A DNA stretch of 17,573 bases from Candidatus Bathyarchaeota archaeon (GTDB taxonomy: Archaea > Thermoproteota > Bathyarchaeia > Bathyarchaeales > Bathycorpusculaceae). The notes under the pieces are model-generated. The model had not been told where the DNA came from. It was given only the letters and a program-made list of their open reading frames with translations, and made no database searches. The stretch lies in contig CAVZKL010000002.1 of the NCBI GenBank assembly GCA_963775895.1, positions 1 to 17,573 on the forward strand, given 5' to 3'. Below are positions 1-17,573 of this stretch, one piece after another (the first letter of the stretch is position 1; each line of letters begins with the position of its first letter). A program made the position numbers and the translations under genes.

Positions 1-161
1 GAACTAATGCCTAAAAGATAAAACCCACGCACTCCAACTAGCTCAGGGTGGTGAGGATTAGCACCCAAACGAGGTCCTCATTCGTGGACCGTTCCACACC
101 TATGCTCACAATGGTTCAAGTTTCTATCATCCCCATACCCAAAAGGGTTCAAAACCTGAGA

Positions 162-236
162 TGGGGCTGCCCGGATTTGAACCGGGGTCTAAAGCGCCCG
201 AGGCTTCAAGCCTAGACCAAACTAGCCGACAGCCCC
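162..236 (-). tRNA. tRNA-Pro (anticodon CGG), intronless, CCA not encoded
   Basis: Reverse complement reads GGGGCTG...GAAGC-CT-CGG-GC-GCTTT...CCCGG-TTCAAAT-CCGGG-CAGCCCC-A, giving a full cloverleaf with a GGGGCTG/CAGCCCC acceptor stem and a TTCAAAT T-loop. Confidence 0.96.
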
Positions 237-351
237 AATTGTCGACAGTGTCATTTTCGGACCAGAAAATAAGTGTTCCCTAACACCTTTAAACCCTTAG
301 TTCACAACCGTTGCAAGAAATGAAATAAGGAAGAAAGACGCTGGTCAAGGT

Positions 352-1251
352 ATGCCCGCCAAGATCAGAAAACTGATCGAGACTGATCGTGAAGACATAA
401 ACGAGATATCTCGACACGTGTGGGACGGAAACGACTATTTGCCAACTGTTGCTGAGGAATGGCTGAAGGATCCGAAGTGCCATTTCTTTGGTGTTGAAGT
501 CGCTGGTCACATCGTGGCCGTAGGCAACCTCAGACTCATAGAGGATGGACAGATCGGTTGGATGGAGGGACTTAGAGTGCATCCTGAGTTCAGAGGAAAG
601 GGGTTTGCAAACGAGATCACTCAACACCTAGTCACGGAAGCTGAACGCCTAGGTGTCCCTTGCCTTAGGTACACGACTGCTGATGAAAACATTGCCTCCC
701 TAAAGCTTGCAAAAATGGCGGGGTTTTCAAGGTTCCTCAAGATGACTGTCCTCTGGATCACCAACCCAACAACATTGCCTCAGATCAGAGGCTACCCCAC
801 GATAGAAGAAACAAGCCCGGCAAGAACTTTTAGATTGTTGAAAACCAACCCAGACATAATTTCTCACAGGATTCTGATCTATGACTGGAAGGCTTTGAAC
901 AATAAGCTTCAAAACCTTGAAGTGATTGGAAAAAACCACCATTTCTACATCGCTCTGAAAGATGGAAAGGCCGATTCGGTCTCGTTTGCCCCCGGCAAAT
1001 CAGAACCGAACCAAGCATGGTGGAGTTACACAGTCTATGCTAACGATACACAAGGCTTCGTAGCGCAACTCTCCAACAACATGACAATAGCCCTAGAACG
1101 CGGTTTCAAATCGATCACCTGCACATTTGAAACCAAATTTGAAAAAACTCTCAGCTCAATGGATTTTGGATCTGAAGAACGAGGCATAACTCATTTGGTA
1201 CTACTTGAGAAGCAGATTCAATCAAAGAAACCACAACGGCTTTGCCATTAA
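352..1251 (+). CDS. GNAT-family N-acetyltransferase with C-terminal extension
   Basis: 299-aa ORF with the acetyl-CoA motif EGLRVHPEFRGKGFA and the distal GNAT motif ENIASLKLAKMAGF. Confidence 0.88.
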   Translation: MPAKIRKLIETDREDINEISRHVWDGNDYLPTVAEEWLKDPKCHFFGVEVAGHIVAVGNLRLIEDGQIGWMEGLRVHPEFRGKGFANEITQHLVTEAERLGVPCLRYTTADENIASLKLAKMAGFSRFLKMTVLWITNPTTLPQIRGYPTIEETSPARTFRLLKTNPDIISHRILIYDWKALNNKLQNLEVIGKNHHFYIALKDGKADSVSFAPGKSEPNQAWWSYTVYANDTQGFVAQLSNNMTIALERGFKSITCTFETKFEKTLSSMDFGSEERGITHLVLLEKQIQSKKPQRLCH

Positions 1252-1410
1252 ACCTCGTTCTTTTGGGCCTCCCATCGCAAGCCCTAGCGCTTGGACCTAT
1301 CGCACGCGCTATAGTCAACTCACATGTCGCAATCACCAAAATGTTGGTTCAGCGCACCCACTTTCGTTTTCTAAAGGTCAGGCCTCTTCAATCTGGGTTG
1401 AGCACAACTG

Positions 1411-1419
1411 AATTATAAG
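1411..1419 (+). promoter_or_regulatory. TATA box for the leaderless small zinc-finger gene
   Basis: AATTATAAG lies about 25 nt upstream of the ATG at 1440, the usual archaeal spacing. Confidence 0.55.
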
Positions 1420-1439
1420 GGCTGTTGAAGAATTGTTCT

Positions 1440-1604
1440 ATGGTGAAAAAAGTGGGCGCTGCTCAACCAGTCAAATGCCAAAGATGTGGAAAACCACTGG
1501 GTTACGTGACTGTACTTGCAAAAGGCTTTACCTCCCTGCCACAGTCCCTTCAAAATGTGAAATTAATCGCAATTTGCATGGAGTGTTCTCAAAAGAAAAA
1601 GTAG
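1440..1604 (+). CDS. Small zinc-ribbon protein, 54 aa (not in the ORF track)
   Basis: Hand translation gives MVKKVGAAQPVKCQRCGKPLGYVTVLAKGFTSLPQSLQNVKLIAICMECSQKKK*; two CxxC knuckles, a correctly spaced TATA box, and it fills an otherwise empty gap. Confidence 0.8.
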   Translation: MVKKVGAAQPVKCQRCGKPLGYVTVLAKGFTSLPQSLQNVKLIAICMECSQKKK

Positions 1605-1651
1605 ACAGTGTGAAGCGCGCGCTTTCTTGGTGCCAAAGTAAACATTGTCTT

Positions 1652-2248
1652 TCATCGTTTGGATACGAATTTGTTGTTTCTAATGTAGAATCTCCAAGGT
1701 CTATCTCTCCACTCATCTGCATAGTCCACGTTAACCCTGGTGGATTGAGCAATGTCTTCTTCATCCACAACCTCTCCTACGTCGATGTGCAATGGTGAAA
1801 CGCACAAGTCCGCTGCATTCTGCTTCTTGGTCAAACCCATAGCCATACAAAGCCTGCCAGGTCCGTTCGTCAGATTGGCAACATTTCCATTTGAAACATC
1901 TCGACGCCTCAACATGATTTCAATACCGCCCAACGGTTCCAGAGCCCTCACCAAGATTGCCTCAGGCTTTCCAGTGAGTCTTCCACTCGTAGCATTCAGA
2001 CAATAGTACATTCCATAGACCAAGTAGATATACGCATGCCCCTTCGGTCCGAACTGGACTTCTGTCCGCGGAGTGCGGAGGTTGCGGTAAGCGTGCGAAG
2101 CCTTGTCCTCTGGACCTATGTAAGCTTCCGTCTCAACAATCTTGCCCATCGTTAGGCCTTCCGAAGTTTCATGGACGATGACTTTTCCAAGAAGCTCTTT
2201 AGCCACCGTCAACGTGTCTCGCTCATAGAAGTCTCTCGTCAGGATCAT
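1652..2248 (-). CDS. mpg: DNA-3-methyladenine glycosylase (MPG/AAG family)
   Basis: Family motifs GKIVETEAY, GHAYIYLVYGMYYCLN, EAILVRALEP, NGPGRLC and PWRFY. Confidence 0.95.
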   Translation of the reverse strand: MILTRDFYERDTLTVAKELLGKVIVHETSEGLTMGKIVETEAYIGPEDKASHAYRNLRTPRTEVQFGPKGHAYIYLVYGMYYCLNATSGRLTGKPEAILVRALEPLGGIEIMLRRRDVSNGNVANLTNGPGRLCMAMGLTKKQNAADLCVSPLHIDVGEVVDEEDIAQSTRVNVDYADEWRDRPWRFYIRNNKFVSKR

Positions 2249-2334
2249 AACTCAACATTTGCAGCTTGAGTCAAATAAGACTTGTACTGCAAGACCACCA
2301 AGCGAATTCTGACAGGACTCGCTGAAGCCAGAAA

Positions 2335-2823
2335 CTAGGAGCGGGCGCGCTTTGCGCGCAAGTCGAGCAGTAAGCCAAGCACATTGTCAATTAGAAAACG
2401 TTCATCAATGATTGCTCCGAGGCGACGATTTATTCCCTTGCAGGGCAAAAGTTTCAGCACAAATCTGTCTGAACTGGTTTTTTCAATGTGGAAAGGGTAA
2501 AGTCTGCACCGTGCGGGTCGGTAAGGGTAAACCGTGCATTCATAGAATTGTTTTTGTGAGTCAAATTTGAGGAACACACACGAACCTGAAACCATGTTTT
2601 TTAGGCACCCATTGGTTGCATCTAGAAACTCGGCTCTGGCTAAGCCCGCCTTTTTCAATTGTTCAACATCCTTTGAGGAGAGTCTGGGTCCACCCAGCTT
2701 GCAACAAAAGGTGGCGCAGCGTTGGCATTTGAACCGAAGATTATTGCCAAACAGCGCTATGTGTTTGACGTTACCAGTCTCGGGTTCAATGCTTATCTCT
2801 GCTATCTTTGCATCTGAATCCAA
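2335..2823 (-). CDS. YkgJ-family cysteine-cluster (Zn/Fe-chelating) protein
   Basis: FKCQRCATFCC, CVFL and CTVYPYRPARCRLYPF motifs. Start moved from 2925 to the in-frame TTG at 2823 (GGAGT upstream); the exact start is uncertain. Confidence 0.8.
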   Translation of the reverse strand: MDSDAKIAEISIEPETGNVKHIALFGNNLRFKCQRCATFCCKLGGPRLSSKDVEQLKKAGLARAEFLDATNGCLKNMVSGSCVFLKFDSQKQFYECTVYPYRPARCRLYPFHIEKTSSDRFVLKLLPCKGINRRLGAIIDERFLIDNVLGLLLDLRAKRARS

Positions 2824-2940
2824 CGCGTGCGGACTCCGCAATGTTTTATGAGACTTTCCTATTTTAAGGCGCGCGCTAAGATGTTGCAAAGGGATATATG
2901 ATATAACAGTCAAAGTACACGACAAGAGGAAACATCAAAA

Positions 2941-3417
2941 ATGAAACGACAACCGAGCCAATTCGCAGAAAAAGCGGCAAACTACTTCAAACAAGATTAC
3001 AACTGTGCTCAAAGCGTGTTGATAACCATGCAGGAATACTATGGCGTTCGCAGGGACAGATTGATCCCAAAAATCGCAACGGCATTTGGAGGGGGAATAG
3101 GACGACGCGGTTCACTGTGCGGAGCATTGACAGGGGCCATAATGGCGATCGGGTTGAAACATGGAACCAGTAAGACAGTCTTGATAGAAAAAGAAAAGGC
3201 ATACAAGATAGCTCTGGAATTCTATGACAAGTTCGCAAAAACATGTGGTAGCCCCTTCTGCAGAGAACTCATCGGTTATGATTTGACCAATGCTGCAGAT
3301 CTGGAAAGAATGCGAAAATCAAATGTGCGCGAGGAAAAATGCTCTCATTTCGTGAAGAAAGCTGTTGAGATACTGATCGGTTTAGAAATGCAGCAGAACT
3401 CGGTGCACCAGAGTTAA
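2941..3417 (+). CDS. C-GCAxxG-C-C family putative redox-active protein
   Basis: YNCAQSV, FGGGIGRRGSLCGALTG, SPFCREL and a distal Cys (KCSHFV). Confidence 0.92.
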   Translation: MKRQPSQFAEKAANYFKQDYNCAQSVLITMQEYYGVRRDRLIPKIATAFGGGIGRRGSLCGALTGAIMAIGLKHGTSKTVLIEKEKAYKIALEFYDKFAKTCGSPFCRELIGYDLTNAADLERMRKSNVREEKCSHFVKKAVEILIGLEMQQNSVHQS

Positions 3418-3488
3418 TGTTCCGCAGTCCAGCTTAACTTCACGCACCAAATCAGCGCGCGCTGTACTCGGGAATTTTGGCGGAGTTG

Positions 3489-3965
3489 TCATTCCCTTTT
3501 CACTTTCAGAAATAGTTTCATTCCTTCGAGAAGAAATATCACCATGGCTACTGCCGTTGTGATGGTGAGGAATATGAAGTCGAACCGTGGGGTTTCAGCT
3601 GCTGAAAGCTCTACAGCTATTATGATGATTTCTGCGGTCAAGATGCCGGTGAAGAAGAAGGAGTAGAATATCAATCTGGGGACGAGGTTTCTTCCGACCC
3701 AGAGATGTCCTTTGATGTTGATCTTTTCTGCGACGGCGTATTGTCCATAGTTGTCTTTCTGAATCAGGCCGAGGTTCTCGAGTTTCTGAAGGTGCCTGTA
3801 AGCCATGCTGGGGCTACTAAGGTCCAGGTCTCTCATGACGTCTCGTGGGCCTTGCGGTTTTCCTTTTCCTATCAGGTAGACGTACACCTTTAGGGTCGTG
3901 CCCTCAAGCTCTTCGTCAGCGTTCAGCTTGTCAACTCCTCGACTGGACGTATACGTCGAAGCCAT
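3489..3965 (-). CDS. Membrane-anchored winged-helix transcription regulator (wHTH + 2 TM)
   Basis: GPRDVMRDLDLSSPSMAYRHLQKLENLGLIQK wHTH followed by two hydrophobic helices. The true start may be CTG at 3926. Confidence 0.82.
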   Translation of the reverse strand: MASTYTSSRGVDKLNADEELEGTTLKVYVYLIGKGKPQGPRDVMRDLDLSSPSMAYRHLQKLENLGLIQKDNYGQYAVAEKINIKGHLWVGRNLVPRLIFYSFFFTGILTAEIIIIAVELSAAETPRFDFIFLTITTAVAMVIFLLEGMKLFLKVKRE

Positions 3966-4599
3966 TCTCGATCTGCAGCAACTGATTTCCTGATATTAGA
4001 GCATTGTATAAGAACTCTCTGCCGTACGCCTGCAGATGCACCTGTTTGAGTCCGAATCCCGCGGAATATGTTCCTTCTCCAGAAGGCTGGGCTTCAACGC
4101 GTCCGTACAGATACAGGCTTCCACTCGTCAGTGACAGATAGACTGTTTCATAAACGTCGACCATTCCGGTCAGGGCGACCAGCTTAGACTCATGGGGGCT
4201 CCAGTATTGATCCCAGCCGGGGTACCATTTGATTGTTCGGACATCGTATACGACTGGGTTTTGCATTTGGGGGGCGCCGTTTTTGATGATGATCATCGGA
4301 CCCGCGGCCGCTTCAAGCTCTTCCACGTATGCTAGTTTGTCAGAGTGGTTCGTAATGTTGAGCACGATGATGTACGAGATCAGGTGTTGTTCGTGCTCCT
4401 GAGGGTTGCTGGCGTTTCTCCACAGGCCGGATATGTTCTGGCTGAACGCTTGATCGCTGAAGTATGCGTACTTCACATCGGTGATCAGTTCTATGCTCGT
4501 CGCCGGTCTCAGGTTTGAAATCAGGAGCGGGATGGAAAAGGCCAAGCCGAGGAGAAGTGCCAGAACTCCTCCCAGAATGAGCTTCAAACGCAAGTTCAT
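3931..4599 (-). CDS. Membrane-anchored/secreted hypothetical protein
   Basis: 222 aa; N-terminal hydrophobic anchor, beta-rich body, several N-x-S/T sequons (NIS, NAS, NIT, NHS); GGTGA SD upstream. Confidence 0.8.
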   Translation of the reverse strand: MNLRLKLILGGVLALLLGLAFSIPLLISNLRPATSIELITDVKYAYFSDQAFSQNISGLWRNASNPQEHEQHLISYIIVLNITNHSDKLAYVEELEAAAGPMIIIKNGAPQMQNPVVYDVRTIKWYPGWDQYWSPHESKLVALTGMVDVYETVYLSLTSGSLYLYGRVEAQPSGEGTYSAGFGLKQVHLQAYGREFLYNALISGNQLLQIENGFDVYVQSRS

Positions 4600-4649
4600 T
4601 AGTCTTCACCGGTTAACTCGTTTACGTGGGATTGCTCATAGCTCTGCTT

Positions 4650-4669
4650 GAGGAACACGATTGTTCCTC
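4650..4669. promoter_or_regulatory. Perfect inverted repeat, candidate operator
   Basis: GAGGAACA-CGAT-TGTTCCTC, about 50 bp upstream of the 4599 start. Confidence 0.5.
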
Positions 4670-4722
4670 CCACAGAACACACTGAGCGACGAGGGCGCGC
4701 GCTCAGAGTCATGGTCTTTCTT

Positions 4723-5082
4723 TCACGCACTGTGCCGTCTTTTCAAAAGCAGAATGACTGCAACAACCGCTATGATGATGAGGGCAATTGCAGCCGCTAA
4801 GTAGTAGATCATTGACATGCCTGAACCATTTGACTCTGGTGTGGAAACCGGTGGAGGGGGACCTATACCGTACCTGTTGAGCTGCAGCAATGAAGAGTAA
4901 GTGCGGCAATCGTTTCGTAAGGTGCTCGCAGCGGTTGCTGCCTGAGCGGTGACAGCCAAATTGGGGTTGGGAGCCGTTACCACTTGCGGAATACCAGACC
5001 AAATGTAACTGAATGAGGACCCGCTTGCGATCAACACGGCGAGAATTAGTGTGATGAAGACCGCCCTGGTCTTCCTGCCCAT
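4723..5082 (-). CDS. Small membrane protein (N-terminal signal/TM, C-terminal TM with basic tail)
   Basis: 119 aa; two hydrophobic segments, KRR tail; minus-strand CTTATATG TATA near 5118-5125. Confidence 0.7.
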   Translation of the reverse strand: MGRKTRAVFITLILAVLIASGSSFSYIWSGIPQVVTAPNPNLAVTAQAATAASTLRNDCRTYSSLLQLNRYGIGPPPPVSTPESNGSGMSMIYYLAAAIALIIIAVVAVILLLKRRHSA

Positions 5083-5178
5083 TCTTTCAACCCAGAGTTA
5101 TTCTGTGCCTTGAAACCATATAAGGATTATCGCGCGCTTGAAAAGTCTCAGCCGAGCGCCGAGGATCAGCGTGCGCTT

Positions 5179-5493
5179 TCAAGCAGGTCTGACTTGCTTT
5201 CGCTTGCCTATCACCTGACAAAGGTCCTGAATGGTCTTCTGAAAGATCTCCCTTTCTTTAGTGAGAATCTCAACAGAATTTGTGAGCCCCTGTCTCTCAA
5301 TACGCAGGCTGTTCGTCTCTTCTTGAAGCCGCCAGATCCTTTGTTTGGACGCCCTCATCTCTTTTTTCAACTCTGCGACCTCCTTTCGAAGCGTCCCTAC
5401 CTCGCCGGTCAAGACATTCATGTACGCCTGCAACTCGTCTCTCTGCTTCTGCAACTCTTTCAATTTGGATCTCCGAGTGAGACCGAAACCCAC
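5179..5493 (-). CDS. Coiled-coil hypothetical protein
   Basis: Continuous heptad pattern LKELQKQRDELQAYMNVLTGEVGTLRKEVAELKKE. Start is either GTG 5493 (GGGGGA upstream) or the in-frame ATG 5559 at the end of repeat copy A. Confidence 0.75.
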   Translation of the reverse strand: MGFGLTRRSKLKELQKQRDELQAYMNVLTGEVGTLRKEVAELKKEMRASKQRIWRLQEETNSLRIERQGLTNSVEILTKEREIFQKTIQDLCQVIGKRKQVRPA

Positions 5494-5556
5494 GGTGAAT
5501 TCCCCCGACGAGAAGACAAGGCAGCACGAGATATAAGAATAGTGCGCGCCAACGGG

Positions 5557-5635
5557 CATATTTGGATCCTAATATTCATGATACATTGAAACCGAGGAGG
5601 GGAGGTGCACAATAAGCTTTTTTTCAGCGAATAAA
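5557..5635 (-). repeat. Copy A of the ~80-bp duplicated promoter/leader cassette
   Basis: First 49 nt are identical to 14077-14125; the rest differs by 1 indel and 2 substitutions. Contains minus-strand AAAAAAAGCTTATT (BRE/TATA-like). Confidence 0.95.
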
Positions 5636-5693
5636 ACCTTCGAAACGTTACAGAACGGTTACAAAGAGGAAAAATTGGGAAGGAGAGACTTGA

Positions 5694-6074
5694 TTAAACG
5701 TACTTCTGTTCCTTGTCGCAGTACCATCTCTGATATTGCTGTATGTACCTGATTGGACCGCCGCAGGTCGGACAGGTCGGTGTGGCCGGAGTAGGCGATG
5801 GTGCAGGTGCAGCAGCCTGCGGCATGGGTCCCATGAGTCGTCTGTTGAGAGAAGCGATTTCCTCGTAAATCCTGAACTGCACAACCCAGTACTCGCAAAG
5901 TATTCGCCACACAAGGTTTCCAAGCAACAGCATGATCAAACCCGCGATGATACCGACAGGTCCGAACAGCATCAACAGAAAAGACCCAATCGTCACTATG
6001 ATGGCACCCAGGACGTAGATTATCATTATGAACGTCGTTGTTATGAATCGCCTGAAACTAAGATATTCGCTCAT
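5694..6074 (-). CDS. DUF4282-like membrane protein with Pro-rich linker and C-terminal CPxCG zinc ribbon
   Basis: YLSFRRFITTTFIMIIYVLG...WRILCEYWVVQFRIYE, then PAPSPTPATP and CPTCGG...WYCDKE. Start set at ATG 6074 rather than 6149. Confidence 0.78.
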   Translation of the reverse strand: MSEYLSFRRFITTTFIMIIYVLGAIIVTIGSFLLMLFGPVGIIAGLIMLLLGNLVWRILCEYWVVQFRIYEEIASLNRRLMGPMPQAAAPAPSPTPATPTCPTCGGPIRYIQQYQRWYCDKEQKYV

Positions 6075-6218
6075 ACAGATCCATCTCACAGCCCTGTTGT
6101 GTCCAGGTCCAAATATAAGTTTTCGAAGAGTAACCCTTGCAACCAACACGATTATCGAAACCGTGAAGGATCAGTCAAGTAAAAGATTCCTGTCCTCCAA
6201 CGCGAAAATGCAGACAGT

Positions 6219-6464
6219 CTATTTCTTCCCTTGTTTTGACGCTGCCGCCCTTTCCCTAGCCAATCGAACCTGCACGTCTTCCTGTATCATCTCAATGCTC
6301 CTCAAAACATCCGAATAAGACGTGGCCGCCGAGAAACAAATGACCGCGGCCGTCCCAACGATCATTTTTGTGTCAGGACCCAAAATCTCCCTCAACTCCT
6401 CCGGAACGTGCAACACGTCAGATTCAATCCTTGCCATCAACGTTTTCAGTTCACCCAAACCCAT
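6219..6464 (-). CDS. Small hypothetical protein, possibly AbrB/SpoVT-like DNA-binding
   Basis: RIESDVLHVPEELREILG resembles the AbrB G-x-I-x-IP-x-x-IR motif. ATG 6464 has GGTGG upstream; ORF track start is 6515. Confidence 0.62.
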   Translation of the reverse strand: MGLGELKTLMARIESDVLHVPEELREILGPDTKMIVGTAAVICFSAATSYSDVLRSIEMIQEDVQVRLARERAAASKQGKK

Positions 6465-6857
6465 TCCACCGATTTCATAATAATTCTCAGAACTATTCAA
6501 GTCTTGCTCCCCCAACTTTTTCCGTACGCACGAAGAACAACCTGACTCGAAGCAAGGATTGAGGTCTAAATCCGCGCGCGCAAGGGCCGCAGAAGAGTTT
6601 CTAGAAGCGCAAAAAGCCGAACGAGAGTTTGAACCAACGCGGGCAGAAATGGAATCAGAAGCGTATCGGGAGAGGTCTGGCCGAATCTAGGCGTTCGCGT
6701 TGTTTGTTTAGAATTGCAGCTCCGCTTAGGAAGACTGCGCACGCCACTAGTTGTTTACACAAATACAAGTAATGCATTGTTGCCAGTTCTTCACAAAGGT
6801 TTAATGTCCTAACAAGTCTATATCAGCTTTCAAAGTAGGTTAGGAGAAAACTGATCC

Positions 6858-7145
6858 ATGGACGACTTTGAGGAGAAATTCATAAAACCGATCATAAACG
6901 CCTCCTACCCCGGAACCTTGGCCGCACTGAGTCTCGCCGTTCTGCAAGTCACAGGCAAACAATTGCCTCTGATCTTGAAATTCACGTTACTAATCGGAGC
7001 AACCGCATTTCTCTTATCGGCATTTTCAGTCTTCTTCTACAGCATATATCCCACACGCAAGAAACTCTGGACTATAACAGCACTCATGTTCCTCGTTGGA
7101 CTATTCTGTCTGATTGCCTCAGTTCTGCTGCTGTTCATAATATAA
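6858..7145 (+). CDS. Small integral membrane protein (3 TM)
   Basis: 95 aa, three hydrophobic helices, AGGAG upstream. Confidence 0.78.
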   Translation: MDDFEEKFIKPIINASYPGTLAALSLAVLQVTGKQLPLILKFTLLIGATAFLLSAFSVFFYSIYPTRKKLWTITALMFLVGLFCLIASVLLLFII

Positions 7146-7379
7146 AAAAACATAAACCCATTTCAGCACGCATAGAGCACTCACGAGACACGCTAGATGG
7201 TCCGAGACGAGAAGATGAAAAAAGAAAGCCTGCACACTTGTATGGGTGACTTTGTCCTTGGATTTCAGAGAATATTGAATTACGGATTCCGGAAGATGTT
7301 AAATGCAACGGGCCCAGCCTCAGACTCGGTTCAGTGAGCACAAACGTTTTTTACTTCACTTTTTAATGCATACCTGATA

Positions 7380-7817
7380 ATGTCAACGAAGCCGAACAAC
7401 ATTGATTTTCCCAAGAATATCCGTTTTCGGTGCACAAGGTGCACCTTGTGTTGTGGAGATGCCAGCAAAAAAGCCAGGCACATCGTCATGCTTGACGATG
7501 AAGCAGAGAGAATTTCCGAGAAGGTCCTTGAACCTGTTGTGCGTTTCGCCCTCAGGATCGAAGGCCGTAGCCCCTATGTCTATGAGATGCGAAAGAATGA
7601 AATTGGCAAGTGTGTTTTTCTGAACAAAGATACGTGCAAAATATACCTTTCCAGGCCGCTCGTCTGTCGGTTCTACCCTTTCGAGTTGAGACCTGAAGAA
7701 AAACATGAACATATCTTCTCATTCACGTACGAGTGCCCAGGAATAGGCAAAGGAAAGCGAATGACGCGAAAACATTTCATGCAACTCTTGGGACACGCCA
7801 AAGATCAACTGAGCTGA
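7380..7817 (+). CDS. YkgJ-family cysteine-cluster protein
   Basis: FRCTRCTLCCG, CVFL, CKIYLSRPLVCRFYPF, CPGIG. Confidence 0.9.
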   Translation: MSTKPNNIDFPKNIRFRCTRCTLCCGDASKKARHIVMLDDEAERISEKVLEPVVRFALRIEGRSPYVYEMRKNEIGKCVFLNKDTCKIYLSRPLVCRFYPFELRPEEKHEHIFSFTYECPGIGKGKRMTRKHFMQLLGHAKDQLS

Positions 7818-7897
7818 CATCTGAGGGTGCCGAGTTCATCTCCGTTTCCATGCTTTTAGACTTCGAGACCTTGGCCTGCGGGATCCAGATGCTGCCC

Positions 7898-8233
7898 TCA
7901 TGAAGACTTATGAGACGTCTTAATCGTGCTAAGCGTAGTCGTCCTTACAGAAACTGCGGTTGGCGAACTGCCCACCATTGGGCGTTCTTGCAGGTGCCTG
8001 TGTCCACAGCCGCATTCGAACCCGATTGTTCGGCCGTGTCGTGTGATCTGTTTCCATTTTTTGCTACCGCATTTTACATTCTGTCGGTGGATCACCCAGA
8101 GCTGTTTGGCTTCTACGCGTGTCAGCGGAGCGAAACGTTTTGCTCTCGTGGAGAACCACACGACGTAGACTATGAAACATGCCCACGTGGTCGGCGCTAT
8201 TATCCACAGGTTGGAAATGAATATTTCCATCAT
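7898..8233 (-). CDS. Hypothetical protein: N-terminal TM plus His/Cys putative metal site
   Basis: Hydrophobic N-terminus, then LWVIH...C...FECGCGH. GGTGA SD precedes ATG-ATG at 8233/8230; ORF track start is 8272. Confidence 0.72.
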   Translation of the reverse strand: MMEIFISNLWIIAPTTWACFIVYVVWFSTRAKRFAPLTRVEAKQLWVIHRQNVKCGSKKWKQITRHGRTIGFECGCGHRHLQERPMVGSSPTAVSVRTTTLSTIKTSHKSS

Positions 8234-8360
8234 GTTTTTCACCATATGTATTTGTGTTCTGCACGGATACAATATGTCCGAAACGAGACATATATTATTA
8301 TAGAATATGCCATCTTACGATATAAACGTTTTGGACCATCGATAATCAAAACTTCAGAAA

Positions 8361-8825
8361 CTAGAACTGTTGAAGAACGTCCTTCTTCTCGACAATGTAA
8401 CCACAATAATGGCACTTCAACGACAAGGGTTCTTCAGAATCAACGTAGAACTTGGCCTTAACGGGTTCATTGCTATTGCTTATGCAAGCCGGGTTCGTGC
8501 ACTTGATAATGCCCTCGATGACCTTGGGTAACTTCACTTCCTCCTTTTTCACCACTTTGTAGTCACGAATTATGTTTATGCTTGCGTGCGGTGCGATCAA
8601 AGCAATCTTGTGCACTTCTTGGGGTTTGAGTTCTCGACCTTCAATTTTGACGATATCCTTCCTCTTGAAACGTTTGCTCGGTACGTTCATGGCTATTGTG
8701 ATGGGGCTCTCTTCTTTACCGGTTATTCCTAGGATTTTCACCACATCTAGCGCGTGTCCACTCGTAATATGGTCAATGACAGTGCCATTCTTGATTTTAG
8801 AAACACGCAACTCAGTTTCCATCAT
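8361..8825 (-). CDS. pyrI: Aspartate carbamoyltransferase regulatory chain
   Basis: IKNGTVIDHI, KDIVKIE and Zn ligands CTNPACIS...CHYC. Confidence 0.98.
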   Translation of the reverse strand: MMETELRVSKIKNGTVIDHITSGHALDVVKILGITGKEESPITIAMNVPSKRFKRKDIVKIEGRELKPQEVHKIALIAPHASINIIRDYKVVKKEEVKLPKVIEGIIKCTNPACISNSNEPVKAKFYVDSEEPLSLKCHYCGYIVEKKDVLQQF

Positions 8826-8970
8826 CTGGAAGTTCCCCTCTCAGGACATGCCTTATGCGGTGCACACAGATAAAAAACTTCACTCTGTCCACAACAACTT
8901 CAAAGTGCGTTCTCCAAAGGTTACCGCTAACGCTTATTAGGGGTAGTTGAAGATTTTCCGTTGAGGCAAT

Positions 8971-9441
8971 ATGGTGGTGCGAAAGAAGAGCTGGTCAGAA
9001 AAATTGGCAGACAGCAAGGACCTGCCACGAGTTGAGAAAATCAACGCCAAAATGAGCACGCGCTGGGGAGCGGGCACAATAGTCGTTCCAGCTCCGAGAG
9101 AAGTCGACGAGATCATGAGAAAAGTGCCGGAGGGGAAAGTGACGACAATAAACGAAATTCGTGCCGCTCTGGCGAGAAAACACAACGCTACCATTGGCTG
9201 TCCGATCACGACCGGGATTTTTGCACGAATTGCAGCGGGCGCAGCAGAAGAACAAAGGGCGAAGGGGACGGACATTACGCCCTATTGGCGAACGCTTAAG
9301 GCTTGCGGAGAAATAAACGCGAAATATCCAGGAGGAGTCGATGGTCAGAAAAGGATTCTGGAGAAGGAAGGACACAAGATCGCTCGGAAGGGCAAGAAAT
9401 ACGTTGTAGTAGACTTCGAAAAGTCATTGGCTAAAATTTGA
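8971..9441 (+). CDS. MGMT-family DNA-binding protein, alkyltransferase-like (no active-site Cys)
   Basis: VPEGKVTT...PYWRT where active MGMT has PCHRV; GGVDGQKRILEKEG tail. Confidence 0.85.
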   Translation: MVVRKKSWSEKLADSKDLPRVEKINAKMSTRWGAGTIVVPAPREVDEIMRKVPEGKVTTINEIRAALARKHNATIGCPITTGIFARIAAGAAEEQRAKGTDITPYWRTLKACGEINAKYPGGVDGQKRILEKEGHKIARKGKKYVVVDFEKSLAKI

Positions 9442-9527
9442 CCGAAAAGTAATGCCACGCCAGGCCTATTTCGGCTGTCGGCTTCTTCAATAGCAGGCTT
9501 GCATGGTGACAAATTCTTATCTAGTAG

Positions 9528-10475
<948 letters not shown>

Positions 10476-10491
10476 GGCGCTTTGTCGGCTT

Positions 10492-11490
10492 TCAGGCTCC
10501 TTCGAAACGGTCAAAAAAGACAAGGGTTCCTGTCGCTTCGCACAAGGGACATTTGCGCAGCAGACCGTACCAGCTTTTCCTGCAATGCACGCAGTATGTG
10601 AGTCTGCGTTCGTAGGTGAAGAAGGCGACTTGATTTTCAGCGAGCTGTTTTGTTATCGTTACAAGTTCGTCTGTTTCAATCTTGGCATCACCGAGTCCGA
10701 TCACGGTGAGGCTTCCGCTTTCGCTCAGTTCGGTGGTTTTTGCGTTGAAAGCCATAGGCTCGGTGAGCTTTCCAGCGCTGAGGGTTGATCTGTTGGTTGT
10801 TGAGTAGAAGGGTTTTTCCCTTGGGCCTGAAAATCTCACTTTTGCGATACCGTACTTCTCGACGTCAGCCTGTGCGAGTCTTTCTCCAGCGTCATCATTG
10901 AATAGCAATGCGGGAGAGACGCGTTTTCCTCGTCTCTTTCCGATCTTGTGAATGTAGTTTGAGACGTTCTGTCCCACTTCTGAGGTGAATGCGAGGGTTT
11001 TCTCTGGGTTTAGGTTTCCTTCACAGAATGCTTCCGCGGCTTCTCTGAGTCCCGCGAGGTTTACTATTCGGGAGCACTTGTCCAATCTGAAGTATTGGTC
11101 GCCGTTCTCGCCTTGCATTATGAAGGGGAGCAGGTTTCGGCCTCGGTGTCTCACGAACGTGTACTTGATTTCTAGGGCTCGGTTTGCCATTTCTGTTTTT
11201 TCTTTCAGGGTCTCGAGGAACTTTGTCTTGTCTTTTCCTGCTTCGTAGGCAACGCGTGGCACGTTGACTGTTACCGTGCCCAGTAACCCCGTGCGCAGAG
11301 TGTCTGTTTCCCAGTCGCCGTCTGGGTCTGGGCTCAGCCGAAAGCCTGTTGGGGAAAAGGTGTCGTGGGTTTGTTCTTTCTTGAGCAGGTTGGCAAACGA
11401 GACGATGCCCGTGTCTGAGGCGAGTTTGTGTGCTTTCAGTAGCAGGGCTCTTGCTCTTTCGTCTGTGAATGTTTCGGGACGAATCTTCAC
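10492..11490 (-). CDS. nrdD: C-terminal half of an NrdD-like (class III RNR fold) protein, catalytic motifs degenerate
   Basis: GLLGTVTVNVPRVAYEA, GLREA, ERLAQADVEKYG and CVHC-x10-CPLC match the NrdD pattern. TGFR replaces GCR and there is no RxxGY. Confidence 0.8.
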   Translation of the reverse strand: MKIRPETFTDERARALLLKAHKLASDTGIVSFANLLKKEQTHDTFSPTGFRLSPDPDGDWETDTLRTGLLGTVTVNVPRVAYEAGKDKTKFLETLKEKTEMANRALEIKYTFVRHRGRNLLPFIMQGENGDQYFRLDKCSRIVNLAGLREAAEAFCEGNLNPEKTLAFTSEVGQNVSNYIHKIGKRRGKRVSPALLFNDDAGERLAQADVEKYGIAKVRFSGPREKPFYSTTNRSTLSAGKLTEPMAFNAKTTELSESGSLTVIGLGDAKIETDELVTITKQLAENQVAFFTYERRLTYCVHCRKSWYGLLRKCPLCEATGTLVFFDRFEGA

Positions 11491-12695
11491 GGTGAGGTTT
11501 GGCCGGTCAGCGGTTTGTGTGTTCTTTCTTCATCGAGAGCTTCGAGCAATAGGCTTGCTAGCAGTTGGGCTTGTTCTTTGAAGTCTTTGTACGTTCCGAC
11601 GCGTTTTCCGAGGGCGCCGATTGCGGGTTTCTTTTCTAGGAAGCTGGGTGGAGCCAGTTCCAGGCCGAGTGAGACGTTTGTGTGTCGGGTCAGGTTGGAT
11701 GTGAAGAGGCGTAGTAGCTGTTTGATTTTGGTGGGTTCGACGTTTTTGGCGAAGGGGGACAGGAAGACGTTGAAGTAGTCGACTGTTTGTGTGCTGTCGA
11801 CTTCTCTGGCGGTGTAGAGCAGTGCGTTGAGGGTGAGGTCGATGGCGTGTTCGAGGTCTTGCGGTGGTGGGTACGATTGAAGGTTGGGGTTGATTTCTTC
11901 GAGGTTTAGGCCTTTTTCTATGAAGAATCTGAGGTCGTGCATTATCTCGCTTGGTTTTAGGATCCAGGAGTTTAGGTTGTCGATGTGTAGTGCTCCTGAC
12001 AGGTGTGCGTCTGAGATGTCTCTTGGGAGGATGTTCAGCAGCGTGTATTCTTTGAACACGGTTTGTCCGGCGAGTTCTTGTACTGAGGGTGTTGCTTGGA
12101 GGTTTTTGTTCTTTGTTTCGATTAGAGTGGTTACGTCGTGGACGGGGACGCCGAGTCTTGTGAGTTTGTGTCGGTAGTCTTCGAGGCCGTTTTCTATCAG
12201 GATGGTGTTTACGACTTCTCGTACGAGGGGGGCGGTGAGGTATTTGGTTTTTGAGCGGGTGAGTTGTTTTTCTGCTTCTTTGGCGATTTTTTGTGCGAGT
12301 TCTGCGGGCATCTTGGCTTCTTTTATGAGTGAGTTGGCGATTTTGTTCGTGTCGAATTCTTCGAGTGCGAGACGGCTGGTGCGGACGAGGGTGGTTTTGG
12401 TTTTAAGGGCTTTTTTGTCTATGCGGTCTGCGACGTCGATGACCATTTTGCCGAGTTCGGTGAGGAGGTATTTTCTTGTTTCGACGTCTGTTTCGGCTAG
12501 GTCTGCTTTTAGCAGGAATTTTAGGTGATAGGCGAATCTTCCTGCGTCTCGGCTTGGGTTCATTTTTAGTTGGCTCATGAGTTCTGTGTAGGAGAGGGGG
12601 CCTCTGTCGAAGAGCAGGTTTAGTATTTGCAGTCTCAGGGGTGAGGAGACGGCTTTGAGCACTCTTACTCCTCGCACGCGTTGCGGTGTGGACAT
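11487..12695 (-). CDS. nrdD: ArsR-type HTH + ATP-cone + N-terminal half of NrdD-like fold
   Basis: LKAVSSPLRLQILNLL...YHLKFLLKADL (ArsR wHTH); VRTSRLALEEFDTNKIANSL...LVREVVNTIL (ATP cone); DAHLSGALHI...HDLRFF (NrdD). No Cys in 402 aa. Confidence 0.85.
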   Translation of the reverse strand: MSTPQRVRGVRVLKAVSSPLRLQILNLLFDRGPLSYTELMSQLKMNPSRDAGRFAYHLKFLLKADLAETDVETRKYLLTELGKMVIDVADRIDKKALKTKTTLVRTSRLALEEFDTNKIANSLIKEAKMPAELAQKIAKEAEKQLTRSKTKYLTAPLVREVVNTILIENGLEDYRHKLTRLGVPVHDVTTLIETKNKNLQATPSVQELAGQTVFKEYTLLNILPRDISDAHLSGALHIDNLNSWILKPSEIMHDLRFFIEKGLNLEEINPNLQSYPPPQDLEHAIDLTLNALLYTAREVDSTQTVDYFNVFLSPFAKNVEPTKIKQLLRLFTSNLTRHTNVSLGLELAPPSFLEKKPAIGALGKRVGTYKDFKEQAQLLASLLLEALDEERTHKPLTGQTSP

Positions 12696-12745
12696 CCTTT
12701 CTCGCCAAACCCCTCGTGGTGGTAAGCGTACTATTGGCGGCTTGG

Positions 12746-12753
12746 GTTTAAAG
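12746..12753 (-). promoter_or_regulatory. TATA box for the ArsR-NrdD-like gene
   Basis: CTTTAAAC on the minus strand, about 50 nt upstream of ATG 12695. Confidence 0.45.
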
Positions 12754-12972
12754 CTGTTAGGATTATTTGGGTTTTCTCTTTCGCGCGTGTTAAACGCTTT
12801 AGTCGAGGGTGGACTTTCTGATTTTTGGACAGAAATGTCTGTTGAGTGGTAGCGTGTATATCGGTTTTGGTAAGTAGCTTTATATGTTATAGAAGGGCTG
12901 GAGTATTGTTCTAGAAGATTTGGACAGATGTTTCACACTGAATCGTTTAAATATGTCGTAAGCAGAACTTGA

Positions 12973-13686
12973 ATGGGGTGGGGTTGGGAGCGCGGTTGCG
13001 TTGGCTCTTCCATGTTTTCTTGTCTGTGGGGCGCCCTCCTCTACCTGGTAAGACCCATAGCCTACGTCAGAGGCAGCCTCCTCAGCACGACGGCCACAAC
13101 ACTCTACCAAACCATCGACAGAATAATCAGAGACCTCAACTGCAAAGGCAAACCAATCTATTTTCCACCCTACCCCAAAGGAGCCTACCTTCCTCAACAC
13201 CTGAAGGGCCTCAAGGAAACAGTCACCTTCATACCCCTGGACACCGGCCAGACCGCGCCGTCGATTGAAGAGATGGCCACGAGCAAATTCATAACCAAAA
13301 ACCCCAGAGGAGTAATCCTCTTCCCACCAGGCTCAAGCTTCCTAGACCAGTTTGAAACACTCCTCAGAACCGACATCACAAAAATGAGCCTCGAAGACCT
13401 CTCCACCACCCTACCCCAAATGATAATCGAAAACTTCCAACTCGCCAAAGAAATAGAAATAAAACCAGAAAACAACCAAATCATCCTAAAAATAACCGGC
13501 TCAATCTACAAAAACCTGTACCTCGACCCAAACCTCAAAAGCGTCACACTCCTCGGCGACCCACTCACAAGCGCCATAACCTGCACAATAGCCAAAACCA
13601 CGGGCAAACAAGCCACAATCCAAACCCTACAAATCACACCGGACGCGGAAACAATTCAAGCAACCATCGAACTCAAAGAAGGATAA
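12973..13686 (+). CDS. Conserved-type archaeal hypothetical protein, possibly 5'-truncated or membrane-associated
   Basis: 237-aa ORF, protein-like from LWGALLYLVRP onward; the first ~17 residues are atypical. Confidence 0.72.
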   Translation: MGWGWERGCVGSSMFSCLWGALLYLVRPIAYVRGSLLSTTATTLYQTIDRIIRDLNCKGKPIYFPPYPKGAYLPQHLKGLKETVTFIPLDTGQTAPSIEEMATSKFITKNPRGVILFPPGSSFLDQFETLLRTDITKMSLEDLSTTLPQMIIENFQLAKEIEIKPENNQIILKITGSIYKNLYLDPNLKSVTLLGDPLTSAITCTIAKTTGKQATIQTLQITPDAETIQATIELKEG

Positions 13687-13690
13687 CCCA

Positions 13691-13903
13691 ATGAACCTAC
13701 ACTTCCCACTCTCAGTATCCGACATCGGACTCTGGCTCGCCGTAACCGCCATAATCCTCCTCATAACCTCAGAAATCCTCACCAGCTCAACAGGCCGACT
13801 CGGAAACGTCGCAATACAAAAACAACGCCTCAGACTCGCAGCACTAGCCCTAGGAATAGCATTCATGGCCACAGTCGTCCTACGCATCATCCAACCCACC
13901 TAG
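13691..13903 (+). CDS. Small 2-TM membrane protein
   Basis: 70 aa, two hydrophobic helices, starts 4 nt after the previous stop. Confidence 0.8.
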   Translation: MNLHFPLSVSDIGLWLAVTAIILLITSEILTSSTGRLGNVAIQKQRLRLAALALGIAFMATVVLRIIQPT

Positions 13904-14076
13904 CCCGAAAAACATCAACCCCAGTTCCTACTTTTCACACAGCAACCCAGCCTTCCCAAGTCCAATCGTACGCGGAAAACTCAACCCGCATGAGACCAGA
14001 AGGCCCAGCACAAGCCAAACACACATCCAACCACACTGATCACCAGCCCCAACCAAAGCCCCGCCCACCCCGCGAA

Positions 14077-14156
14077 CATATTTGGATCCTAATATTCATG
14101 ATACATTGAAACCGAGGAGGGGAGGGTACACAATAAGCCTTTTTTCAGCGAATAAA
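14077..14156 (-). repeat. Copy B of the ~80-bp duplicated promoter/leader cassette
   Basis: Near-identical to 5557-5635, same orientation, 8520 bp away. Confidence 0.95.
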
Positions 14157-14222
14157 CCCCCCTTTTCCGACACGCAGATTAATGAGAACATTCATGAGTA
14201 TACAGAGAGAGGGGAAGGCTAC

Positions 14223-14846
14223 TTGCAGAGCAGATGGCAAACGTTAACCGTCCTTCTAGCCATGCTCCTGTCAATCAGCATCCTCTGGTCCCTACAAACC
14301 GCAACCCACACCTCCAGCGTCTCAGCCATCCAAACAGCCGGAACCCTCAAAGTCTACTGGGACCCCAACTGCACCACACAAGTCACCTCCATAGACTGGG
14401 GAAACATGAGCCTAGGACAAACAAAGAACACAAAACTCTACATCAGAAACGAAGCCTCAACCCCAGCGTACCTCATCGCAAGCGACAACAACTGGAACCC
14501 CACAGAAGCCCAGAACTACATCCAATTCGCCTTCGACATCCAAGGCCAAAAAATCCAAGCCGGCCAAGTCAAGAACGTGACCTGCACCCTCACCGTCTCC
14601 TGGGAAACAACCAACATATCCACCTACACCTTCAACATCCTCATCAAAACCCTAGACTCCCTGCCCGGCGACCTCAACAACGACGGCACAGTCAACATCA
14701 AAGACATAGCCATCTTCGTAAAACTCTTCGGCACCACACCAGCCTCACCACAATGGAACCCAAACGCCGACCTCAACGGAAACCTCAAAATAGACATGCG
14801 AGACATAGCCCTAGCCGTACAAGCCTTCGGAAACACAGCATCATAG
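14223..14846 (+). CDS. Secreted protein with C-terminal dockerin-type double Ca-binding domain
   Basis: Signal-like TLTVLLAMLLSISILWSL; PGDLNNDGTVNIKD...WNPNADLNGNLKIDMRD. Start moved to TTG 14223 because 14082-14222 covers repeat copy B. Confidence 0.85.
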   Translation: MQSRWQTLTVLLAMLLSISILWSLQTATHTSSVSAIQTAGTLKVYWDPNCTTQVTSIDWGNMSLGQTKNTKLYIRNEASTPAYLIASDNNWNPTEAQNYIQFAFDIQGQKIQAGQVKNVTCTLTVSWETTNISTYTFNILIKTLDSLPGDLNNDGTVNIKDIAIFVKLFGTTPASPQWNPNADLNGNLKIDMRDIALAVQAFGNTAS

Positions 14847-14987
14847 CACTCTCACAACCGAAAAACAAGCAGGCACGCGCCAGTTGCCGAATCTTGTCCT
14901 CTATGCAGTTTTGCGGAAATCACACAGTGCCACTGTCGCTCTTATTCTTCTATAAGCGTTCGCTTTAAAACAGTCGAACGCAAGATT

Positions 14988-15908
14988 ATGTTATTGGGGA
15001 CCGATGTGCCCATAAATGAAATAGACCTGCTCCTGACCTACAAGTGCAACCTGGAATGTGATCACTGTTTTGTTTTCGGAAGTCCTGACGCAAGAGGAGT
15101 CATGAAACTGTCCGACATAGAGGAGATCCTGAATCAAGCAGAAAAAGTGGGAAGCATCGAATGGATCTACATAGAAGGCGGTGAACCAGTCCTCTACTAT
15201 CCAATCCTCTTGCACGGTCTAAGAGAAGCGAGGAAACGTGGGTTCAAAACAGGGTTCATCACGAACGCCTACTGGGCAACGTCAGTCGAAGACGCGAAGA
15301 AATGGCTCAAACCCATCGCAGAGATAGGCATACAAGACGCGATAATAAGCGATGACCTCTTCCACTACGGAAAAGACGAAGAAAACCTCGCGAGCTACGC
15401 CTTTCAGGCGGGCAAGGAGCTTGGGATACCCGTAAGCAACATCCACATCGAGGATCCAAAGCAGTACATGAAAGAAAAGGAATGGAAGGGAAAACCCGTC
15501 ACGGAGGGCGCAGTGCTCTTCAAGGGAAGGCCCGCCGTGAAGCTCGTTGAAGGATTGCCGAGGAAACCTTGGAAAACGTTCGACAAATGCTTGGACGAGG
15601 ATTTCTCCAATCAGAAACGAGTGCACGTTGATCCTTTCGGATACGTTCATCTGTGCCAAGGAGTAACGATGGGCAACATGAAAAGGACGCCGCTTCACGT
15701 CCTGTTCAAAGAGTTCGACCCGCAAAAACATCCCATATGCGGACCGATCCTGAAAGGAGGCCCGGCTGAACTCGTCAGAACTTACCATGTTCAACATGAA
15801 GAAGGCTACGTTGACGAATGCCACCTGTGCTATTCGACTCGCTTGAAGCTGAGAAAGATGTTCCCTGAGGTTCTTGCACCAGATCAGATGTATGGAACAA
15901 GTAGTTGA
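14988..15908 (+). CDS. Radical SAM protein with C-terminal auxiliary Cys cluster
   Basis: CNLECDHC, EGGEP, ITNAYW; distal C...HVDPFGYVHLCQ...PIC...ECHLC; TTTAAA about 20-25 nt upstream. Confidence 0.92.
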   Translation: MLLGTDVPINEIDLLLTYKCNLECDHCFVFGSPDARGVMKLSDIEEILNQAEKVGSIEWIYIEGGEPVLYYPILLHGLREARKRGFKTGFITNAYWATSVEDAKKWLKPIAEIGIQDAIISDDLFHYGKDEENLASYAFQAGKELGIPVSNIHIEDPKQYMKEKEWKGKPVTEGAVLFKGRPAVKLVEGLPRKPWKTFDKCLDEDFSNQKRVHVDPFGYVHLCQGVTMGNMKRTPLHVLFKEFDPQKHPICGPILKGGPAELVRTYHVQHEEGYVDECHLCYSTRLKLRKMFPEVLAPDQMYGTSS

Positions 15909-16003
15909 CTACCGGGCGTGCAAGTTTTATAACCTCGCGCGCCACAGAAAATGCTCCCAAAAGGTTATTTTCTGGTTTCACCAAGCCATAATGGGGGAAG
16001 AGC

Positions 16004-17573
16004 GTGCATAGAAGGGCTGTTTCCAGAATAATTCTGGCGTTGTTGTTGGCTTATCTGTTTACTTTGCCATTTCAGATTCAGCTTGGCAGAGCAGAGCCAA
16101 ATTTGAATCGATCACGTCTGCCCATCGCCAACGAAGTCCACCTTCCTGTTCCATTCTACTATCAAGAAAAGGACTACTACTGCGGTCCAGTTGCTCTCGA
16201 AATGGTGTTCAATTTCTATGGCGAAAACATATCACAATCTGAGATAGCGTGCGTTGCAAGAAGCATCGGCGACCCCCTGTACGTGACCTACACTGACGAG
16301 CTGAGGAGGGCAGGACACTTCAGCAATATCAGCACTTCAATGGGCGATGAGCTTCCAGCCAACATTTCGGGATACACTCTACGAAAACTGGGCTACGCGG
16401 CGTCTGAAGCGCAAGGCATGGACCTGACAAAACTTAAGAACCTTCTGGACCAAGGCAAGCCACTTGTATTGCTGATGTGGTACAGTAGTTATCACGTTTC
16501 AACTCATTATCGTGTAGTAACCGGCTACAATGACACCCACATTTTTCTGCATGACCCGTGGAATAAACCTCTATGGGGCGGAACATACGGTGGTCCCAAC
16601 ATAGCCTTCAACAACAGCCAGTTCACGGACCTTTGGTCATACTTCAACTATTGGGCTCTCTACGTTTCTCCATGGATGATAAACCTCTCCACACCAGCCT
16701 ACGTTCCTCCCGGAACGCCATTTCAAGTAGAGTCGACGATCACGTATCCCCAAACACTACCGAACGCCTTTTTCACCTATCCCGCCTCTTCATGCAACGC
16801 ATCGATAACCTTTCCTGCTAACCTAAGTCTTGCTCAGGGCGAAAGCCAAAAGAAAACAGTGGGTGCGGGTTTCCTACAAGAAGGAAACAGTTCCAGTTTG
16901 AGCTGGACGTTGGTTGCCAACTCTTCGGTAACTGGAACGATTAGCATAACCACTGAAGGACTGATTTCAGGGTCAGTAGCAGCCAGTCCGAACTATACTG
17001 CTTACAATTACGACGACAGGATAGGTGCAACAGTGAACTTCACCATATATCTGCCTTCGGCATTGCATGACGTAGCCGTGACGAATGCTATTCCTTCCAA
17101 AACTATCGTCGGTCAAGCCTACTGCCTGAACGTAAGCGTCACAATAGCAGACCTGGGAAGCTACGCGGAAGACTTCAACGTAACCGTCTTCGCTAACGAC
17201 ACTGCCATACAGACAAAAAACATAACTCTCACAAACGGAGTTTCAACAAACATCACCCTCGTCTCGAATACCACTGGTCTCGTCTTTGGCAATTACACAG
17301 TGAGTGTCCGTGCAACAGCAGTTCCAGGCGAAACGAACACGGCAAACAACAATTTCACTTGCCCTATTCCAGTTCACGTGGGTGTTCCAGGCGACGTGTC
17401 CAGCACAACTGTTGGAACGTACGACGGAATAACCAATATGAAAGATGTCGCCTACATGATTGCGTTATTCAACGCCAAGCCAAGCTCACCCAACTGGAAC
17501 CCTAATGCGGACGTGAACAACGATGGCATCGTCAACATGAGAGACATCGCCATAGGCATTGCCTACTTCAACA
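16004..17573 (+). CDS. Secreted C39-like cysteine peptidase + CARDB/Ig-like + dockerin (partial, runs off the window; not in the ORF track)
   Basis: Hand translation from GTG 16004 is open to the end: signal peptide, VPFYYQEKDYYCGP...HYRVVTGY...LHDPW, HDVAVT (CARDB-like), PGDV...WNPNADVNNDGIVNMRD. Confidence 0.88.
   Translation, partial: MHRRAVSRIILALLLAYLFTLPFQIQLGRAEPNLNRSRLPIANEVHLPVPFYYQEKDYYCGPVALEMVFNFYGENISQSEIACVARSIGDPLYVTYTDELRRAGHFSNISTSMGDELPANISGYTLRKLGYAASEAQGMDLTKLKNLLDQGKPLVLLMWYSSYHVSTHYRVVTGYNDTHIFLHDPWNKPLWGGTYGGPNIAFNNSQFTDLWSYFNYWALYVSPWMINLSTPAYVPPGTPFQVESTITYPQTLPNAFFTYPASSCNASITFPANLSLAQGESQKKTVGAGFLQEGNSSSLSWTLVANSSVTGTISITTEGLISGSVAASPNYTAYNYDDRIGATVNFTIYLPSALHDVAVTNAIPSKTIVGQAYCLNVSVTIADLGSYAEDFNVTVFANDTAIQTKNITLTNGVSTNITLVSNTTGLVFGNYTVSVRATAVPGETNTANNNFTCPIPVHVGVPGDVSSTTVGTYDGITNMKDVAYMIALFNAKPSSPNWNPNADVNNDGIVNMRDIAIGIAYFN

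What the first reader, a model, noticed from the sequence alone, without database searches (positions are those of the whole stretch)
10492..12695. Catalytically dead class III ribonucleotide reductase fused to an ArsR DNA-binding domain: candidate (d)NTP-sensing transcription factor
Seen: domain order ArsR wHTH, ATP cone, NrdD-like barrel, intact CVHC-x10-CPLC zinc site. The finger-loop position reads SPTGFRL; the first-Cys region reads LKPSEIMHDL; the 402-aa half has no Cys; the protein ends FFDRFEGA with no RxxGY. No NrdG-like activase is adjacent. Known: NrdD catalysis needs the C-terminal glycyl radical (RxxGY) and active-site Cys (GCR loop); ATP cones bind ATP/dATP, and NrdR uses one to regulate transcription. 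Inference: an RNR scaffold repurposed as a pseudo-enzyme regulator that reads nucleotide pools through the cone and specificity sites, or as a modulator of the real NrdD. It abuts pyrB. Automated annotation would probably call it nrdD.
Basis: partly seen in the sequence, partly recalled or inferred. Interest (0 to 1): 0.88.

Follow-up and report, generated by a model that had tools for sequence, protein, structure and literature searches.

The report
Dead RNR turned archaeal gene regulator
This archaeal gene encodes a ribonucleotide reductase look-alike that has lost its chemistry and gained a DNA-binding head, and in related archaea it sits directly in front of real reductase genes, so it is probably their undescribed regulator.

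Summary
Window 12695..10492 (minus strand) encodes an ArsR-type winged helix, then an ATP-cone-like domain, then an NrdD-like barrel with an intact Cys4 zinc site. Both active-site cysteines and the glycyl-radical tail are missing.

In this assembly the gene is cut into 402-aa and 332-aa ORFs by one missing base at about 11500. Contigs of 4 of 4 public runs carry that base, and close homologues are single ORFs of about 710-800 aa. The break is probably an assembly error or a very recent mutation.

The family is not decaying:
- It was found in 300 of 401 sampled Bathyarchaeia genomes and in Nitrososphaeria, including Nitrosopumilus.
- dN/dS is 0.13-0.16 in both halves.
- Among 51 alignable representatives with the helix signature, 0 keep the first cysteine, 2 have Cys at the thiyl position, and 0 keep RxxGY.

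Gene order links it to reductases. It lies directly upstream of a true nrdD in 8 of 16 order-level relatives. It lies directly upstream of nrdJ in 76 of 76 Nitrososphaeria loci that have enough downstream sequence. Five such genomes show no other NrdD, no NrdG2 above cut-off and no NrdR.

Best reading: a reductase-derived, probably nucleotide-sensing transcription regulator, doing what NrdR does in bacteria. DNA and ligand binding are inferred only. I found no description in print.

The parts
11487..12695 (-). First ORF (402 aa): winged helix, cone-like domain and first third of the NrdD-like barrel. It ends at a TGA created by the frame break.
10492..11490 (-). Second ORF (332 aa, listed from an internal GTG): the rest of the NrdD-like barrel, the zinc ribbon and the truncated tail.
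11498..11502 (.). Frame break. One base is missing here relative to the second copy on contig C16, to P0001 (96% identical, one ORF) and to contigs of 4 of 4 public runs ('G put in behind 11500').
12492..12644 (-). ArsR/SmtB-type winged helix-turn-helix (Pfam HTH_5, DUF7347). Its recognition-helix motif RDAGRFAYHLK is nearly invariant across the family.
12174..12380 (-). ATP-cone-like domain. The hairpin reads V-R-T-S-R where canonical cones read V-x-K-R-D-G.
10531..12110 (-). NrdD-like ten-stranded barrel, covered by the Pfam NRDD matches of both ORFs. An AlphaFold model of the 96%-identical homologue matches class III reductases.
11931..11960 (-). LKPSEIMHDL, the position of the first active-site Cys of NrdD. 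No Cys here in 0 of 130 family members.
11335..11355 (-). SPTGFRL, the finger loop. Phe stands at the thiyl-radical Cys position and Gly at the preceding Cys position.
10540..10593 (-). Cys4 zinc ribbon: CVHC, ten residues, CPLC. All four Cys are kept in 130 of 130 family members.
10495..10512 (-). DRFEGA, a vestige of the S-R-x-x-G-Y glycyl-radical motif. The chain ends one residue after the Gly.
12744..12761 (-). Probable BRE/TATA promoter core (CCTAACAGCTTTAAACCC), conserved upstream of the orthologues. The homology with the second copy on C16 ends here.
9528..10475 (+). pyrB, the conserved convergent neighbour. This is context only, not part of the protein.

Best explanation
The locus encodes a member of a large, undescribed archaeal protein family. 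The architecture is an ArsR-type winged helix, an ATP-cone-like domain and a complete but chemically dead class III ribonucleotide reductase (NrdD) body with its zinc ribbon.

The family most likely arose from an NrdD of the type that still lies next to it in related Bathyarchaeia. It then gained the winged helix, lost both active-site cysteines, and lost or truncated the glycyl-radical domain.

Proposed mechanism (inferred): like NrdD it forms a dimer, which brings two winged helices together. The reductase body and cone keep allosteric nucleotide pockets that report (d)NTP levels. Ligand state changes how the protein binds near promoters of reductase genes, and perhaps other nucleotide-metabolism genes. 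That is the job NrdR does in bacteria.

Shown here:
- the domain architecture and fold;
- systematic catalytic loss;
- purifying selection;
- wide distribution;
- tight gene linkage to nrdD or nrdJ.

Inferred only: dimerisation, DNA binding, the ligand and the target genes.

The split into two ORFs in this window is most likely a one-base assembly error or a very recent mutation.
For: Architecture and fold:
- Pfam domains.
- AlphaFold model of the 96%-identical P0001: mean pLDDT 87.3. Confidence drops only in the two linkers, residues 83-89 and 169-190.
- Best Foldseek matches are class III reductases of S. thermophilus, T. maritima, P. copri and phage T4, with E 4e-25 to 1e-17 and target TM-score 0.60-0.74.

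Catalytic loss, 130 family members:
- first Cys 0;
- Gly in place of the preceding finger-loop Cys in 128;
- thiyl-position Cys 20 (Phe 81, Leu 19);
- radical-Gly column Gly 22;
- 119 end one residue later;
- Asn of the NLPR motif 130; four zinc Cys 130.

Diverse representatives, 150:
- 78 carry the helix signature.
- Of the 51 alignable at both Cys columns, 0 have the first Cys, 2 have a thiyl-position Cys and 0 have RxxG[YF].
- 24 helix-less representatives have all three features.

Tree: one split with support 1.0 puts all 18 true NrdDs (plus 9 helix-less others) apart from all helix-bearing proteins.

Selection: dN/dS 0.13-0.16 for both halves against the C16 copy, with dS 0.10-0.15.

Distribution:
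- 38 of 40 relatives. The two without are 64-65% complete.
- 300 of 401 sampled Bathyarchaeia genomes, 191 of 219 high-quality ones.
- At least 594 loci in genome contigs. The best 80 are all Nitrososphaeria.

Linkage to reductases:
- A true NrdD lies directly downstream in 8 of 16 order-level relatives. It carries SRITGY and CC, and scores 517 and 533 bits on TIGR02487 against a cut-off of 326.
- In one of these loci a glutaredoxin-like gene lies in between.
- nrdJ lies directly downstream on the same strand in 76 of 80 Nitrososphaeria loci. The other 4 contigs end within 400 nt.

No partner chemistry in five Nitrososphaeria genomes: the only NRDD match is this gene, 0 of 5 have NrdG2 above cut-off, and 0 of 5 have NrdR.

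NrdR pattern: in Bathyarchaeia relatives NrdR is confined to genomes with a separate nrdR-nrdD cluster. It is present in the own genome, in 23 of 24 family relatives and in 2 of 16 others.

Frame break.
Against: - No experiment and no operator. The conserved upstream element of the orthologues looks like an ordinary BRE/TATA and occurs once per genome.
- I found no motif shared by this gene's upstream region and those of the own nrdJ and nrdR.
- The candidate repeats in Nitrosopumilaceae are leads from related genomes. GATC-rich words run at 1.3-1.5 per 100 nt against 0.66 in other non-ORF DNA. GTYAA-N4-6-TTRAY occurs in 31 of 76 spacers against 2.7 in shuffles. Some of the perfect palindromes lie 28 nt after the stop and could be RNA hairpins.
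- The cone's phosphate-binding Lys-Arg pair is Thr-Ser in 120 and 130 of 130 members, so nucleotide binding there is uncertain. The adjacent true NrdDs share this variant.
- The winged helix scores below NCBIfam's ArsR/SmtB cut-off (27.2 against 55).
- In this genome the gene is not next to a reductase, NrdR is present, and the reading frame is broken in both copies in the bin.
- Gene adjacency would also fit a protein-level partner of reductases.
Confidence: 0.6

Rival explanations
1. A non-catalytic reductase-like subunit acting at the protein level. It would bind a real reductase or its partners as a decoy, chaperone or allosteric modulator. The winged helix would serve protein contacts or non-specific nucleoid tethering rather than promoter recognition.
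For: - It keeps the whole NrdD body and zinc ribbon under selection.
- Adjacency to nrdD or nrdJ fits a subunit as well as a regulator.
- No operator was found.
Against: - In Nitrososphaeria the neighbour is a class II enzyme and no NrdD is present. A heterodimer through the NrdD dimer surface therefore has no obvious partner.
- The winged helix is the most conserved part, with a nearly invariant recognition helix across classes.
- It matches DNA-binding ArsR/SmtB proteins such as HlyU.
Confidence: 0.17
2. In this particular genome the gene is a pseudogene. The one-base loss is real, the copy is being lost because the genome acquired nrdR-nrdD-nrdG, and only the family elsewhere is functional.
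For: - Both copies in the bin carry frame breaks at different places: the window at about 11500, the C16 copy at the equivalents of about 12601 and 11138.
- NrdR is present.
Against: - dN/dS between the two copies is 0.13-0.16 on both sides of the break.
- 4 of 4 near-identical public contigs and P0001 have the intact frame.
- The breaks lie in short G/C runs after GGCC, as base-calling errors often do (the error habit is recalled knowledge).
- 23 of 24 family relatives with NrdR keep an intact copy.
Confidence: 0.12
3. It is still an enzyme, with chemistry that needs neither the cysteines nor a glycyl radical, for example a nucleotide-binding or hydrolysing activity in the old active site.
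For: - The barrel, the Asn of NLPR and the zinc site are fully conserved.
- A few members keep a Cys at the thiyl position: 20 of 130 and 2 of 51.
Against: - No conserved nucleophile or radical site replaces the lost ones. Several Nitrososphaeria copies contain only the four zinc cysteines.
- No activase above cut-off in 5 of 5 Nitrososphaeria genomes.
- The score is below the NrdD equivalog cut-off (211.5 against 326.35).
- An N-terminal winged helix is typical of regulators (general knowledge).
Confidence: 0.05

Closest known systems
NrdD, catalytic subunit of class III (anaerobic) ribonucleotide reductase (structures of phage T4, T. maritima, P. copri, S. thermophilus)
   Same: - Same Pfam family and fold.
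- N-terminal cone.
- The NLPR Asn and the Cys4 zinc ribbon.
- A vestigial R-x-x-G at the C-terminus.
   Different: - No first Cys, and Phe at the thiyl Cys.
- The chain stops right after the vestigial Gly.
- Below the NCBIfam NrdD cut-off.
- An extra N-terminal winged helix.
- Occurs in genomes without NrdG2 or any other NrdD match.
The true NrdD that lies next to it in order-level Bathyarchaeia relatives (loci L019-L026)
   Same: - Closest catalytic relatives: 29-41% identity to the first ORF.
- Four of the eight (L019-L022) share the unusual V-R-T-S cone hairpin and the YR..LTRLG linker.
- Same strand, directly downstream.
   Different: - They keep both Cys, SRITGY and the full tail, and pass the NrdD cut-off.
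- They have no winged helix.
NrdR, the bacterial repressor of reductase genes (zinc ribbon plus ATP-cone)
   Same: - Proposed role: a nucleotide-sensing regulator encoded beside reductase genes.
- It contains a cone-type domain.
   Different: - Unrelated DNA-binding module (winged helix instead of a zinc ribbon).
- About five times larger, and carries a whole dead reductase.
- No NrdR model match for P0001 at E <= 0.001.
- A real NrdR exists elsewhere in this genome.
ArsR/SmtB family winged-helix regulators, for example HlyU
   Same: - Pfam HTH_5 above cut-off.
- Best solved sequence match is HlyU, E 0.004.
- The model shows the order helix, helix, helix, two-stranded wing, long helix.
   Different: - Below NCBIfam's ArsR/SmtB cut-off.
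- It has no Cys at all in the first 402 residues, so the Cys-based metal sites of ArsR/SmtB proteins (recalled) cannot be present.
- It is fused to about 640 further residues.
MocR/GabR-type regulators (winged helix fused to an aminotransferase-fold sensor). Recalled from general knowledge, not tested here.
   Same: Same design logic: an N-terminal winged helix tethered to a dimeric enzyme-fold domain that serves as the effector sensor.
   Different: A different enzyme fold and a different DNA-binding family. MocR domains still bind their cofactor. Here the ligand is unknown.

Membership tests
NrdD (class III ribonucleotide reductase) | NRDD barrel fold and sequence family | tested here: met
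   Pfam NRDD on both ORFs, 54 and 109.3 bits against a cut-off of 26.2. The model of P0001 matches NrdD structures with target TM-score 0.60-0.74.
NrdD (class III ribonucleotide reductase) | Thiyl-radical Cys at the tip of the finger loop | tested here: not met
   Phe in SPTGFRL aligns with the Cys of SMCCRL (own NrdD) and of mGCRs (S. thermophilus). Cys is kept in 20 of 130 family members.
NrdD (class III ribonucleotide reductase) | Second active-site Cys (T4 Cys79 position; that numbering is recalled) | tested here: not met
   The LKPSE region aligns with AYCVGW and RPFCQE of true NrdDs. 0 of 130 members have Cys there. The first ORF has no Cys at all.
NrdD (class III ribonucleotide reductase) | C-terminal glycyl-radical domain with RxxGY | tested here: not met
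   The protein ends R-F-E-G-A, with nothing after it. The Gly column is Gly in 22 of 130, and 119 of 130 end one residue later.
NrdD (class III ribonucleotide reductase) | Cys4 zinc ribbon before the radical domain | tested here: met
   CVHC, ten residues, CPLC. 130 of 130 keep all four Cys.
NrdD (class III ribonucleotide reductase) | Score above the curated equivalog cut-off (TIGR02487) | tested here: not met
   P0001 (96% identical) scores 211.5 bits against a cut-off of 326.35. The own NrdD scores 594.2 and the neighbouring NrdDs of relatives 517 and 533.
NrdD (class III ribonucleotide reductase) | Cognate activase NrdG | tested here: not met
   The nearby radical-SAM gene scores 23.9 against 131.15 on NrdG2. 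The genome's NrdG lies beside the canonical nrdD on another contig (168.8 bits). 0 of 5 Nitrososphaeria genomes have NrdG2 above cut-off. Other NrdG models were not searched.
ArsR/SmtB winged-helix regulators | Winged helix-turn-helix of the HTH_5 type | tested here: met
   HTH_5 31.3 bits against a cut-off of 22. HlyU match at E 0.004. Secondary-structure order in the model.
ArsR/SmtB winged-helix regulators | Curated family score (NF033788) | tested here: not met
   27.2 bits against a cut-off of 55.
ArsR/SmtB winged-helix regulators | Sequence-specific DNA binding as a dimer | not testable with these tools
   No operator was established. Only leads were found.
ATP-cone | Pfam ATP-cone domain | tested here: met
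   31.5 bits against a cut-off of 25.8. The precomputed hit is missing in part of the homologues.
ATP-cone | Hairpin Lys-Arg pair that contacts nucleotide phosphates (EcRNR Lys9/Arg10, StNrdD Lys19/Arg20; passages of PMC12662201) | tested here: not met
   Thr in 120 of 130 and Ser in 130 of 130. Flanking Arg residues are kept in 130 and 118 of 130. The helix-1 Lys and Ile are kept.
ATP-cone | Binding of ATP or dATP | not testable with these tools
NrdR | Zinc ribbon plus ATP-cone, about 150 aa, TIGR00244 | tested here: not met
   No TIGR00244 match for P0001 at E <= 0.001. The genome's real NrdR scores 157.7 against a cut-off of 124.65.

The most novel reading that the evidence does not exclude
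This family is the ancestral, native regulator of deoxyribonucleotide synthesis in a large part of the Archaea. It covers Bathyarchaeia and Nitrososphaeria, including the abundant aerobic ammonia oxidisers, and by unverified atlas leads also Asgard and DPANN lineages. In this reading a whole class III reductase was frozen into a (d)NTP sensor. It reads nucleotide pools through the old specificity or cone pockets, and through its winged helix it switches whichever reductase class the organism uses, nrdD or nrdJ. That would fill the place NrdR holds in bacteria.
Probability: 0.4. Interest if true: 0.85.

Novelty: new variant of a known kind. Interest (0 to 1): 0.78.

Why it matters
How archaea without NrdR control ribonucleotide reductase is, as far as I know, unsettled. 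This family gives a concrete candidate that can be tested in cultured organisms. Relatives of the Nitrosopumilus, Nitrosotalea and Nitrososphaerales genomes carrying it are in culture (recalled knowledge).

It would be a clear case of an entire radical enzyme recycled as the sensor of a transcription factor.

It also matters for annotation. Databases name these proteins 'anaerobic ribonucleoside-triphosphate reductase'. That wrongly suggests class III reductase capacity, and so anaerobic DNA synthesis, in Bathyarchaeia and even in aerobic ammonia oxidisers.

Tried and rejected
**1. Operator hunting near this gene**
- The conserved upstream block in genus relatives is a BRE/TATA-like core.
- The pattern TTCCYYAAYNNCTTTAAAC occurs exactly, 0 mismatches, once per genome in 9 of 10 genus relatives. 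In 8 of them it lies just upstream of the orthologue. In the ninth (G008) it lies on another contig, away from the gene.
- It therefore gives no regulon.

**2. Shared words with other reductase promoters**
- I compared the upstream regions of this gene, the own nrdJ and the own nrdR-nrdD.
- Only trivial 8-9-mers were shared.

**3. Motif leads in Nitrosopumilaceae (24 loci)**
- GATC words run at 1.54 per 100 nt upstream of the gene and 1.27 per 100 nt in the spacer before nrdJ. Other non-ORF DNA of the same loci has 0.66, and the rest 0.44.
- The inverted repeat GTYAA-N4-6-TTRAY occurs in 31 of 76 spacers, against a mean of 2.7 and a maximum of 8 in 200 shuffles.
- The loci are related and the shuffles keep only base composition. 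I keep both results as leads, not as evidence.
- The first version of the GATC count used faulty coordinates for two of its three groups. Only the Nitrosopumilaceae figures, redone, are used.

**4. 'A real split gene with translational coupling'**
- Considered because of the GTGA overlap.
- Rejected because of the intact frame in homologues and in other assemblies.

**5. 'The nearby radical-SAM gene is the activase'**
- Rejected.

**6. Technical failures**
- A fast alignment misplaced the finger loop.
- I replaced both with an hmmsearch alignment.
- In the tree I kept only rows of 600-830 aa with one matched stretch and at most 35% gaps: 86 rows in all. This dropped the Nitrososphaeria-type representatives and the intein-sized proteins.
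- The node uniting the helix-bearing tips when rooted on the own NrdD had support 0.176. The split quoted is the one around the NrdD side, with support 1.0.

**7. Literature**
- Nine searches found no description of this fusion. One search was badly framed and uninformative.
- Term look-ups in the main text of PMC9669993, PMC9531940, PMC3019208 and PMC2795772 also found nothing.
- Supplementary files of the reductase phylogeny papers were not seen and might list such sequences.

**8. Jobs not run**
- Complex prediction, a second structure job, and a separate fold search of the winged helix.

**9. Unverified lead**
- The ESM Atlas rows for Promethearchaeota, Nanobdellota and Woesearchaeota were not verified with another tool.


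Full report
**What is in the window**

On the minus strand, two ORFs of 402 aa (12695..11487) and 332 aa (11490..10492) overlap in the four bases GTGA.

Pfam places these domains in the first ORF:
- an ArsR-type helix-turn-helix at residues 18-68, also matched by DUF7347;
- an ATP-cone at residues 106-174;
- the first third of the NRDD family (profile positions 2-187).

The second ORF carries the rest of NRDD (profile positions 215-530).

- no Cys in the first ORF;
- LKPSEIMHDL;
- SPTGFRL;
- CVHC, ten residues, CPLC;
- the end FFDRFEGA.

pyrB (9528..10475, plus strand) ends 16 nt from the gene's stop, tail to tail. pyrI and an ogt-like gene lie beyond it. The radical-SAM gene at 14988..15908 is not an NrdG: 23.9 bits against a cut-off of 131.15.

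**The split is a one-base frame break, probably not biological**

- The bin holds a second copy of the pyrI-ogt-pyrB-gene region on contig C16. It is 93.2% identical over 5446 nt.
- In that copy the window's junction is read straight through, but the frame is broken at two other places.
- A 96%-identical database protein, P0001 (723 aa), is one chain across the junction.
- 38 of 40 relatives have the gene, in open frames of about 680-800 aa. One of them is cut at a contig start. The two without it are 64-65% complete.
- I laid contigs of four public runs from three studies on the window. All four carry one extra G behind position 11500. No other indel was reported in the gene, except a one-base variant at 12604 in one contig of one run.
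- These are assembled contigs, two of them at depth under 5, so they show presence only.
- dN/dS between the window copy and the C16 copy is 0.13-0.16 on both sides of the break, at dS 0.10-0.15.

I conclude that the gene is, or was until very recently, one ORF of about 734 aa.

**It is a dead NrdD**

I aligned 130 family members, 8 neighbouring true NrdDs of relatives and the genome's own NrdD.

| Position | Result in 130 family members |
|---|---|
| First active-site Cys | kept in 0 |
| Finger loop | canonical S-x-C-C-R-L reads S-x-G-[F/L/C/V..]-R-L |
| Cys preceding the thiyl Cys | replaced by Gly in 128 |
| Thiyl-position Cys | kept in 20 (Phe 81, Leu 19); the window has Phe |
| Asn of NLPR | 130 |
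| All four zinc cysteines | 130 |
| Gly at the radical-Gly position | 22 |
| Chain ends one residue after that position | 119 |

- A profile of the family aligned to solved NrdDs confirms the register. The G-C-R of the S. thermophilus enzyme falls on G-[F/L]-R. The Arg of RxxGY falls on the Arg of the terminal D-R-F.
- So the window's R-F-E-G-A is a vestige of RxxGY with nothing after it.
- P0001 scores 211.5 bits on NCBIfam's NrdD model, below the cut-off of 326.35.
- The AlphaFold model of P0001 has mean pLDDT 87.3. Confidence is low only in the two linkers.
- Its best structural matches are class III reductases, with E down to 4e-25 and target TM-score 0.60-0.74.

**The genome has real reductases**

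- A canonical NrdD (710 aa, SMCCRL, SRVVGY) scores 594 bits on TIGR02487.
- It has an NrdG directly downstream (168.8 bits against a cut-off of 131.15) and an NrdR directly upstream (157.7 against 124.65).
- A class II NrdJ lies on another contig (735.7 against 399.95).
- Sources.

**The loss is systematic and tied to the winged helix**

- A profile search of 1.84 billion cluster representatives gave 885 proteins at E <= 1e-30.
- Of the best 150, 78 carry the helix signature G[KR]F.YH.
- Among the 51 of these that align at both Cys columns, none has the first Cys, two have a Cys at the thiyl position, and none has RxxG[YF].
- 24 helix-less representatives have all three features and are ordinary NrdDs.
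- More distant helix-bearing members still have a 23-residue tail like the radical domain, but with the Gly-Tyr replaced. The window's clade has lost the tail.
- In a maximum-likelihood tree of the barrel region (86 rows after filtering), one split with support 1.0 separates all 18 true NrdDs, plus nine helix-less others, from all helix-bearing proteins.
- The closest catalytic relatives are the NrdDs lying next to the gene in related Bathyarchaeia. Four of these eight (L019-L022) share its unusual cone hairpin V-R-T-S.

**Distribution**

- Source names identify the organism as a Bathyarchaeia archaeon. The same protein is named either 'anaerobic ribonucleoside-triphosphate reductase' or 'ArsR family transcriptional regulator'.
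- The gene was found in 300 of 401 sampled genomes of the class, and in 191 of 219 high-quality ones. One family had 0 of 71.
- A scan of one genome per prokaryote species with the recognition-helix pattern matched at least 596 stretches, of which 594 encode relatives.
- The best 80 are all Nitrososphaeria: Nitrosopumilus, Nitrosotalea, Nitrosotenuis and Nitrososphaerales.
- Several of those proteins contain only the four zinc cysteines, and they end within about ten residues of the last one.
- An atlas search also lists clusters with the same three Pfam families labelled Promethearchaeota, Nanobdellota and Woesearchaeota. I did not verify those.

**Gene order links it to reductases**

- In family-level relatives the gene abuts pyrB, as in the window. 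pyrB was found in 24 of 31 loci examined.
- In 8 of 16 order-level relatives a true nrdD lies between the gene and pyrB, on the gene's strand.
- In one such locus a 92-aa glutaredoxin-like gene sits between them and overlaps the nrdD start. The spacers of three further loci show the same coding sequence by eye.
- In Nitrososphaeria a class II nrdJ follows directly on the same strand in 76 of 80 loci. The other four contigs end within 400 nt of the gene. In three loci pyrB follows nrdJ, convergent.
- The arrangement gene, reductase, then convergent pyrB therefore appears in both classes, with the reductase class exchanged.
- In five Nitrososphaeria genomes the only NRDD match is this gene, no NrdG2 reaches the cut-off, and NrdR is not found.
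- NrdR in the Bathyarchaeia relatives goes with a separate nrdR-nrdD cluster. It is present in the own genome, in 23 of 24 family relatives and in 2 of 16 other order-level relatives.
- In the window's family that cluster is present and the reductase next to the gene is gone, yet the gene is kept.

**How it most likely works**

Shown: a modular protein made of a winged helix, a flexible linker, a cone-like domain, a second linker and a dead NrdD body. It is conserved under selection, encoded ahead of reductase genes, and present where no class III chemistry is possible.

Inferred:
- It dimerises like NrdD.
- It binds DNA through the winged helices. Their recognition helix is nearly invariant from Bathyarchaeia to Nitrososphaeria.
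- It senses nucleotides.

The sensing site is open:
- The cone's Lys-Arg hairpin pair contacts nucleotide phosphates in E. coli class Ia and S. thermophilus class III reductases (passages of PMC12662201). Here it is Thr-Ser, flanked by conserved arginines.
- The column aligned with the specificity-site Gln is Asn in 114 of 130. A nearby Glu is kept in 127 of 130. That alignment is uncertain by two positions.
- No operator could be established.
- Leads are GATC-rich words and a GTCAA-N5-TTGAC-type inverted repeat before nrdJ in Nitrosopumilaceae, and TGTCAA half-sites before nrdD in Bathyarchaeia.

**Comparison and novelty**

- It works, I propose, like NrdR, but it is not a member of that family.
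- It belongs to the NrdD superfamily by fold, yet fails four defining features of the enzyme.
- Its head is ArsR/SmtB-like.
- The design resembles regulators such as MocR/GabR, in which a winged helix is fused to an enzyme-fold sensor (recalled, not tested here).
- Nine literature searches and term look-ups in four reductase-family papers found no description. Supplements were not seen.
- I rate it a new variant of a known kind: enzyme-derived one-component regulators and cone-based reductase regulators.

**Verdict**

- The function remains inferred. My confidence is 0.6 for a transcription regulator of reductase and nucleotide genes.
- The finding reaches well beyond this window, into abundant and cultured archaea.

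Noticed in passing
window 266-296 (+) and 12744-12761 (-): A second copy of the gene's promoter core lies next to tRNA-Pro (160-237, minus) and now precedes a GNAT acetyltransferase gene (352-1251). In relatives that tRNA and upstream half lie directly before the orthologue. About 12.4 kb therefore seems inverted, with breakpoints in the shared core. Homology with contig C16 also stops at this core. Relative G008 has its perfect copy on another contig, away from its gene.
   Followed up: partly
window 14077-14154 and 5557-5633: A 78-bp dispersed repeat has 36 blastn matches at 92-100% identity across the genome's contigs, some of them partial (41-58 nt). One lies just upstream of the C16 copy of the gene. 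There is no Rfam or tRNA match. It could be a mobile promoter-like or MITE-like element.
   Followed up: partly
G000 contig C16:5410-10817 (locus L002): A second copy of the pyrI-ogt-pyrB-gene region, 93% identical with 41 alignment gaps, sits in the same bin. It has its own two frame breaks in the gene. This is either strain mixing in the bin (contamination 3.46%) or a real duplication. The indels lie after GGCC or in C runs.
   Followed up: partly
window 14082-17572: A cluster of a dockerin-bearing protein, a 306-aa radical-SAM enzyme (best match YydG-type peptide epimerase, 62 bits, far below cut-off) and a C39-like peptidase with a dockerin. This may be a peptide-maturation set. ORFs 14082-14846 and 14234-14968 overlap in different frames, possibly another frame break.
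   Followed up: no
locus L001 (G000 contig C16:68506-73230): A bacterial-type nrdR-nrdD-nrdG cluster in an archaeon. NrdR was found in the own genome and in 23 of 24 family relatives, but in only 2 of 16 other order-level relatives, always beside this type of nrdD. This suggests the cluster was acquired as a unit.
   Followed up: partly
locus L023:3608-3886 (-), and by eye L024-L026: A 92-aa glutaredoxin-like protein with a CPRC motif is encoded between the helix-bearing gene and a true nrdD whose finger loop reads Q-C-C-A. It overlaps the nrdD start. This fits a redoxin-dependent NrdD subtype (recalled).
   Followed up: partly
proteins P0215, P0217, P0220, P0221, P0222, P0223, P0230, P0231, P0259: Helix-less NrdD-like representatives fall inside the true-NrdD side of the tree but lack RxxGY, and most lack the zinc site. 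Some keep the first Cys. They may be further, independent non-catalytic offshoots or fragments.
   Followed up: no
window 8361-10475: pyrI (minus strand) and pyrB (plus strand) are separated by an ogt-like gene and are not co-oriented. In relative L019 pyrI and pyrB are divergent and almost abutting.
   Followed up: no

Follow-up and report, generated by a model that had tools for sequence, protein, structure and literature searches.

Strand asymmetries in base composition are used to reconstruct how a sequence has been replicated and transcribed; those of archaea are weak and little understood. In vertebrate mitochondrial DNA the heavy strand is G+T-rich through deamination while it is single-stranded, an asymmetry for which the 2003 study of Faith and Pollock is said to be an example source. 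With transcription, the non-template strand reportedly gains T and G, as attributed to Beletskii and Bhagwat in 1996 and to Francino and Ochman, and Sankar et al. in 2016 are said to have described adenine deamination on the template strand, at single promoter bases in Bacillus. According to an excerpt of PMC9280176, head-on collisions drive adenine deamination at conserved promoter bases (Sankar et al. 2016), and an excerpt of PMC12999951 cites the transcription work (Beletskii and Bhagwat 1996). GRINS are duplicated regions of >500 bp with >80% identity in polyketide synthase clusters that are tied to gene conversion; they are defined by a length >500 bp and by correlated mean absolute GC and TA skews >0.15, and these intense skews also occur at third codon positions and change sign within 1 kb (Nivina et al. 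2021). In that paper's main text the word archaea is absent, and we found no published description in the literature of zones such as those reported here.

The window, i.e. the whole stretch of 17,573 nucleotides analysed here, is one entire contig (CAVZKL010000002.1, C2 in the following) of a Candidatus Bathyarchaeota archaeon. Its cumulative keto walk (G+T minus A+C) reaches the maximum at 13,031, which confirms the skew inversion at ~13,030 reported in the initial annotation, and the four hand counts given there are exact (G+T 49/60 at 12241-12300 and 47/60 at 12971-13030; A+C 47/60 at 13561-13620 and 27/30 at 14041-14070). Keto skew amounts to +0.19 in 10500-11490, +0.39 in 11491-12695 and +0.30 in the non-coding stretch 12696-13011, followed by -0.38 in 13012-13686, -0.53 in the non-coding stretch 13904-14076, -0.39 in 14223-14846 and -0.08 in 14988-15908. 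The base-composition flip exceeds chance. Its two arms reach +0.43 and -0.44 at a genome-wide standard deviation of 0.10 for 600-bp windows, while 47/60 in one class is attained by only 0.17% of the 60-nt windows of the genome (n=1,770,004; binomial P 1.2e-5). GC skew is +0.2 to +0.46 and AT skew -0.3 to -0.53 over 11,400-13,050, with mirror values over 13,050-14,850, and both stretches thereby fall within the skew definition of GRINS. The skew is at baseline again ~2-2.5 kb to either side of the flip (by about 10,500 and 14,900). The fading with distance that had been described applies to the left arm only, since the right arm stops abruptly at ~14,850-14,900.

In the left zone (10500..13031, - strand) the + strand is G+T-rich and the - strand A+C-rich, with maximum strength at 11,500-13,030 and weakening toward pyrB (9528..10475, + strand; OTCace_N and OTCace). 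The G/T leaning previously ascribed to pyrB was found again, with third positions at +0.10/+0.30/+0.18 versus -0.12 to +0.09 in nine same-genus orthologues. Convergent with pyrB lies an NrdD-like gene on the - strand that consists of two ORFs parted by a frame change at 11487-11490. The N-terminal ORF (11487..12695, 402 aa) encodes an ArsR-type HTH, an ATP-cone and the start of the NrdD domain (Pfam HTH_5, DUF7347, ATP-cone and NRDD profile positions 2-187), and the C-terminal ORF (10492..11490, 332 aa) covers NRDD profile positions 215-530. Orthologue-level matches in one open frame of 682-802 aa occur in 38/40 relatives and were not found in the remaining two, G007 and G017; one extra G behind 11500 was seen in the contigs of all four runs compared. 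The divergent intergenic region (12696..13011) has left-zone polarity and no similarity elsewhere in the genome.

The right zone (13031..14900, + strand), in which the + strand is A+C-rich, ends just past a gene for a dockerin-domain secreted protein. It starts with a gene of unassigned function (13012..13686, + strand; listed ORF 12973-13686, 237 aa), a paralogue of a gene on contig C23 that lacks the N-terminal part of the latter (open frame of 324 codons). The flip had been placed inside this ORF, but it lies at the 5' end and not in the interior, since paralogue homology begins at ~13,021-13,027 and an in-frame ATG is located at 13,012. A hydrophobic ORF of 70 aa (13691..13903, + strand) follows within the C23 copy; neither this ORF nor the preceding gene matched a Pfam family. 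The non-coding stretch 13904..14076 (+ strand) shows the strongest skew of the window (A.34 C.43 G.13 T.10) and is directly upstream of a copy of an 83-bp promoter-like repeat (14077..14159, + strand), which is itself unskewed (keto skew -0.06). The dockerin gene (14223..14846, + strand; listed ORF 14082-14846; Dockerin_1, E 2e-9) likely starts at the in-frame TTG of position 14223, which follows a purine-rich stretch.

The coding strand of every gene in the two arms is A+C-rich, as would be expected from selection on codon usage or mRNA composition, or from foreign DNA of a donor with A/C-ending codons. However, non-coding DNA is the most skewed part, and the skew spans genes of both orientations, so that coding bias does not suffice as an explanation, as the initial annotation had argued. 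Since antisense housekeeping genes elsewhere in the genome have G+T-rich coding strands, the skew is independent of gene direction. G+T-rich ORFs antisense to a repeat were real genes with Pfam families in 8/9 cases tested (histone deacetylase, aIF5A, CofE, Sua5, PCMT, GT2, PAP2 and peptidase A4). The syntenic NrdD-like orthologues of 11 relatives are unskewed, and we therefore give codon selection or a foreign donor hardly any probability. Horizontal acquisition was also rejected because relatives retain the synteny with pyrB, the deacetylase locus and its counterpart in the relative G002 are collinear, and antisense genes are oppositely biased.

When the changes are polarised, the G+T-rich strand proves to have acquired C>T and A>G, as deamination of that strand would yield. 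In the NrdD-like gene, which is sense to its zone, sites that are conserved among 11 orthologues show 72 changes, among them G>A 17 and T>C 18 versus C>T 4 and A>G 7. The deacetylase gene, antisense to its zone, shows the reverse among 65 changes (C>T 16 and A>G 24 versus G>A 2 and T>C 2), and the composition at its third positions is A.02 C.09 G.48 T.40 (k3 -0.08 to +0.23 in eight same-genus orthologues). Fourfold sites change from A.25 C.26 G.24 T.25 in typical genes to A.35 C.45 G.12 T.08 in skewed ones, and to A.33 C.51 G.12 T.03 in the N-terminal NrdD-like ORF. The skew consists of transitions that preserve the purine/pyrimidine ratio, with T>C on the sense strand as the strongest component; in its pattern it corresponds to an asymmetry of the deamination type. 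In these features, in the gradation by position and in silent sites almost emptied of two bases, the zones are like mitochondrial DNA. Unlike there, they form kilobase islands in a cellular chromosome, occur by the dozens per genome, and many are headed by a promoter-like repeat, relative to which their polarity is opposite to what promoter-primed strand displacement, as in the mitochondrial model, would give. A retroelement (DGR-like mutagenesis or cDNA conversion) was considered and rejected, since the reverse transcriptase family RVT_1 (PF00078) was found in 0/41 genomes searched, the present one included (completeness 63-99%).

Across the 1.77 Mb genome, 78 skew zones of 1-5 kb comprise 85,856 bp in total, and 44 of them are strong (peak skew at least 0.34; 64,531 bp in total). 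Silent sites, replacement sites and non-coding DNA are all affected, irrespective of gene direction. On the stop-poor strand of the zones, long spurious ORFs arise. No sequence-context preference was detected in the changes. The zones share with GRINS the coupling of G with T against C with A, the abrupt sign change and third-position skew. They differ from GRINS in that they cross gene boundaries, that their polarity follows an outside element, and that 73/78 are single-copy: both arms of the window are copied, but copies of >=500 bp at >=80% identity were found genome-wide for 5/78 zones versus 10/400 control regions. None of the zones lies in modular genes.

A site of fork convergence at 13,030, or a recurrent double-strand break with deaminated resected 3' overhangs, had been proposed as the cause of the flip. 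Its polarity is indeed terminus-like, as initially stated, with the + strand G+T-rich on the left and A+C-rich on the right, and the deamination-type changes on the G+T-rich strand are in agreement with this. In contrast to the replichore-scale GC-skew switch at a terminus, however, the baseline is regained within 2-2.5 kb per side, the pattern recurs at many sites (44 of them strong), and only ~2/78 zones lie in abutting mirror pairs of this kind. Each arm is found elsewhere without its mirror partner, the breakpoint of a duplication coincides with the flip, and no sign change occurs at the repeats. A single convergence or break site at 13,030 is thus very unlikely. The number of zones argues against a unique terminus or break site, and background 10-kb bins gave no clear V-shaped pattern after masking of the zones. 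A two-sided resected break was rejected, since the arms are separate on C16 and C23 and the flanks of the repeats have the same sign.

The left arm has a copy of 93-95% identity on contig C16, without a mirror arm beyond it. Homology between C2 and C16 stops at ~12,762, and at the corresponding place C16 carries the 83-bp repeat. The right arm opens with 853 bp (13027..13879, + strand; 96.4% identity to C23:60931-60079) that are a copy of the middle of a 5-kb zone of one polarity on C23. Since the breakpoint of this duplication sits at 13,027, the flip at 13,031 is abrupt. A contig of run X6 extends leftward beyond 13027 with the sequence of the C23 version. A chimeric assembly or an artefact of sequencing might be suspected, since the genome is a metagenome bin (89% complete, 3.5% contamination) and C2 has segments in common with C16 and C23. 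However, four runs, each of a different study, have contigs with the skewed sequence, zones of this type lie within long contigs, and among the contigs listed, one of run X1, which may be the source sample, covers 12783-13073. An artefact is therefore extremely improbable. We consider it probable that two independent one-strand mutation zones of opposite orientation, produced by single-strandedness or resynthesis, meet at the flip. The left zone would correspond to the one headed by the 83-bp repeat on C16, and the right zone would combine a copied piece of another zone with the one that belongs to the repeat at 14,077.

The 83-bp repeat occurs in 36 copies with 91-100% identity; the copy at 14,077 contains a near-palindrome of 18 bp around GGATCC as well as a stretch of purines and seven consecutive T. 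In sequence the repeat resembles archaeal promoters, since a purine run comes after the TATA-like palindrome; in relatives it stands ahead of genes, and its first 46 nt are conserved throughout the genus. In 26/78 zones a same-sense repeat is located <=1.5 kb from the 5' edge; the other 52 have none near that edge, and no other shared motif was found there. The sense strand of the repeat is A+C-rich in the downstream 1 kb, where the keto skew is <= -0.2 for 22/35 testable copies and >= +0.2 for 0/35 (background chance 0.025, binomial P 5e-27). Zones are weak or absent at the other 13/35; at the second copy in the window (5557..5638, + strand, 95% identity) the zone is weak, with a keto skew of -0.11 in the downstream 1 kb. 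Neither the divergence of a repeat from the consensus (Spearman 0.02) nor the presence of the T run versus an inverted A-run variant had an obvious relation to zone strength. In the metaprofile the skew sets in ~300 nt ahead of the repeat, is highest 0.3-1 kb past it and has vanished by ~3.5-4 kb. The identical sign on both sides and the long tail on one side are consistent with a polar event and not with a two-ended break.

Short-form repeats in G001 and G005 have a skewed downstream kilobase in only 1/20 cases, G005 has a long-form-like repeat without a zone, and G002 carries the short form at the orthologous, collinear deacetylase locus without skew. The zones may have come first, with the repeat inserted or converted in at their 5' edges in fixed orientation. 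In agreement with this, 52 of the zones have no repeat, and the left arm of C2 is as skewed as its C16 copy while the repeat is present in C16 only, so that the repeat may have arrived later or been lost. The zones are also necessarily older than the split of C2 and C16, and the repeat copies are nearly identical; selection, as suggested by the genus-conserved 46 nt, could equally explain this identity. At two loci the long repeat form and the zone were gained together relative to relatives, and we judge the bystander role to be rather improbable.

Since the repeat resembles a promoter and stands ahead of genes in relatives, transcription could be responsible, either because an error-prone polymerase refills repair patches on the template strand or because a deaminase acts on the DNA strand of RNA:DNA hybrids. 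The promoter-like anchor, the strand-specific transitions and the downstream decay, which resembles a falling polymerase density, are shared with transcription-associated asymmetry in bacteria and mammals. In contrast to the latter, the sense strand loses G and T, skew starts ~300 nt upstream, and antisense genes are rewritten too; the canonical form was rejected on polarity and upstream onset. A run of T is a typical archaeal stop signal, but in the 28/36 copies with seven T ~35 nt past the expected start the zones are not weaker. The flanks of 24 tRNA genes are unskewed on average, and a preference for sequence context, as for a motif-specific deaminase, is absent. Transcription from the repeat is thus quite unlikely as the cause.

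As a leading guess we favour head-on fork arrest, which is the simplest fit to both polarity and shape. Replication forks would meet the repeat, or a transcription complex on it, head-on and stall; the nascent lagging strand would then be resected and the lagging-strand template exposed over kilobases. The repeat-antisense strand may thereby repeatedly become single-stranded and deaminated, or be repeatedly resynthesised with G-T wobble errors. One DNA strand per zone would gain C>T and A>G, turning the opposite strand A+C-rich. As in head-on collision mutagenesis, damage of the template strand would yield T>C on the sense strand, the strongest component here; unlike in Bacillus, kilobases are affected. 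On contig C18, an AT-rich stretch lies upstream of the only Orc1/Cdc6 gene found (C18:25.7-27.0 kb), and a repeat at 28,975 points back to it. In this single case, with a guessed fork direction, the polarity fits forks moving toward the repeat. Five convergent repeat pairs have strong zones at both members, so head-on arrest would need forks moving outward from inside every pair.

No assumption on forks is required if the sense strand is nicked site-specifically at the repeat and the nick is widened to a gap, far in the 5'-3' and slightly in the 3'-5' direction, and the exposed antisense strand is deaminated before filling. This would fit the same-sign skew with an upstream tail of ~300 nt and a downstream tail of ~3.5 kb, as well as the convergent pairs with both members active. 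However, no nickase candidate was found in the 89%-complete genome (no IS200-type transposase, and no TnpB above the cut-off), and the zones without a repeat are left over. We regard such nicking as unlikely.

Under either polar fork arrest or nicking, the zones would represent a sequence-only map of such events in ungrowable organisms and a natural case for the unexplained G+T / A+C skews of GRINS. The zones distort analyses of codon usage, horizontal transfer and binning. The asymmetry in this uncultured archaeon is of mitochondrial grade, confined to kilobase islands, oriented and often anchored, and it is strong enough to shift the amino-acid composition of housekeeping proteins, aIF5A and the deacetylase among them. 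We tentatively propose, as a possibility, that Bathyarchaeia undergo a regular polar DNA transaction at promoter-like elements, i.e. a site-specific nick or the arrest of forks by a complex that is bound or transcribing, and that this transaction leaves one strand single-stranded over kilobases. In the course of time codons, proteins and spacers would thereby be rewritten on a single strand, with dozens of local hypermutation zones recording the direction of the event and the elements arranged in inward-facing pairs around gene blocks of 4-26 kb.

The initial annotation had described an abrupt inversion of strand composition near position 13,030. This was borne out, as its four hand counts were all exact on recount and the cumulative walk of G+T minus A+C over the whole contig is maximal at 13,031. 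The contig (C2, the window being all of it) belongs to a genome bin, G000, of 1.77 Mb in 28 contigs with 88.8% completeness and 3.5% contamination. Left of the flip the keto skew (G+T versus A+C) of the + strand is +0.39 at 11,491-12,695 and +0.30 in the non-coding stretch 12,696-13,011, and right of it -0.38 at 13,012-13,686, -0.53 in the non-coding stretch 13,904-14,076 and -0.39 at 14,223-14,846. Over the whole genome the standard deviation of the keto skew in 600-bp windows is 0.10, and just 0.17% of the 60-nt windows reach 47 of 60 nucleotides in one class.

Both arms exist elsewhere in the bin. The left arm and 8 kb of its flank have a copy on contig C16 with 90-95% identity, where an 83-bp promoter-like repeat lies directly upstream of an NrdD-like gene and is aimed into it, without a mirror arm beyond; on C2 the place of this repeat is taken by 265 bp of unrelated DNA, skewed to an equal degree. 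The right arm opens with an 853-bp segment (13,027-13,879) that matches, at 96.4% identity, the mid-part of a 5-kb zone on contig C23 with a single polarity throughout, and the window's gene there duplicates the C23 gene except for the N-terminal part, which it lacks. From there the polarity is carried on to ∼14,900 by a repeat copy at 14,077. Since the arms are copied separately on C16 and C23, we infer that the flip is a breakpoint joining two independently skewed pieces. With regard to a chimeric assembly, which the initial annotation had considered, contigs spanning 13,030 were checked: among the contigs listed, one of sequencing run X1 covers 12,783-13,073, and a contig of run X6 runs on leftward of 13,027 as the C23 version. 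The C2 copies diverge from those on C16 and C23 by 4-5% in the skewed parts and by 5-10% in the unskewed flanks, and the differences are only mildly directional, so that this comparison gives no sign of unusually fast present-day mutation of the two arms.

The NrdD-like gene of the left arm (10492-12695, - strand) encodes an N-terminal ArsR-type HTH, an ATP-cone and an NrdD domain in two ORFs, split at 11,487-11,490. Thirty-eight of 40 relatives have an orthologue match contained in a single open frame (682-802 aa), and an additional G follows 11,500, 10 nt from the frame change (11487-11500), in contigs from each of the four sequencing runs; the split therefore probably reflects either a strain variant or an error of assembly. 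The C16 copy has two frame changes. No orthologue-level match was found in G007 and G017, two relatives both ∼65% complete, and most of the relatives with the orthologue also hold a canonical NrdD-like match of ∼710-720 aa. The protein terminates shortly past a CxxC...CxxC pair, and on reading the sequence behind this pair we noticed no glycyl-radical-like motif. The right arm carries, on the + strand, a gene without known family, a 70-aa hydrophobic ORF and a dockerin protein (14223-14846), and is followed by an open-ended ORF with peptidase C39-like and dockerin domains (16004-17572, + strand); the two dockerin ORFs hint at a cellulosome-like surface assembly. A tRNA-Pro gene (160-237, - strand) was predicted by aragorn, and Rfam places a weak tmRNA match at the same position, scoring 32 bits where the gathering threshold is 47; Rfam families gave no match in either arm or on the repeat.

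Every arm gene of the window has an A+C-rich coding strand, so the window alone suggested a coding effect, but the rest of the genome shows otherwise. The earlier view that coding bias alone is not the explanation holds, as genes antisense to repeats carry G+T-rich coding strands elsewhere in the genome. Eight of nine such ORFs tested have Pfam families (histone deacetylase, aIF5A, CofE, Sua5, PCMT, GT2, PAP2 and peptidase A4). Third codon positions of the deacetylase gene are A.02, C.09, G.48 and T.40, while the keto skew at third positions (k3) of eight same-genus orthologues ranges from -0.08 to +0.23. Its 65 changes at orthologue-conserved sites include 16 C>T and 24 A>G versus 2 G>A and 2 T>C, and the NrdD-like gene, which is sense to its zone of one-polarity skew, exhibits the mirror pattern among 72 changes (17 G>A and 18 T>C versus 4 C>T and 7 A>G). 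Base frequencies at 4-fold sites are A.25, C.26, G.24 and T.25 in typical genes as opposed to A.35, C.45, G.12 and T.08 in skewed ones. The purine/pyrimidine balance is kept and only transitions are at work. No neighbouring-base preference was seen, 4-fold sites being depleted of T and G to about the same degree beside every base. From these substitution patterns we conclude that the skew is the product of mutation, not of selection. The chemistry of the zones resembles the known chemistry of the mitochondrial heavy-strand asymmetry.

With a minimum length of 500 bp and an absolute keto skew of 0.27 or more in 400-bp windows as cut-offs, G000 has 78 zones (85,856 bp in total); 44 of them peak at 0.34 or more (64,531 bp), and the weakest may simply belong to the tails of the ordinary distribution. 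In composition axis and intensity they are like GRINS, the skewed duplicated regions of polyketide synthase clusters, as described in the excerpted text of PMC8256042, but the repeat character that defines GRINS there is absent, copies being found for 5 of the 78 zones versus 10 of 400 control regions. The flanks of the 24 tRNA genes have a mean skew near 0, with a few of these genes at or within a zone, and tRNA genes were dropped as anchors. No motif is common to the 5' edges of 22 strong repeat-free zones, and 10-kb bins with the zones masked follow gene-strand bias and do not clearly outline an origin or terminus. Tracts of (GC)4 or longer were likewise dropped as a zone feature (16 in zones versus 19.7 expected); 263 occur genome-wide, by rough estimate several-fold above a uniform 8-mer frequency, and some lie directly upstream of repeats (within 400 nt of 6 of 36 copies versus 2.1 expected). 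Repeat-free zones also contain two cysteine-rich ORFs that resemble each other and are G+T-rich on their coding strands (C18:99659-100534 and C23:18850-19845).

The 83-bp repeat, which is present in the window at 14,077-14,159 and 5,557-5,638, has 36 copies in G000 with 88-100% identity to the copy at 14,077 (91-100% except for one), and nhmmer found no diverged copies past these. It contains a near-palindrome around GGATCC, whose halves are TATA-like, as well as a purine run; 28 copies also have seven consecutive T, and in the other 8 the small T-run hairpin (region 14110-14150 of the window) is inverted to give a run of A, this form having an ATG at ribosome-binding distance past the purine run. 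In the kilobase following the repeat the keto skew of the sense strand is -0.2 or lower in 22 of 35 testable copies (background chance 0.025) and +0.2 or higher in none. The averaged profile sets in ∼300 nt upstream, has the same sign on both sides of the repeat, is back at zero by ∼3.5-4 kb and, in the 22 strong copies, reaches -0.35 to -0.38 at its peak; repeat age and zone strength are uncorrelated. Ten of 17 neighbouring pairs on the same contig are convergent, all 4.3-26 kb apart (C4, C7, C10, C14, C16, C17, C18, C21 and C27), and the 13 pairs lying within 30 kb include no divergent one (P ∼5e-5 under random orientation). A role as ends of mobile islands was rejected, as the blocks within four convergent pairs hold genes that look like ordinary housekeeping genes when their translations are read by eye.

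C>T and A>G changes accumulate on the strand antisense to the repeat. Several models would, by our reasoning, expose or renew the sense strand and so yield the opposite polarity: canonical transcription-associated damage, RNA-primed strand displacement, rolling-circle displacement, and break-induced synthesis that starts at the repeat. Three pictures fit the polarity. Forks travelling towards the repeat would stall at it or against its transcription, and resection of the nascent lagging strand would then expose the lagging-strand template. This fork stalling agrees with the only site that allows a guess at fork direction: the one Orc1/Cdc6 gene found in the bin (C18:25,749-27,020) has directly upstream a stretch of 60-62% A+T (region C18:25250-27020), a candidate origin, and on its right a zone that extends to a repeat aimed back at it. 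The gene itself, with k3 +0.33, lies within a zone. Fork stalling struggles with five convergent repeat pairs that have strong zones at both members. A sense-strand nick widened to a gap fits the polarity as well, as does repeated error-prone resynthesis of the template strand. Sankar et al. 2016, as cited in the excerpted text of PMC9280176, reported that head-on collisions drive the deamination of adenines at bases of promoters. Repair or mobile-element genes were rejected as the cause: endonuclease V is encoded in 37 of 41 genomes, G000 included, reverse transcriptase in none of the 41, and G000 at its 88.8% completeness yielded neither an IS200-type transposase nor a TnpB above the cut-off.

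Published descriptions of such zones were not found in searches of the main-text literature on strand asymmetry, skews, codon usage and adenine deamination in archaea or Bathyarchaeia; a 2026 survey of archaeal skews (PMC12999951) gives genome-wide curves only and, in its excerpted text, does not mention Bathyarchaeia. Nine of 10 same-genus genomes contain the initial 46 nt of the repeat, with 3-13 matches apiece, and among 20 copies taken from G001 and G005 the downstream kilobase is skewed in just 1 (mean -0.02). In relative G002 this short form stands at the orthologous place before the same ABC-transporter/deacetylase gene row and no skew is seen there; at the deacetylase locus of G000, with the 83-bp form, the skew is -0.22 to -0.45 over 5 kb. 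The repeat may also be a bystander of the zones. Orthologues of the NrdD-like gene in 11 relatives are unskewed and all still adjoin pyrB, and relative G009 has its own zone over the NrdD-like locus, from ∼1.5 kb upstream of the gene, without such a repeat. Runs of 22-24 bases of A and C only (0-187 per genome) were rejected as a zone proxy in relatives, the matches in G001 being mostly short low-complexity motifs; contig C1 of this complete same-genus genome carries a recurrent A/C-only motif of CCCAAA units (e.g. at 75746, 2033874 and 2271788). The k3 of pyrB in other Bathyarchaeia ranges from -0.62 to +0.37, a spread suggestive of zones of both polarities being common within the class.
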